From Acidobacteriota bacterium (lineage in GTDB: Bacteria; Acidobacteriota; UBA890; WLXD01): DNA of 64,000 nucleotides. The notes under the pieces were generated by a model. The model searched no databases and was not told the origin of the DNA. It saw only the letters and a list, made by a program, of their open reading frames with translations. Each line of letters opens with the position of its first letter. Within the stretch, counting starts at the first letter, position 1. A program made the translations under genes and the position numbers. Of this stretch, positions 1 to 64,000 are shown piece by piece. The stretch is from NCBI GenBank assembly GCA_963666215.2, contig CAXWPL010000002.1, positions 256,001 to 320,000 on the forward strand, in the 5' to 3' direction.

Positions 1-549
1 AGCGTGACACTGGTGTCGTTCGGCGCCGCAGCGGTGGCCCAGTCGGGGTTTCATCAGGGCATGGAGTTGGCGGCGCGTTTTCGCCCGCCGGTCATCATGA
101 TCTGTTCCGTCGCCGCGCGGGCCGGGCTTCAAGGGAGCCTCGAAGGCCGCGCTGGCGGCTACGGAGTTGCTTCGCGCACCGTCGATGGCGGCGATCCGGT
201 GGCGATGCTCGAAGCCTGCGGCGAGGCGCGCCAAACGGTACGCGACAGTGGCGCCATGTTGCTGATTGCCGAGCTGCCAGACCCCGCCTTGTCTGCGGCG
301 AAGAACAACGGTGGGCTCGCCGCGCGTCGGGCCGTGGAGACGCAGCTTGAAGAGCTGGTCGCTGGCGGTCCACGGGCGCCTCTTCTGTCCGAGCGCCTCG
401 CGGCCATTCTGTCGACCGCGACCGACACCGTGCGAGAAGCGTCGGCTTCGGCGGCCGAGTCGGCGCCGCCAGCCGCCAGCAGAGCTCTCGAAGACATCTA
501 CGGCGAACCGTCATGGATGCAGCAGGAGCAATCCGAATGGCTAGCCTGA
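1..549 (+). CDS. 2-oxoacid dehydrogenase E1 alpha-like subunit, C-terminal part (5' truncated by window), degenerate active site
   Basis: Aligns by eye with PdhA/BkdA C-half (FHQGMELAA..PVI; RAGGYG...VDGGDP; EDIY). Canonical GDG..NN is GAA..CS and the YRxxxHS loop is absent. Directly precedes E1 beta. Confidence 0.8.
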   Translation, partial: SVTLVSFGAAAVAQSGFHQGMELAARFRPPVIMICSVAARAGLQGSLEGRAGGYGVASRTVDGGDPVAMLEACGEARQTVRDSGAMLLIAELPDPALSAAKNNGGLAARRAVETQLEELVAGGPRAPLLSERLAAILSTATDTVREASASAAESAPPAASRALEDIYGEPSWMQQEQSEWLA

Positions 550-1514
550 ACCTGGTGGAGGCGGTCAACTACGCGCTCGGCGCAGAGATGGAGAGTAATC
601 CGCTCGTGGTGCTGCTGGGCGAAGAAGTCAGCGAGTCCGGAGGCTTGCACGGCGCGGCCGAGGGGTTACTCGACCGCTTTGGCGGCGAACGCGTTCTCGA
701 GGTTCCGTTCGCCGAAGGCGGCCTGCTTGGCGCCGCTGCCGGAATGGCGATGTACGGCCTACGGCCGGTGGCCGAGCTGCCGTTCGCCGAATGCCTCTTT
801 CCCGGGCTCGAGCAGCTGTCTGTCGAGATCGCCCGCCTACGCTTCCGTTCGGGAGGCGAGTACACCTGCCCCCTCGTGGTCCGCGTGCCCTACGGCGCAG
901 GCATCGGTGGCGGCCTCGATCAGTTCGAGAGCCCCGAAGCCTACCTTACCCACAGCCCGGGACTGGTTGTTGTGGCCCCGTCGAACGCATACGACGCTGT
1001 TGGCCTGCTGCGCAGCGCGCTACGCGGCGACGATCCGGTGGCCTTCCTCGAGCCCCGTCGGCTCTACAGGCACGAGTCGATGGAGATTCCCGAGACGGAT
1101 TACGAGGTCCCGATCGGCGAAGCCAAGGTGCTTCGTGAGTGTGACGAGGGCGTGTCGTTGATCACCTACGGAGGCATGGTGCCGGTGTCGCTCGATGCTG
1201 CCGAGCTTGCCGCCGAAGCGGGCCACGAAGTCGAGGTGGTCGAGCTGCGAACACTGCTTCCTTTCGATATCGGCACCGTGCTCGCCTCGGTCGTCAAGAC
1301 TGGACGAGCGCTCGTTGTGACCGAGTCGCGCAAGCACGGTGGCTTCGGTGCCGAGCTGGTCGCGACGCTTGCCGAGCGCGCTTTGCTGCACCTGGAGGCG
1401 CCGGTCGAACGCGTCGCCGGCCTCGATGCTCCCATTCCCTATGCACGAGAGGAGCTCTACGTGCCCGACTCGAGCCGTGTCCTAGCGGCGATCGAGCGGC
1501 TCGTTAGCTTCTGA
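537..1514 (+). CDS. 2-oxoacid dehydrogenase E1 beta-like subunit
   Basis: MASLNLVEAVNYAL start; GLRPVAE, RFRSGG..CPLVVRVPYG, FLEP, ELRTLLPFD, SVVKTGR, EAPVERVAG motifs of PdhB/BkdB; overlaps the end of E1a. Confidence 0.9.
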   Translation: MASLNLVEAVNYALGAEMESNPLVVLLGEEVSESGGLHGAAEGLLDRFGGERVLEVPFAEGGLLGAAAGMAMYGLRPVAELPFAECLFPGLEQLSVEIARLRFRSGGEYTCPLVVRVPYGAGIGGGLDQFESPEAYLTHSPGLVVVAPSNAYDAVGLLRSALRGDDPVAFLEPRRLYRHESMEIPETDYEVPIGEAKVLRECDEGVSLITYGGMVPVSLDAAELAAEAGHEVEVVELRTLLPFDIGTVLASVVKTGRALVVTESRKHGGFGAELVATLAERALLHLEAPVERVAGLDAPIPYAREELYVPDSSRVLAAIERLVSF

Positions 1515-1525
1515 GAGCAGTGCCT

Positions 1526-3385
1526 ATGACCACCGAGTTCAAGCTGCCCGAGATCGGCGAGGGAATTGCCGAGGGCGAGATCGTCAAGTGGATGGTCGCG
1601 GAGGGCGACGTTGTTGCCGAGGACGATCCGCTGGTCGAGGTCATGACGGACAAGGCAACGGTTGAGATCCCGTCGCCACGGGCCGGCACGATCGTCAAGC
1701 TCGCGGCCCGGGAAGGTGAGGTTGTCGACGTTGGTACCGTGATCCTCGTGTTCGGCGATGAAGGTGACGAAGTCGGCAGCGAAGCTCAGGACGATTCGCA
1801 GCAGCTGGACGATTCGCCAGAGATGGATGCCGAGGGCTCCGGCGACGACGCTGCAATCGAGACAGCGGCTGAGGAGGTCGACAAGTCGCCGGCCAACGCC
1901 GACAGCTCGTCGAGCGGCTTCGATTGGGGACCCGGCGGCGACGCCAAGAAGAAGGTGAACGAAGAGGCGGCTACATCAATCCGCACGGACGCAACCGACA
2001 GCGTTGAGGACGCCCGCGCCGCCGCGCGAGCCGAGCTCGAAGCTGCAGAGGAGGTGCCGGTGGCTAGGCTGAACGGACACTCAGGAGCGGCTGTCAAGCC
2101 GTGGGAAATCGCCACCTTGTCGACGCCCGGCAATGGCGGATCCGGCCGACTCCTGGCGAGCCCGGCGACGCGTCGTCTGGCGCGAGAGGTTGGCGTGGAT
2201 CTCAGAGAGCTGATCGGCACGGAGCCGGACGGGCGCATTCGGAAAGAGGACGTCGAGGCGTTCGCCGCTACGCGCACCGCCATCATGCAGGGCGGGGCCA
2301 CGGTCTCCGCCACCCTGGCTGAGTCGGGTCCGGTGTCGTCGTCCGCCGCGGCCGATCCTGGCGCCGTAGTCGATGTGTCCGCCGCATCGGAGGCTTCAAC
2401 TCCAGCTTCTGCTCCGCCCGTCGTTCCTCCGCCGATCCCGACAGCCGCTTCGGCGCCCGCTCCAGCTGCCGACGCTGCCACATCAGACACCGAGCCGGAA
2501 GAGGAAGAAGAGCTCTCGTGGCGCCCGGTCGCCGAGCGGCCCGACCCGCCATCGGTCGCGCCCATCGCGAACACGGCCGAGGGAGTGAGAAACGACGAGG
2601 AACGCATCCCGTTCCGTGGACTGCGCCGGCGGATTGCCGAGCGCATGGTGCACTCCAAGACGGTCGTGCCGCACTTCACGTACGTTGAGGAACGCATCCC
2701 GTTCCGTGGACTGCGCCGGCGGATTGCCGAGCGCATGGTGCACTCCAAGACGGTCGTGCCGCACTTCACGTACGTTGAAGAGGCCGACATGTCGGAGGTG
2801 ATCGCGCTGCGACAGCAGGCCAAGCTGCTGGGCGCCGAAGAGGGCGTACGAGTGACGTACCTGCCGTTCATCATCCGCGCGCTCGTCACTGCCCTGCGTC
2901 AACATCCGATCGTCAACTCCACCCTCGACGAGGAGGCCGGCGAGATCGTGGTCAAACGCCACTTCAACGTCGGCATCGCGACCGCTACCGCTCGCGGCCT
3001 GATCGTGCCCGTCGTCAAGCACGCGGAGCGCTTGGGCGTGTTCGAGCTGGCGCGCGAGATCCAGCGCCTCGCCGAAAGTGCGCGAGATGGACGCAGCTCG
3101 ATCGAAGATCTTCAGGAGGGCACGATCACGATCACCAGTACCGGTAACATTGGCGGTGTGCTCGCGACGCCGATCGTCAACCACCCGGAAGTTGCGATCA
3201 TCGGAGTGACGGCGATTCGTAAGCGCGCAGTGGTGGTCGACGATGAGATCGTCGTGCGGCCGATGCTCAACCTTTCGATGTCGCTCGATCACCGCGTCGT
3301 CGACGGGGCTGACGGCGCGCTCTTCATGCGCGACCTGATTCGCTACCTCGAGGACCCGAGGCTCCAGCTGCTCGGTTCTTTGTGA
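1526..3385 (+). CDS. Dihydrolipoamide acyltransferase E2 (one lipoyl domain, peripheral subunit-binding domain, catalytic domain)
   Basis: EFKLPEIGEG..TDKATVE lipoyl motif; ASPATRRLARE..GRIRKEDV binding domain; catalytic DHRVVDG. Contains an exact 90-bp in-frame duplication. Confidence 0.95.
   Translation: MTTEFKLPEIGEGIAEGEIVKWMVAEGDVVAEDDPLVEVMTDKATVEIPSPRAGTIVKLAAREGEVVDVGTVILVFGDEGDEVGSEAQDDSQQLDDSPEMDAEGSGDDAAIETAAEEVDKSPANADSSSSGFDWGPGGDAKKKVNEEAATSIRTDATDSVEDARAAARAELEAAEEVPVARLNGHSGAAVKPWEIATLSTPGNGGSGRLLASPATRRLAREVGVDLRELIGTEPDGRIRKEDVEAFAATRTAIMQGGATVSATLAESGPVSSSAAADPGAVVDVSAASEASTPASAPPVVPPPIPTAASAPAPAADAATSDTEPEEEEELSWRPVAERPDPPSVAPIANTAEGVRNDEERIPFRGLRRRIAERMVHSKTVVPHFTYVEERIPFRGLRRRIAERMVHSKTVVPHFTYVEEADMSEVIALRQQAKLLGAEEGVRVTYLPFIIRALVTALRQHPIVNSTLDEEAGEIVVKRHFNVGIATATARGLIVPVVKHAERLGVFELAREIQRLAESARDGRSSIEDLQEGTITITSTGNIGGVLATPIVNHPEVAIIGVTAIRKRAVVVDDEIVVRPMLNLSMSLDHRVVDGADGALFMRDLIRYLEDPRLQLLGSL
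2597..2778 (+). repeat. Exact 90-bp tandem duplication (2 copies) inside E2
   Basis: 2597-2686 is repeated at 2687-2776 (EERIPFRGLRRRIAERMVHSKTVVPHFTYV x2). Confidence 0.95.
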
Positions 3386-3395
3386 CCTAGCTGCG

Positions 3396-4832
3396 ATGTC
3401 CGAAGACCTCCACGTCGACCTCGCCGTCATCGGCGCTGGGCCTGGCGGCTACGTCGCGGCCCTTCGCGCCGCGCAGCTCGGCCTCAAGACGGTGGTGATC
3501 GAGAAGGAGTTCGTTGGCGGTACCTGTCTGAACATCGGCTGTATCCCGTCGAAGGCACTCCTCGACGCCACCCATCTGCTGACGCAGATCCGCAACGCGT
3601 CGGCGTTCGGAATCCGGGTGGAGGGGATCGAGGTCGACTACCCGGCGATGCGCCAGCACAAGGCGAAAGTCGTCAAGATGTTGACCGGAGGTGTGCGCAG
3701 CCTGCTCCGCAAAGCCGGGGTTACCCTGATTGAGGGTGAGGGAAGCTTCGCTGGCCCGGGCGTGCTGCAGGTCGATCGCGCGGTCTCTGCTGCCACGAGC
3801 TCGGAGTCGAAGGGCGGGGCCGGCGGTCGCGTGGTCGTTCGGGCCGGCAGCATCATCATCGCCTCCGGGTCGGGCGAGGCTCAGCTGCCCGGGGTGCCGC
3901 TCGACGGAGAGCTCGTGATCTCCTCACGCGGCGCTCTCGATCTCGAAGAGGTGCCGCAGCGCATGGTGGTCGTGGGCGGTGGCTACATCGGCCTCGAGAT
4001 GAGCAGCGTGTATTCGCGCCTGGGCACCGACGTCGTCGTGCTCGAGATGCTCGATCGCCTGTTGCCTGAGATGGACCAAGAAGTCGCCGAGACCGCCGAG
4101 AAGCTCATGCGCGAGCAGGGCCTCGACATCCGCTTGAACGCGCGCGTCTCGGGCGTCACTGGCCGCGCGGGCGACGCGGAGGTCGCGTTCGAGACCACGG
4201 AAGAGCGGCAGACGGTTGCTACCGATATTGTCCTTGTGGCGATCGGGCGCCGCCCGCTGACCGCGGGGCTCGGCCTCGATGCAATTGATCTCGAGCCTGA
4301 CCCGCGTGGCTACATCACCGTCGACCACGGTATGCGGACCGGCGTGCCGGGGGTCTACGCGGTCGGCGATGTCGTACCGACGCCGATGCTCGCTCACGTG
4401 GCGATGGATGAGGGTGTTGTAGCGGCCGAGTGCGCAGCCGGTCGCGATGCGGCCATGGAGTATCGCGCGATCCCCGCGGTGGTGTTCACTTCGCCGGAGC
4501 TCGCCTCGGTCGGCCTCAAAGAGGAGGAGGCACTTGCGCGGGGCCGCAAGCTGCGGGTGGGTCGATTCCCGTTCCGTGGCAACGCTAGGGCGCGCGCCCG
4601 CAACGATGTCGAGGGTTGGGTGAAGATCATCGCCGACGCCGAAACCGACGAGCTGTTGGGCGCTCATTGTGTGGGCCCGGAAGCAGGTCATCTCATCCAC
4701 GAGGCCGTCGTAGCGATGGGTTACAGCGGCTATTCCGAAGACCTGGCGCTCACGGTGCACGCCCATCCGACGCTCTCCGAGGCCTTCAAGGAGGCGGCGC
4801 TTGCGGTTGACGGCCGGTCGCTGCATATCTAG
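3396..4832 (+). CDS. lpdA: Dihydrolipoyl dehydrogenase E3
   Basis: GAGPGG FAD motif, GGTCLNIGCIPSK redox disulfide, GGGYIGLE, C-terminal HPTLSE. Confidence 0.97.
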   Translation: MSEDLHVDLAVIGAGPGGYVAALRAAQLGLKTVVIEKEFVGGTCLNIGCIPSKALLDATHLLTQIRNASAFGIRVEGIEVDYPAMRQHKAKVVKMLTGGVRSLLRKAGVTLIEGEGSFAGPGVLQVDRAVSAATSSESKGGAGGRVVVRAGSIIIASGSGEAQLPGVPLDGELVISSRGALDLEEVPQRMVVVGGGYIGLEMSSVYSRLGTDVVVLEMLDRLLPEMDQEVAETAEKLMREQGLDIRLNARVSGVTGRAGDAEVAFETTEERQTVATDIVLVAIGRRPLTAGLGLDAIDLEPDPRGYITVDHGMRTGVPGVYAVGDVVPTPMLAHVAMDEGVVAAECAAGRDAAMEYRAIPAVVFTSPELASVGLKEEEALARGRKLRVGRFPFRGNARARARNDVEGWVKIIADAETDELLGAHCVGPEAGHLIHEAVVAMGYSGYSEDLALTVHAHPTLSEAFKEAALAVDGRSLHI

Positions 4833-4947
4833 CACCGCCGTGGCGCGCTCCGACGTCTCGACCCACCCAGCAGGATCGGGCTGTGGTGTTGTGGTGATCG
4901 CCGAGCCAGACGACCGCGTGAGCGGCGTCGGGGGCAACGCCTAGCTG

Positions 4948-7587
4948 ATGTCTTCGAGTGAGGGCTCGCTCTTCGGCGAGTCGCTTCGTGGCACGGTGGC
5001 GCGTGTCGTTTACGAGAATGCCGATAATCGCTGGGCGGTGCTGCGACTCGACACCGAGGAGGGCTTACGCGTCTCGGCCGTAGGAACTCTGGCGCCCGTA
5101 TTCGAGGGGGATGCGCTCGAGCTTCGCGGTGAGTGGGAGTGGGACAAACGCTACGGCCGTCAGTTTCGTGCTAGCTCCTCGCGTGCCGCGGAGCCACTCG
5201 GCGAGGTAGGTGTTCGACGCTATCTGTCCTCGGGGCGTATTCCGGGCATCGGAGCCGAGCTGGCGCGCCGACTGGTCGACGCGTTTGGCGGAGACACGCT
5301 ACGGATTCTCGACGAGGAACCGGCCAGGTTGCTGACCGTGCGTGGCATCGGCCCAAAACGCCTGGCCGATATCGAAGAGGCTTGGCAGGAGCACGCCGCC
5401 GATCGGCGGGCGCGAATCGGGCTGCACGACCTCGGGCTGGGAAACGCCCTGACCGAGCGCGTTCTCGACGCCTGGGGCGGTGAGGCGCTGACAAAGGTCC
5501 GTGCGAATCCGTACGGGCTGATTGCCGATGTGCGCGGGGTGGGCTTTCGCATTGCCGATTCCCTGGCACTCGGGCTCGGTTGGCACACCACCTCGGCTCC
5601 GCGTCTGCGCGCCGGACTGCGGCACGTGTTGCAGGAAGCCACCAACGAGGGGCACTGCTACCTGCCTCTGAGCCAGCTGTCGGATCGTGCCTCGCGGTTG
5701 CTCGGGCTGACAGGTATCGAGGTGCCGCCGTTCGACACGGATGATCCTGCCGGGGGACCGGCTTCGGCGAGCGGGCTGCTCGGCCAGAGCATCGATCGTA
5801 TGGCGGGAACGGGGGAGATCGTGGTCGAGCGTGCTCGATCGCGCGGTTCCCGTGCTGGCTCTCGCGGTGCAGGCGGTGCCGAGCTCGACTTCGGCGCAGA
5901 TGAAGGCTCGGTGACCGATCTACGGGATTCTCGCGCACAGGGTGGCGAGTCGGTACAGAACGAGGCCGAGCTGTCTGAGGAGTTTTCCGCAGCGGCGGAA
6001 GAGCCGCCCGCCTGGTTTGATGACATTCCCGCCTCAGAAGAGGACCAGAGACGCGTCTTCCTGTCGCATTTGTACGGTGCCGAACAACGCATCGCGCGCC
6101 GGTTGGCGCTGCTCGCGAGCGCTGCAGCGCAAAGCAGCACGGCGGAAGCCTCGCTCGACGGGATCCTGCGCCACGTCGAGTCGAAGTTGCGGGCACGCGG
6201 GCAGATCGAGCTCGGCTCGCAGCAGCGCCGGGCGGTGGAGCGCACGTTGAACGAACGACTACTTGTGGTCACGGGTGGTCCGGGAACCGGGAAGACGACC
6301 ATCGTCAACACGATCGTGCAAGCGTTTCAGCTACTCGAGCAACGGCCGACGTTGGCGGCTCCCACCGGTCGCGCCGCAAAACGGCTTGAAGAGGCGACCG
6401 GTCAGCCAGCCAAGACCTTGCATCGTCTTCTCGAGTTCCAGTTCGACACGGGCTTTGGCCGCGGTCCGGAGCGGCCGCTCGAGGCAGACCTCGTGATTGT
6501 CGACGAGGCCTCGATGATCGACCTGACGCTGATGGACGCGCTTGTGGGTGCGCTACCTCTCGGCTGCGGACTCCTGTTGGTGGGTGACTCCGATCAACTG
6601 CCGTCGGTGGGCCCGGGAGCGGTGCTCCGCGACCTTATCGGGTCGGGAGCGGTGCCGACGGTTCGTCTTACCGAGATCTACCGGCAGGCGAAGCGCAGCT
6701 TGATCGTCCGCAACGCGCATCGGATCAACACCGGTCAGATGCCGGTGCGCGAAGTGACGGCGCTCGACGAGGAGTTGTCGGGCGCAGACGACCTCATCGA
6801 GGTCGGTCTTGACACGGGCGTGGGGCTCACGACGCCGGGAGGCCCTCCGACACCCGACTTCTATTACATCGAAGAGCGAGATTCGGACCGTTCTCGCGAG
6901 CTCGCGGTGAGGCTGGTGAGGGAGCGCATGCCGAAGCGCTTCGGCCTCGACCCTGTTCGCGATATCCAGGTCATGGCCCCGATGCATCGTGGTCGGTGCG
7001 GCGTTGAGCGGCTCAATGTCGAGCTCCAGGCAGCGCTCAATGTGCGGTCGGGTGCGCTGATCGAGAGTCCTACCCTCAGCGGGATCAGCGGGATCAGCGC
7101 GGTCGCCGGGAGCACCGGGACGAGCGGCGACAGCGTGGCCGCGCCACGCCGGGCCACGCTCTGCATTGGCGACCGCGTCATGCAGCTGCGCAATGACTAT
7201 GATCGCGAGGTCTTCAACGGCGACATCGGCTGGGTGGTTGCGGTCGACGACGAGCTCGGCGTCAGTGTCGACTTCGCTGGTCGTATCGTGGGCTACGATC
7301 GCAAGGAGCTCGGCGACCTCACGCTGGCCTACGCCATCACCATCCACAAGAGCCAGGGCAGCGAGTACGACGCAGTGGTCGCGTTGCTGCTTCCGGAGCA
7401 CCACATCATGCTGCAGCGGAATCTGCTCTACACCGCGCTCACGCGAGGCAGAAACCTGGTGGTGCTCATCAGTACCGATGGGGCGCTGCGTCGCGCGATC
7501 GGCAACAATGCACCGTCGGCGCGGTACTCGGCGCTTGCCGAGCGCCTGAGCGCGGCGTTCGGCGGCGTGTTCGAGGGCGCTTCGTAG
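4948..7587 (+). CDS. recD2: ATP-dependent RecD2-like DNA helicase
   Basis: N-terminal YGRQF and HhH motifs (GIG), NPY, Walker A GGPGTGKT, APTGRAAK, DEASM, GDSDQLPSVGPG, YAITIHKSQGSE, RNLLYTALTR. Confidence 0.95.
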   Translation: MSSSEGSLFGESLRGTVARVVYENADNRWAVLRLDTEEGLRVSAVGTLAPVFEGDALELRGEWEWDKRYGRQFRASSSRAAEPLGEVGVRRYLSSGRIPGIGAELARRLVDAFGGDTLRILDEEPARLLTVRGIGPKRLADIEEAWQEHAADRRARIGLHDLGLGNALTERVLDAWGGEALTKVRANPYGLIADVRGVGFRIADSLALGLGWHTTSAPRLRAGLRHVLQEATNEGHCYLPLSQLSDRASRLLGLTGIEVPPFDTDDPAGGPASASGLLGQSIDRMAGTGEIVVERARSRGSRAGSRGAGGAELDFGADEGSVTDLRDSRAQGGESVQNEAELSEEFSAAAEEPPAWFDDIPASEEDQRRVFLSHLYGAEQRIARRLALLASAAAQSSTAEASLDGILRHVESKLRARGQIELGSQQRRAVERTLNERLLVVTGGPGTGKTTIVNTIVQAFQLLEQRPTLAAPTGRAAKRLEEATGQPAKTLHRLLEFQFDTGFGRGPERPLEADLVIVDEASMIDLTLMDALVGALPLGCGLLLVGDSDQLPSVGPGAVLRDLIGSGAVPTVRLTEIYRQAKRSLIVRNAHRINTGQMPVREVTALDEELSGADDLIEVGLDTGVGLTTPGGPPTPDFYYIEERDSDRSRELAVRLVRERMPKRFGLDPVRDIQVMAPMHRGRCGVERLNVELQAALNVRSGALIESPTLSGISGISAVAGSTGTSGDSVAAPRRATLCIGDRVMQLRNDYDREVFNGDIGWVVAVDDELGVSVDFAGRIVGYDRKELGDLTLAYAITIHKSQGSEYDAVVALLLPEHHIMLQRNLLYTALTRGRNLVVLISTDGALRRAIGNNAPSARYSALAERLSAAFGGVFEGAS

Positions 7588-7706
7588 CGACACAGCGACG
7601 CGGCGTTGTAGACGTAGCAACCTGGCAACCCGCGGCGCAGACGTGTGCTGGTTTCGCGAGAGTGACACCGCTCGCGTGCAGCAGCGGTGAGAGCAGGAGC
7701 GAGGTG

Positions 7707-8375
7707 ATGACCGAAGGTGCGGTTGAGGGCGGTGACGCGAGGCTGATCGTCGAGCAGTTCGTCGTGCAGCCGTTCGCTGAGAACTCCCTGCTGATTGGCT
7801 GCGTCCGAACCCGCCAAGGGGTGCTGATCGACCCTGGCGGTCGCGTCCCGGAGTTGCTCGCTGCGGCCGACAGGCATGCGCTGTCGATCGAGGCCATCTG
7901 GTTGACGCACGCCCACATCGACCACGTGATGGGTGTGGCCGAGGCAGCGAGGGCCACCTCGGCGCCGATCTTGTTGCATCCCGATGATCGGGCCTGGTAC
8001 GAAGGCGCCGAACAACAGGGGGCGATGTTCGGCATGGCGTTCGAGCTGCCGCCACCGGTCGATCGTTGGCTCTCAGATGGCGAAACGCTGGCGCTCGGAG
8101 AGCTCACTGCCGAGGTCATCCACGTCCCCGGACATAGTGAAGGGCACGTTGCGTTCTGGTTTCGTGATCTCGCCACGGTGTTCTCAGGCGATTGCCTGTT
8201 CGCCGGGTCGATCGGCCGGACCGACCTGCCGGGCGGCTCCTACGAGACGTTGATGAGCTCGATACGCGGCCGGCTCCTACCGCTCGGCGATGGAGCTCGC
8301 GTGGTGCCTGGGCATGGTCCCTCGACAACGATCGGCGAAGAGGTGCGAACCAACCCGTTCTTGATCAAGCGCTAG
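7707..8375 (+). CDS. MBL-fold metallohydrolase (glyoxalase II/YcbL-like)
   Basis: THAHIDH, PGHS, SGDCLFAGSIGRTD, PGHG motifs. Confidence 0.9.
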   Translation: MTEGAVEGGDARLIVEQFVVQPFAENSLLIGCVRTRQGVLIDPGGRVPELLAAADRHALSIEAIWLTHAHIDHVMGVAEAARATSAPILLHPDDRAWYEGAEQQGAMFGMAFELPPPVDRWLSDGETLALGELTAEVIHVPGHSEGHVAFWFRDLATVFSGDCLFAGSIGRTDLPGGSYETLMSSIRGRLLPLGDGARVVPGHGPSTTIGEEVRTNPFLIKR

Positions 8376-8501
8376 CCGCACCAACCCGTTGGGCCCCGCT
8401 GCGCTGGAGGGTCACCGCGGCAACAACACCGCCGATCGGAACATGCCCACGCCGAGGGTAGCTCGCGACGGCGAAAAGCGAAGCGCGAGCGGATCAGAGG
8501 A

Positions 8502-9833
8502 TCAGTGGTTCGAGCCCAACCACTTCTCAGCGTCGAGCGCCGCTCGGCAGCCGTACCCGGCGGCCGTGATCGCCTGTCGGTAGTGGTGATCGTGCACGTC
8601 TCCGGCGACGAACAACCCTTCGATGGGCGTGCGCGGCAGGTGTTCGCCGGTCACGTAGCCAAGATCGTCGAGCTTCACCGAGCTCGCGTGTAGCAGATCG
8701 CTGTTGGGGTTGTGTCCGATGGCGATGAAACAGCCCTCGACCTCGAGCACGCTCTCTTCGTTAGTCTGGTTGTTCTTGACGCGGACGCCCGTGAGGCCGG
8801 TCGGCGCCTCTCCCTCGAACGCCACCACCTCGGTGTTCCACGCGACGTCAATCTTGTCGTGTGCCAGCAACCGGTCCTGCATGATCTGGCTGGCGCGCAG
8901 CTCGTCGCGTCGGTGGATCAGCGTTACCTGGCTGGCGAAGTGCGTGAGGAACAGAGCCTCCTCCATCGCCGAGTCGCCGCCGCCCACCACGGCGATCGGC
9001 CTGTCGCGGAAGAACGCCCCGTCGCAGGTCGCGCAGGTCGACACGCCGTAGCCTCGCAGTTCGAGCTCGTTGGGGACGCCGATTTCCTTCGGTGAAGCGC
9101 CCGTGGCGACGATCACAGCATCGCATCGGTAGCGCTTCTTGTTATCGACGACCACGGTGAACGGGCGCTCGTCGAGCTCGAGCGCAGTGGCTTCGCCACG
9201 CACGAGCTCGGTACCGAAGCGCTCCGCCTGTGCCTTCATGCGCTCGATCAGCTCCGGTCCTTGAATCCCTTCCGGAAAGCCGGGGAAGTTCTCCACGTCC
9301 GTGGTGGTGTACAGCTGTCCGCCAAACTCGGTGCCGGTGATCAGAAGCGGCTCCAGGTTGGCGCGCGCCGCGTAGATCGCGGCGGTCAGTCCAGCGCAAC
9401 CCGAGCCGAGGATGATCACTCGGCGCTGCGGTTCGTCGGTCGCCGTGGCCGCAGCATCGTCGTCGGTTGGCTCGGTTGCCGCAGGGTCGGTGTCCGACTC
9501 GCCGGTCTCGTCGTCTCCGAGTCGGGCTGGGCCGTTGACTGTTGGCAGGGCGCGCGGATCGCCGGCCGGCGTGATCGCCGCGCGCAACATCGGCTCGAGC
9601 TCGCCGCGGGAATCGAGCGCGTGCAGGTCGTCAAATCCACCGACGTGCCGGTTGTCGATGAAGATCTGTGGCGCGGTCATGCGGCCGCCGGCGCGCTCGA
9701 CCATGCGTGCCATTTTGTCGCGATCGCCCGTCACGTTGATCTCCGTCCAGGTCGCATTCTTGTCGGCCAACAGCTGCTTTGCCCACGTGCAGTAGGCGCA
9801 AAACTTCTTGGTATAGATCACGATCTCGGGCAT
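8502..9833 (-). CDS. trxB: Glutaredoxin-thioredoxin reductase fusion (N-terminal Grx3-like domain + low-MW TrxR)
   Basis: Start MPEIVIYTKKFCAYC with TAPQIFI and VGGFDD (Grx); acidic linker; then GSGCAG, GGQL..TTDVENFPG, CATCD, GGGDSA, HRR, AGDV..QAITAAG (TrxB). Confidence 0.92.
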   Translation of the reverse strand: MPEIVIYTKKFCAYCTWAKQLLADKNATWTEINVTGDRDKMARMVERAGGRMTAPQIFIDNRHVGGFDDLHALDSRGELEPMLRAAITPAGDPRALPTVNGPARLGDDETGESDTDPAATEPTDDDAAATATDEPQRRVIILGSGCAGLTAAIYAARANLEPLLITGTEFGGQLYTTTDVENFPGFPEGIQGPELIERMKAQAERFGTELVRGEATALELDERPFTVVVDNKKRYRCDAVIVATGASPKEIGVPNELELRGYGVSTCATCDGAFFRDRPIAVVGGGDSAMEEALFLTHFASQVTLIHRRDELRASQIMQDRLLAHDKIDVAWNTEVVAFEGEAPTGLTGVRVKNNQTNEESVLEVEGCFIAIGHNPNSDLLHASSVKLDDLGYVTGEHLPRTPIEGLFVAGDVHDHHYRQAITAAGYGCRAALDAEKWLGSNH

Positions 9834-9903
9834 GTTCGGTCCATTTGACGGTTGTCGGGGGACGCGGGCGAGCCGTCGCGTTCTTCGCAGAGAACCGGCG
9901 ACG

Positions 9904-11682
9904 CTAGGGCGACTGAATCCGTAGGCGCTCGATTTCCTGACGGGCGCGCACGGCGCGCTCCGCTTGCCCCGCGGCTTCGAGGATGGTGGCGAGGCGCTCC
10001 AGTGCAGCCACATCGTCGGGCTGGCGCTCGAGGTGGCGATCGAGAGCGTCGATCGCTTCGTCATGGCGCCCTTCGGCGGCGTACACCTGGGCGCGCAGCA
10101 GGACCGCCTCTCGGCTCCAGATGTCGGGCTGGCGGTCGTCGGCACGCTGCTGGCGGTCGGCCCGAGAGAGCGCCTGGAATTCCTCCATGGCGACGTTCGC
10201 TTCTTCGTCGCGCCCGAGCTCGCGGTAGGCCTGAGCCAGCATGTACGGCGGATCGGGCATCTCGGGATCGAGCCGGGCGGCATCCTTCAAGAAGGCGATC
10301 GCGTCGTCGTAGCGGCCGCTCTGGGCATAGGCTTTGCCGAGCAGGGCCAAGAGCAACGGTTCGTCGAGCGCCGACGACACGACCGGCTCGAGCATTGCGA
10401 CTGCGCCCGCCGGATCGGCCATGGCGAGAGCCACGCGTCCGGCCTGAATTCGTGCCGGTAGCAGATCGGGCTCGAGCTCGACCGCCTTGGCAAATGCCGC
10501 GCGTGCCTCGTCGCTACGCTGCAACTCGTGCAGCGCGAGCCCGTTGTGATGATGCAGCCAGGCATCGTCCGGCGACGTGGCGAGCGCGCGTTCGAAAGCC
10601 TGCAGTGCCTTCTCCGCGCGGCCGGCTTGCAACAAGGCGTTACCCGTCAGCAACAGGACCTCGGGGTCGATCGAGCGTTCGTCGAGCGCTCGCTCTGCCG
10701 CGTCGCCAGCGTCGAGTCGAAGCCCGAGCTGCAGATAGACCTGCGCGAGCTCCGCGGAGGCGCCGAAGAAATCGGGGTCGGCCGCGATTGCCCGCCGAAA
10801 GTGCGCTGCGGCGCCAACCAAATCGTCGCGAGTGCCGTTCGCCGCCAGCGTCCGCGCCAGGTCGACGCTGGCAGCCGGATAGGGTGGGTCGATGGCGGCA
10901 GCGCGATCGAGCGCTTCGCGTGCCTCGGCATCGCGCCCGGCCGCCGCGTGGATGAGCGAGAGCTCGTGCCAAAGGGGTGCATATCCGGGTTTCTCGACGA
11001 GAACCCTGAGCGCGTCGTCGACGCCTTCGTCGTAACGCTCCAGCTGGCGCAGCGCCCGCAGCCTATAGGTCAGAGGCAACTCGGCGTTGGGAACGGTCGC
11101 GGCCGTACGAGTAAGCGGCTCGAGGGCGCCGGCCGCGTCGCCGGCGAAGAGTCGGGCCGTGCCGAGGTTGAGGAGCGCCTGCGCTCGCGTTGGGTGGTTC
11201 GGAGGGTACAGTTCCACGCAACGAGCGAACATTTCGGCCGCTTCCTCGAAACGATCGAAGCCCGAAAGGAGCAGGCCCTTGGCCCACCAGGCCGAGGGGT
11301 TGTCGGGAGAAAGCTCGATCGAACGGGTGTATGCCGTGAGAGCCTCGGCTGGTTTGCCGATGGGCTCGAGTGAGGCGCCGAAGAGGAACCAGAGATCGGC
11401 ACGATCTGGCCGATCGCGCAGCGATTGCTGCAGGAAACGAGCCGCTAGGTGGTATTCTTCGGCCGCCAAGTGCCCCTCGGCCTGGCGCACGATCGGATCG
11501 GTGGGGGTCGGTTGAGCCGAAACCGCCTGAGCGACTCCAGGAGCGACCGCCGCTGGGCCGGCGTGAGCGAGTCCAGCGATCACCGTGGTCGAGATCGCCA
11601 GTGCAACCCCTGCGAGGAGGCCGCGCAGACGACGTTGTGGCGGTACTGGATGTGCGCCTGAGAGGCTGAGGCGTAGGGTCAT
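9904..11682 (-). CDS. Secreted tetratricopeptide-repeat protein
   Basis: N-terminal hydrophobic signal followed by many TPR motifs (A..A...A..LDP.. pattern). Confidence 0.85.
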   Translation of the reverse strand: MTLRLSLSGAHPVPPQRRLRGLLAGVALAISTTVIAGLAHAGPAAVAPGVAQAVSAQPTPTDPIVRQAEGHLAAEEYHLAARFLQQSLRDRPDRADLWFLFGASLEPIGKPAEALTAYTRSIELSPDNPSAWWAKGLLLSGFDRFEEAAEMFARCVELYPPNHPTRAQALLNLGTARLFAGDAAGALEPLTRTAATVPNAELPLTYRLRALRQLERYDEGVDDALRVLVEKPGYAPLWHELSLIHAAAGRDAEAREALDRAAAIDPPYPAASVDLARTLAANGTRDDLVGAAAHFRRAIAADPDFFGASAELAQVYLQLGLRLDAGDAAERALDERSIDPEVLLLTGNALLQAGRAEKALQAFERALATSPDDAWLHHHNGLALHELQRSDEARAAFAKAVELEPDLLPARIQAGRVALAMADPAGAVAMLEPVVSSALDEPLLLALLGKAYAQSGRYDDAIAFLKDAARLDPEMPDPPYMLAQAYRELGRDEEANVAMEEFQALSRADRQQRADDRQPDIWSREAVLLRAQVYAAEGRHDEAIDALDRHLERQPDDVAALERLATILEAAGQAERAVRARQEIERLRIQSP

Positions 11683-11712
11683 GGTGATGTCTTTGCAGCG
11701 GGGCGGGGAGTC

Positions 11713-11890
11713 GAGCGGGGTCAAGAAAAGGAGCCTCGGGCCGTTTGCCGAGGGAGACGCCAGTGGCGAGCTTGTTGAGTGGGCCACTGGGTTGCCCGGC
11801 TAGCTGATCAACCGACTGGCTAGCGAGGCAGGCCGCCCAAGGGGGAAATCCAGGAAGCTCGTGTGCGACCCGGGAGCGAGAATTCTACCG
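11713..11890. ncRNA. Candidate structured intergenic RNA / 5' leader
   Basis: Nested inverted repeats: GGGTC/GACCC, GAGC/GCTC, CCTCGG/CCGAGG, CCAGTGGC/GCCACTGG, GCTAGCTG/TGGCTAGC; TAGAAT -10-like box on the minus strand at 11882-11887. No family recognised. Confidence 0.3.
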
Positions 11891-11962
11891 CACGCCCGCG
11901 CTGTCGACGACAGTCGCTCGGTCGGGCTAGGCAACGATACTCACGATCGCCTGCTGGTGCCG

Positions 11963-14900
11963 TCAGTCCTGCTGCGCGCCTATCGAGTCGGGGGATCTCG
12001 CCGGGAGATCCCGTTGAGCAACCACACCGCGTCCCTCCGCAATCAGCAGCAACTGCCCGGAGGCCACGTCGCGGATGACATCGTCGGTGCCGCTGGGCCA
12101 AGCGACGTGGATCTCCACCAGCGACCCAGCCTGAATCCCGAACGTCAGCGTCGCATCGCTGGCCGACAAGTACCCGCCGGCCGTGCGAACGAAGCGGCTC
12201 AGTTGTTGGCCACCGGACTTGACGGTTACCCGTGCCCCGATGCCGTCGCGGTTGCTGCTTTCGCCGCGTAGGCGCAGCTGCAGTGAGCGGCCACCAGCGC
12301 GAGTGTCGTTGCGCAGCAGAGTCGGGGCTGCATCGTTGTTCGTTACCAAGATGTCTTCGTCGCCGTCGCCGTCGTAGTCGCCCACCGCGCTGCCACGGCT
12401 CGACGCCAGCAGGTCTAGCCCGGGACCGCCGGCGCCCGCGGCGATCTGGCGCAGCCGGCCTTCGCTGTTGACGAAGAGCTGATTGCGCTGCGCATAGCTC
12501 GACCCGACGTCGATCTTGTCGACCGCGGGGTAGATGTGCCCGTTGGTGACGAACAGGTCGAGATCGCCGTCGAGGTCGAAGTCCCGCAGATGCGTGGCCC
12601 AACCGAGGTAGGCGAAGCTGTCGGCACCGACGCCGATCTTCTGCGTTGCGTCGGTGTAGGGAACCGTGCCGGTGTTGCTATAGATGGTGTTGAAGTCGTG
12701 GGAGAAATTCGTGACCACCAGATCGTCGTAGCCGTCGGCCTCGATATCGCCGGCTGCGATGCCCATCCCCGCCTGTGCCCTCCCGTCGCCGCTGTAGGCG
12801 GCACCGTACAGCAGCCCGCGCTCGGCGAAGGTGCCGTCTCCCTGGTTTTCGAACAGCAGGTTGGGGGTGCCGTCGTTGGCGACGTACAGGTCGACGTCGC
12901 GATCGTTGTCGATATCGAGCGGCAGCACGCCCAGGCCATAGAACTCTGCGTCGGCGAGCTCCCGCTGATCCTGCGGCTCGAACTCGAGGCCGCCGGTGTT
13001 CCACAGCAGGCGGTCCGGCTCGGCGTCAAGACCGGCCGGCCCGCACATCCCATAGACGCCGTTGAATCGACACAGCTCCTTGCCATCGAACGGCGGTGAG
13101 TTGCGATCGAAGGCGAGGTAGTTGGTGACGTACAGGTCGAGCTACGAGTCGCCGTCGAGGTCGGCAAAGGCCGCCGACGTGCTCCAGCGTCGATCATCGG
13201 CACGAGCAGTGTCGGTGATCTCCGCAAAGGTGCCGTCGCCGTTGTTACGATAGAGCAGGTTGGGGCCGTTGGCAGTGACGTACATATCTGGGAAGCCGTC
13301 GTTGTCGATATCGCCCACGGCGATGCCGCCGCTCCAGTTCCGGCCATCCACACCGGCGCGCGCCGCAACATCAACGAAGCCGCCCGCCGCGCCCTGCCGC
13401 AAGAGCACGTCGGGCGGCCGGTCGACGACCTCGATCGTCATGCCGCCAGGCACGCCCTCGAGCGGCACGTAGCGAACGCCGTTGCCGTTCGGCAGCATCA
13501 CGTCGAGGCGCCCGTCGCGGTCGAGGTCGAGCCAACCGGCGCCGCTGCCGGGGCCCTCGACGATAAAGAGCTTCTCCGGATGGCCGTTGACGTTGCGTGC
13601 CGTGAAGCCGGCCCCGGCGGCGACGTCGACGAACGGAGCCGCGCCGACAGCGTCGGAGACCGCGGCACCAACCTCGGACGCGGCGCTCGGTGCCGTCACG
13701 CCTCCTTCGTCTGGCGGTTCCGCGCCGCGCTGAGGCTGCTCCACCTGCTCAGGTCGGCTCGCGCGGATGTCTTCAACGGCGTTGCCCGTTGCCGGACTCA
13801 GGGCCAGCGCCCGGCTCGAGAGCTCTTCGATACGCGGGTCGTCGGCGCTGTAGCGAGCGGCCTCTTGCAGGATGGCGAGCGTTTGCTCCGAACGTCCCTC
13901 GTTGAGGTAGATGCGCGCCTGCAGTAGTTGGCGGTCGAAGCGCTCTCGCATCTGCTGTTCGATCTCCTGGCGGCGAACCTCCGGCTCGGCGCGCGAGATC
14001 GACGCCGCTCGCTGCAGGGCGATCGTTGCCTCCGGGTCGCCGAGCTGCTCGAGCGCCTGCGCCAGCTGGGTCCAGGCGCCGCGGCTGCTCGGGTCGTCAC
14101 GGACGGCGGCGCGGAGCTCGACTGCAGCGCTCGTGGCGTCGCCGCGCGACAAGTAGGCCTCTCCGAGGAGCCGATGAGTCATGGCGGTGCGCCCGTCACT
14201 GGGTACCCGCTCGAGCGCCGAGATGGCGGTTGCGACGTGGCTCTCGTCGAGGGCAAGCGCCGAGCGCGCGTGAGAACGCAGCGAACGCCTCCTCGTAGCG
14301 CAGTGCGTTGGCCAGGGCGCTGCCACGACGCATGTGTGCTTCGGCCCAATCGGGACGCAGCTCGCAGGCACGCTCGAGCGGCATCAGCGCTTGCGCGTAG
14401 CGCTCGCGATACAGGTAGGTGTTGCCAAGGTCCAGCCAGGCGCCGGCGAAGTCCGGATAGCGCTCGAGCACCGCCTCGAGCTCAGCCTGGGCGTCATCGA
14501 GCATCGTCAACGCCCAGTAGGCTTCGACCAATTCCATGCGCAGCGGTAGATCGTCGGGTCTGAGTCGTACGGCCGTGCGGTAGGCGGCGGTAGAGCCGCT
14601 GACGAGCTCCGCATCGGACGTCAGCAGCAACAGCGCTCCCAGGGCTTTCCAGGCGCTGGCGAGCTCCGGGTGTTCGCCGGTGAGTCGCTGCAAGCGGCCG
14701 TACGCCTCCAAGGGCGTTTGCGGCGCTATCGCACGAGCCAGATCGACCTCGATCTCAGGATCGTTCGGTGCCAGCGAGACGGCGCGCCTCAGGTAGCTCA
14801 GCGCATCGCTCGGCCGCCCCGATTCGAGGATCGCCAGCCCCAAGCGGTGCAGCGCCAGCGGCCAATCCGGGCGCAGCCCCACTGCTCGCTGCAACGGGAC

Positions 14901-15206
14901 GATTGCGTCAGCGGGGCGCCGCAGGCCCAGAAGGCTCGTTCCAAGGCCCACCAGAGACTCCGGGTCGTTGGCGTTCTGTTCCACCAGTTGCTGGTAGGAG
15001 CGGGCGGCGTCGGCGAACCGGCCGGCACTCAACAGCGCCGCGGCCTCGGTGTTTGCACTGGCCTGCAAGCTCGCCGCCGCGGCGGTGTCGCGAGGCCGTG
15101 GGCCGGCGGCGTCCGCCGTAGCCATCCCGCCGATCCCGAGCCCGAGCGTGAGGATGGCGCAGGTCAGGCGCAGCGACGCGGTCGACGGAACGAGTGTCGG
15201 CCTCAC
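11963..15206 (-). pseudogene. TPR + FG-GAP/CRTAC1 (ASPIC/UnbV) protein, interrupted by a frameshift (~14260) and an in-frame TAG (13142-13144)
   Basis: Three ORF pieces join into signal peptide-TPRs-FG-GAP repeats (DLDRDGRLD, DIDNDGFPD, DLDGDS*LDLYVTN, DFDLDGDLD)-ASPIC/UnbV (SNRDGIGARV..GGYLS..FG..WPSG). Breaks may be sequencing errors. Confidence 0.8.
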
Positions 15207-16786
15207 TGTTCTTCGAGCTCCGCCAGCCGCAGGCGGGCGCGCTCCGCGGCCTCGGTGTCGCCGCGGGCGTCGTGGACTCTTGCGAGCACCTCCCAGATTT
15301 CCTTCCGGCTGGGGGCCAGATCAGCAGCCTGCTGAACGTTGAGCAGTGCCTCGTCGAACCGGCCCTCGGCGTCGAACACCCGGGCACGCAGCAAGTAGAC
15401 CTCGTCGCGACGCTCAATGCCCGATTCCAGCGACGCCGTGCGTGTTTGCTCGCTGGTCGCGTTCAGGGCGCGGTAGGTCTCCAACGCGCGACGTCCCTCC
15501 GCGGTACGTCCAGATCGGACCAGCGCGGTTCCGAGCAGGTAGTGCGCCTCGATCAGATTAGCGCTGCTCTCCACCACACGTTGCAGTGGCGCCGTTGCCT
15601 CGACGGGGTTGCCTTGCGCGAGCAACAGGCGGCCGAACTCGAGAGCCATATCCGGTGTGCGAATGCCACGGCCGACCGCTTCGAAGAGGAGTCCTTCGGC
15701 GTCATCGAACCGACCAGCCTCGGTGAGCGCGCGGGCCGCCTCGGTCAGTGGCATGACCTGCTCGGGCAGCAGCTGAGCCGCGCGGACCAGGGCCTCGCGC
15801 GACTCGTCGCCACGTCCGAGCTGCCGTAGAGCCCTGCCACGGTAGTAGTGAGCCCAGCCGTCCGTGGCTGCCAGACGCAGTGACTTGTCGGCGGCATCCA
15901 AGGCCTCGCGATAGCGCTGCTGCCTGATCAACGTCACGGCGAGGTTGAAGTGCAGGCTGGGTTGGCTGCCGTCCAGGGCCAGCGCGTCGCGCAGGGCGCG
16001 CTCGGCCTCCTCGGGCAGGCCGACCTCGTCGTAGGCTTCGGCGAGAGCGGCGTAGTGCCCGACGTTGTGTGGCTGCAGGGCAATGGCGCGGCGGAAGGAC
16101 GCGGCTGCGCGGAACAGCTCGGCGCTGTCGGGTCGGTCGAGAAGCAATTCTCCCAGCAGCAGATGTGCAGCTGGCTCGTCAGGAAGGGCCGCGGCAGCGA
16201 CGACCGCGGCCTCCACAGCCCCAGGTAGATCGCCGTCACCGCGTCTCGACAGGGCCACGTCCATGGCCAGCCGTCCGTCGTTGGGCTGTAGCGCCCAGGC
16301 GCTCTCGAACGCGATCTTGGCTCCGGTCGGGTCGTTGAGTTGCCTCAGCGCGGCACCCAGATAGGCGTGCGCGCGAGGGTTGTCGGGCTCGAGACGGATG
16401 GCGTTCCGCAACGGTGTGACGGCGGCGTCGGAGTTTCCGAGGCGCACCCACAGCATGCCCAGGCGAAGCTGCGCGCTGGCGCGATCAGGCGCCGCAACGA
16501 TGGCGCGTTCGTAGGCCGCCCGCGCCGCGTCGATCGCACCACCGAGTTCCTCGATGGTGCCCAGGATCTCGAGTCCACCGGCGTGGTCGGGTGCCAGCTC
16601 GACGCCCCGCACCGCTGCCAGTCGAGCCGTCACCAGGTCGCCGTTCTCGGTAGCGGCGAGCGCGCGGCGGAAAAGCTCCTCCGCCTCGGCCTCCGTCCCG
16701 GCCTGACCCGCCGCGATTGTGGCCGTCAGCATAGCCGTCAGCGTGACCATCTCAGCGGCGCGACGAGCGAGAGTAGCGATCAGCAT
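15203..16786 (-). CDS. Secreted tetratricopeptide-repeat protein
   Basis: Hydrophobic N-terminus and continuous TPR repeats; stop overlaps the start of the next gene. Start could be 16750. Confidence 0.85.
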   Translation of the reverse strand: MLIATLARRAAEMVTLTAMLTATIAAGQAGTEAEAEELFRRALAATENGDLVTARLAAVRGVELAPDHAGGLEILGTIEELGGAIDAARAAYERAIVAAPDRASAQLRLGMLWVRLGNSDAAVTPLRNAIRLEPDNPRAHAYLGAALRQLNDPTGAKIAFESAWALQPNDGRLAMDVALSRRGDGDLPGAVEAAVVAAAALPDEPAAHLLLGELLLDRPDSAELFRAAASFRRAIALQPHNVGHYAALAEAYDEVGLPEEAERALRDALALDGSQPSLHFNLAVTLIRQQRYREALDAADKSLRLAATDGWAHYYRGRALRQLGRGDESREALVRAAQLLPEQVMPLTEAARALTEAGRFDDAEGLLFEAVGRGIRTPDMALEFGRLLLAQGNPVEATAPLQRVVESSANLIEAHYLLGTALVRSGRTAEGRRALETYRALNATSEQTRTASLESGIERRDEVYLLRARVFDAEGRFDEALLNVQQAADLAPSRKEIWEVLARVHDARGDTEAAERARLRLAELEEQ

Positions 16787-17093
16787 CGAGGAGCTCTTCG
16801 TGGGTTATGCGTGCCTGTGGCCCTGCTCCGGGCCAGGATCGGCATCCAAGCCTGCAAGCCAGCCGGCGGGCGGCGTCTCGAGCACTGAACCACGAGCGCG
16901 GCGAACGCGACACTCGACGCCACCGACCGTCGCCCTGTCGCCGACGATTCCGTTACGATTCGCCAAGTGTACGCGACGACGCATGCCGGATTTGGGCGCT
17001 GGCCGGCCGATCTGGATGATCACGATCATCTGAATCGTCGGATCAACCGGCTGGATCGGCGCGAGCAACCTGAACAGCCAGGAGATCCACGAG

Positions 17094-17843
17094 TTGGCGA
17101 CGACGGCAGATGAGCATGGAGTGGCGCTGGTTACCGGCGGCGCGGTGCGTGTGGGTCGTGAGATCAGCCTGACGCTCGCCCGCGCTGGCTTTGCCGTGGC
17201 CATCAACTACAGACGCTCACGCGACGCCGCCGAGCATTTGGTCGGCGAGCTGCGCGACGCCGGTTGCGCGGCCGCGGCGTTTCAGGCCGACATCACGCGG
17301 CACGACGAGGTGGAGGCGTTGGTCGAGCGCGTCGAAGCTGACCTCGGGCCGACCGCCGTGCTGGTCAACAATGCGGCTACGTTCGAGCGTCGTCCTTACC
17401 TCGAGGTCGAGGAAGTGCTGTGGCGCCGCAACGTGCGCCTGAACCTCGAGGCACCGCTCTGGCTCGGCCAGCGCGTGGGACGACTCATGTGGGAGCGTGG
17501 CAGTGGGCGCATCGTCAACATCTGCGGCACGGTGGGAATCGACCCGCCCGGCGACTACGTGTCGTACTGCGTGACCAAGAGCGCTCTCGACACGCTCACT
17601 CGCTGTATGGCAGCGGCACTGGCGCCGCGCGTGCAGGTGAACGGCGTGGCGCCGGGTGCCGTTCTTTTTCCCGATGGCACAGCCGAAGAAGAGCGCGCGC
17701 GCGTGCTGCGTCGGGTGCCGGCCGGCCGCGCCGGTTCGCCGGCCGATGTCGCCGCCACTGTTCTGTTTCTGGCAACTGGCCCCGACTACATCACCGGCGT
17801 GATCTTGCCGGTGGATGGTGGCGCCGGGTTGACGAACGTCTAG
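17094..17843 (+). CDS. SDR oxidoreductase, pteridine reductase/FolM-like
   Basis: ALVTGGAVRVG, LVNNA, YCVTK, VNGVAPG, VDGG; AGGAG RBS before the TTG start. Confidence 0.85.
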   Translation: MATTADEHGVALVTGGAVRVGREISLTLARAGFAVAINYRRSRDAAEHLVGELRDAGCAAAAFQADITRHDEVEALVERVEADLGPTAVLVNNAATFERRPYLEVEEVLWRRNVRLNLEAPLWLGQRVGRLMWERGSGRIVNICGTVGIDPPGDYVSYCVTKSALDTLTRCMAAALAPRVQVNGVAPGAVLFPDGTAEEERARVLRRVPAGRAGSPADVAATVLFLATGPDYITGVILPVDGGAGLTNV

Positions 17844-17876
17844 GAGGTTGTGGCGAGCCTACTTGGCGCCGCCAAC

Positions 17877-18629
17877 CTAGCGCAGTGTGAAGGTGACGCC
17901 GGCCAGCAGAGTGTGGGTGTTGATGCCCGGGTTCACGGGGCCGATGTTGGCGTTCGAGACGTGGTGCAGGCGGTACTCGAAGCTCAGCGCCCGACCCTCT
18001 CCGATCGGCACATCTAGCCCGAGCCCGGCGAGCAGCGAGAAGTTGAAGGAAGTCTCGCCTGTTGGCACCTCTTCCGATGCCCGGAGGAATCCCGCGCCGA
18101 GACGGAGAATGGGCAGGACGTCGCCGCTGGTCACGAAATGATGCTCGTACACGAAGTTGACGCCAGCGGCGTAAGCCGTCGGCGTCTGCGCGAAGCGCAT
18201 CGGTGCGAACTCCATCGCAAACCCCGGACGGCCGCCAAGGAAGGGTTGCCCGGCGCTGCCGAACACGCGCGACCAACGGACCACAATCGAGGCGATGTCG
18301 ATGTGGAGGGAGTGGGCAATCTCGTCGGCAACGCCGTAGCCCAGCTGTACCCCGAGTGTGCCGCGGCGCTCCTGTTCGGAGCTCGGCTGGCCCTCTTCGG
18401 GGGCCTCTTGGCACGAGATCCGTGGCGCAAGCGCGGCATCCGCTCCTGCGCACTCGTCGGCAAACGTTGAGCGCGCGGGCGTCGTCACCGTCGCCGCCAA
18501 CGTCAACACCGCAATCAGCGCACGCGAGATCGGTGCGCTCGCGGACTCGCTCGGGCGATGGGGGAGTCCGCGCACGCCGCGGTGGCGAAAGGCCAGTGCC
18601 CTGAGCTTGACGCCGATCCCACTCCTCAA
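17877..18629 (-). CDS. PagL-like lipid A 3-O-deacylase / acyloxyacyl hydrolase family beta-barrel
   Basis: FNF..G.G, YRLHHVSNA, NPGIN, C-terminal beta strand; start uncertain. Confidence 0.75.
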   Translation of the reverse strand: MRSGIGVKLRALAFRHRGVRGLPHRPSESASAPISRALIAVLTLAATVTTPARSTFADECAGADAALAPRISCQEAPEEGQPSSEQERRGTLGVQLGYGVADEIAHSLHIDIASIVVRWSRVFGSAGQPFLGGRPGFAMEFAPMRFAQTPTAYAAGVNFVYEHHFVTSGDVLPILRLGAGFLRASEEVPTGETSFNFSLLAGLGLDVPIGEGRALSFEYRLHHVSNANIGPVNPGINTHTLLAGVTFTLR

Positions 18630-18652
18630 CAGGCCTCACCTCACGTCAGTCG

Positions 18653-19303
18653 TCAGAGAAAGAAGGATAGGCCCACAGTCACGAGGTGCGAATTGATGCC
18701 CGGGTTGCTCGTCGAGAAGCCGGCGTTGGAGATGTGATGGAAGCGGTAGTCGACATTCAGGGCAGTCGAGCGACCCAGCAGCCGCTGAATCGACACGCCT
18801 ACCTGCGGCGTGTAGTTGAACCGCGTTTCTCCAGGCGGTACTTCGGTGTTGGCGAACAGCATGCCAATGCCGCCGATAATGGCTGGCCTCCAAGTGCCGT
18901 TGGCGAGCTTGATGCGCGCCAACAGGTTGAGACCGCCGCCGGTGGCACGCGGGTCCTGATCCATCGTGAACAGCGGCAGAACTTCGAGAACGAACGCGAC
19001 ACGGTTGGTGGTGGTCACGCTCGGAACCCAGCGTACGCCGATCTGCTGGAAGTTGGTCCTCGTCCGCGCCGGGTCGAAGACCTTCCCGGTGGCATAGCCC
19101 AAGATCAGCCCGACCTCGCCGCGGGCGCGTGGCGTTTCCCCCGTGGTTTCCTCAGCGGGGCCGGCCTCCTGAGGTGTCGGGCTGGCGTGTGCTTGCGAGG
19201 CGCCGAACGAGCCCAGGGCGAGAGCCACGGTGAGCGGAGCCACATAAGAGAGGACCCAGAGGACGCTCGGGCCACCTACTTGTCGCGGTTCGATTCGGGG
19301 CAT
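18653..19303 (-). CDS. PagL-like lipid A 3-O-deacylase / acyloxyacyl hydrolase family beta-barrel
   Basis: Signal peptide; FNYTPQVG, YRFHHISNAG, NPGINS, ends LSFFL. Confidence 0.8.
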   Translation of the reverse strand: MPRIEPRQVGGPSVLWVLSYVAPLTVALALGSFGASQAHASPTPQEAGPAEETTGETPRARGEVGLILGYATGKVFDPARTRTNFQQIGVRWVPSVTTTNRVAFVLEVLPLFTMDQDPRATGGGLNLLARIKLANGTWRPAIIGGIGMLFANTEVPPGETRFNYTPQVGVSIQRLLGRSTALNVDYRFHHISNAGFSTSNPGINSHLVTVGLSFFL

Positions 19304-19484
19304 GGAGAGGGCCCACTCTGGAGGGTTGGAAGCGAGCAGCATACGAGCTGTCTCGAGTACGCGCTACGTCTCGCTCCTCTGTGTGCGCGGCTTGTGTAGC
19401 GGTCCGAAGGGCAGCGGGCTGTGGCGTAGCGGGTGGGTCGAGCCTCTGTCTGGACGCGCGGCCAGGGACGGGCTCGAGGAGAGC

Positions 19485-20563
19485 TCAGGTCCCTTTTCCC
19501 GGCTCCGTTGCGCGGGTCGAAGTCGGGGTGCTTGGCTGCGGCTTGGCCATTTCGAGTGTCGGTGGGCTCCACCGGATCGCTCCGCTCGACGGTTCGGTCC
19601 GCGCAGTAGCGGTCGCTCGCGGCACCCAACGCAGGTAGGCGTACAGGATTCCGCGAAGATCAGCGCGGCTCCCGCGCCGATGACCTCGGTGGGTGGCCCG
19701 GGCGCTTCCGCCGCCGCGGCGATCGCGGCGTCATCGAAGAAGGCGACCGTGGCGAACGCCAGCAGGTTGTTCGCGCCGTGAGCGACCATCGCTGGAAAGA
19801 TCGAGCCGGAGCGCCACACGAGCAGGCCGAAGTAGACGCCCATCAAAGTTCGCGGCAGCAGGCCGAAAGGGTCGAGGTGGAATGCTGCGAACAGCAACGC
19901 GGTGACGAACAACGGAGCCACCCAGTTGCCTCCCAGCGTCAGCAACCGCAGCATCAGGCCGCGGAACAGGATCTCCTCGCAGACAGCCGCCAGAATCACG
20001 GCGCCGAAGAGCAGCATGGCCATATCGGCGGCCGAGTCGGCCTGCAGTAGGGGCTCCATCGCTTGCCTGAGGAACTCCCGTAGGGCCTCGCTGTTCGGCA
20101 GGCTGTCGATGATCATCTCCTGGATGGCTCCGCCGAGCATCTGCAGAGGCCACGCCCCGGCGATCGCCACCGCATAGTGCGGCCAGGAAGCCTTGCGAAA
20201 CATGAAGCCCTCGGCGATCGGCAGGCGCAGCAGCACCAGGAAGATCATTGGCGCGAGCAGTATCGCTCCGATCTCGTCGAGGACGATCAGCGTCTTGAAG
20301 TCGATTCCGACAAGCACGCCACCGAACGCGACGGACAGGTGCAGGGCGAGCGCGAACAGGAACAGCCCCATCGCAACCCAACGAGCCGCCGCGGGTGGTG
20401 GCCACAGCGGCTGCCTTCCACGCGCCGGGCGGACGGGCAGCGCTGAATCACTCGTAGGGGCCTTATCTTCGGCCGTCGCATGAGGCGCGGCAGGCGCCAG
20501 ACCGGGCTCGAGGCGATCGGCCGGTTCGGCGAGGTCGTCGGGATTGGGAGGCACGGTCGACAT
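19485..20563 (-). CDS. CPBP (Abi/CAAX) intramembrane metalloprotease, probable frameshift near 19652
   Basis: EEILFRG, FAAFH, HGANN motifs; the last TM helix (IFAGILYAYLRW) is restored by adding one base. Confidence 0.8.
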
Positions 20564-20566
20564 GGC

Positions 20567-22651
20567 TCAGGCGGGCTCGTGTGCTGGGCGTCCGTAGTAG
20601 CGCAGCACTGCCCACAACGCCGGTATGGCGACGATGTAGGTGAGCCACGGCGAAATTCCGAAGCCGGAGGGAATATCTCCAAGCAGCATCGCCACCCCCC
20701 CAACGAGCAGAGCATAGGGGATCTGGGTCCGCACGTGGTCGATATGATCGGAGCCCGAGGCCATCGACGACAGGATGGTGGTATCGGAGATCGGCGAGCA
20801 GTGGTCGCCCCAAACGCTGCCGGCAAGCACCGACGAGATGGCGCCGACGAGCAGTGTGTTGCCGGCGGCGGCATCGAGGCCGGCGAGAGCGCCCAAGCGG
20901 ACCGCCAGCGGCACCACCAATGGCATGAGGATGCCCATCGTGCCGTACGAGGTTCCGGTGGCGAAGGCGATCGCGGCGGAGATGAGGAACACAAGCGCGG
21001 GCAGCAACTGGTGAGAAAGCGTGCCGGCCACCGCTTCCACCAGGAAGTCGGCGGTATGTACGGCGGCGCAGATGTCCTTCAGCGACCACGCCAGAACGAG
21101 GATGCTGCAGGCCATGAGCACCGATTTCATGCCGCTGACAAACGCCCGCATGGTGTCGTCGAGGCTGAGCAGCCGCTGACCGAGCGTCAAGCAGACAGCT
21201 GCCAGCAGGCCCGAGAAGGAGCCCCAGAGGATTGCGACGTTGGGATTCGCAGCCGCCAGGATCTCGTACATCGCCGCGGCGCTCGGATCGCCACCTCGCG
21301 CCACGATCGCGGCTCCGCCGTTCCACCACAGGCCGATCATCGTCACCACAACGACCGTCGCGATCGGCACCGCGGCGTTGTACCAACGGCGCGGGCAATC
21401 GGGCGGTGGCTGGGCAGCGTCGTCGTCGACATCAACGAGAGGTGAGGCGTCGTCGCCGAGCACCCTGCCGTCGACTCGGGCTCGACGCTCGGCGGCGAGC
21501 ATGGGGCCGAAGTCGCGGTCGAGGTAGCCCACCAGGAAGGCGAAAGCCAGGGCCAGAATCGGGTAGAAACGGTAGGGAATCGACTCGATGAACAGGAGGT
21601 AGGCGCTGCGATCGATGCCCTCGCTCTGCAGCGCGCCGGCGATATAGCCCACCTCGACGCCAATCCACGACGACACGACCGCGACGCTCGCCACCGGTGC
21701 GGCGGTGCAATCCACCAGATATGCGAGCTTCTCGCGCGAGATCCGCAGCCGGTCGGTGATCGGCCGCATTGTGTTGCCGACAATCAGCGTGTTGGAGTAG
21801 TCGTCGAAAAAGACGAGCAGCCCCATCACCCAGGTACTGAGCTGCCCTGAACGAGGTGTGCGCGCCCAGCGGACGACATGGGCGATTACCCCGTGGGTGC
21901 CGCCGTTGCGCACAATTAGGCCCACCGTGCCGCCAAGGATCATGATGTAGAGCAGAACGTTGGCGTTGCCCGAGTTGGAGAGAGTCCCCAGAACGTAGGT
22001 GTCGAGGGTCCGCAGGAGCGCGGTAATCGGGTTGAAGTCGTAGAGAAACATGCCGCCGAGCCAGAGCCCGAGAAACAGCGACACCATGACCTGGCGCAGA
22101 AGGACGGCCGCAACGATGGCCGTCAGCGGCGGCAGCAGCGACCACCAGGCGGGAACGACGCGCACGCTGGTGGTTGCCGCGGTGGCACCCGATACCGTCT
22201 CGAGAAGCAGACGCCGGCGGCCAGTTTCTGTGAACTCGACCTTGATCACAGTGCTGCCGCCGGGAGGAACCTGCCAGATGACGGTCGGCTGCTCACCCTC
22301 GGCGCGCAGCCGCACTCCGACCGGCTGCTCACTCGAGGCGTCGGCGGCAACCGCGACTCTCAATGCGTGACCACGTAGCGCCAGGCGCGGCACCGACCAG
22401 GTTAGCCGGTCAGGGTCGACGCTTGCTTCCACCTGCGATACGCGCCCCCGCAGGAACGCCGGCTCGGCGCTGCCCGTGCCATCGGTCTGGATCGCTGTCC
22501 CGGTGGCCACCGTGCTCGAGAGAGGCGGAAGAGCGTGAGTCGGGCGTGCGCTCAGGGCGACTGCCAAGACGCCTGCGGCCAGAACGATCGCTGCCGAGAT
22601 TCGCCAGGAACTTGCCTGCAGCAGAAAACGGGCGTGCAGGCGCGGTCGCAT
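20567..22651 (-). CDS. Na+/H+ antiporter NhaC-family transporter with N-terminal extracytoplasmic domain
   Basis: WSLLPPL, FFDDY.N, ISREKLAY..DCTAAP, TGTSYGT, GDHCSPISDTT, HVRTQ.PYA. Confidence 0.88.
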   Translation of the reverse strand: MRPRLHARFLLQASSWRISAAIVLAAGVLAVALSARPTHALPPLSSTVATGTAIQTDGTGSAEPAFLRGRVSQVEASVDPDRLTWSVPRLALRGHALRVAVAADASSEQPVGVRLRAEGEQPTVIWQVPPGGSTVIKVEFTETGRRRLLLETVSGATAATTSVRVVPAWWSLLPPLTAIVAAVLLRQVMVSLFLGLWLGGMFLYDFNPITALLRTLDTYVLGTLSNSGNANVLLYIMILGGTVGLIVRNGGTHGVIAHVVRWARTPRSGQLSTWVMGLLVFFDDYSNTLIVGNTMRPITDRLRISREKLAYLVDCTAAPVASVAVVSSWIGVEVGYIAGALQSEGIDRSAYLLFIESIPYRFYPILALAFAFLVGYLDRDFGPMLAAERRARVDGRVLGDDASPLVDVDDDAAQPPPDCPRRWYNAAVPIATVVVVTMIGLWWNGGAAIVARGGDPSAAAMYEILAAANPNVAILWGSFSGLLAAVCLTLGQRLLSLDDTMRAFVSGMKSVLMACSILVLAWSLKDICAAVHTADFLVEAVAGTLSHQLLPALVFLISAAIAFATGTSYGTMGILMPLVVPLAVRLGALAGLDAAAGNTLLVGAISSVLAGSVWGDHCSPISDTTILSSMASGSDHIDHVRTQIPYALLVGGVAMLLGDIPSGFGISPWLTYIVAIPALWAVLRYYGRPAHEPA

Positions 22652-22776
22652 TGAGATCCCTGGAGAAGAGTCCTGGTGCTGCCGATCGTGCAGAGTGGCC
22701 GACTGCAACAGGCGCGGATCTTATCATGGTGTAATTCGCGAAAGCCGACCCCGTTTCACCAGCCGGAGGGCGACTC

Positions 22777-23211
22777 GTGGCATCCGACCACCACAAGCCT
22801 GCGACCCCGCGCCGTCCCACACCGTTCGACGCCCTTCTCGGAACTGAAGTTCTCGCGGCGCACGATGGCGCTTCCGAGGTGCGGCTCGTGCTCACGGAGG
22901 CTCATCGCAATCTGCGAGGTGTGGCGCATGGTGGCGTCGTCAGTGCGCTGCTCGACATGGCGCTTGGAGCCGCCGTCGTTTCGACGACTTCCGAGGAAGA
23001 GTGGTGCGGCACTCTCGAGCTCTCGGTTCAGTTCCGCGACCCGGCTCGCAACGGGCCCCTGGTCGGACGGGGTAGGGTCGAGCGGCGCGGTCGCAGTGTG
23101 GCTTTCGCCGCCGGCGAAGTGCTTGACGATGCCGGCAGGATCGTAGCGGTGGCGCACGGCGTTTGGACGATTTGGGCCAGCTTCCCAGATCGCCCGAAAC
23201 CTCGGCCCTAG
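22777..23211 (+). CDS. PaaI-family hotdog thioesterase
   Basis: N..GVAHGG....LD motif and hotdog-fold C-terminus. Confidence 0.85.
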   Translation: MASDHHKPATPRRPTPFDALLGTEVLAAHDGASEVRLVLTEAHRNLRGVAHGGVVSALLDMALGAAVVSTTSEEEWCGTLELSVQFRDPARNGPLVGRGRVERRGRSVAFAAGEVLDDAGRIVAVAHGVWTIWASFPDRPKPRP

Positions 23212-23214
23212 CGG

Positions 23215-24543
23215 CTACTCGTACAGCAGGTGCCGGGCTCTCACTGGCTCGAAGGCGTCGAGCGCGGCACCCCAACTCGCGGTGATCTCCGCCGCCGGCG
23301 TGCCGGCTGTCAGCTGCGACTCGATCGCCGGGTCGCCCCACAGTCGCAGGAGCCTCGAGCGATCCCACGAACTGTCTTCGGCGCTGCCGCCTCCGTGCAA
23401 GCGCGTTAGCGTCGTGATGAGTGTCGCCGCGGTGAGGCCGGCGTCGAACTGCTCGCGGTCGGTCAAGACGAGGTTCACGCCGTTGCACAGCGCGCCCTCG
23501 TGCACGCTGGTTGTCGGCGTCAGGCGCCGCGGCACGAAGCGCACGCCGGGGAGCTGGGCGGCGTTGAGCGCTGTGGCCACGGCGTTGGAGTTCATCCACG
23601 GCGCGCCGAACCATTCGAAGGGCGCGTCGGTTCCCCGACCCACCGAGAGGTTGGTGGTCTCGAGCGGCCCCACGGCAGGGTAGAGCGTAGCCTGCGTGAG
23701 GTTGCGGATGTTGGGCGACGGGTTCACCCAGAGCAAACCGGTTGCATCGAACCACTGGTCGCGCTGCCAACCTTGCATGGCGATCACCGTGAGATCGGCG
23801 CCGATACCGCGCTCGACGTTGTAGTAGCTGGCTAGCTCGCCGATCGTCATGCCGTGGCGTAGTGGGATCGGCGCGTAGCCCACGAAGGATAGAAGCTCGG
23901 GGTCGAGCACCGGACCCGTCACGCGACCGCCGGTGATCGGGTTGGGTCGATCGAGAACCACGAACGGCAGGCCGGCCTCGGCGGCGGCTTCCATGGCGTA
24001 GGCCATCGTCGAGACGTAGGTGTAGAACCGCGTGCCGATGTCCTGGATGTCGAACACCAGCCCGTCGATGCCGACGAGCATCTCGCCTGTTGGCCGCCGG
24101 GTGTCGCCGTAGAGGCTCACGAGCGGTAGCCCGCTTTCGCTGTGAAGCTCGTCGGAAACCGCTCCTTCCAGAAGCGCGGCGAACCCGTGCTCCGGAGTGA
24201 AGATCTTCACGAGCTCGAGCGCGTCGCTCTCCGCGAGGACGTTCAGCGTTAGCTCGCCGGCCTGATTCCGCCCGGTCCAATTGGTGATGAGCGCAACCTT
24301 CGACCCGGCGAGCGGCTCGAAGCCACGGCGTTGCCAAACGTCGATGCCAGGCAGCAACGGCCCGCTGGCGGTCGATTGAGCTCGCGTCCCAGCAGGCTGC
24401 AGGCGCTCCTGGCCCGTGTCGGCGGCCGGTGGCGTACCGGCGCACGCGACAAGCCCGAGGGCGCCTGCGGCCAGCGCTAACCTGAGAATCGCGGTTGCCA
24501 CGGGCCCGCGTTCGCGAGTCGTGGGTCGCTCGGTGTGCCGCAT
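23215..24543 (-). CDS. namZ: Exo-beta-N-acetylmuramidase NamZ (DUF1343), lipoprotein
   Basis: LVAC lipobox; FTPEHG, DIQDIGTRFYTY, LDRPNP, RHGMTIGELA, PSPN, SVGRGT..PFE. Confidence 0.88.
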   Translation of the reverse strand: MRHTERPTTRERGPVATAILRLALAAGALGLVACAGTPPAADTGQERLQPAGTRAQSTASGPLLPGIDVWQRRGFEPLAGSKVALITNWTGRNQAGELTLNVLAESDALELVKIFTPEHGFAALLEGAVSDELHSESGLPLVSLYGDTRRPTGEMLVGIDGLVFDIQDIGTRFYTYVSTMAYAMEAAAEAGLPFVVLDRPNPITGGRVTGPVLDPELLSFVGYAPIPLRHGMTIGELASYYNVERGIGADLTVIAMQGWQRDQWFDATGLLWVNPSPNIRNLTQATLYPAVGPLETTNLSVGRGTDAPFEWFGAPWMNSNAVATALNAAQLPGVRFVPRRLTPTTSVHEGALCNGVNLVLTDREQFDAGLTAATLITTLTRLHGGGSAEDSSWDRSRLLRLWGDPAIESQLTAGTPAAEITASWGAALDAFEPVRARHLLYE

Positions 24544-24725
24544 GCGTTTGTGGGGCGCCGGTGTGCACCGTAGACTTTTGAACATTCTCCGGCTCTTTCT
24601 TTGCTTGCGGCGAAGCTGATGGGCGCGCCCCGGCCAGAGGCTGGGAAATCTACCTGCTCCAGCTGACCTCACAGGAAGCACCAGAGCTAGATGACTTCCT
24701 TGTACAGCCTGATCGGTCTGGTCGC

Positions 24726-27700
24726 ATGATTCGGTTGCGGATGGCGCATCTTAGCTCGCTGCCGCGATGGGCGGCAGGTGGAGCGGTGTTCGCCGCCACG
24801 CTGCTCGGCACCAGCAGCTACGAGCTCGAAGAGCCCGGAGTGCTTGCGGGCCCGGCTGCACAGCTGCCGAATGTTCAGCGCGAGCTCGAATCGAACGGCC
24901 CCAGCCTGGCGGCGCCGCTCGATCCGCGTACCCCGCTGCCGCCGGAGGCCCACGCCTGGGTCGAGCAGACACTGTCCCGAATGAGCCTCTCGGAGCGCGC
25001 CGGCCAGGTTCTGATGGTGCGCGCCTATGGCGAGTACTACGCGGCGGACGCCCAGGAGCGCCTCGAGCTGGTACGAACGATCCAGGAGCTGCACCTCGGC
25101 GGCGTGATCCTCTTCCGCTCGCAGGCCTACGAAGCTACGGCGCTGATCGGTGATCTGCAGCAGGCGGCGGCGCAGATCTCATCTGTGCCCCTCTTGATGG
25201 CCGCCGACTTCGAGTGGGGCGCCGATTTCCGTATCGACGGTGCCGTTCCGTTCCCCACCGCAATGGCTGTTGGGGCCACCTACAACGCAGAGGCGGCGGA
25301 GTGGATGGGGCGCGCGACCGCTGCCGACGCTCGCGCCCTGGGCATCCATTGGATCTTCGCTCCGGTTGCCGATGTCAACATCAATCCACAGAACCCGGTG
25401 ATCAACGTGCGCGCTTTTGGCGAGGATCCGGTGCATGTCGGGCGTATGGTCGACGCGTTTGTGCGCGGGGCACAGCGCGAGGGCGTGCTCGCCACGGCCA
25501 AACACTTTCCGGGCCACGGCGATACCGCTGTCGACTCGCACATCTCGTTGCCTGTCCTGGCTCACAACCGCGAGCGACTGCAGGCCGTCGAGCTTGCGCC
25601 CTTCCGAGCCGCGATCGACGCTGGAGTGGGCAGCATCATGACGGCTCATCTGGCGGTTCCTGCGCTCACGGCCGACAGCCGGCTACCGGCCACGCTGTCG
25701 CCGGCGATCCTCACCGATCTGCTGCGTACCGAGCTGGGCTTCGAGGGGTTGGTTGTTACCGACGCCATGGAGATGGGCGGCATCACTCGGCGCTGGTGGG
25801 GGGGGCAGGCGGCCGTCGAATCTCTCGTGGCGGGTGCCGACATGGTGCTTCTGCCGCCGAACACTCGCGCCGCGCACGGCGCGGTGGTGGCCGCCGTGGA
25901 GCGTGGAGATCTGCCGGCGGAGCGCCTCGAAGACGCTGTGCGCCGGGTGCTCGAGGCGAAGGCACGGCTTGGCCTTGCCGCCGGTGATCGCGGACGCTCG
26001 CTCACGAGCCTGTCGTCGCGCTTCGCGCTCGCGCTCGAGGCCGAGGAGGCACAGCAGGTGGCCGACTCGGCCGTGACACTACTTCGCGATCGCAGCAACC
26101 TGCTGCCGCTCGATGCACGGCAACCGCGGCGCATCGCGGTGGTTGGTGTTTCCGACAACAACACGTCGGCGCCCACCGTGGATCTGGTGGCGGCTTTGCG
26201 CGAGCCTCTCGGCGATGTGAGCTCCTACTCGATCGACGGGCGCACTCGAGGTGATGATGCCGCGGAGATCGTGACCGCGGTGGCGCGCGCCGATGTCTTG
26301 ATCCTGGCCGTGAGAGTGCGCCTGCGGACGAGCTCTGGAACCATCACTCTGCCCTCGAGACAGCAACGCTACGCTCACATGCTGGCGCAGCTCGACGTTC
26401 CGACGATCGTCGTCGCGCTCGGGAGCCCCTATTCGGCAGCCGCCTTCCCCCGCGCCTCGACTCTGCTCGCGGCTTACGGCTGGAGCGGCGCCATGCAACG
26501 CGCCGCGGCGCACGCCATCGTTGGTGAGACGCCCATCGGCGGCAAGCTGCCGGTGTCGATACCTGAGCTGTACGAGGTCGGCTTCGGTCTCGAGCGCCCA
26601 GCCCTCGACGCGCGATTGCAGGTGGCGACCACCGTGGCCGGCGACGAAACATCTCCCGAGGCGGAAATCGTTCCGGATCTGGCCGAGGCTCAGGCCATTC
26701 TCGAGCGCTGGGTTGCGGAGGGTGCGTTCCCTGGCGCGGTCTACGCAGTGGGGCACAAGAATCAACTCGTCGGGCGCGGCGCCGTGGGACGCATGACCTA
26801 CGACGACAATGCCGCGCCGACGCAGGTCGACAGCATCTTCGACCTCGCTTCGTTGACCAAAGTGATCGCCACCACAACCGTGGCCATGCAGGCGGTAGAG
26901 CGTGGGCACCTGCGTCTCGACTATTCGGCGCGAGCGCTCGTCCCCGAGTTCGCCGGTGAGAACAAGGACAAGGTCACCATCCGGCAACTCCTCACACACA
27001 CCTCGGGGCTGCCAGCGTACGTCGAGTTCTATCGTGACTACGAGCCGGGTGCGACGGGCCCGGATACCCGTGCCGATGTTCTCGAGAGAATCTACGCGGT
27101 GCCCCTCGAGGCACCGCCCGGGTCGCGCTACGTCTACTCCGACCTGGGGGTCATTCTGCTCGGTGAGGTGCTCACGCGGGCGCTTGGCGAGCCTTTCTGG
27201 GAGTACGCCGAGCGCGAGGTTTTCGCGCCCTTGGGCATGGCGGAAACCGGCTGGCTTCCCGACCCGGCGCTGCTCGATCGCATTCCGCCGACCGAGCGTG
27301 ATCCGTGGCGCGATCGTGTGGTTCACGGCGAAGTTCACGACGAGAACACCGTGGCGCTCGGTGGCATCTCGTCGCACGCCGGGCTGTTCTCGACCGTCGA
27401 CGACCTTTCCGTATTCGCGCAGATGCTGCTCAATCGCGGAAGTTATGGACACGTGCGCTTGGCGCGGTCGGGAACGGTTGGATCTTGGGTGCGGCGGCAG
27501 GAGGTGGTTGCCGACAGCAGCCGAGCCCTCGGCTGGGATACTGCGTACGGAAGCGAGAGCTGGGGCATGTTCTCGCCCACGGCTTTCGGCCACACCGGAT
27601 TCACCGGCACCTCTCTCTGGGTCGACTCGAGGCGCCAGCTGTTCGTGGTGTTGTTGACCAATCGGGTTCACCCAACGCGCGACAACCGCAAGATCCGCCA

Positions 27701-27758
27701 GGCCCGCATTGATTTTCATCGGGCCGTGGTGGCGGCCGTCGACGCGGCAAGTCGTTAG
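24726..27758 (+). CDS. nagZ: GH3 beta-N-acetylglucosaminidase fused to a beta-lactamase-fold serine hydrolase (AmiE-like amidase)
   Basis: GH3: APVADVN, KHFPGHG..DSH, TDAM nucleophile; C-terminal SLTK (SxxK), LLTHTSG, YSD, GEVHD, GHTGFTG, LTNR. Confidence 0.9.
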   Translation: MIRLRMAHLSSLPRWAAGGAVFAATLLGTSSYELEEPGVLAGPAAQLPNVQRELESNGPSLAAPLDPRTPLPPEAHAWVEQTLSRMSLSERAGQVLMVRAYGEYYAADAQERLELVRTIQELHLGGVILFRSQAYEATALIGDLQQAAAQISSVPLLMAADFEWGADFRIDGAVPFPTAMAVGATYNAEAAEWMGRATAADARALGIHWIFAPVADVNINPQNPVINVRAFGEDPVHVGRMVDAFVRGAQREGVLATAKHFPGHGDTAVDSHISLPVLAHNRERLQAVELAPFRAAIDAGVGSIMTAHLAVPALTADSRLPATLSPAILTDLLRTELGFEGLVVTDAMEMGGITRRWWGGQAAVESLVAGADMVLLPPNTRAAHGAVVAAVERGDLPAERLEDAVRRVLEAKARLGLAAGDRGRSLTSLSSRFALALEAEEAQQVADSAVTLLRDRSNLLPLDARQPRRIAVVGVSDNNTSAPTVDLVAALREPLGDVSSYSIDGRTRGDDAAEIVTAVARADVLILAVRVRLRTSSGTITLPSRQQRYAHMLAQLDVPTIVVALGSPYSAAAFPRASTLLAAYGWSGAMQRAAAHAIVGETPIGGKLPVSIPELYEVGFGLERPALDARLQVATTVAGDETSPEAEIVPDLAEAQAILERWVAEGAFPGAVYAVGHKNQLVGRGAVGRMTYDDNAAPTQVDSIFDLASLTKVIATTTVAMQAVERGHLRLDYSARALVPEFAGENKDKVTIRQLLTHTSGLPAYVEFYRDYEPGATGPDTRADVLERIYAVPLEAPPGSRYVYSDLGVILLGEVLTRALGEPFWEYAEREVFAPLGMAETGWLPDPALLDRIPPTERDPWRDRVVHGEVHDENTVALGGISSHAGLFSTVDDLSVFAQMLLNRGSYGHVRLARSGTVGSWVRRQEVVADSSRALGWDTAYGSESWGMFSPTAFGHTGFTGTSLWVDSRRQLFVVLLTNRVHPTRDNRKIRQARIDFHRAVVAAVDAASR

Positions 27759-27775
27759 CCGGCGAGCCCGACACG

Positions 27776-28747
27776 ATGGCGCCGGATCGATCAGAATCAA
27801 CCGCACAATCTGATGCGTCCTTCGCCGATTGGCCGCCGCGCGGGCTCGAGGGGCGCGCCAGCGCCGAGCTTGTAGAGCTGCTGGCGGTGGCCGACGCGCA
27901 GGCGGCGCGTGCCGTGCAGGACGCGCGAGGCGCGATCGCCGCGGCTGTTGATCTTCTGGTTGCGGGATGGCGTCGCGGAGGGCGCTTGATTTACGTCGGC
28001 GCCGGAACCAGCGGGCGGCTCGGCGTTCTAGACGCCGCCGAATGGCCGCCGACGTTCGGTGTCGACCCGGCTCGGGTCGTTGCCGTGATCGCAGGTGGCC
28101 ACGAGGCGCTGGTGCGCTCCATCGAGGGCGCCGAAGACGATGAGGGGGAAGGCGCCCGTCAAATGCGAGAGCTCGACCTCGGCGAGCACGACATGGTCGT
28201 TGGGCTGTCGGCGAGCGGGTCAACGCCGTTCACCGTCGCCGCACTACGACAGGCCGCCGCGAGTGGAGCCGCAACGGCGGCGGTTACGGTCGTGGCCGAG
28301 AGCGCTCTCGCGCGGGCCGCCCAGCTTCCGATCGTCGTCGATGTGGGCGCTGAGCTTGTCGACGGGTCGAGCCGCATGAAGGCGGGCACGGCGCAAAAGC
28401 TCGTATGCAACGCCCTCTCGACCGCGGCGCAGATTCGCTTGGGCCGTGTGCTCGATCGGCACATGGTTGGCGTACAGCTCACCAATCGCAAGCTGCGCGC
28501 CCGGGCGTTCGGGATTCTGCTATCGCTAGGGGCGGCTCCCAGCGAGACAGCCGCCGAGGAGCTGCTCGCGGCCGCAGGAGACGACCTGCCGACGGCATTG
28601 CTCATGGGTTGCGCAAACGTCGACCGTGCGGCGGCGTCCGCCTGTCTCGAAAGCGCCGGTGGACATGTGCCGCGGGCTCTGTCGGCGGCCAAGACCGCCG
28701 GGGAGGTCAACGCCAAAACCTCCACGACAACGGGGGAGGTTCGCTGA
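27776..28747 (+). CDS. murQ: N-acetylmuramic acid 6-phosphate etherase (divergent)
   Basis: GAGTSGRLGVLDAAE.PPTF, EGAED, SASG.TP, GSSRMKAGTAQK, N.KL..RA. Confidence 0.85.
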   Translation: MAPDRSESTAQSDASFADWPPRGLEGRASAELVELLAVADAQAARAVQDARGAIAAAVDLLVAGWRRGGRLIYVGAGTSGRLGVLDAAEWPPTFGVDPARVVAVIAGGHEALVRSIEGAEDDEGEGARQMRELDLGEHDMVVGLSASGSTPFTVAALRQAAASGAATAAVTVVAESALARAAQLPIVVDVGAELVDGSSRMKAGTAQKLVCNALSTAAQIRLGRVLDRHMVGVQLTNRKLRARAFGILLSLGAAPSETAAEELLAAAGDDLPTALLMGCANVDRAAASACLESAGGHVPRALSAAKTAGEVNAKTSTTTGEVR

Positions 28748-30276
28748 TGCCGCTCGACGCCAACACCCTGGTCAATCTGGCGGTTGTGCTCGTCTACTTC
28801 GGAGCGACGCTGTGGCTCGGCGCCCGGATGGGCAGCGGCAACGACGTCGAGGATTATTTTCTCGCCGGTCGAGAGATGCCCTGGTGGAGTGCCAGCCTGT
28901 CGATCGTTGGCACCGAGACTTCGACGCTGACGTTCGTCGGCGTACCGGCGATTGCCTACGGTGGCGACCTGACCTTCCTGCAGGTCGCTCTGGGCTACGT
29001 GATCGGGCGCTTCGTCGTGGCCTGGCTCCTGGTGCCGGCCTACTTTGCCGGCCATGTGCTCACCGCGTACGAGCTGCTGGCCCAGCGCTTCGGCGGCGGC
29101 GTCCAGCGGTTCGCGTCGTTGATCTTTCTCGTTTCCCGGGTGCTGGCCGATGGCGTTCGGCTGTTCTCGACGGCGCTCGTGTTGCAGGCGCTGCTGCCGC
29201 TGTCGTTGCCGGTCTCGATCGGGCTGATCGCCGGCATAACGCTTGTCTATACGTTGCGCGGCGGGCTCCGGGCCGTCATCTGGAACGACGCGGTGCAGCT
29301 TGTGGTGTATGTCGCCGGGGCTGCCGTCGCAGGGCTCTTTCTAATCAACCGCATCCCGGGAGGATGGGCAGGAGCGACACAAATCCTCGCGCCGCTGAAC
29401 AAGCTCCGAGTTCTGGATTTCGGTTGGGACTGGGCCAACCCCTACGTGTTCTGGGCCGGTGTGATCGGTGGGGCCACCCTGACAACAGCCACTCACGGTA
29501 CCGACCAGATGTTTGTACAGCGGTTGCTCGCCTGCCGTTCCGCGCGCGCCGCGAGACGCGCCGTGATCGTCAGTGGGGGCCTGGTATTGGCGCAGATGGC
29601 TCTCTTCTTGCTCATCGGCTCGCTGCTCTTCGCCTTCTATCAAACCCATCCACCGGCGGTGCCGTTCGCTTCGAACGATCAAGTGTTCGCGCGCTTCATC
29701 GCCGAGGAGATGCCGGTGGGTCTGAGCGGACTGGTGATCGCGGCCGTCTTCGCCGCGGCGATGTCGACGCTGTCGTCGTCGATGAGCTCGCTGGCCTCCG
29801 CGTCGACACTCGATTTTCTTCTCGGTCGAGGGACAATCGACAGATCAATTCCGGCGTCGGCGCAGCGTGATGCCCTGAGGCTGGCTCAACACGAGCGAGC
29901 GATGCGACTCTCGCGCTGGACGACGATCCTGGCGGCGATCGCCTTGGCGGTCGTAGCCGGGCTCGCACGAGCATGGGGCTCGGTACTCGAAGTCGGCCTG
30001 ACGATAACGTCGATCACCTTCGGGGCCGTTCTGGGGATCTTTCTCGTGGGCCTCCTCGGCTGGCAGCTGCGTCAGGGGGGTGCGATCGTATCGATGCTGG
30101 CCGGCCTGGTGGCGGCACTTGCCGTACAGCAGGCCGGAGTGGTCGCCTGGACCTGGTTAACCCCACTCGGGGCGCTGACGACGGTCGCCGTCGCCGCGTT
30201 GGCCTCGCTGCGAGCGCCGCCCGCGTCGTCTGTTTCCTCCACATCCTCTCCGTCCTCTGAGCCGCCAGCGTCGTAG
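28747..30276 (+). CDS. Sodium:solute symporter (SSS family)
   Basis: DYFLAGR..PWW, ETSTLTF, TAYE.L..RFG, GGLRAVIW.D, DQ..VQR, AAMSTLSS; TGATG coupling to murQ. Confidence 0.9.
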   Translation: MPLDANTLVNLAVVLVYFGATLWLGARMGSGNDVEDYFLAGREMPWWSASLSIVGTETSTLTFVGVPAIAYGGDLTFLQVALGYVIGRFVVAWLLVPAYFAGHVLTAYELLAQRFGGGVQRFASLIFLVSRVLADGVRLFSTALVLQALLPLSLPVSIGLIAGITLVYTLRGGLRAVIWNDAVQLVVYVAGAAVAGLFLINRIPGGWAGATQILAPLNKLRVLDFGWDWANPYVFWAGVIGGATLTTATHGTDQMFVQRLLACRSARAARRAVIVSGGLVLAQMALFLLIGSLLFAFYQTHPPAVPFASNDQVFARFIAEEMPVGLSGLVIAAVFAAAMSTLSSSMSSLASASTLDFLLGRGTIDRSIPASAQRDALRLAQHERAMRLSRWTTILAAIALAVVAGLARAWGSVLEVGLTITSITFGAVLGIFLVGLLGWQLRQGGAIVSMLAGLVAALAVQQAGVVAWTWLTPLGALTTVAVAALASLRAPPASSVSSTSSPSSEPPAS

Positions 30277-30346
30277 GCCAGTTCTCACCGGGGCAGGTTC
30301 CGGCCCCCGAGGCGGCTCACCGTTGAAAGGACCCGTCGACAGGCGC

Positions 30347-30374
30347 GAAACTCGACGGCCACGGGGCGCGTAAT
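30347..30374 (+). promoter_or_regulatory. Possible ECF-sigma promoter
   Basis: GAAAC-17 nt-CGTAAT upstream of the DUF4097 gene, similar to SigW-type TGAAAC-N16-CGTA. Confidence 0.35.
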
Positions 30375-30460
30375 CTAGCTACGGGGGTCGACGTCGAGTT
30401 GACGACGCGATCCCATCTGCTCAGCTTCTCGTGTAACGGGCACATCTTGCGGAGACCATC

Positions 30461-31789
30461 ATGATCACAGAGAGACGTTCGGGCGCGGCGTCGGCCCCAC
30501 TGAGCACGCGGAGGCGTTCTTTCGGACGATCGGCGATTGCACTCCGCACCGACGACGGGGGATCTGGGAGATCGGTACGGCGTCGCGCTCTGCTGGCGAT
30601 CGTGGCCTCGGCCGCGTCGCTGTCGATCGGTTGTGTGGCCAACGTTTCGCAGGCGCCGCCTCTACCGGCGCAACACGAACGACCGATCGAGCTCCAAACC
30701 AGCGTTTCGTCCGCGACCGTGATCGAGCTCGAGAATCTCGTGGGCCACATCCGCGGCGAGACGAATTCCGGTGGCACCAATGAGCTCGAACTGGTGGGCA
30801 CCGTGTATGCCCACGGCCAAACCGACGAGGCCGCCCGAGAGCTCGCCGAGACGATCGACATCCAGGTCAATCGTGCTGACGGGCGTTTGCAGATCCACGT
30901 GGCCTATCCGACCGAGATCTATCGAAGCTTCCACTACCCGAAGGGCAAGGGCGAGGTCGGCGGGGTGTTCGCAGCTTGGTTTCAGAGCAACAGCGAAATC
31001 AAGTACCAGGGCACCCGAGTCGGGGTATCGAGTAGCCGCCGTGCCGACGCGGCCAGCCTGTTCGTCGATCTCACATTGCGGCTTCCGGCCGGCGCGAAGG
31101 CCCGTATCACCAATGGCGTGGGCGACGCGGCCATCGTTGCCGCAGTCGGCGACATCAGCCTGCGCACGGGGGGTGGCGGCATTGAGGCGATCGGGGGACA
31201 AGGCGAATTCATACTCGACACGGGCTCGGGAGCGGTGACGGTGCGCGATCATCAGGGCGACGTTAACGCAGACACCGGCTCGGGTGCTGTCGAGATCGCC
31301 GAGCTCACGGGCGACTGGGTGCGTGTCGACACGGGTTCCGGACGCGTGCGCCTCGTCGATGTCGAGGCCGGGGAGATGAATGTCGACACGGGCTCGGGCT
31401 CAGTGATCCTCGAGCGGGTCGCCGGGTCGATTATCGTTGATACGGGATCGGGGTCAGTTCGCGGTAGCGAGCTCGTCTGCGGCGAGCGGCTCTACGTTGA
31501 CACCGGCAGTGGAAGTGTGACGATCGCGGGTGATCTGTCACGCACACGGAGCATCCAGGTCGACACCGGCTCGGGCGCGGTGGATCTTCTACTGAGCGCG
31601 GTACCTGCTTCGATGAGCGTGCGGCTTTCCACTTCGAGCGGCGGCATCGACGTCAACCTGCCGGGAATCGAGGCGTCGCGCCATACGCGTAGCACGTTCG
31701 TTGGCGCTCTCGGTGGCGGCGAGGGCGCGGAGATGCTCGTCGAGTCGGGCAACGGCCGTATCCGCGTTCACGCCGAAACAGGCAACTGA
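30461..31789 (+). CDS. DUF4097 (putative adhesin) beta-repeat lipoprotein
   Basis: RRR-hydrophobic-SIGC lipobox; about ten (V/L/A)DTGSG-type repeats. Start uncertain. Confidence 0.75.
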   Translation: MITERRSGAASAPLSTRRRSFGRSAIALRTDDGGSGRSVRRRALLAIVASAASLSIGCVANVSQAPPLPAQHERPIELQTSVSSATVIELENLVGHIRGETNSGGTNELELVGTVYAHGQTDEAARELAETIDIQVNRADGRLQIHVAYPTEIYRSFHYPKGKGEVGGVFAAWFQSNSEIKYQGTRVGVSSSRRADAASLFVDLTLRLPAGAKARITNGVGDAAIVAAVGDISLRTGGGGIEAIGGQGEFILDTGSGAVTVRDHQGDVNADTGSGAVEIAELTGDWVRVDTGSGRVRLVDVEAGEMNVDTGSGSVILERVAGSIIVDTGSGSVRGSELVCGERLYVDTGSGSVTIAGDLSRTRSIQVDTGSGAVDLLLSAVPASMSVRLSTSSGGIDVNLPGIEASRHTRSTFVGALGGGEGAEMLVESGNGRIRVHAETGN

Positions 31790-31866
31790 GCGTTCCTGAC
31801 GGTCTCTTGACGCCGGCGCTCCAAAACCCCGCGATCGCGCCGCCGTTCCTGTCGGGTTCTGGCGAT

Positions 31867-33081
31867 TCAGATCGAATGCAGAATGTCGTCAGCGCGCAAC
31901 TCGTGCGCGAGCGAGTCGACGACATCGATCATATTGCCGTTCTTGGCAAATACGGCGCGCTGCCGTCGGAACGAAGCACCGACTTCGAGCATCTCGCGAA
32001 TCGCCACCAACTCGGAGTGGCAACGGAGCCGCTTGGCCACGGGCTCGAGGCTTTCGACGAGCGCTAGGGTCTGAGCCTCCAGGCCATCGATGGTTCCGGC
32101 GTCGTCGCAGATGATCTGCGCGTCCTGCCCAAAGCGCGCAGCCCGCCACTTGTTCTCGGCCACGACCCAGTAGCGCCGTACCGGAAGGAACTCGCCGTTG
32201 TCGTAGAGCTCGCCGAGGCGCACAACCAGACACTGGATCAGCGCGGCGAGGGCCAGGTTCTCCTTGATTGTCGGAAGCGCGTCGGCGATACGGATCTCGA
32301 TGGTCCCGAACACCGGGTGCGGGCGGATGTCCCACCACACCTCGCGGATACTGGTGATCGCGCCGGCGTGGGTAAGCGTGTTCATGAACCGCTGGAACTC
32401 GCCCCAGTTGATCATTCGGTAGGGCAGTCCGGCCGAGGGCAGCGATTCGAAGATCTTCACGCGTACCGAGGCCAGGCCGGTGTCTTCGCCGTGCCAGAAC
32501 GGACTCGAGGCCGACAGCGCCAGCAGGTGCGGCAGGAAAGTCGCCAGGGAGTTCGAGATGGCGATCGCTTTCTCGCCGCTGCTCACACCTACGTGCACGT
32601 GCAGGCCGAAGATCATCAGGCGTCGCACCGGCCACTGCATGCGATCGAGCATCTCCTGGTAGCGATCTTCTTCGGTAATCTCCTGGCTCTCCCAGCGGGA
32701 AAACGGATGCGTGCCGGCCGACACAAGCCCGTAGCCGTGCTTGTCGGCGCTCGCTTGAATGAGCGCCAAGCGCTCGTTGAGCGACTCGCGCGCCTCGCCG
32801 ATGTCGTTGCAGGGACCAACGTTCATCTCAACGGTCGACTGCAACAACTCCGGCTTCACCCAATCGGCCCCTGGGAAATCGCTCAGAATCGCCGGGCCGC
32901 CCGATACCAGCTGCCGCGTTTCCGGGTCGATGATCTGAAGCTCGAGCTCCATGCCAAGGGTGGGCTCGGGGCAGTTGTTGAAGACGATCTTGTTGACCTC
33001 TCCCTTGTGGGTGGCGTACCACGGGCCGGGCCGGGAGCCGTCGGGCTGGCTGCTGTGCTCGGATTCTTTTGGGGAACTCAT
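31867..33081 (-). CDS. ybdK: YbdK-family carboxylate-amine (glutamate-cysteine) ligase
   Basis: TLGMELELQ, AGTHPF, FGLHVHVG, ALSASSPFW, WWDIRP, TIEIRIAD, ENKWRAARFG; ATGA overlap with upstream stop. Confidence 0.88.
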   Translation of the reverse strand: MSSPKESEHSSQPDGSRPGPWYATHKGEVNKIVFNNCPEPTLGMELELQIIDPETRQLVSGGPAILSDFPGADWVKPELLQSTVEMNVGPCNDIGEARESLNERLALIQASADKHGYGLVSAGTHPFSRWESQEITEEDRYQEMLDRMQWPVRRLMIFGLHVHVGVSSGEKAIAISNSLATFLPHLLALSASSPFWHGEDTGLASVRVKIFESLPSAGLPYRMINWGEFQRFMNTLTHAGAITSIREVWWDIRPHPVFGTIEIRIADALPTIKENLALAALIQCLVVRLGELYDNGEFLPVRRYWVVAENKWRAARFGQDAQIICDDAGTIDGLEAQTLALVESLEPVAKRLRCHSELVAIREMLEVGASFRRQRAVFAKNGNMIDVVDSLAHELRADDILHSI

Positions 33082-36000
33082 CGTCGAAACTCGATTTGCA
33101 ACTCGGCGCTCTGGTAGCTTTCTCCGGCGCCAGGAATCCTGAAGGCGAACGTCGCGCGACCCGGACCCGCTGCGACTACGCTGGCGCCGGGAACCCCGCG
33201 AACCGCGGCGATACGCCATGGCGTTGCCAGAGCAACACGGTACTCCCGACCCGGCAGGCCCTCTACCTTGAGCGTCTGGTACCCCGAACGGAAGATGCTG
33301 TCGATGATTCGCAACTGAGTGCTGCCAGCGCCCGGCTCGAGCGCTGGCGACGGCGGAATGATCTGCGGGAACGGGCTGTGTCGGAAGGCCACGTGGCCCT
33401 CCGATTCGGTCAATGTGGCGCGAACCACAGCCTCTTTTTCGACCACCAGATCGACGATGTCTTCGCCTGGATCCGTGATGGCGACGCCCGATGTTGCGTC
33501 ACGGTCGAGATTGACGAGCACATCGCGTGGTACCGGCAGCGCGAGCTCGAACACGATGTCGCTGCCGCCCGCGAGGCGCTCGATGTGGAACGAGCTTCGC
33601 TCCGGCTGGCGCTCGAAAGTGATGCGGAAGGCATCTTTTCCGACGCGCACGGGCTGGGCGACGACGTTGTCCCAACCGCCGGGCAGATGCGGCGCGAACC
33701 GCAGCGTGCCCTGCATGGCGTCCTGTCGGATTCCGAGCATGCCCTCCACGGCCGGCAGAATGGCCATGGCCTGCGACCAGGCACGGTGGGAGGTCGTGCC
33801 CACCGCCTCGAAGCGATCGCCGTGCAGGCCCTCGGTGATGTAGCCAAGGTTACCGTGGCGGTACAGACGCAGGTTCTGATTGAGCCGCATGTAGGCCGGG
33901 AGCGGGAGGTGAGAGACGTACCCGGCCAGCGACACCCAGCCGCCGTACAGCGGCCAGACGGCGCCGCGGTGATTGCTCGTGGGGTCGTACGCAGGGTGAG
34001 ACGCCTCGCTCATGCGCACGCCCCAGTCGGTGGTGAACTCGGCCCCCGCCAGACGCGCCAGCACGGCGCGCCCCTTGGCGTCGTCGAGCACCCGAAAGAG
34101 CATCGGCACCGCGGGCATCACGGTGCGCTCCTCGATCGCCGTGCCGTCGGCACGCAAGCCCTGGCGGAAGTGGCGCAGGTCGTCGTCCCAGAAGATCTCG
34201 TCGAGAGCTCGGCGCACGGTTGGCGCAAGCTCGCGCGCGCGTGCCAGCAACTCCTCGTCGTCGATCCAGCTAGCCAGCCGCTCGAGAGCGTCGAGAGACG
34301 CTGCCCACAGCCCGGCGAGATACAGCGTCGTGTGACCACGATTGACGGGACCCTCGTCGATCCATCCGTGCCCGATTCCGGTGTTCTCGATCAGGCCGTC
34401 GCCGTCGGTGTCGGTTGACTCGAGAAACGCGAACGCCGCGCGCACGCTCGGCCAAAGGCTGCGCAACAGCTCGCGGTCGCCGGTGGCGCGGATGTGATGG
34501 TCGAGGCCGATGAGAAAGAGCGGCGTCGAGTCGGCCGCGTCGTAGTGCACAGCGGCCTTGGGCGAGATCTCATGCGCGATTTTGCCGTCGACGTCCTGGT
34601 AGCGCGCCAGCAGCCGCAGCGTTTCGCTGGCCAAGTCGGTGCCGCCGTACGCGTCGGCGGCGAGCCCGCTCCACAGGCCATCGCGTCCGAAAAACCACGC
34701 GTAACCCGGGCGCCGTTCAAAATCATTGTCGCGCGTCCAGCTCGCCGCGCCGCGGTCGTCCAAACGCGATTCGGGGCTCGCGCCGTAGCCCGCGACAATG
34801 CCGGTGCCGACGTCGGGTGCCGTTACGCGAAGCGCCTCGAGACCCGCCTTGGCCCACAAGAACGCCTCGTTGAAGGTGGGATCGGGTGTCACGACGTCGA
34901 GCGTCTCGGCGAGGAGACGCCGGTAGTGGTTGGCGTTTTCTGCCCACACCGAGGCTGGATCGGAAAGCAGCTCGAGATAACTCGTGCGCGCTCCCGCGAG
35001 ATCGGCGTCGCGCCCGGTTGTAGCGGCGAGACTGAAGACGATGGCGGCCGTCTCGTCGGTGGGCAACGCTACCCGCAACGTGACGGGGCTGACATCGGCG
35101 GCCGGTGTGCCCGGACTCGTCGTTGATGTGGGCCCGTCGCCAGCACCGGCGTTGCTGTAGACGACGTCTGTGGGAGGGCGACCGAAGCCGGCGTAGACGT
35201 TGATCCCGGCTCCACGCGACGGGCTGTTCCGCCAGGCGAGCGCCTGCACGGTGCTGTCCCAGACGATTTGCGGTGGGTCGGCCTCGGCGTGCGGCCACAT
35301 CGGCTGCGCCTCTGCAGTCCAGCTAGCTACGAGCTCACGGCCGCCGCGACCGGGCTCATCCGCTATTTCGAAGAGCGCCACGAGGCCGCCGACGTCGCGC
35401 CGGACAGCCAGGTGCATGTTGACCTCGGCGCCGTCGAGCTCGTAGCTGAAGCTCACGCCTTCCGGTCGCGCGACGAACGACAAGGCGCGTGTCTCGTGCA
35501 GCCACGTCGGAGCGCCCCCGGGAGCCGCAAGGCCGAAGCGCAGCCCAACAGCGACGCGTCCCGGATAGGCCCACACTTCGTCGATGCGGCCGTTCTGGTC
35601 GCCGTTGATGAGCGTCCGAGGCGACGCCAGATTGAATGGTGTGCGGCTGCCATCGCTGGCAGGGGTGGTCTCGAGCTCGAGCCCGGAGCGTGCCGCGGCA
35701 ACCGCTTCAAGTGTCGCTCTGCCGTCCGCTAGCTGTGGCCCGAGTCCGGCGGACTGCTCGATCGCGATCCCGATCTGCAGCTCTTCGGTGCCGGCCTGGC
35801 GCCAGTAGGTGGCCGTGGTGCCGAGGGACGGCCGATCGGCCCCGCCTTCGATGGTCTCGGGCGCCGCAGCCGCCGCGGTCGGGGCCACTGGCCCGCCCAC
35901 GTCGCTCGGGGTCAGCGCTACAACCGGAGCCCCCGTGGACGGGATGGCCGCGCCCGTAGGCGTGGGCGGAAGACTGCCTTCGAGGTAGGTCAGCAGATCA

Positions 36001-36797
36001 GTAAACAGCAGCTCGAGGTGGAGCCGCTGGCGGTTCGAGCGATCGGCGAAGTAGGGGCCCTGCCCGAGAGTGACCACGAGGCCGCCGCGGTGTCCCTCGT
36101 CGGGTGGGTATTCGAGGCCGACCTTCGTGTCGCTATCGATCCGAATGGCGCGGCGGCCAACCGCCCACACCCGTCCTTGATCGGGCCAGGTCGAGGCGCT
36201 GTATCGAGCTACCGGATACGACAGTTCGGGGCTCGGCGCATGGATGTATGTCCCTCCCCAAAATCGCCGCAGCAGCGGGTGGCCAGCATACGACTGCACC
36301 CCGACGAGCAGGCGATCGTCGTCAGCCCAGCGGGTGAACTCTGAGCCCGGTGCGAATCGCACTTCGTCGGGGCCGCGCGTCTCGAGGCCGAGCGGCACGG
36401 TGTACTGCGCCGCAAAGAGCGTCAGCAGTAACGCCCCGTCAGACGCGATATGCGCGCGAATCGCGGCCAGCAGCCGTGGGTCGAACGCTGCCGACGGAAG
36501 CTCCGGGTCGCGAGCGTAGTGCCACCAGAGCAGACTGGAGGAAGTCAGCCGGCGGCCGGCCAGGTCGATGAGCTGCACCACCTCGACGTCGATTCCCGGC
36601 TGCTCTCGCAACCACATGAGCGCCGCGGCTTCCTCGGGTGCCAGCGAGGCCTCGAGCCCGTGGGTCAGGAAGGCGACGTGTCGAGGCTCTTCTCCGCGCC
36701 CGGCGAGTGCGGCCGGTCCTGCTCCATCGCCGCAGTGGGTGCCCAGGGCGAGAACGGCCAGCAGAGCAAGGGCCGTAGCCCGGCGTCGTTGCGGCAG
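33078..36797 (-). CDS. Large glycoside hydrolase with (alpha/alpha)6 amylo-alpha-1,6-glucosidase-like domain, probable lipoprotein
   Basis: RPGYAWFFGRD, GKIAHE, HYDAADSTPLF, DGDGLIEN, GAVWPL, WSQAM. Frame is open upstream of ATG 36617 to a CTG at 36797 encoding a lipoprotein-like signal (LALGTHC). Confidence 0.75.
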   Translation of the reverse strand: MPQRRRATALALLAVLALGTHCGDGAGPAALAGRGEEPRHVAFLTHGLEASLAPEEAAALMWLREQPGIDVEVVQLIDLAGRRLTSSSLLWWHYARDPELPSAAFDPRLLAAIRAHIASDGALLLTLFAAQYTVPLGLETRGPDEVRFAPGSEFTRWADDDRLLVGVQSYAGHPLLRRFWGGTYIHAPSPELSYPVARYSASTWPDQGRVWAVGRRAIRIDSDTKVGLEYPPDEGHRGGLVVTLGQGPYFADRSNRQRLHLELLFTDLLTYLEGSLPPTPTGAAIPSTGAPVVALTPSDVGGPVAPTAAAAAPETIEGGADRPSLGTTATYWRQAGTEELQIGIAIEQSAGLGPQLADGRATLEAVAAARSGLELETTPASDGSRTPFNLASPRTLINGDQNGRIDEVWAYPGRVAVGLRFGLAAPGGAPTWLHETRALSFVARPEGVSFSYELDGAEVNMHLAVRRDVGGLVALFEIADEPGRGGRELVASWTAEAQPMWPHAEADPPQIVWDSTVQALAWRNSPSRGAGINVYAGFGRPPTDVVYSNAGAGDGPTSTTSPGTPAADVSPVTLRVALPTDETAAIVFSLAATTGRDADLAGARTSYLELLSDPASVWAENANHYRRLLAETLDVVTPDPTFNEAFLWAKAGLEALRVTAPDVGTGIVAGYGASPESRLDDRGAASWTRDNDFERRPGYAWFFGRDGLWSGLAADAYGGTDLASETLRLLARYQDVDGKIAHEISPKAAVHYDAADSTPLFLIGLDHHIRATGDRELLRSLWPSVRAAFAFLESTDTDGDGLIENTGIGHGWIDEGPVNRGHTTLYLAGLWAASLDALERLASWIDDEELLARARELAPTVRRALDEIFWDDDLRHFRQGLRADGTAIEERTVMPAVPMLFRVLDDAKGRAVLARLAGAEFTTDWGVRMSEASHPAYDPTSNHRGAVWPLYGGWVSLAGYVSHLPLPAYMRLNQNLRLYRHGNLGYITEGLHGDRFEAVGTTSHRAWSQAMAILPAVEGMLGIRQDAMQGTLRFAPHLPGGWDNVVAQPVRVGKDAFRITFERQPERSSFHIERLAGGSDIVFELALPVPRDVLVNLDRDATSGVAITDPGEDIVDLVVEKEAVVRATLTESEGHVAFRHSPFPQIIPPSPALEPGAGSTQLRIIDSIFRSGYQTLKVEGLPGREYRVALATPWRIAAVRGVPGASVVAAGPGRATFAFRIPGAGESYQSAELQIEFRR

Positions 36798-36801
36798 AGC
36801 G

Positions 36802-38493
36802 TTACCGTTGGTTGCCGCCGAGACCGGCGAGCGAGATGTCGAAGCCGAAGCTGCTTAGCAGCGTGCCCTTGACCTGCTCGAGCCGGGCGATCGCGTTGTT
36901 GAAGTTGATGATCGCCTGCAGCTCCGAGCTGCGTGAGGTTGCGAGCTGGCGCTGGAATTCGAGCACCTGGAAGTTGGTCGAGGTGCCTACGGCGAACTTT
37001 CGCCCCTCGGCATCGAGCTGGCGCTCGGCGAGCTCACGCGCCGTGATCGCCTGTGCCACCTGTTCTACGCCGCTCTCGACTTGGCGGGCCGCTTTCGTCA
37101 CATCCACGCGAACCTGCTGCTCCTGGTCGGCGATTTGTGTGAGCACGTTGCGCTCGTTTATCGAGGCCTGCGCGTAGGCCGCCTTGGCAGCCCAGTTGCG
37201 CAGCGGAAAGTTGACGGTAAGTCCGACGCTCCAGTTGCGGAAGTTCCCCGACAGGAGGTTCTGCAGCGCATCGTTGATGCCGCCCTGCTGAACTTCGAGG
37301 ACGTCTGACGACCCGAACCCGCCGGAAGTGACGATACGGTCACCGCCCTGACCCGACAGCTGAATCGAGCCGTTGAAGGTCAGTTGTGGCAGAAGCGCGT
37401 TGCGCTGGACCCTCAAGTTGAGCTTGCGACTCTCCAAATCGATCCGCAGTCGACGCAACGACGGAGCCTGCTCCAGCGCGTCGGCGATGGCGGCCTGCGT
37501 GTCGATCGGCTCGGTGGTCACCTGCGGATCGTCGGTGGGAACAATGCTCACCGCCCAACCGCCCGAGAGGCCGCTGTCGGCGTTGATGAGTCGCTTCAGG
37601 TCGTCTTGGGCATCGCGCAACGCGACCTGCGACTGGATCAACTGCAGCTGATTCTGCGCTACTTGCTGCTCCGACTGGATCGTCTCGATCGGGGCCAGTG
37701 TGCCGATTTCCACCTGGATTCGGTTGCGCTCGAGCTGCCTGTTGGACAGGTCGAGGGAGAGCTGCTTGACCTCGAGGTCGCGCACGGCGAGCACGAGCTG
37801 CCAGTAGGCCTGTTGCGTCTGAAAGATGGTCTGTTCCACAGACTGGAGAAAACTCTCCTTGCTGCCCTCCCAGCCGTTCCGCGCCGTGATGAGGTTGGCG
37901 CGGTTGATCTCGCGTCCGAAACCACGCAGGAGTTGCTGCGTCACGCTCAGCGTCGCGCTCGTACCGATCTGCGGGTTGAGTGTGCTGAACGTGTTGTTCG
38001 TGACATTGCGGTTGGTGTTGCCGGTGAGCGACCAGTTGGTACCGGTGGTCAGCGTCTCCGAAAAACTGAAGCTCGCATTGATGCGCTCCGACGTCAGGAC
38101 GTCCGCACCCGACAGCTGCGTGGTTCCCTGCGACGAGGAGCGGTTGAATGTCTGGGGTAGCTGGAACTGGATCTGCGGATCGAACTGGGCGCGGGCGTTC
38201 GTGATCTGTTCTTCGCTCAGATCAGGCTGGTAGGAGTTGATCTGAACCTGGAGGTTGTGGCGCAGCGCTAGGTCGACGGCGTCGAGCAGGCTGAGCTCCA
38301 CGGCCGGCTCCTGTTCTTCCCCACGCGCGGCCTGCGGCTCAGCCTGTTGCCGCGTGATAGGCGAGGCCTGGGGGCCGATTGCTTGGGCGTTGAGAACGCC
38401 GACGGGCGAAAGAGTGGCGAAGGCGGCCAGCAGTCCGATCCCCGCCGCGAGTGGCGACGACGTCGATATTCTGCCGGGCTGTCGAATCTGCAT
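36802..38493 (-). CDS. TolC-family outer membrane efflux protein
   Basis: Signal peptide; LSL.DAV.LAL..N, AYWQL, LLPQL, W..GL....PL, KF.VG.ST.F.VL OEP repeats. Confidence 0.9.
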   Translation of the reverse strand: MQIRQPGRISTSSPLAAGIGLLAAFATLSPVGVLNAQAIGPQASPITRQQAEPQAARGEEQEPAVELSLLDAVDLALRHNLQVQINSYQPDLSEEQITNARAQFDPQIQFQLPQTFNRSSSQGTTQLSGADVLTSERINASFSFSETLTTGTNWSLTGNTNRNVTNNTFSTLNPQIGTSATLSVTQQLLRGFGREINRANLITARNGWEGSKESFLQSVEQTIFQTQQAYWQLVLAVRDLEVKQLSLDLSNRQLERNRIQVEIGTLAPIETIQSEQQVAQNQLQLIQSQVALRDAQDDLKRLINADSGLSGGWAVSIVPTDDPQVTTEPIDTQAAIADALEQAPSLRRLRIDLESRKLNLRVQRNALLPQLTFNGSIQLSGQGGDRIVTSGGFGSSDVLEVQQGGINDALQNLLSGNFRNWSVGLTVNFPLRNWAAKAAYAQASINERNVLTQIADQEQQVRVDVTKAARQVESGVEQVAQAITARELAERQLDAEGRKFAVGTSTNFQVLEFQRQLATSRSSELQAIINFNNAIARLEQVKGTLLSSFGFDISLAGLGGNQR

Positions 38494-38659
38494 GCGGGTC
38501 CGTCCTCCTGACGGGCTGGGCGCAGCTTCGTATTGTTGGGACGCGGGAAGGCCGAAGCAAGTCGATAAGAAAAGGAAGCGCGAGCGCGCGGCTCTCAAGC
38601 TACCGGATGAGTGCCAATAGGATCCTGTTTTCGGCGCGGTTACGTGTGCGGCAAGCCCC

Positions 38660-39916
38660 TTATTCGTAACGCAGCGCATCGACCGGGTCGAGTCGCGCGG
38701 CGCGATTGGCGGGGTAGATTCCGGAGACCACGCCGATCAGAGACGAAGTCCCGACCGCAATAGCGAACGACCACCAGGGCAGAGAGATCGGAAATCCGGT
38801 TGCCTTGTGGGCCGCATAGCCCACGCCAGCGCCGATCGCGGCACCCAGAGCGCCGCCCGCAGCGGCGAGCGCAATGGCCTCCGCGAGGAACTGTACGAGC
38901 ACGTCGCTGCGCCGAGCACCTAGTGCCTTGCGGATGCCGATCTCCCGCGTGCGCTCGGTGACCGACACCAACATGATCGCCATCACGCCAATGCCGCCGA
39001 CCATCAGCGCCACCGACGACAGCGCCACCAGTGCCAGGAAGAAGTAGGTCGTCAGGTCCTTCCAGAGCTGCAGGAGGTTCTCCTGGTTGATCAGGTCGAA
39101 GTCGGGCAGCTCGTCGGCGCGCAGCCCGTGGCGGGCGCGCATGATGCCTTCCACCTCGTTGCCCATCTCGTCCACCGTGTACCCCTCAGCGGCACGCATG
39201 ACGACCATTGTGCCCTGTGGCTCGGGACCGTAGAGCTTGCGGTAGTTGCTGGCCGGTACGATGACGAAGTTGTCGGCCTGGTCGCCGGCAATGCTGCTCG
39301 CTTGCCGAGCTTTGATCGTGCCGATCACGCGATACTCGCGTCCTTTCACTCGCACACGTCGATTGATCGGGTCGCCTGTCGGAAAGAGCGTGTCCACAGG
39401 GCCGTTGCCCAACAGGACGACGTCGCTACGCTGGCCGATGTCGATCGGGGTGAGGAACCTCCCGGCAGCGAGCTCCATGTCGCCGGCTTCGATGAAGCGT
39501 GGGCTCACCCCCATTACGATCGTCTGGCGCGTGCGGTTGCCCCGGTAGCTGACGTCGGCGACGCTCGGCGGGAAACCCTGGCCGTACATCACCGAGACGC
39601 GATGCACGCTGTCGGCAAGCTCCTCGATGGCCTCGGCGTCGCGATCGGTGACGTCGGGGCGACTCATCAGACGGCGGAATTTTTCGCCGGAGGTCACCAG
39701 GCGGCCACCCCACTTCACCAAGAAGAGGGTGTCGGAGCCGAGCGTTTGGATCTGCCCGGTCATCATCTTGTCGAAGCCGCGTATCAGCGCGGTCATGCCG
39801 ACGACCATGGTGATGCCAATGACGATTCCGAGGACGGTCAGCACAGAGCGCATCTTGTGCGCCCGGAGGCTGTCCCAGGCCATCTTCAAAATCTCGCCGA
39901 CGACGAAGCTACGCAT
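38660..39916 (-). CDS. MacB/FtsX-family ABC permease
   Basis: [53 protein letters not shown]. Confidence 0.92.
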
Positions 39917-40006
39917 GCCTACTTCTCTCCGCTCCGCAGCCCGCCTACCGGGCTCGTTCTGGTACCGGGCCCACTGTATTAGGAGGCGGGCTCTTTCTGG
40001 ATCGCG

Positions 40007-41275
40007 CTACTCGTAGCGCAGCGCCTCGATCGGGTCGAGCCTGGCCGCCTTGCTCGCTGGATAAATGCCGAATACCACGCCAACAATCATCACGGTGCCG
40101 AGTGCTGCGAGGATCGACCATGTGGCCAGAACGTAGGGCAGGGGAGTGAACGCGGCAATCAACGTAGCGGCGACGTAGCCCAACGTGATTCCAATGATGC
40201 CGCCGGTTAGCGACATCGTGACGGCCTCGACGAGGAACTGCCAAAGAATCTGCTGGTAGGTGGCGCCCACTGCCTTACGCACGCCCACCTCGCGCGTGCG
40301 TTCGGTGACGACCATCAACATGATGTTCATGATCACGATGCCGCCCACCACGAGCGACATCGCGACGATACCGACGAGCGCGCCGTAGATCCCCTGAGTG
40401 AACTGGTTGTAGAGGTCGACAAATGTATCGGAGCTCATGATGGCGAAGTCGTCATCGTCGCGTGGTCGCAGTTGATGCCGCACGCGCATCAGGAGGCGTG
40501 CCTCGTCCATCGCTTCTTGGAGCATCTCGGGACTGTCCGGCTTGACGGTGAACTCGAGTGACCGTCGCGAGCCGAAGAGGCGCAGAAAAGAGCCGATCGG
40601 AATGATCGCGACCTCGTCTTGTGAGAAGCCGAAGGCACTACCGCGGCTGTTCGAAACACCGATGACGGTGAAATGGATGTCGTCGATGCGAATCCGCTTG
40701 CCGAGGGCGCTGGCTGGGTCGAGCCCGGGAAAGAGCTCGTCGACCACGTCGGGTGCGAGGATGGCGACCGAACGATTGCGCTGCACCTCGAGTAGTGAAA
40801 AGTAGCGACCGTGCGCCAGTCCCGTGCCGTCGATCAGGCCCCATTCGAACGAGCGTCCCTCGATGTCGATGCGATCGAGCGAAACGTTGCCGTACTCCAC
40901 GCGGGCGTTGCCGTCGGATTGCTCGACCACAGCGGCGAATGTTTGAGCCGATTCGCGCAGTACGCGCGCGTCGTCGCGCGTCAGGCGCGGCCGGTTCCGC
41001 ATGGCCATGAAATCGTCGTGCGAGAAGGACAGCCCCATTCGCCGGACGTTGAAAACGTCGGCGCCCTCCGCGGTGAATAGCCCGGTGACCTCGGCGTTGA
41101 CGCCCTGGATGATCGTGACCACCAAGACGATCGAGCTGACGGCGACGATGTTTCCGAGGACGGTGAGGAAGGAGCGCAACTTGTTGGCCCAAATCGAGTC
41201 GAGCGCGATCGCCACCCCCTCGCCCAGTCCGACAGCGGTGTTCGAACGCTGGCGCCCGGAGGTGGCTCGACTCAT
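40007..41275 (-). CDS. MacB/FtsX-family ABC permease
   Basis: [50 protein letters not shown]. Confidence 0.92.
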
Positions 41276-42069
41276 TCGTTGTCGTCCACCACTGGCGGGG
41301 TGGGGATACGTGGTGTCTGGAGCTCGTCGCTCACCAATCGGCCGTCCAGAAAGTGGGTCACTCGGTGGGCGTAGTGGGCGATGTCGGACTCGTGGGTCAC
41401 GAGCACGATGGTCTGCCCGCTACTGTGCAGGTTCACCACCAGTTCCATGATCTCGTACGAGGTCTTGCTGTCGAGGTTCCCGGTGGGCTCGTCGGCGAGC
41501 AGAATCGCTGGCTCGTTGACCAGCGCGCGCGCCATCGCGACGCGTTGCCGCTGGCCACCCGAGAGCTCGTTGGGGCGATGGTCGGCACGGTCGGACAGAC
41601 CGGTCCGATCGAGCGCCCCCATGGCACGCTCGCGGCGCTCGCGTCGGCCCACACCAGCGTAGATCAGCGGCAGCTCCACGTTGTGAAGAGCGGTGGCGCG
41701 GGGCAGGAGATTGAACGTCTGGAAGACGAAGCCGATCTCGCGGTTGCGCACAGCGGCCAGCTCGTTGTCGTCGAGGTTGCTGACGCCCTGGCCGTTGAGC
41801 GTGTAGTCGCCCGCGGTGGGTGAGTCGAGACAGCCGAGCAGGTTCATCAGCGTCGACTTGCCCGAGCCCGAGGGCCCCATGATGGCGATGAACTCGTTCC
41901 TCTCGATGTCGAGGTCGACGTCCCTCAGCGCGTGAACCTTCATGCGGCCCATCGTGTAGGTCTTCGAGAGGCCACGGGTCCTGATCATCGGCTCGCCCGC
42001 CGTCTGCCCGGGCGGAGCGCGGAATGGATCTTCTGGAGCTTCACTCGCCCGGGGCGCGTTGGCGCTCAT
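41272..42069 (-). CDS. ABC transporter ATP-binding protein (LolD/MacB-like)
   Basis: [30 protein letters not shown]. Confidence 0.95.
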
Positions 42070-43367
42070 TCTTCGTCCTCGTCGCGATTCGAACCACGCC
42101 GTGAAGGGCGCTCGCGAATCTTGACCTGTTCGCCGTCCTGCAGTGTGCGCAGCACGTCGAAGGGGCCGGTAATCAGGTCGTCTCCCTCGGCGAATCCCTC
42201 GAGCGCTTCGAAATGACGTTCGCCGGCAATGCCGATCTCAACGGGTACGAAGACGGCCTCGCCGTCGCGTAGGACGAAGGCTCCTTCCACCTCACGAGTC
42301 GAGTTGTCGTCCTCATCCGTCTCCCGCGCGGCTGCCAGAAGCTCCTCGATCGGGTCGCGCTTGATGATGTTCCCGTCCTCGTCGAACTCGAGCTCGCGCA
42401 GCATCAGCGCTTGAATCGGGACGGCGATCGCCTGCGCGCGCTCCTTGGTGGTGATGTCGGCTGTGCAGGAAAGCCCAGGCCGCGCTCCGGGGACGTTCTC
42501 GACGACTCGCACGACGACCTTGAAGTTGATTGCCTGTCCGCTGGCAGCCTGCGCGCTGACACCACCGATCGGGCTCTTGCCCACCTCAACGACCTGCGCG
42601 TCGAAGGTCACGTCGGGGAAAGCGTCAATACGAACTTCGGCCGCCTGGCCGAGCTCCACCGAGACGATGTCGGTCTCATCGATCTCGATCTCCGCTTCGA
42701 CCACCGAGAGATCGGCGATGCGCAGCAGCACGGTGCCGGCGTTGTTCATCGTGCCGGTCACCACGTTCTCGCCCTGCTCGACGTTGAGCTGGGTAATGAT
42801 GCCGGCGATCGGCGAGCGGATGGTGACGTTCGACAGGCTGTGGCGCGACTGCACGATTTGCGCTTCGAGCCGCGCGATGTCCTGGGCTCGCATCTCGACG
42901 TTGCGCTCTTCGCGCCGCGCCGCCTGCCTGGCCTGGTCGAGTGCCGCTTTCGAGGTCAGATCCTGCTGGAACAGACCCTCCTGACGGTCGAGCTCGCGGC
43001 TGGCGAACTCGTGGTTCTCTTCGGCCGCTCGCAGCTGGATCTTTGCCGACTCGATGCTCGCTTCCACTTGGTTGACGGCGCTTTGTAGCGCCACCGGATC
43101 GATTTGCAGCAGCATGTCGTCGACGTCGACTTCTTGGCCTTCCACCACCCTAAGGTCGGTGATGCGGCCCATGACGTTGGCGGAGATGTCGACGTCTTTG
43201 GCGGCGCGAATGCGGCCGGAGCCGGAGACGATCGCAGTCAGGTCGCGACGCTTGACCTTCTCGACGTCGATCTCGATGGCTGCGGGCTTGCGGTTGATGT
43301 TGGCGAAAACGCCCAGCGCCACGACCGCGACGATGGCGAGCGCAACGACTATTTTTTTCATCGACAT
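42066..43367 (-). CDS. Efflux periplasmic adaptor (MacA/HlyD-family MFP)
   Basis: N-terminal TM; G.I..L.V.EG..V lipoyl-like halves, coiled hairpin, I.SPI.G, IDETDI..V..GQ. Confidence 0.92.
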
Positions 43368-43631
43368 GACGACTCGAGGGCCAGCGCTGGCGCTTCGGAA
43401 GAGCTCAGCCTAAAGGGTAGAGACACCCCCTGGTGGCGGGCAAGCAGCTGCAGCACGGTCGGTTGAGTGGGGGCTTGGACGGGAGGTCCTCCGCCATGAA
43501 TGGAGCGAACCAACAGTTTGAGTACGGCTTGCCGCCGCAGTTGGTTTCCGCAGGCCGTGCCAGGCTCGAATTGGACAGTCTCCCACGCTGGGGGCAGACG
43601 ATGCTTGCGTCCTCCCTGCTACCATGTGTCG

Positions 43632-44510
43632 GTGAGCGATCAACTGCCCTTTTCTGACCTCTTGCGCCGTGTTGTCTTTGCGGTGTGCGGCCTTCTGGTG
43701 GTGTCGCTGGGAGGCTCGTACTGGGCCGCTGGCGGCGAAATTTCGGACCGTCTCGCCGATTTGGCCGACTTTATCGACCCCATGGAATTGGGCGGACCGC
43801 GGCCGGAGCTTGCGAGCGACAGCGCCGGGTCGCCCGGTAGTCGCTGGGCCGATGTCGCTGCCGCGCTCCGCGGCGCGGTGGCGTTTGTCGAGGTCGCCGA
43901 CGGCACGGGCCCGGTAGGGCGCGGGTCGGCCGTCGTGATTCACAGCGATGGGCTGCTGATCACGAACTGGCACGTCGTCGAGGATGCGTTCCGCGTGCGT
44001 GTTGGATTTGGCCCTGAAACCAGTCTCGACGCCACAGTTATTGGCCACGACGCTGGCGTCGATTTGGCGGTGTTGCGCGTCGAGGAGCCGTTCCCCTGGG
44101 CCGTCGCCGCCCTCGGCGACTCCGATGGGCTACGCGTTGGCGAATGGGTGCTCGCGATGGGCGCCCCGTTCGGGCTCACCGAAACGGTATCGGCGGGCAT
44201 CATCAGCGCTCGTAATCGACGCGTATCGCAGCTCTCGCGACGCAGCTCTTTCATCCAGACCGACGCCGCCATCAATCCCGGAAACTCTGGTGGCGCGCTG
44301 GTGAATCTGCGCGGCGAGGTGGTGGGGATCAACACGGCGATCGCCGTGAGTGAGGAAGCAGCGGCGGCCGGCACAGGTACCTACGCCGGTGTGGGGTTCG
44401 CCCTGCCGATGAACACGGTTGTCCGAGTTGCCGCACGCATCATTCGTAGCGCCGGACTCGAGCTCACACCCTCCGACGGCGCGACGATCGCAGCGACCAG
44501 CCGGAGCTGA
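43632..44510 (+). CDS. Trypsin-like serine protease (HtrA family) without PDZ domain
   Basis: TM anchor; triad motifs TNWHVV, DLAVL, QTDAAINPGNSGG; ends shortly after GVGFALP. Start inferred (GTG). Confidence 0.85.
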   Translation: MSDQLPFSDLLRRVVFAVCGLLVVSLGGSYWAAGGEISDRLADLADFIDPMELGGPRPELASDSAGSPGSRWADVAAALRGAVAFVEVADGTGPVGRGSAVVIHSDGLLITNWHVVEDAFRVRVGFGPETSLDATVIGHDAGVDLAVLRVEEPFPWAVAALGDSDGLRVGEWVLAMGAPFGLTETVSAGIISARNRRVSQLSRRSSFIQTDAAINPGNSGGALVNLRGEVVGINTAIAVSEEAAAAGTGTYAGVGFALPMNTVVRVAARIIRSAGLELTPSDGATIAATSRS

Positions 44511-44528
44511 GCTGAAGAGGTGCTAGCG

Positions 44529-45671
44529 ATGACCGGAGCGCGCGCCCGCCTGTTGAGGTTGTTGCTGATCGCTTCGACCTGCGTTTCGGCGCTGCTCATT
44601 GTGGTATTCGGAGTGCCGCAATTACGCGCCTACTTCACGCCTCGACTGCAGCGCGCCTGGGTAGTATCGGCCGAGCTCGGGGACGCGGTGGCCAGCTCGA
44701 TGCCGCGCGAAACGCTGGCCGGTACGCCGGTGACGCTCTACGCGGTGGTCCAGGCGAAGCCTTGGGCTGGCGAGCCGCGATTCTATGGAACCGTGTCTAG
44801 CGTGCAGATTGAGCCGCCGGGGCTGTCGGCGCCATCCGCTCAGCCGGTGTTGCCGTGGCCGAGCTGGGCGTACCAGCCGGAGTATCTGTGGTTCAAAGTC
44901 GAGCCGGAAGTGCCGTTCGACAATCCCGACTTCGACATCGATTTCAGCGTCGCTGATATTCGCTACCGCGACACCTACACCGTGAGCTGGGGATTCGACG
45001 CTGGCCACGCCGCCGATGTTTCTCCCACCGGCGACGCCTACCCCGATTGGGATGTCGGCACGATGCGCTTCATGACGCGTGCCGTAATCCGCAACCGCAG
45101 CGGCGCGATTCTCGACCGTGTTACGTCTCCTGGCGCCGACGCGGTGCACGCCGCGGCGCTCGGCGACCGGCCGCACCTTGTCAGCGTGCGCGGCGGCGAC
45201 GATGTGTTCGGTCGTATGCAGGCATTCGCGGGATTGCCGTACGTCCCCATCCTGCAGAAACTGCCGGCAGCGCAGCACCCAGCGAGCTTGTTCCGTGGCG
45301 GCACGGTGCTCGATTTCTGGATCGCCGCGCTGCGGGCCGGTGGGCAGGACGTCGACTTCACGAGCTGGGAGGAACTGCCTACGGTCGCCGAGACTGTCGT
45401 TGCCGACATGTTCCTGGCGCGCGACGGGAACTACTACTTCGCCAACGATCCTCTGCGCGCCGTGACCTTCGACGTTGTGCGCCCTGGCGACCTCTTGGCA
45501 ATCGAGGACCACGTCGGCGTGCTCTACGAGGACCGTGGGCCGGGAGGCGCGGGGGATGGCATCCTCAACCGTTGGGATCGACTGCTAGGGGCGTACTTCG
45601 AGCCGCTTCGTGACATCGCCCTGGGCGATGCCTTCGAGGCGGACGTCACCGTCTACCGTTTGGGCGATTGA
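44529..45671 (+). CDS. Membrane-anchored hypothetical protein, NlpC/P60-like C-terminal region
   Basis: N-terminal TM; GLPY, PGDLL, HVGVL motifs resemble NlpC/P60 but no Cys at the expected catalytic position. Confidence 0.6.
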   Translation: MTGARARLLRLLLIASTCVSALLIVVFGVPQLRAYFTPRLQRAWVVSAELGDAVASSMPRETLAGTPVTLYAVVQAKPWAGEPRFYGTVSSVQIEPPGLSAPSAQPVLPWPSWAYQPEYLWFKVEPEVPFDNPDFDIDFSVADIRYRDTYTVSWGFDAGHAADVSPTGDAYPDWDVGTMRFMTRAVIRNRSGAILDRVTSPGADAVHAAALGDRPHLVSVRGGDDVFGRMQAFAGLPYVPILQKLPAAQHPASLFRGGTVLDFWIAALRAGGQDVDFTSWEELPTVAETVVADMFLARDGNYYFANDPLRAVTFDVVRPGDLLAIEDHVGVLYEDRGPGGAGDGILNRWDRLLGAYFEPLRDIALGDAFEADVTVYRLGD

Positions 45672-45747
45672 ATGAGCAGGGGCTTGTCGAAGCCAACAGG
45701 TGCTTCGAAAGAGCGCTTTGCACAAGCTGAGAGCGGGAGAGGTTCCG

Positions 45748-47494
45748 ATGTCGGAAATTGAGTCGACTGCGGCTGCAGTAGACGTGGCAGATGGACATGC
45801 GCGCCCGATGTTCGACGAGCATCGACCGGCTTCGCCGATTCGCGCGGCGCGTGGCACCGCGCGCAGCTGCAGCACGTGGGACGCCGCGGCCGCGTTGCGC
45901 ATGCTCAGCAACAATCTCGATCCTGAGGTTGCCGTCGACTGGGAGAACCTTGTCGTCTATGGCGGCAGTGGCCGCGCGGCGCGTAACTGGAAGGCGTATC
46001 GCCAGATCGTTGCTGCTCTGCAAGGCCTGCGCGAGGACGAGACGCTCTGCGTGCAGTCCGGCAAGCCGGTCTACGTCGCGCGCACCTGGCCCGAGGCACC
46101 CCGCCGTGCTCATCGCCAACTCCAACTTGGTTCCGCGCTGGGCAACCGAACAGCATTTCGAGGATCTCGATCGACGCGGCCTGATGATGTACGGGCAGAT
46201 GACGGCCGGATCGTGGATCTACATCGGCACGCAGGGAATCTTGCAAGGCACCTACGAGACGTTCGCCGCGCTGGCGAAACAAGAGTTCGGTGCCGACAGC
46301 CTCGCCGGCAGGTTTGTTCTCACAGCCGGTCTCGGGGGCATGAGCGGAGCCCAACCCCTTGCTGCGGCAACGATGAACGAGGCCGCCGCGCTCATCGTCG
46401 AGGTGCGGGCCGAGCGCATCGACCGGAAGGTTCAAGAGGGATACTGCGACCGACGCGCGCGCGACCTGGACGAGGCGCTCGGCTGGATCGAAGAGGCGCA
46501 GCGCGCCGGCACAGGCCTCTCGGTCGGCCTCGCCGGTAACGCCGCCGACGTGTACTCGGAGCTCGCGGACCGCGGTGTCGTTCCCGACGTGGTCACCGAC
46601 CAGACACCGGCTCACAATCAGCTCGACTACGTGCCTCAGGGCAATCTCGACGAGGTCGAGGAGCTGCGCTCGGCCGATCCGCAGGAGTATCGGCGCCGCT
46701 CGGTGGCATCGATGGTGGCTCACTGCGACGCCATTCAGCGACTGCAGACGGCCGGAGCGATCTGTTTCGACTACGGCAACAACCTGCGAGGCCAGGCGGA
46801 GCTGGGCGGACTCGAAGTCCGCGATGACGAGGGCAACTTCAAGTACCCGGGCTTCGTGCCGGCGTATGTGCGGCCGCTCTTCTGCGAGGGCAAGGGGCCG
46901 TTCCGCTGGGCCTGTTTGTCGGGCGACGAGTCCGACCTGGCGGTCCTCGACGACGCGCTGCTCCGCGTGTTTCCCGACGACGTGGTGCTGCACCGCTGGG
47001 TGAACATGGCGCGCGAGCGTGTGCCGCAACTCGGGCTGCCCTCGCGGATCTGCTGGCTCGGCTACGGCGATCGCGCCAAGTTCGGCCTCGAGATCAATCG
47101 ACTGATCGCCGACGGCAAGGTGTCGGCGCCCGTAGTCATTGGGCGCGACCATCTCGACTGCGGCTCGGTGGCGTCGCCGAATCGCGAAACCGAGGCGATG
47201 CTCGATGGCTCCGACGCGGTCGCCGACTGGCCGCTGCTCAACTTCGCGCTCAACGCGGTCTCCGGTGCCTCGTGGGTGTCGTTCCACCATGGAGGCGGCG
47301 TTGGAATCGGCAACGCCTTGCACGCGGGCATGGTGATTGTGGCCGACGGCACCGAGGCGCGCGCGGCACGCCTCGAACGCGTTCTCACTGTTGATCCCGG
47401 CATCGGCGTTGTGCGCCACGCCGATGCCGGCTATCCGATCGCCATCGACCAGGCGCGCGCTGGCGGCGTCCCCATGCCTTCGCTCGAGGACTGA
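45748..47494 (+). CDS. hutU: Urocanate hydratase, +1 frameshift near 46105
   Basis: [20 protein letters not shown] in one frame; [50 protein letters not shown] in the next; one extra C in ccc cgc c gtg. Confidence 0.93.
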
Positions 47495-47508
47495 TCAAGG
47501 TCGCGCTG

Positions 47509-48837
47509 ATGGCGGAGCGCGTGCAAGGGAAGGGCGTCAAGCCCGCGGCGGAGATCGTCATCACGGGCATCCGGCAGTGCCTCACGATGCGTGTGCCCGG
47601 CGGCGGGCCCGGCGCGGGTGGTCCCCTGGCTCGCGACAACCAGGAGAACCCCGAGATCATTCGCGACGCCGCCGTTGCGGTAGTGGGGGAGCGCCTCGCC
47701 TACGTTGGCCCGGCGAGCGGACTGCCCTCCGCTGTGCGCACCGGGCCGGAGGCGCTCCACATCGACGCTGCTGGCGGCGTTGTGTTGCCCGGGTTTGTCG
47801 ACCCTCACACCCATCTGCTGTTCGGCGGCTGGCGGCCGGCCGAGTTCGAACAGCGTCTCGCGGGAGACAGCTACCAGGACATCCTCGCCGCCGGCGGCGG
47901 CATACTGAGTACCGTGGCCGCGACCCGTGAGACGTCCGAAGAGGAGCTCGTCGAGATCGGTCGCCGTCGTCTGCAACGCATGCTTGTCGGCGGCACGACC
48001 ACCGTCGAAGCCAAGAGCGGCTACGGGCTCAGCCTGGTCGACGAGGCCAAGCTGCTGCGCACCGTGCGGCGCCTTGCCGCCACGGAGGCGGTTGACATCG
48101 TCGCCACTCTGTTGCCGGCTCACGCGGTGCCCGCCGAGCATCGTGGAGATCGCAGGGCGTATTTGAGGGTCGTCGAAGAGATGATCGCCACGTTGGCCGA
48201 CCGCGCGGAGTTCGTCGACGCCTTCTGCGAGGAGGGCGCCTTCTCTGTGGACGAGTGCCGTCGCATCCTCGAGCTCGGAGCTCAGTACGGCCTGCGAGGC
48301 AAGCTCCATGCCGACCAGCTCGGCAATTCCGAGGGCGCCGAGCTTGCCGCAGCGATGGGCGCGATCTCGGCCGACCACCTCGACTACGTCTCCACCGGAG
48401 GAATTGCCGCGCTGGCGAGAGCCGGCGTTGTTGCGGTGCTGCTGCCCTCGGTGCCGTTGTACGTGGGCTCGCGGCGTCAGGCGCCTGCCAACAAGCTGAT
48501 CGCCACGGGCGTTCCCGTTGCCCTGGCTACCGACTTCAACCCCGGCACGAGCCCGGTGGAGTCGATGGGGCGGATCGTCGCGTTGGGATGCATGTTGATG
48601 CGCATGACGCCTGCGGCGGCGCTTGTAGCGGCCACGCGCAACGCGGCGTATGCGATCGGTCGCGGCGATCTGGTTGGAACGCTCGAGGAGGGCAAGCTCG
48701 CCGACTTGCAGCTCTACGACGTTGACGACTATCGGATGCTACCGTATCGCTTTGGAGAGATCGCCCCGTCGCTCGTCATCAAGCGCGGGCGGGCGGTTGC
48801 CGGTACGCGAGAACCTTTGGCCACCGACCCGGACTGA
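47509..48837 (+). CDS. hutI: Imidazolonepropionase
   Basis: PGFVDPHTH, GGGILSTV, EAKSGYG, DAFCE, HADQ, SADHL, ATDFNPG. Confidence 0.93.
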   Translation: MAERVQGKGVKPAAEIVITGIRQCLTMRVPGGGPGAGGPLARDNQENPEIIRDAAVAVVGERLAYVGPASGLPSAVRTGPEALHIDAAGGVVLPGFVDPHTHLLFGGWRPAEFEQRLAGDSYQDILAAGGGILSTVAATRETSEEELVEIGRRRLQRMLVGGTTTVEAKSGYGLSLVDEAKLLRTVRRLAATEAVDIVATLLPAHAVPAEHRGDRRAYLRVVEEMIATLADRAEFVDAFCEEGAFSVDECRRILELGAQYGLRGKLHADQLGNSEGAELAAAMGAISADHLDYVSTGGIAALARAGVVAVLLPSVPLYVGSRRQAPANKLIATGVPVALATDFNPGTSPVESMGRIVALGCMLMRMTPAAALVAATRNAAYAIGRGDLVGTLEEGKLADLQLYDVDDYRMLPYRFGEIAPSLVIKRGRAVAGTREPLATDPD

Positions 48838-49095
48838 CGAGGGGGAGGACGGCGAGCGGGCGAGCTGGGATGCGTCTAGGGCGGCCCAACCAGCACTGAA
48901 GGGCGACTCGGCGTCGTCGAGCGCCTGTACCCCAGGCTTTGGTCGCAGTGCGCCGCTGTCGGGGTCTCGCCGGTCGCGCGGCCGCGGAGGGAAGCGCGCC
49001 TACGACGCATCCCAGCCCGTCCGCTCGCCGCCCTCCCAAGCTGCTCAACACGCCGACCCAATACAGCTCCGCAACACGCGATTCCCGTCCCCGAC

Positions 49096-49618
49096 CTAGC
49101 GGTCGGCGAGGCCCTCTGCTCCTGGGATCTGGTAGAGCATCAGGTAGACGAGGACGCCGGTGACCGAGACGTAGAGCCAGATGGGTAGGGTCCAGCGGGC
49201 GATGGCACGGTGTGACCGAGACGTAGAGCCAGATGGGTAGGGTCCAGCGGGCGATGGCACGGTGGCGGTCGAAGCGCTCGCGCAGGGCGCGCCAAAGAGT
49301 AATGGGGACGAGCACCGGAAGGGTCATGGCCAGAGCGGTGTGTGTGAGCAAGATGGCGAAGTAGACCATTCGCACGAGCGTGCCTTCGTGGCCGAAGCGT
49401 GTCGCGCCCACGTAGAAGTGCAGCGTCAAGTAGCTGACGAGAAAGATCGCCGCGCAGGTCAGGGCGCCGAGCATGCAGCGGCGATGGGGATCGCGTTGAC
49501 CGGCGCGGATGAAGCGGTAGCCGAAGAGCAGAAAGGCGAACTGCGTGGCGTTGAGGGTGGCGTTCAGCGCCGGCAGCAGGGCAATCCAGCTCGGAATCGA
49601 GGCGGAGGCTTCGGGCAT
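49096..49618 (-). CDS. DUF420 membrane protein, frameshifted by a 52-bp duplication
   Basis: LP.LNA.LN, H...[28 protein letters not shown]; removing one repeat copy restores a 156-aa frame ending at TAG 49096-49098. Confidence 0.85.
49160..49263. repeat. Exact 52-bp tandem duplication
   Basis: 49160-49211 is repeated at 49212-49263. Confidence 0.95.
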
Positions 49619-49675
49619 GGGGTTCCTCGGCTGGCGGAAGACCAGGCTATGTCTGGGAAACGGGGCTCTTTCTAG

Positions 49676-50614
49676 CTACCCGACGCGGTCGATGACCATC
49701 AGGAGGAGGAGAACAGACAAGTAGACCAGTGAGGCACGGAAGGCGCGTCGGTGGGCGGCGAGCGTGCCGCGGCCGGCCGCCGCCGCGCTGGCGGTCAGAA
49801 ACATCAGACCCAACAGCAGGCTCCCCGCGAAGTACATCCGCCCGGTGATGCTCAGCAGCGTCGGCAGAGTGCCCAGCGGTAGAAGGAGCAGGCACCAGAC
49901 GACGCTCTGCCAGGCGTCGCCGCCAGCGTTGGCCGTGCCGAGGACCGAGAGGCCGGCGCGCTGATAATCGTCACGGTTGAGGCGCGAGATCGCCAAGAAG
50001 TGCGGTAGCTGCCAGACGAAGAGAATTGCGAAGAGCGCCCAGCCGGCCCGATCAATGCTGCCGCGCGCCGCGGCCCAGCCAATGAGCATGGGCAACGCAC
50101 CAGGCACAGCGCCGACGATCGTGCAGATCCAGCTGATTCGTTTGAGCGGTGTGTAGGCAAAGAGATAGAGCGCGAACCCACTCAGCCCGAGCGCGGCGGT
50201 GAGCAGGTTGTTGCCCGTCGCGAGCACAAACGTTCCGATGGCGAGAATAGAGATCCCGAAGAGCGAAGCCTGTGTGGGTGAAAGGCGCCCGGCGGGGATC
50301 GGTCGCGAGCGCGTACGTTTCATGAGCTTGTCGGTGTGGCGCTCGAACACCTGGTTGAGCGCGTTGGCTCCGCCCACCACCAGCGCAGTGCCCAGCAGCA
50401 GGGCGCCCAGGGCGCCGAGGTCAATCGGTCTGGGGCTGGCGAGCCAGAAAGCGACGAGCGCAGTGAGCAGCACGAGCGTTGTCAGGCGCGTCTTCACCAA
50501 GCCCAGGTAGTTGGACACCGCCCCATGAAGGGGCTCCGCGTTCGTGACGGTCGCTGCGATCTCACCGCCGGTCTCGGCCGTTGCCACGTGCCGATCGGTC
50601 CCGGGTTCGCTCAA
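49676..50614 (-). CDS. ctaB: Protoheme IX farnesyltransferase (heme O synthase)
   Basis: LVKTR, N...E...DKLMKRT..RP...G, YTPLKR, GAVPGALP, WQLPHF, DY..AG. Start 50614 (TTG) or 50587 (GTG). Confidence 0.92.
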   Translation of the reverse strand: MSEPGTDRHVATAETGGEIAATVTNAEPLHGAVSNYLGLVKTRLTTLVLLTALVAFWLASPRPIDLGALGALLLGTALVVGGANALNQVFERHTDKLMKRTRSRPIPAGRLSPTQASLFGISILAIGTFVLATGNNLLTAALGLSGFALYLFAYTPLKRISWICTIVGAVPGALPMLIGWAAARGSIDRAGWALFAILFVWQLPHFLAISRLNRDDYQRAGLSVLGTANAGGDAWQSVVWCLLLLPLGTLPTLLSITGRMYFAGSLLLGLMFLTASAAAAGRGTLAAHRRAFRASLVYLSVLLLLMVIDRVG

Positions 50615-51606
50615 ACCGCGGGCTCGGGATGCGCGTCGACAGTTCCATCGGCGCCGACAGGTTCTCCCACAGGACGGCCGTCCCGCCGCCCCAATCGACG
50701 ATAGGCCCGCAGCGTAAGCACGACGAGGCTGGCAAGAAGCAGCGCGCCGCCGCCGACATGCGCCGTCGTCAAACTGACCGAGAGTTGCGACAACACCGTC
50801 AGCGCGCCGAGTAGGACCTGCAGTAGCACCAACACTAGGGCCGCAAGCGCTGGGCGACGCAGCTCGGATGCCTCGGGATGTTGTTTCCAGGCTCGATCCA
50901 CGAGCGCAACGACGAGCGCCAGAACAACGAGCGCGCCGCCGCGATGGGCAAGGTGCAGTCCCATTTGAAGCGAGTCGATGTCGGGGAGTAGTGCGCCGCG
51001 GCACAGAGGAAAGTCGGGGCAGGCGAGGCCGGCGTCGAGGTGGCGCATTGCGGCACCGAGCAGAATCTGCGCGTAGGCCGCGGCAGTGACGAGTGCCGCA
51101 AAGCGGGGCAGGGGCGAGGGCGCGCTGTTGCTATCGAGAGCAGTCGTGGCCCAGCCGCGGGAGGTGACGACGGCGATTGTGGTGACCATTGCGAAGAATC
51201 CCATCGCCACCCCGAGGTGGCCGATCGAGACCGCCGGCGGCAGCATCCACAGCACGGTGATACCACCGAGCACCGCCTGCACAACAATTCCGACTGTCGA
51301 CAGTATCCCGAGCCGGCGTACCCAGGCGCGGCTCTCGGCGCGCACCAGCCAGAAGGCCAGCAGAAAGGTCATGATGCCGACGGCGCCGGCGATCATGCGG
51401 TGGCCGTGCTCGTAGAAGATGCCGCCGATCATCGGCGGGAAGAGCATGCCGTACGACAGCGGCCAGTCGGGGACCGCCAGGCCGGAGTCGGTGCTGGTGA
51501 CGAGGCCGCCGGCAACAATCAGAAGGAAGGTCGCACCTGCCGTAAGGACGGCGTAGCGGTGCAGCCAGAGCCCGTGGCGAGCGGCGTCGACCGGTTCTGT
51601 TGCCAT
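50611..51606 (-). CDS. ctaA: Heme A synthase (COX15/CtaA)
   Basis: GG.VT...SGLAVPDWP, EHGHR, Q.VLG..TV, GLACPDFPLC, HLAHR, TAH. Confidence 0.9.
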   Translation of the reverse strand: MATEPVDAARHGLWLHRYAVLTAGATFLLIVAGGLVTSTDSGLAVPDWPLSYGMLFPPMIGGIFYEHGHRMIAGAVGIMTFLLAFWLVRAESRAWVRRLGILSTVGIVVQAVLGGITVLWMLPPAVSIGHLGVAMGFFAMVTTIAVVTSRGWATTALDSNSAPSPLPRFAALVTAAAYAQILLGAAMRHLDAGLACPDFPLCRGALLPDIDSLQMGLHLAHRGGALVVLALVVALVDRAWKQHPEASELRRPALAALVLVLLQVLLGALTVLSQLSVSLTTAHVGGGALLLASLVVLTLRAYRRLGRRDGRPVGEPVGADGTVDAHPEPAV

Positions 51607-51693
51607 GCTCGCTGCGGCGGGAGGCCGTGGCCGTCGGCCGACTCCCGAGGGAGCGCCGACGGCCGGGATCCTCGCCGACTTCGTAGGCTCGCG

Positions 51694-52497
51694 CTAGCTG
51701 CCGAAGCTGATCGAGATGTCCACGGCGGCGTTCTCGCCCACCGTCACCTGCTGGCTTTGGGTGCCAAGCGTCTCGTGCCAGGCCTCAACCGTGTAGTCGC
51801 CCGGAGGAAGCTGGCCCAGATCGAAGGACCCGCCGGCATCGCTGATGGCGAAGTACGGGTGATCGAAAACGCTGATGAACGCGCCCATCCAGGCGTGCAC
51901 GTCGCAGCGCGCTGAAATGCCGACCTCGGCCGTATCGAACGTCTTCTCGAGTTGGGTGTTGACCATCGGCTGCGCCTGGTTGAAGCCAGGGTTAGCGTTC
52001 GGCTGCACGTTGACGTTGTGAAGGGTGTTGTCGCTGTTGCGCACAACGAGCGGCTGACCCGTACGCAGCGCGATCGCGTGCGGCATGTACATGCAGCCGT
52101 TCTGATCGAGCGTCGCGGGCTCGGAGGGAACGTCGCCGAAGGTGTAGTCCTCGAGCCCACCGCTGACATGCACCACGACGTTCAGCAGCGCGCCACCTTC
52201 ACCCACCATCACGGGATTGACCATGACGGCATCGGTGTGGGCGGTCAGGCAGAAGGGATCGGCCGACATCTGCACGGTCTGGTCGGCGGGGGCATCGCCC
52301 GAGAACATCACGCGACCGGTCAAGGTGCCGGCGTTGCTCAGGTCGGGGGTGTTGCCCATGGGTGCCGAAGTAGCGGCGGGCGTCGACGCGGGTGCCGGAG
52401 CTTCTTCGCCGCCGCCGCAGGCTGCTGCGAAGGTGAGCGTCAGGAGCGTAGCCACCGCAATGAGTCTGATGGAGCTGCGGGAAGTGATCGGGTGCAT
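51694..52497 (-). CDS. Lipoprotein with cupredoxin-like and carboxypeptidase-regulatory-like domains
   Basis: AAAC lipobox, GGAGGA RBS; DQ.GC.Y.PH, HNV, CDVHAWM, HPYFA, PPG.Y....WHE.LG. Confidence 0.75.
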   Translation of the reverse strand: MHPITSRSSIRLIAVATLLTLTFAAACGGGEEAPAPASTPAATSAPMGNTPDLSNAGTLTGRVMFSGDAPADQTVQMSADPFCLTAHTDAVMVNPVMVGEGGALLNVVVHVSGGLEDYTFGDVPSEPATLDQNGCMYMPHAIALRTGQPLVVRNSDNTLHNVNVQPNANPGFNQAQPMVNTQLEKTFDTAEVGISARCDVHAWMGAFISVFDHPYFAISDAGGSFDLGQLPPGDYTVEAWHETLGTQSQQVTVGENAAVDISISFGS

Positions 52498-52730
52498 CGG
52501 AGAGTCCTCCATGGAACGAACGGCTCGCAGGGCCGAGGGCCTAGGGCCGTGTTGATCGATCGAGCTCCCGACGCGCAAGGAAGAGGTACTTCGCTCAGCG
52601 CAGCCGAGATTGTGAAACGAGAGTCGTAGTGCGTAATTCCTGCGTCGTTGCGCCCGCTACGTGGCGCGTACTGAGGATGATCCTACGACGGCCGGCGGCT
52701 GATCGCTTGCCCTTCCAGGCGATCGCTGGA

Positions 52731-55628
52731 CTATTTGCCGATGCTCATGATGTAGGCCACGAGGGCGCTGATCTCGGTCTCGGGGTTGTTGTTCAGCGCC
52801 GGCCAGTACCCGCGCCCAGGCTCGAGGTTCGAGTAGAACTGCGGCATGTTCGTCCCCGGTTGCAGGCTCTGGGGGTCCTTGATCCAGCCGTTGATCCAGT
52901 CGGGCCGCAGACGATCGGCCGCGAGCGCCAGGTCGGGGGCCCACTGTGCCTGGGCTACGCGTGGCTGCTGTGCCCCCTGGAAATGACACGAGAAGCACTG
53001 CAGGCGCCCTGGCTGGTCGGCGGCGAGCTGGCCGCCCTCGGCCACCAGGTTGGCCGGATAGCTGTGCGACCCGGTGAACGTTTCCTCGAACGGGTAGGGG
53101 ACGCCGTCGACCGCGGCGAAGTACTGCGTAAGTGCGTTGAGCTGCGCGTCGTCAAACGCGAAGGTCGGCATGCGCACATCGAGCCATGGCCTGACCGTGC
53201 TCGGTTCCTTGAAGAAACCGTAAAGCCACGCGGGCTGCACGCGGGCGCCTTCCGAGCGTAGGTTCGGCGGGCTGAATGTCAGAGCCGCGGGTCGCGACAG
53301 GCCAGGGTCGCCAGCCATCTTGACGTCGGCGATGACGTCGCGAATAGCGCCGCCCCGATCCTCCACGATGTGGCAGCCACGGCAGTTGTACTTCTCGACG
53401 ATCTTTCTGCCAGCCTCGATCGCGATCCGGTCGGGCGTGGCGGCAGGCTTGGCGGCGTCGGGGATCTCGTCGTCGGTGAAGCCGAGGATGGCGCCGGCGA
53501 TCGCCTCGATCTCGTGCTCTTGGAGCTGGAAGTTGGGCATCCGCAGCAGATCTTGCGAGTTGCGGACACGGCCCACGTCGTAGCTGCGAGGCGAGCGTAG
53601 CTTCTGCTCCAGGAACGCTCGGCGCTCGTGCGGCAATCCCGTGAGTCCGAAGTCGAGCTGCGCGACCGCCTTGCTGCCCCACTCGGAAAGACTCGTGCCG
53701 ATGCGGCCGGCCGATTCGAATCCAGGTATCAGGTGACAACCGAAGCACCCGTAGCGACTGATGAGCTGCTCGCCCAAGTACACGCGCTTGGCTTCGGTGT
53801 CCATCGCGTCGACCTGCGTTTGCGCCTGTTCGCTCGGCAGCTGGCGCCGCAGGTACTCGAGCACGACCTCGTCGCGGACGCTGGCGTCGACTTGGGGGAT
53901 CGTCGGGCTGTCCCAGCCCTCTCGCGTCTGCGCCATCAGGTACGCCGTGATGTCGGCGCCCTCCTGCGACGTCAGCCGCAGGTTAGGCATCACGGTCTCG
54001 TCCCAGTAGTGCGAGGGGTTGCGGATCCAGGTGAACAGCCAGTCGGCGTTGACCTTGCTGCCGAGTCCGCTGAGGTTGGGGCCATGCTGGCGCGGCGACG
54101 CGAAACGCGCGTCATCGATACCGGGTTCTTCTGGCTGTTCGAACTCGCCGATCGTGTGGCAGCCGAGGCAGCCAACGTTGTTGACCAGCTCCTCGCCGCG
54201 AGCCGCGACGCCGCTCGGCGCTGGGTCGAGCGGCATCTCGCTGGCACCGCCCGAGCTGGCCCACAGGTAAGCGACGATGGCGTCGATCTCCATCGGGTTG
54301 CGGCGGGTCCAGTTCTCGTCGGAGGTGTTGGCCAGATCGAAGAACGTCGGCATGGGCGTTTCGGGCCGGAAGCTCTTGGGGTCGGTAACCCAGTTGAAGG
54401 CCCATTCCGGGGTTGTCTTGACGGCCACGTTCATCAGGCTCGGGCCCGTCTTGCGGGCGTCGTCCCAGCGGTCGATCTGGTGACAGCCGTTGCATCCGAG
54501 CTTGTCGATGAGTCCCAGCCCATACTCGAGCTTCGGAGCGTCGGAGATCCAGGCGTCGCTGGCGTGGCAGCTCAAGCAGCTAGCCTCAATCTCGCGCCCG
54601 GGACGCATCGGCCACTCCCAGAGCTCGATGTGCTCCCAGCCGAGCTCGTCGTGCCAGCGCTTGGCCTCGCTCTCATTGTCGGGAGTGTGTACAGCCGACT
54701 CGAACGACGTGGCGTGCCCCTTGCCGAGGTGACACACGGTGCACCCGAAGTCGTCCGACGGATGGATGCTGTCATCGGCGGCGAACAGCTCGAGGCGTGG
54801 GTGGCTGGTGTACGGCTGCTCGTAGCTTTCGTAGTCGCTCGAGCGAGCGCCCAGGTGGCAGGTTTCACAACGATCAACGCGCGGCGCGCTGGCGAAGTTG
54901 AGGTCCATCTCGATGTTGGCCAGCACCGCCTGGTTGATGCGCACCGACGGGTTGAACGCATCCATCATCGGGGCGTTGCGCAGGTAGTACACCCAGTCGA
55001 AGCGCAAGGTGTCGAGGCGATCGCGCAGCCGATCGATCTCACTGTTTGTTGTCGTGATCTCGCTGCTGGCAACCGTGACGTCGTTGCGCAGCTGGTCGCG
55101 CTCGCCCTCGAGCGCCTGCTGTTCCAGAGTGAGAGCCTCGACCCGGGCTGCGGTCCGGGCGATCTCGGCGTCGGCAGCCTCCATCGCCGCGCGTTCCCCG
55201 GTGGCGCCCTCCTCGCCGTGTTCCTGGCGCGTCTCCTCGAACTCCCAGCGCAACGCGTCGTAGTTCGAGCGCGCGAAACGGAAGTTCTGGTCGGCCATCT
55301 CCATCTGCTTGCCGAGCGCGGCGAGCTCCGAGTCGAGCTGCTCGATGCGGTCGCTGTTACCCTGCAGCGCCTGCTCCGCGGCGTCGCGTTGCTGGGTCAG
55401 CTGAGCGAGAGCCTGCTGGTCGACCTGACCCTCGGCATCCTGCAACTGCTGCTGAGCAACCTCGCCCTGGACGACGCGGAAGCGGCGTTGGTACTGCTTC
55501 CACGGACGCGCGAAGTCGTCGTACGCCATCCATCCGACGCTGAGCAGAGATGCCAGCGCGGTGATGGCGAAAATGACGTTCAGCTTGTCGATGTCGCGGG
55601 CGTAGACACCCTTGCGCTTCTTGGCCAT
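52731..55628 (-). CDS. Membrane-anchored multiheme cytochrome c (8 CxxCH) with long coiled coil
   Basis: CETCH, CTVCH, CLSCH, CNGCH, CLGCH, CFGCH, CRGCH, CFSCH; repeated GP.L..W...P...MP class-I cytochrome modules; N-terminal TM. Confidence 0.92.
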   Translation of the reverse strand: MAKKRKGVYARDIDKLNVIFAITALASLLSVGWMAYDDFARPWKQYQRRFRVVQGEVAQQQLQDAEGQVDQQALAQLTQQRDAAEQALQGNSDRIEQLDSELAALGKQMEMADQNFRFARSNYDALRWEFEETRQEHGEEGATGERAAMEAADAEIARTAARVEALTLEQQALEGERDQLRNDVTVASSEITTTNSEIDRLRDRLDTLRFDWVYYLRNAPMMDAFNPSVRINQAVLANIEMDLNFASAPRVDRCETCHLGARSSDYESYEQPYTSHPRLELFAADDSIHPSDDFGCTVCHLGKGHATSFESAVHTPDNESEAKRWHDELGWEHIELWEWPMRPGREIEASCLSCHASDAWISDAPKLEYGLGLIDKLGCNGCHQIDRWDDARKTGPSLMNVAVKTTPEWAFNWVTDPKSFRPETPMPTFFDLANTSDENWTRRNPMEIDAIVAYLWASSGGASEMPLDPAPSGVAARGEELVNNVGCLGCHTIGEFEQPEEPGIDDARFASPRQHGPNLSGLGSKVNADWLFTWIRNPSHYWDETVMPNLRLTSQEGADITAYLMAQTREGWDSPTIPQVDASVRDEVVLEYLRRQLPSEQAQTQVDAMDTEAKRVYLGEQLISRYGCFGCHLIPGFESAGRIGTSLSEWGSKAVAQLDFGLTGLPHERRAFLEQKLRSPRSYDVGRVRNSQDLLRMPNFQLQEHEIEAIAGAILGFTDDEIPDAAKPAATPDRIAIEAGRKIVEKYNCRGCHIVEDRGGAIRDVIADVKMAGDPGLSRPAALTFSPPNLRSEGARVQPAWLYGFFKEPSTVRPWLDVRMPTFAFDDAQLNALTQYFAAVDGVPYPFEETFTGSHSYPANLVAEGGQLAADQPGRLQCFSCHFQGAQQPRVAQAQWAPDLALAADRLRPDWINGWIKDPQSLQPGTNMPQFYSNLEPGRGYWPALNNNPETEISALVAYIMSIGK

Positions 55629-55648
55629 CGCTTTGTCTCTGAGGATCC

Positions 55649-56734
55649 CTAGATGTTGAAGAAGAACTCAGGTATCGACACGAAGTACTTCAGATTCACT
55701 GTCCAGCGCAGGTACATCTTGATGGGCACCAGGATCAGGAACATGAACAAGAAGATCCCCACGCCGTAGCGCACCGGGCCCATCTTCTCGAGGTAGTACT
55801 GGAAGTACTTCTTGGTGAGAAACAGCGGCAACACCGTGAAGTACGCCAGCACGAACACGATCCCGAAGATCTCGCGGATGAACCAGTTGCTCGGCAACCC
55901 GACCCCGAGCATTCGGGCCCAGATGTACTCCGACAGCTGCACATTGTTCAGCGCCAGCACCTTGTGGGTATCCCAGACCTCGAAGGGTCCGTAGAAGTTC
56001 CAATTCGGGCCTCGCAGGAACGTTCCCTGGAAGACCAGAGAAATCCACAGAATCAGGAAGCCGAAGAGGAACAGGAAGATCTCGCTGCGACGCTCGGCGA
56101 ACGTGTAGTAACCGTTCCCCTTGGTATTGGTGTCGATGTACGGGATCGCCACCAGCCCCACGATAATCAGCGTCGGGATCACCACCCCGGCAAGCCACGG
56201 GTCGAAGTAGACCAGGATTTCCTGCAGCCCCAGGAAGTACCAGGGTGCCTTCGACGGGTTCGGCGTGAGCTGCGGGTTGGCCGGCTCTTCGAGCGGCGCC
56301 GGGATGGCGATCGACCACACCACGAGGAAGATGCTCACCAGCAGCACGCAGATGAACTCGGTGTAGACGAGGTCGGGCCAGACGAAGACCTTCTCTTCTT
56401 CTTCCGGCTCTGCTTCGTGGGGAGGCTTGCCGTCGGCGATACGCAGGTCGTTATCGACCGCCTTCTTCATGGCGAACCACACGAAGAAGACAATCAGGAA
56501 CATCAGCAGCGCGATCGGCAGGTTGTCGGCGCGCTTGAACTGGATCCAGAAGTTCTCCTCCATGGCGGCGATGGCGAAGAAGACCACCGGGAAGGCGAGG
56601 ATCGAGTACGCGACCACCTTGTTCTGAGTGCACACCACCCGGTACTTCAGGAAGAGCACCAGGCCGATGATCATCAACGTGACGAGGTACTGCGGCGCGA
56701 ACAGCCAGTTGACGATGTTCTGGATGAATTCCAC
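55649..56734 (-). CDS. Cytochrome b subunit IV-like protein (PetD/QcrC-like) with extra TM helices
   Basis: WPDL, PLEEPANP..TPNPSKAPWYFLGLQE, IPYID. Confidence 0.85.
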   Translation of the reverse strand: MEFIQNIVNWLFAPQYLVTLMIIGLVLFLKYRVVCTQNKVVAYSILAFPVVFFAIAAMEENFWIQFKRADNLPIALLMFLIVFFVWFAMKKAVDNDLRIADGKPPHEAEPEEEEKVFVWPDLVYTEFICVLLVSIFLVVWSIAIPAPLEEPANPQLTPNPSKAPWYFLGLQEILVYFDPWLAGVVIPTLIIVGLVAIPYIDTNTKGNGYYTFAERRSEIFLFLFGFLILWISLVFQGTFLRGPNWNFYGPFEVWDTHKVLALNNVQLSEYIWARMLGVGLPSNWFIREIFGIVFVLAYFTVLPLFLTKKYFQYYLEKMGPVRYGVGIFLFMFLILVPIKMYLRWTVNLKYFVSIPEFFFNI

Positions 56735-56749
56735 GGGTCCCTGTCTCCC

Positions 56750-57574
56750 CTAAAGAGCGAGCGGGCCGCCCTTGCCGGGCCCCGAGATGCCGCCATCGCG
56801 ACGTATACGCCAGAAGTGGACTGCAAGCAGAATCACGAAGATGAACGGGATTCCCAGGCAATGCAGTACGTAGAAGCGCAGCAGCGCGCCTTCGCCAACG
56901 AATCGTCCCGCCAGGAGCGCGAAGCGCATGTCGGAGCCGGCGGTCACCAGCGGAACATCGCCGAGTTGCATCAACTGCGCGCCGGGACCTTCGACACCGA
57001 TGAACGGAGAGGCCCGCGCCATGTTGGAACCGACGGTAACGGCCCACATGGCCAGCTGGTCCCAAGGCAAGAGATAGCCGGTGAAGGAGAACAGCAGCGT
57101 CAACACCAAAAGCAGCACGCCGACTACCCAGTTGAACTCACGCGGGGGCTTGTAGGACCCGGTCAGGAACACGCGCAGCATGTGCAGCCACACGGTGATG
57201 ATCATCAGGTGGGCTGCCCAGCGGTGCATCTCGCGCATGATGCCGAGCGACGCCGACTCGATGAGGTCGAGCATGTCGGGGTAGGCGTGTTGCGCCGTGG
57301 GCCGGTAGTAGAACATCAGAAGGATGCCGGTGACCGTCAGCGACAGGAACAGGAAGAACGAGATTCCGCCCATACACCAGGTGTAGGAGACGCGCAGACC
57401 CTGCTTACGCATGCGCACCGGGTGCAGGTGCAAAAAGACGTTGGTGAGCACCACGAGCGCGCGGTTCTTGGGGTCCTTCGGCATCTTGTGCCGGAACAAC
57501 GACTTCCACACCGGGGTCCGGGTGAAGTCCCTGAACATCTTGCTGGGACTGGGGATCTTGTCCTTGAGTGCCAT
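56750..57574 (-). CDS. petB: Cytochrome b6-like (N-terminal cytochrome b)
   Basis: WCMGG, TGILLMFYY.P, HRWAAH, HMLRVF.TGSYKPPREFNW, TGYLLPWDQ, RFYVLH, HF. Confidence 0.92.
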   Translation of the reverse strand: MALKDKIPSPSKMFRDFTRTPVWKSLFRHKMPKDPKNRALVVLTNVFLHLHPVRMRKQGLRVSYTWCMGGISFFLFLSLTVTGILLMFYYRPTAQHAYPDMLDLIESASLGIMREMHRWAAHLMIITVWLHMLRVFLTGSYKPPREFNWVVGVLLLVLTLLFSFTGYLLPWDQLAMWAVTVGSNMARASPFIGVEGPGAQLMQLGDVPLVTAGSDMRFALLAGRFVGEGALLRFYVLHCLGIPFIFVILLAVHFWRIRRDGGISGPGKGGPLAL

Positions 57575-57605
57575 CGAGCGGCGACTCCTCAGCTAGCTCG
57601 GCGTA

Positions 57606-58172
57606 TCAGCCGTTGAAGGGGAGGAACGAGGCGGGGTCGTCCCAGCCACCCTGCTCGAACAGGAACTTCCGCGACTTGTCGACGAGAATCTGGCCGTCGT
57701 CGGCGAGCGAGATCGCGGCGCGCTCGAGCGGGCGCGGGGCCGGTCCTTCGAAGTTGATGCCCGACATGTAGAAGCCACTGCCGTGGCACGGACACTTGAA
57801 CTTGCTCTCGGTGGCCAGCCAGTTGGGCGTGCAGCCCAAGTGGGTGCAAACAGTGATCAGGGCGTAGAAACCCTCGTCATTGCGGACGACCCACACGCCA
57901 AAGGCATTCTTGAACGCCGTCGACACCTGTCCCAGTTGAAAGTCGGTAGGGACGCCGATCTTGAACGACTGCGGTGGCTCATACAGCACGTTCGGAAACA
58001 TGAAACGCAACGTCGCCAGGAGCACTCCACCAATGGCGCCGGTGAACGCGAGCCAGCCGGCGGTCAGCCAGGGAATCGACGTCATGAAGTCACGCCGACT
58101 CTCGGTCGGAACGGGTTGTACCGCGGGTCCGGCAGGCGCTGCGGCGGGCTTTTGGGCCTCGGCTTCGGCCAT
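57606..58172 (-). CDS. petC: Rieske iron-sulfur protein
   Basis: Tat-like SRRDFM + TM; CTHLGC and CPCHGS boxes; GPAPRPL. Confidence 0.95.
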   Translation of the reverse strand: MAEAEAQKPAAAPAGPAVQPVPTESRRDFMTSIPWLTAGWLAFTGAIGGVLLATLRFMFPNVLYEPPQSFKIGVPTDFQLGQVSTAFKNAFGVWVVRNDEGFYALITVCTHLGCTPNWLATESKFKCPCHGSGFYMSGINFEGPAPRPLERAAISLADDGQILVDKSRKFLFEQGGWDDPASFLPFNG

Positions 58173-58256
58173 GCTGTCGTCTCGCTTCGTGGTGTCGGTG
58201 GGGTTGACGGCCTGCTCGTGTACCGCGCCGAGCGCGCATCCGAGCTCTGTCGGTTT

Positions 58257-59306
58257 CTACTTGTCTGCCGTAGGGTCCTGAATCCAGTCGGAAAGAGCCT
58301 CGCTACCCTGTATGCCCGCTTGGGGCATGGCGTGAAGCGCCTCGCCGGCCGCTTCACGTACCGACGAATCGGGGTCGGCGCTGCGCAGCCGATTGAGCGT
58401 AGCGGTGACCTCCGTGGCCGTCGCCGGGACGCCCATGACGCGCAGCGCTTCGAGCGCGGCCAGCATGGTGTTGCGTTCCTGCTGCGGGGTGATCTGCGGA
58501 ACGAGCGCCAGCGTCTCGCGATCGATCATCTCGGCGAGCTCATCGATGCCCGCGGGGTCGTGCATCAGACCAAGGGCAACCGCGGCGTTCCAGCGCACCG
58601 ACGGAACCACATCGTTGAGAGCAACGCGAAGGGCAGTTCGCGTGTCGCCTTGGCGCAGCACGCCGAGCACGTACGAAGCCATCGTTCGGACGCTGGAATC
58701 GTCGTTACGGAGCTGCGACGCGATCGCGTCGCCTGCTGCATCTCGGGTCGCCGAAGTATCCTGCTGGGCGATGCGTCCGAGCGCCCACATCGAGTTGACG
58801 CGGACTTCCGGATCTTCGTCTTCGAGCTGCCTGATGAGCGCGGCGGTGCCGTTGGCGTGACCCACACGGCCGAGCGCGGTAGCGAGAAAGCGGCGGATGC
58901 GTACGTCGCCCTCTTCCGAGCGCTCGAGCGCTCGCACCACCCGATTCGCGAAATCGCCGTTGCCGTGCAGCTGTTCGTCGAACTGCAACTGCTGCGACAG
59001 GTGAAAAGCGGCCTGCCAGGGCTCGTTGATGCCGCGGCCGTTGATTTGCGCCAGGTACTCCTCTGGAGAGGTACCCTCGTGGGCTACGACGCCGAACATG
59101 ATGAACACGGCCACGCCCACGACCACCAGCAGCAGCGGGACCGCGAAGAACGCGAGAGCGACTGAGAGCGAGGTCGCTTCCTCTCCGTCCAATGCCGCGG
59201 CGTCCGCGGCGATTTCGGCGGAGTCCCGCGAGCCCGATGGAGCGGGCGATGCGGTTGAGCTAGCCGAGGTGGACGAGTCGTGATCAGGCATTGCGGAGGA
59301 GGTCAT
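58257..59306 (-). CDS. Membrane-anchored HEAT-repeat protein
   Basis: One TM helix then repeats D.D..VR..A...LG. Confidence 0.8.
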   Translation of the reverse strand: MTSSAMPDHDSSTSASSTASPAPSGSRDSAEIAADAAALDGEEATSLSVALAFFAVPLLLVVVGVAVFIMFGVVAHEGTSPEEYLAQINGRGINEPWQAAFHLSQQLQFDEQLHGNGDFANRVVRALERSEEGDVRIRRFLATALGRVGHANGTAALIRQLEDEDPEVRVNSMWALGRIAQQDTSATRDAAGDAIASQLRNDDSSVRTMASYVLGVLRQGDTRTALRVALNDVVPSVRWNAAVALGLMHDPAGIDELAEMIDRETLALVPQITPQQERNTMLAALEALRVMGVPATATEVTATLNRLRSADPDSSVREAAGEALHAMPQAGIQGSEALSDWIQDPTADK

Positions 59307-59341
59307 ACCGAGGCTGGGAGGGCCGGTTCAAAAGCGCGCAT

Positions 59342-59370
59342 AACCTATCTCGCGACCCCCTGGCAGTCAA
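59342..59370 (-). promoter_or_regulatory. Sigma70-like promoter for the HEAT/Rieske/cyt b operon
   Basis: Minus strand TTGACT-17 nt-TAGGTT, about 35 nt upstream of the ATG at 59306. Confidence 0.5.
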
Positions 59371-59542
59371 ACCGAAGTTCGCCACGCAAAGTCGCCGGAA
59401 TCGGCTCGAATGCGGCACTTTGGCGACGATCCGGGGATCAACGAGAACCAGTCAGAATCGCGGGCATTGTGCCGCCGCACCACCCTCGCTCCCACGCCGG
59501 CGACGACCGCAGACCGTGCCGAGGCACGTCCTTCCGGACGTG

Positions 59543-60079
59543 TCAGGGCGTTGCGGCGGCGCCCTCTTCGTTGTCGGCATCGAGCTCCGGGTCGCGCTCA
59601 TCGGAGTCGAGCCAGGGTGGCGACTGCCGCTTGTAGCGGTCGGCGAGAAGTGGGTCGTGGGCACGATGCAGTGGATTGTGGGCGAAACCGCGATGAATCG
59701 CGTCGCAGCCGTAGCAAACGGTGATCTCGGGTACAAAGCGGTAGAGACCGTAGTCGAGCCCCATGCAGACCAACAGGCTCATTCCATAGGTCCATGGCGA
59801 GAGAACCGCACCGATGACCACGATCACGAGACCGACCTTCCGGTTGAAGTCCTTCTGCGCAAACATCCGGTCGTAATCGCACACAGAGCAGTACGGCAAC
59901 GGATTCAGGATCTCGCTGTCGGGGCCAAGGCTGCGCTCGGCGAGGCTGACCGAGTGATCGCAGTGGCCGCAGGCAAGCGTCCTGCCCGATGCGAACTCGT
60001 GGGTGCCCGGTTTCTCACACTTGGGGCAGCGCCAATCGACGGAAAGGTCGTGCTCTGAACTGACGTCGCTTTCGATCAA
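59543..60079 (-). CDS. Zn-ribbon-like membrane protein
   Basis: CPKC, CGHC, CSVC, two TM helices, CYGC; QKDF motif. Confidence 0.75.
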   Translation of the reverse strand: MIESDVSSEHDLSVDWRCPKCEKPGTHEFASGRTLACGHCDHSVSLAERSLGPDSEILNPLPYCSVCDYDRMFAQKDFNRKVGLVIVVIGAVLSPWTYGMSLLVCMGLDYGLYRFVPEITVCYGCDAIHRGFAHNPLHRAHDPLLADRYKRQSPPWLDSDERDPELDADNEEGAAATP

Positions 60080-60131
60080 AGTGATTCCCTGTTCACCGGT
60101 CGGCTCTTTCTATCCGGCTCTTTCCAAAGCA

Positions 60132-60941
60132 CTAGTACGGACGGCCGCTCGCCAGCGACATGAAGATCGTGATCACCTCGCCGAACAGCACGAACACGAT
60201 TGCCGCGTACAGGATACCGGTCGCCGACTGCAGCGATCGGATCTGCACGGTCTTCCACGTCATCCATGCCAGCGCGAGGGGAGAGAGCACGCCGAGCACA
60301 AAGCGCACGAGCACGAACAGCGCGTCGCCCAGCACCAGCGCTCGCATCAGGCCACCTGGGCCCGTGGTCCATTCGCTCCAGTGGAGGGCGACGACCGCGA
60401 AGATCAAGATCAGCTTGACAATCTCGGTCCCCAGGAAGAGCGCGATCACTCGGTTGAGCGGGCCGATGGGCATGCTCGGCTCAACGAGATACCAGTGGGC
60501 CAGAAGCATGGCGAACAGGACCGTGCCCAAGGCTACGGCCGCGCTCGCCAGGCCGGCCCAAAAAATCGCGGCCTCGACCCCGCCGGCGGGCGATCGCAAC
60601 GCTGGATCGAGCGCCAAAGCTGCAACGGCGGCGATCGCGGCGATCGTCAGAGTCGCCTTCGACAAAGAGTTCGGGCGATCGGGGCTCATGCCAACGGCAA
60701 CGCCGAACACCGCGGTCGCGATGACGCAGGCGGCGTAGGCGAGCAGCGCGCCGGTGGATAGAGGCATGGCGCGACCGAGGGCGGTGAGGCGTGGCCCGGC
60801 GCCGAGCCCGATCAGCGCGATCGCGATGAGCGTCGTCAGACGCCAGAAGCCGGGCCCGATCCGCGGGACCGCCACACGCGCGGCGATCATTGTGCCGACG
60901 CCGAAGAAGCCGAGAAGGAGCGAAAGCGCGGCGATGAGCAT
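60132..60941 (-). CDS. Polytopic membrane protein with AMLLAHWYL motif
   Basis: About eight hydrophobic helices; HWYL and QSATGILY motifs. Confidence 0.7.
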   Translation of the reverse strand: MLIAALSLLLGFFGVGTMIAARVAVPRIGPGFWRLTTLIAIALIGLGAGPRLTALGRAMPLSTGALLAYAACVIATAVFGVAVGMSPDRPNSLSKATLTIAAIAAVAALALDPALRSPAGGVEAAIFWAGLASAAVALGTVLFAMLLAHWYLVEPSMPIGPLNRVIALFLGTEIVKLILIFAVVALHWSEWTTGPGGLMRALVLGDALFVLVRFVLGVLSPLALAWMTWKTVQIRSLQSATGILYAAIVFVLFGEVITIFMSLASGRPY

Positions 60942-61139
60942 GCTGGAGGGCGCCTGCGGCCCGCGGGTGGGGGTTGTGGGCGAGGGGTGAGCGGCGACGG
61001 CGCCCGAATCCGGCGGAGGTTAGCATGCTGGTCGGCCTCCCAACTGCGTTTCGAGAGCGCCGACACGACCCGTTCGATTGCTCCCCATTCGCTTCCACGG
61101 AGCTCCTGTTCAGCTCCCCGTTTCATCAGGCATCCGCCC

Positions 61140-61856
61140 TTGCCGTCGATTGCCATCGTCATTCCGGCCTTCAACGAGGCAGAGGCGCTGCCGAGGGTTC
61201 TGGCCGAGATCCCGGCCCGGTTCGGTGCCCGCGTCGTGGTGGTCGACAACGCCAGCGACGATGGCACAGGCGACGTTGCCCGCGCCCACGGTGCCGAGGC
61301 CGTGTTGGAGACCCGGCGCGGCTATGGGTCTGCGTGCTTGGCCGGCATTGCACATGTGGCCGATAGCCCGCCGGATGTGCTGGTTATCCTCGACGCCGAT
61401 CACAGCGACTATCCGGAGGACTTGGAGCTTCTGGTGAGCCCGATCTTCGAGGACAACGCCGATCTCGTTTGCGGCAGTCGCGTTGAGAGGGCCGGATCGG
61501 GCGTGCTCGGACCGCACGTGCGCTGGGGCAACCGTCTCGCAACCGGGATGATCTGGCTGCTGTTCGGCCACCGGTACCAGGACATGGGTCCCTTTCGTGC
61601 GCTGCGCTGGCGCTCGTTGATGCAGCTCGAGATGAGCGATCCGGCCTACGGTTGGAACGCCGAGATGCAGGTGAAGGCGTTGCAGCGCGGCCTGCGCGTG
61701 CTCGAGGTTCCCGTTCGATATAGAACGCGCGTCGGTCGCTCGAAGATCAGCGGCACACTGCGGGGCACGATTGGCGCGGGCAGCGGAATCCTGATGATGA
61801 TCGCGCGGCTGCGCCTGGCCCACGGGGGTTCGTTGGTGAGTGAGTCTTCGACGTGA
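61140..61856 (+). CDS. GT2 glycosyltransferase (DPM1-like)
   Basis: VIPAFNE, VVDNASDD, GYGSA, LDAD, GSR, DMGPFRA, R.GRSKISG. Start inferred (TTG). Confidence 0.88.
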   Translation: MPSIAIVIPAFNEAEALPRVLAEIPARFGARVVVVDNASDDGTGDVARAHGAEAVLETRRGYGSACLAGIAHVADSPPDVLVILDADHSDYPEDLELLVSPIFEDNADLVCGSRVERAGSGVLGPHVRWGNRLATGMIWLLFGHRYQDMGPFRALRWRSLMQLEMSDPAYGWNAEMQVKALQRGLRVLEVPVRYRTRVGRSKISGTLRGTIGAGSGILMMIARLRLAHGGSLVSESST

Positions 61857-63490
61857 CCGAGTCCCGACGCGTTCTGCTGATGATTCTCGATGGCTGGGGG
61901 CATGGCCCAGACGTTCCAGAGCTCGCCAACGCCGTCGCGGCGGCTCGCACGCCCACGCACGATCGTTTGAGGGCGGAGCGCCCGCACGTGCTGCTGCGTT
62001 GCTCTGGCGGTGACGTTGGCCTGCCTGACGGGCAGATGGGTAACTCCGAGGTCGGACACTTGAACCTGGGAGCGGGCCGGGTGGTCCAGCAGGACATCAC
62101 CCGCATCGACGCTTCTATAGAGAGCGGCGAACTGGGCGAGATCGAGGCTTTGCGCGGCCTTCTGAGCCGCACTGCCGCGGCCGGCGGCGCGCTGCATCTG
62201 ATCGGGCTGGTTTCCGACGGTGGTGTGCACAGCCACGTTTCGCACCTGCACGCGCTCCTCGAGGTTGCTTGCGAGTCGGCCGTCGAGCGCGTTCTGATTC
62301 ATGTAATCACCGACGGCCGCGATACGTCGCCGAACGCTGGCGCCGGATTCATCGCCGACCTGGAGAGCTGGTGCAAGCGGCGGTGCGCCGAGATCGCGAC
62401 CGTGACAGGTCGCTACTACGCCATGGATCGTGACAACCGGTGGGAGCGCACCGAGCGCGCCTACCGGTTGATTGTGGAGGGGGACCCACCTCCGAGCGTT
62501 GTCTTCGGCGTGGCCGGGGGAGAGTGCGCCTCTGCCTCTTCGATGTCAAAGCGGCCGAACCAGCTCTATTCCGACGGTGTCACCGACGAGTTCATCGAGC
62601 CCACGCTCTGGGGCGACGGCGGACGTCGCGGCGTCCGTACGGGCGACGGCGTGTTGTTCTTCAATTTCCGCTCCGACCGCATGCGGCAGTTCCTGCGTGC
62701 CATGACAGAGCCCGCTGCCGAATTCGACGGCTTCTCACGCGAGCCGCCGCGCACCGCCGGCTGCGTCACCATGACGCAGTACGCGCCCCACTTTCCGGTG
62801 GACGTTCTGTTCGAGCCGCGCGCGCGCGCCAACGTGCTGGCCGAGTTCATCGCAGCGCAGGGATGCCGGCAGTTCAAGATCGCCGAGACCGAGAAGTACG
62901 CCCACGTCACATACTTCTTCAACGGCGGCGCCGAGCCGCCATGTGATGGCGAGGACCGCGCGATGGTGCCTTCGCCGAAAGTGGCGACCTACGATCTGGC
63001 GCCGCGGATGTCCTGTGAGGGCGTCACCGATCGGCTAATGGTCGCCTTGGAAGATCTCGAGCATCTGGAGAATGCCAACGGTGACGCCTACCGCTTCCTG
63101 CTGGTGAACTACGCCAACCCCGACATGGTCGGCCACACGGGAGACTTCGACGCCGCAGTGGCCGCCGTAGAGGCCACCGACGAGTCACTCGCTCGCGTTC
63201 TGGCGTGCTGCGAGCGCAACGATGTTGTCGCGCTGGTCACCGCCGACCACGGCAATGCCGAGCAGATGCTCGACGCCGCCGGCGGTCCGCACACCGCGCA
63301 CACCACGAACCCTGTGGACTTCCTGCTCGTGGATCCGCGCCGCAGCTGGACCCTGGATGCCCACCGGTGCAACGACTATCGCCTCGCTGATGTGGCTCCG
63401 ACCGTTCTGCGGATCATGGGCTTCGAGCCGCCAGCCGAGATGGACGGCCGTTCGATAGCGGTGCTCGTCAGACGCGACCCCGATGCCTGA
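61853..63490 (+). CDS. gpmI: 2,3-bisphosphoglycerate-independent phosphoglycerate mutase
   Basis: ILDGWG, MGNSEVGH, SDGGVHSH, DGRD, GRYYAMDRD, AETEKYAHVT, NPDMVGHTG, TADHGN, HTAHT. Confidence 0.96.
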   Translation: MTESRRVLLMILDGWGHGPDVPELANAVAAARTPTHDRLRAERPHVLLRCSGGDVGLPDGQMGNSEVGHLNLGAGRVVQQDITRIDASIESGELGEIEALRGLLSRTAAAGGALHLIGLVSDGGVHSHVSHLHALLEVACESAVERVLIHVITDGRDTSPNAGAGFIADLESWCKRRCAEIATVTGRYYAMDRDNRWERTERAYRLIVEGDPPPSVVFGVAGGECASASSMSKRPNQLYSDGVTDEFIEPTLWGDGGRRGVRTGDGVLFFNFRSDRMRQFLRAMTEPAAEFDGFSREPPRTAGCVTMTQYAPHFPVDVLFEPRARANVLAEFIAAQGCRQFKIAETEKYAHVTYFFNGGAEPPCDGEDRAMVPSPKVATYDLAPRMSCEGVTDRLMVALEDLEHLENANGDAYRFLLVNYANPDMVGHTGDFDAAVAAVEATDESLARVLACCERNDVVALVTADHGNAEQMLDAAGGPHTAHTTNPVDFLLVDPRRSWTLDAHRCNDYRLADVAPTVLRIMGFEPPAEMDGRSIAVLVRRDPDA

Positions 63491-64000
63491 CGCGCTCGAG
63501 ATCCTCGGGCGTATTCACGTTGCACAGCAGCTCGTCCGGGTCGCCGAATGCTGCCAGCCGGGCGCCCTCGAGTGCCGCGCAGTCGACATCGTCGAGAAGG
63601 CCCTGCAGGTCGTTGGCGCCGCGATCGAGGCGTTCGCGCAGCTGCGGTAGCACCGCGGCGGAGTAGGCAGCGACGAGCGGGTGCCAACGTCGTTGGCTGC
63701 GTCGGCCCCGCACCGCGCCTGCGCCGGCAGGACCTCCCCGTGGAGTCCGTGGAGTCGGGAGAGTCCGTGATGTCCGCGGCGCGGCGGCGCGGGCGCCACC
63801 ACGGACGTCGTCCACTAACTGCCGTAGCAGCGGCGCGGTTACCAGCGGCAGGTCGACCGCGCAAACCACCACAATCGCGGCTCCCCCAGCCGTCTGCCCT
63901 GCGGCGGCCTCGGCGAGCGCGACCTCCAAGCCGGCGGCCGGCCCGGCTTGCCGAGTATCGCGAAGAACGGGCCAGTCGAGCCATGCGAGACCAGTGCCGC
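63468..64000 (-). CDS. mobA: Molybdenum cofactor guanylyltransferase-like protein (partial, start beyond window)
   Basis: D....GPAAGL, CAVDLP, HPLVAAY, NVNTPEDL. Confidence 0.8.
   Translation of the reverse strand, partial: GTGLAWLDWPVLRDTRQAGPAAGLEVALAEAAAGQTAGGAAIVVVCAVDLPLVTAPLLRQLVDDVRGGARAAAPRTSRTLPTPRTPRGGPAGAGAVRGRRSQRRWHPLVAAYSAAVLPQLRERLDRGANDLQGLLDDVDCAALEGARLAAFGDPDELLCNVNTPEDLERVRHRGRV

Follow-up and report, generated by a model that had tools for sequence, protein, structure and literature searches.

2-Oxoacid dehydrogenase complexes are textbook machines, and non-catalytic subunits are known for their E2 core, where E3BP (protein X) of eukaryotic pyruvate dehydrogenase (PDH) complexes is a non-catalytic paralogue of E2. 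E3BP is named in PMC466950, and in the hybrid PDH/ODH of Corynebacterium glutamicum two different E1s are reported to work on one E2 (PMC7568260). The alpha2beta2 E1 of Bacillus and Geobacillus PDH (PdhA/PdhB; 1W85, 3DUF) and the E1 of BCKDH (1UM9, 2BP7, 1DTW) are homologues of the two proteins that concern us here. According to a study of Geobacillus stearothermophilus E1p (PMC2663715), the Mg ligands D173a and N202a and the inner loop 203-212a hold Mg-ThDP, H271a of the outer loop and H128b function in acyl transfer, and an H128Q mutant keeps DCPIP activity at a complex activity of <5%. Our searches of full-text literature turned up no account of an E1 without catalytic function.

Here we describe an operon from an uncultured Acidobacteriota MAG that resembles the Bacillus-type PDH operon in its gene order (pdhA-pdhB-E2-E3) and in the predicted docking of the PSBD on the beta dimer, but that, unlike PdhA/PdhB and the E1 of BCKDH, encodes an alpha subunit (E1a', pseudo-E1 alpha) without G[DE]G...NN and the inner and outer loops, and a beta subunit (E1b', pseudo-E1 beta) in which the catalytic His is changed to Gln. 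The genes run lipA-E1a'-E1b'-E2-E3 on the forward strand, flanked upstream by an ABC transporter and downstream by a RecD2-like helicase and an MBL-fold hydrolase, and the window, by which we mean the whole 64,000-nucleotide stretch analysed, begins within E1a'. LipA, E2 and E3 look intact beside the degenerate E1a' and E1b', and alignment confirms the observation of dead-looking E1 subunits in an otherwise intact operon, with each motif that the sequence-only reading had called in E1a', E1b', E2 and E3 found where it had been placed. The two frames had also been described as open and overlapping, and they are: the E1a' stop (547-549) lies past the E1b' ATG at 513 or, likelier, at 537, where the alignment to solved E1-beta begins. 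Translation table 11 leaves both frames open, and neither an alternative genetic code nor a frameshift is needed to read them.

The full E1a' comprises 363 aa (L003:9458-10549, equivalent to G000:C2:255458-256549); 543 nt of the gene precede the window, which holds the C-terminal 182 aa of the protein (1-549, delimited by the ORF, Pfam E1_dh, TIGR03181 and an Atlas model); the motif losses claimed from this partial protein stand in the alignment of the complete one. Compared with 2bp7_A of P. putida (E 3e-25) and 1v11_A of human BCKDH, the G[DE]G position reads GAA, within FGAAA at 19-33, and NNxxAIS is replaced by a gap followed by CS, within ICS at 100-108; the gap amounts to 8 residues against 2bp7_A and 5 against 1v11_A and falls at the start of the inner active-site loop. 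The remnant of the Mg-ThDP motif, FGAAA...ICS, accordingly spans 19-108, as judged from the alignment, the orthologues and the ligands given in PMC2663715. At the site of the YR..HS..D outer loop the alignment and the orthologues place ELPDPALSA (271-297), and ~25 residues are absent at this site from most E1a' orthologues. By alignment, then, the Mg-ThDP motif G[DE]G-X(25-30)-NN is gone from E1a', as are the inner loop and the outer loop that carries the His. Pfam PF00676 (E1_dh) matches at 98.4 bits (cut-off 22) over profile positions 8-213 of 300 only, so that the YR..HS part is unrecognisable, and the protein falls below the NCBIfam equivalog cut-offs (TIGR03181, 121.9 versus 411.35 bits; TIGR03182, 77.2 versus 393.85). 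The E1-alpha fold is kept in the Atlas model for the exact E1a' sequence (pLDDT 0.81, pTM 0.80), which superposes on E1-alpha models with a TM of 0.77-0.79 over 305-315 residues. The nearest Atlas neighbours of E1a' are Myxococcota clusters, which we record as a lead only.

E1b' spans 333 aa from ATG 513 (513-1514) and aligns to 1um9_B with an E of 4e-98. Both of its domains are recognised (PF02779 Transket_pyr, 109.1 bits; PF02780 Transketolase_C, 110.7 bits), and it scores below the curated subfamily cut-off of NF006667 (246.6 versus 321 bits). The segment GGGLDQFES (906-932) aligns Gln137, codon CAG at 921-923, to the His of HSQS in T. thermophilus and P. putida E1-beta, the equivalent of H128b in the G. 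stearothermophilus enzyme (PMC2663715). This position is Q in 10/10 E1b' of the window's family (f1; 10 proteins aligned, drawn from 11 genomes) and H in 60/60 canonical beta subunits, which points to a residual ligand or contact at Gln137 and not to free drift. The f1 proteins are changed at 29 of the 130 columns that are >=95% invariant among the 60 canonical beta subunits, and several of the changed columns (45-47, 64-66, 87-89, 135-137) border the ThDP-activating Glu or the catalytic His. That Glu (E59b) is itself kept, PFAEGG of E1b' aligning to PLSE/PLAE in all members, as is an aromatic residue of the pyrimidine pocket. Two further deviations singled out by the sequence-only reading, LPFAE (777-791) and GEEV (618-629), are, to judge from the alignments, conservative D-to-E changes or peculiarities of the window's own lineage.

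The E2 dihydrolipoyl acyltransferase (1520-3385, with its true start probably at ATG 1526) comprises a lipoyl domain with TDKA (1646-1657), a PSBD (2156-2203) that preserves the Arg-rich helix, and a catalytic domain with DHRVVDG (3287-3307). It matches PF00364, PF02817 and PF00198 and reaches no NCBIfam equivalog cut-off, for which reason no substrate can be assigned; its identity across genera is 64-86%. An exact 90-bp tandem duplication in E2 (2597-2778; 2.0 copies, 30 aa) sits where the catalytic domain starts, and a closely related strain is without it, the contig from run X10 skipping 90 bases. The E3 dihydrolipoyl dehydrogenase (3396-4832) passes the TIGR01350 cut-off (537.2 versus 408.8 bits) and carries CLNIGC (3525-3542) and HAHPTLSE (4758-4781). 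The C-terminal domain of E1b' (1083-1511), assigned from the alignment and the complex model, aligns with G. stearothermophilus E1b end to end, terminal Phe included. The complex model puts the PSBD of the operon's E2 on the E1b' dimer with a score of 0.70 against 0.00 for the best control, a mark reached by 116/157 solved complexes and 2/215 mismatches, although solved E1-PSBD complexes exist and the pass may therefore stem from likeness instead of binding. The three runs share at least 100% of contacts at a partner pLDDT of at least 71, and the predicted docking surface is LLHLEA, residues 291-296, in both E1b' copies. The model thus supports the idea that E1b' would still accept the E2 binding domain.

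The noncanonical residues are genuine. Contigs from runs X3 and X4, which belong to two studies, show 0 differences over L003:9400-12626, and P0001, a 99%-identical protein from another contig, has the same GAAA...ICS. These identical contigs and the relative that shares the motif rule out an assembly error; one of the runs X3, X4 and X10 may come from the very sample that gave this genome. Run X10 contains a strain with 13 differences, none of them in the motifs. In a seawater metatranscriptome run, a 233-nt contig lying within E1a' with 0 differences offers a weak hint of transcription, as the library may contain DNA; run X19 covers 5/30 bins.

Relatives carry the argument beyond a single genome. 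The operon is syntenic in 19/19 sampled relatives from two families, f1 and its sister f2, with lipA adjoining E1a' at 19 of the 19 related loci, E1b' present at 19, E2 at 18 and E3 at 17, the misses for E2 and E3 falling at contig ends. Among 20 genomes of the order, the window's own included, NN and the His loop are absent from 19 E1a'; 13 lack the acid, NN and the His loop, six keep the Glu only, and one, G014, is canonical. The frame is nonetheless open in all 20, at 33-59% identity. The substitutes at the lost positions vary between genera, which fits positions freed from constraint; 19 E1a' all share the YR-motif Arg and the GRQLPG segment, and this Arg together with the invariant Glu of E1b' suggests that part of the pocket is still under constraint. 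NG86 dN/dS for E1a' is 0.078-0.230 in 11 pairs of genera other than the window's own, beside 0.076-0.192 for LipA, 0.047-0.198 for E1b', 0.120-0.253 for E2 and 0.058-0.180 for E3, and E1a' in the sister genera is under purifying selection. The expectation that orthologues would share both the losses and the synteny is thus borne out in two families, and the synteny and the dN/dS favour the sequence-only reading's retained pseudoenzyme over random decay; the dN/dS comparison itself speaks for the sister genera, but the window's own genus offers too few differences for a measurement.

The proposal that both subunits are dead holds for f1 but not throughout the group, for f2 and other dead-alpha lineages keep the beta His. 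At dead-alpha loci in metagenomes the beta His is kept in 8/8, and in the six aligned beta subunits from such loci 27 of the 29 columns altered in f1 are unchanged. A beta His beside a dead alpha is unexpected if dead-alpha complexes have long been wholly non-catalytic, and the beta could pair with another alpha in those lineages. In G014 and G021 an additional, canonical alpha lies between the E2 and E3 genes; neither the window's operon nor that of any other f1 genome holds one. In metagenomes a profile of the dead form recovers dozens of separate degenerate clusters; lipA-alpha'-beta-E2 operons contain a second clade, and another acidobacterial order has an independent dead-alpha case. A word-index search returned one non-self close relative only, that index missing the divergent E1a' family, and a contig-wide homologue scan of genomes was dominated by Streptomyces BCKDH. 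We considered the adjacency of lipA as a pointer to a new function and dropped it: lipA likewise adjoins fully canonical E1a in other Acidobacteriota and at about 50 metagenome loci, and the linkage is therefore older than the motif loss.

The genome encodes other E1 proteins, as the sequence-only reading had thought worth checking. Two fused E1-alpha-beta proteins (E1ab; C4:834263-836539, 758 aa; C5:729018-731483, 821 aa) have intact catalytic motifs, GDG...NN, RFNGHS and YHSMS being those of the fused E1ab compared across the order, and draw only sub-threshold NCBIfam matches to PDH E1 alpha and beta. They combine the same two-domain chemistry in a single chain and are the presumed replacement for the pseudo-E1; the literature searched yielded no biochemical study of a fused E1ab. 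Of 25 further genomes in the order, 23 have a fused E1ab at 62-72% identity, which is full length in 20 and truncated at a contig end in three. None was found in G014, the sole genome with a canonical split E1a, and this contrast of an absent fused with an intact split E1 consists of one genome (90% complete, 620 contigs) among related genomes that are non-independent; nor was a fused E1 of the C4 type found in G022 (83% complete), where the alpha is dead. A canonical E1a/E1b/E2 set, in which the beta adjoins the alpha, is encoded at C4:149151-152440 of the window's genome, and the operon's E2 is therefore not the only E2 there. In G011 (96% complete) and G012 (95%) the operon's E2 is the single E2; these two genomes show no AceE-type E1 and no separate canonical alpha, their other E1_dh matches being two fused proteins each. 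Genus g3 has aceE adjoining a second E2. No SucA-type or AceE-type E1 was found in the window's genome among four matches to PF00676, five to PF02779 (one assigned to DXS from length alone) and none to PF17831.

Taken together, these observations lead us to propose that E1a' and E1b' are probably a non-catalytic part of the complex and that the chemistry is carried out by a fused E1 whose gene lies elsewhere. We put the whole reading, a retained pseudo-E1 that docks on E2 with the core fed by fused E1ab, at roughly 60%. The ancestor of the pseudo-E1 would be the split alpha/beta E1 encoded by a PDH operon of the Bacillus type (lipA-E1a-E1b-E2-E3); its motifs suggest that E1a'b' would be unable to hold Mg-ThDP, to decarboxylate or to reductively acylate, and the docking model that it may bind E2. 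The E2/E3 core would still work as an acyltransferase and dehydrogenase, with its acyl groups most likely coming from the orphan fused E1ab, and the pseudo-E1 might fill or organise PSBD sites, regulate the access of E1 and E3, or hold the lipoyl domain. Like E3BP, such a protein would be a complex subunit that stems from a catalytic component and has been retained in a structural or binding role, but E3BP derives from E2 and is located in the core, whereas the subunit here is a bacterial E1 without predicted catalysis. It would resemble the C. glutamicum complex in that E1s encoded apart from the E2 gene share one E2/E3 core, as we propose for fused E1ab; both of those E1s are active, however, and no dead E1 is described there (PMC7568260).

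Several other explanations deserve weight, and the most plausible of them, though still unlikely, is that the emptied E1a'b' site binds a small molecule (a 2-oxoacid, a thiamine derivative or acyl-CoA) or the lipoyl domain and thereby tunes the E2/E3 core or lipoylation by LipA. The invariance of Gln137 in f1 and of the YR Arg and GRQLPG in E1a' is what such a sensor or regulator would lead one to expect, as is the constant presence of lipA beside E1a'; the lipA linkage, however, predates the loss, and the orthologue alignments revealed no novel conserved motif peculiar to the dead forms. Ordinary decay, by which the two proteins would be functionless remnants so far undisrupted, at least in the window's own genus with its canonical set elsewhere, we consider improbable. 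The own lineage does evolve faster in E1a' and E1b' and not in LipA, E2 or E3 (its E1a' shares 33-40% identity with five other f1 genomes, which share 42-59% among themselves), its E1a' has also lost C-terminal motifs that the orthologues keep, E1b' is broken into two frames in G020, and the differences of the X10 strain over the operon are 8 non-synonymous versus 5 synonymous (2 versus 2 in E1a'), which at 13 in 4 kb, on a contig with a depth of 4, are too few to gauge constraint. Decay sits poorly, however, with an E1a' frame that stays open in all 20 genomes compared despite such divergence, with the low dN/dS of the other genera, and with frames that are intact in the own genome, the 99% relative and the X10 strain and that keep their translational overlap.

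Slightly less probable again is a working enzyme, one that uses non-canonical ThDP binding or another cofactor, or in which E1b' pairs with a different, active alpha, be it a second one in the operon, where there is one, or one with its gene elsewhere. The activating Glu and the pyrimidine-pocket aromatic remain in E1b', its acidic changes are D to E only, the H128Q mutant of a real E1 can decarboxylate according to PMC2663715, and the beta His of f2 and other dead-alpha clades and the second canonical alpha of G014 and G021 agree with such a pairing. Yet f1 lacks the Mg ligands, the inner loop, the His outer loop and the beta His at once, with substitutes that vary between genera; its operons, that of the window's genome among them, hold no second alpha, the canonical alpha of that genome adjoins a beta of its own, and in G011 and G012 a separate canonical alpha is lacking altogether. 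The sequence-only reading had also suggested that E2 and E3 were repurposed, for example into a lipoyl-based reductant system. The core would then no longer serve 2-oxoacid oxidation, and the pseudo-E1 would be its adaptor; there is the general precedent that mycobacterial Lpd and DlaT feed AhpD/AhpC. We regard this as very improbable here: the immediate neighbours, which we examined, gave no evidence for it and include no peroxiredoxin-type gene, E2 retains its acyltransferase site DHRVVDG and is well conserved across genera, and the intact orphan E1s require an E2. A retained pseudo-E1 on a core fed by fused E1ab accordingly remains our preferred reading.

Conservation of an E1 without its cofactor site through two Acidobacteriota families implies a job for the E1 shape on the E2 scaffold. 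Routine annotation as 'pyruvate dehydrogenase E1 alpha/beta' would lead reconstructions to credit abundant uncultured bacteria with an enzyme that they probably lack, and metabolic reconstructions would miss the fused E1 that is probably doing the work. Between the fully canonical G014 and the window's family stand genera that are half degenerate, and this series offers a natural, stepwise record of the passage from enzyme to pseudoenzyme. More tentatively, and with appreciably less confidence than we place in the reading of this operon, these proteins may represent a widespread and unrecognised class of non-catalytic bacterial 2-oxoacid dehydrogenase subunit, arising repeatedly from the lipA-linked alpha and kept as a useful, cofactor-free, E1-shaped heterotetramer on E2. 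If so, the pseudo-E1 might set the number of sites open to fused E1s and E3 or, alternatively, might keep the lipoyl domain in place for LipA or shield it.

The operon lipA-E1a'-E1b'-E2-E3 most likely carries a conserved pseudo-E1, a pair of degenerate E1-alpha (E1a') and E1-beta (E1b') subunits, within an otherwise working E2/E3 operon; judged from sequence, it would be docked on E2, with fused E1 proteins supplying the chemistry. This agrees with the sequence-only reading of a retained pseudoenzyme, which the motif losses, synteny, dN/dS and fused E1s support. The window begins 543 nt inside the E1a' gene, and the rest was read from upstream DNA (locus L003), which holds lipA (L003:8479-9447) and E1a' (L003:9458-10549, plus strand, 363 aa); E1b' (513-1514), E2 (1520-3385) and E3 (3396-4832) follow on the plus strand of the window, in an assembly of 4.65 Mb and 5 contigs that is 91.7% complete. 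Pfam and NCBIfam are concordant in assigning the families, with LipA (389.8 bits vs 310) and E3 (537.2 vs 408.8) above the NCBIfam equivalog cut-offs and E1a' (121.9 vs 411) and E1b' (246.6 vs 321) below theirs, and the named relatives are all labelled 'MAG: Acidobacteriota bacterium'. A RecD2-like helicase (4948-7587, 879 aa), 115 nt downstream of E3 on the same strand, is also the E3 neighbour in 13 of the 19 related loci; among the remaining six, five end too early for the full gene, and the sixth (L044) has no match in the ~1.3 kb below E3.

Alignment to the solved E1-alpha chains 2bp7_A and 1v11_A places GAA of E1a' opposite G[DE]G and a gap plus CS at the NNxxAIS position, and stops ahead of the YR..HS loop, bearing out the earlier description of a motif reading FGAAA...ICS without NNxxAIS. 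In E1b', Gln137 (codon CAG, 921-923) lies opposite the HSQS His of solved E1-beta 1um9_B (E 4e-98), confirming the substitution of the catalytic His previously noted at 921, and the ThDP-activating Glu is retained (PFAEGG). E2 keeps TDKA, the docking domain (PSBD) and DHRVVDG, and E3 keeps CLNIGC and HAHPTLSE, intact as first reported. According to the excerpted text of a study of the G. stearothermophilus E1 (PMC2663715), D173a, N202a and the inner loop 203-212a bind Mg-ThDP, E59b activates the cofactor, H271a (outer loop) and H128b serve acyl transfer to lipoate, and an H128Q mutant retains DCPIP activity with complex activity <5%. Compared with the enzyme as described there, E1a' lacks D173a, N202a and the inner-loop features, and E1b' bears the same H-to-Q change as the mutant; on these residues, both subunits are predicted to be inactive.

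An assembly artefact is ruled out as the cause of these losses. Contigs from two sequencing runs of separate studies (X3 and X4) cover L003:9400-12626 with 0 differences, run X10 contains a close strain with 13 differing sites, none within the motifs, and a 99%-identical protein on another contig bears the identical motif; one of the three runs is possibly the source sample itself. Within E2, an exact in-frame 90-bp tandem duplication (2597-2778) at the start of the catalytic domain presents 30 aa (EERIPF...FTYV) twice; the X3 and X4 short-read contigs break there, and the X10 contig omits exactly 90 bases, indicating that the duplication is polymorphic among close strains. The X10 strain also has GTA in place of GTG at 1520-1522, which makes ATG 1526 the more likely E2 start.

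Nor are the losses likely to be plain decay. A protein search recovered strong E1a' orthologues in 19 of 40 related genomes, spanning two families of one order, and in all 19 fetched loci E1a' lies directly beside lipA with E1b' downstream; E2 comes next in 18 of them, E3 is present in 17, and contig ends account for the missing cases. The acid, NN and His loop are all absent from 13 of 20 aligned E1a' (own included), six retain the Glu alone (GEE, GEA or GEV), and only that of G014 is fully canonical; the replacements are genus-specific (GAA, GPS, GRG, GVA, GAG and others). Across 11 close pairs from sister genera, E1a' dN/dS (NG86) is 0.078-0.230, not near 1, with dS >1 in several pairs and 0.129 and 0.230 in the two least saturated, a range that matches LipA, E1b', E2, E3 and RecD2. 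His-to-Gln occurs in all 10 aligned E1b' of the window's family, which deviate, often near the cofactor pocket, at 29 of 130 columns that are >=95% invariant among 60 canonical beta subunits; the sister family keeps His. E1a' of the window's genus is 33-40% identical to those of five other genomes of the family, which share 42-59% among themselves, and E3 has no comparable drop. Breaks in single relatives (two TAA stops in a fused E1 at G016:C14:22769-24958, E1b' in two frames in G020 at L032:5286-6260, and E3 in two ORFs in G003 at L043:12112-13507) could be genuine disruptions or errors of the MAGs.

Alignment and modeling suggest that the pseudo-E1 probably still docks on E2. In E1b', the C-terminal domain matches the G. 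stearothermophilus chain end to end, terminal Phe included, and the PSBD retains its ATRRLAR helix. A model of two E1b' C-domains with the PSBD scored 0.70 (best control 0.00), a level that 116 of 157 solved complexes reach, as do 2 of 215 mismatched pairs; three runs share 100% of contacts, partner pLDDT is >=71, and the PSBD spans residues 291-296 of both copies. Because an E1-PSBD complex of this kind has already been solved, the score measures likeness, not binding. The Atlas predicted model of E1a' (pTM 0.80) has TM 0.77-0.79 to E1-alpha models, and a 233-nt seawater metatranscriptome contig within E1a' weakly hints at transcription.

The chemistry is probably supplied by fused E1 proteins, to judge from gene content. 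As the sequence-only reading had proposed checking, the genome holds canonical E1 elsewhere: its four E1_dh matches are E1a', a canonical E1a (in an E1a/E1b/E2 set at C4:149151-152440) and two single-chain E1 alpha-beta proteins encoded away from the operon, one of 758 aa with GDG...NN, RFNGHS and YHSMS, the other of 821 aa with a GDA...DN variant and both His. The genome search yielded just two E2 genes and no AceE-type E1, and no SucA-type protein appeared among the PF00676 and PF02779 matches. Of three POR_N matches, those at G000:C1:4172-4915 and G000:C3:410068-410811 have equal scores and open-frame lengths and may reflect a repeated region or assembly redundancy. Among 25 other genomes of the order, 23 carry the 758-aa type (62-72% identity; 20 full length, 3 cut by contig ends); searches of G022 (83% complete) and G014 did not recover it. 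The only E1_dh matches of G014 are its two operon alphas, and its split E1a is canonical; this one genome, in 620 contigs, is suggestive of the fused protein being missing where the split E1a is canonical. G011 (96% complete) and G012 (95%) each have one E2, the operon's, no AceE-type E1 was found in them, and their only E1_dh matches besides the dead alpha are two fused proteins each, so that the E2/E3 core could hardly be fed otherwise. Genus g3 has, besides the pseudo-E1 operon, an AceE-type E1 (G002:C8:12274-14814; G006:C2:5529521-5532033) immediately upstream of a second E2 (aceE-aceF), indicating that the 'real' PDH solution differs among genera of the family.

A dead-form profile across 301 Acidobacteriota genomes, including two unpublished ones that no result depends on, scores 395-509 bits inside the order and <=339 outside, where the 15 best matches are all canonical and have a beta with His. 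The best 149 hits among 1.84 billion representatives, sorted by quick alignment and including fragments, comprise 65 canonical alphas, 47 without acid, NN and His, and 37 without one or two of these; in a quick tree, degenerate alphas are mostly separate from canonical ones. Among 80 metagenome loci, a second degenerate clade, A4, has a dead alpha (FFDA.. for FGDG) in eight (L164, L166, L180, L182, L184, L210, L220, L243), with a His-bearing beta alongside in 8/8, near canonical otherwise in the six aligned, and lipA upstream and E2 downstream in 5/8 each; of the remaining loci, 71 have an alpha and are mostly canonical lipA-alpha-beta-E2(-E3), and one has none. In another family of the phylum, G027 has an independently degenerate alpha (L133:7950-8987; ACGHAAV..., no NN, no His loop) adjoining a His-bearing beta. 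The dead alpha is thus recurrent in the order, in G027 and in A4.

Several Acidobacteriota (G014, G030) carry lipA-alpha1-beta-E2-alpha2-E3 with both alphas canonical. An extra canonical alpha placed between E2 and E3, making two alphas to one beta, is encoded at L035:7405-8496, L040:6351-7478 and L131:7355-8512, and at least six further genomes (G134, G063, G166, G078, G123, G048) have alpha matches in pairs spaced ~3.4 kb. In genus g10 alpha2 is intact and alpha1 half degenerate, and in most of the order alpha1 is dead and alpha2 absent. The likely history would start from two canonical alphas and pass through half-degenerate alpha1 with intact alpha2, then loss of alpha2 and death of alpha1, loss of the beta His in the window's family, and further divergence of E1a' and E1b' in its genus.

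The claim that both subunits look dead stands for the window's family, to which the doubly degenerate pair is special, and fails for the sister family and the A4 loci, where beta keeps His. Against the pseudo-E1 reading, other dead-alpha lineages keep the beta His and nearly all canonical residues, which is hard to reconcile with catalysis having been wholly lost for a long time in those lineages; their beta may pair with a different subunit. Strict conservation of Gln137, the activating Glu and the YR Arg indicates that part of the pocket still matters. A full-text literature search, judged mainly from listings and abstracts, found no description of a non-catalytic E1. The pseudo-E1 is of interest for research on 2-oxoacid dehydrogenase complexes and for Acidobacteriota annotation.
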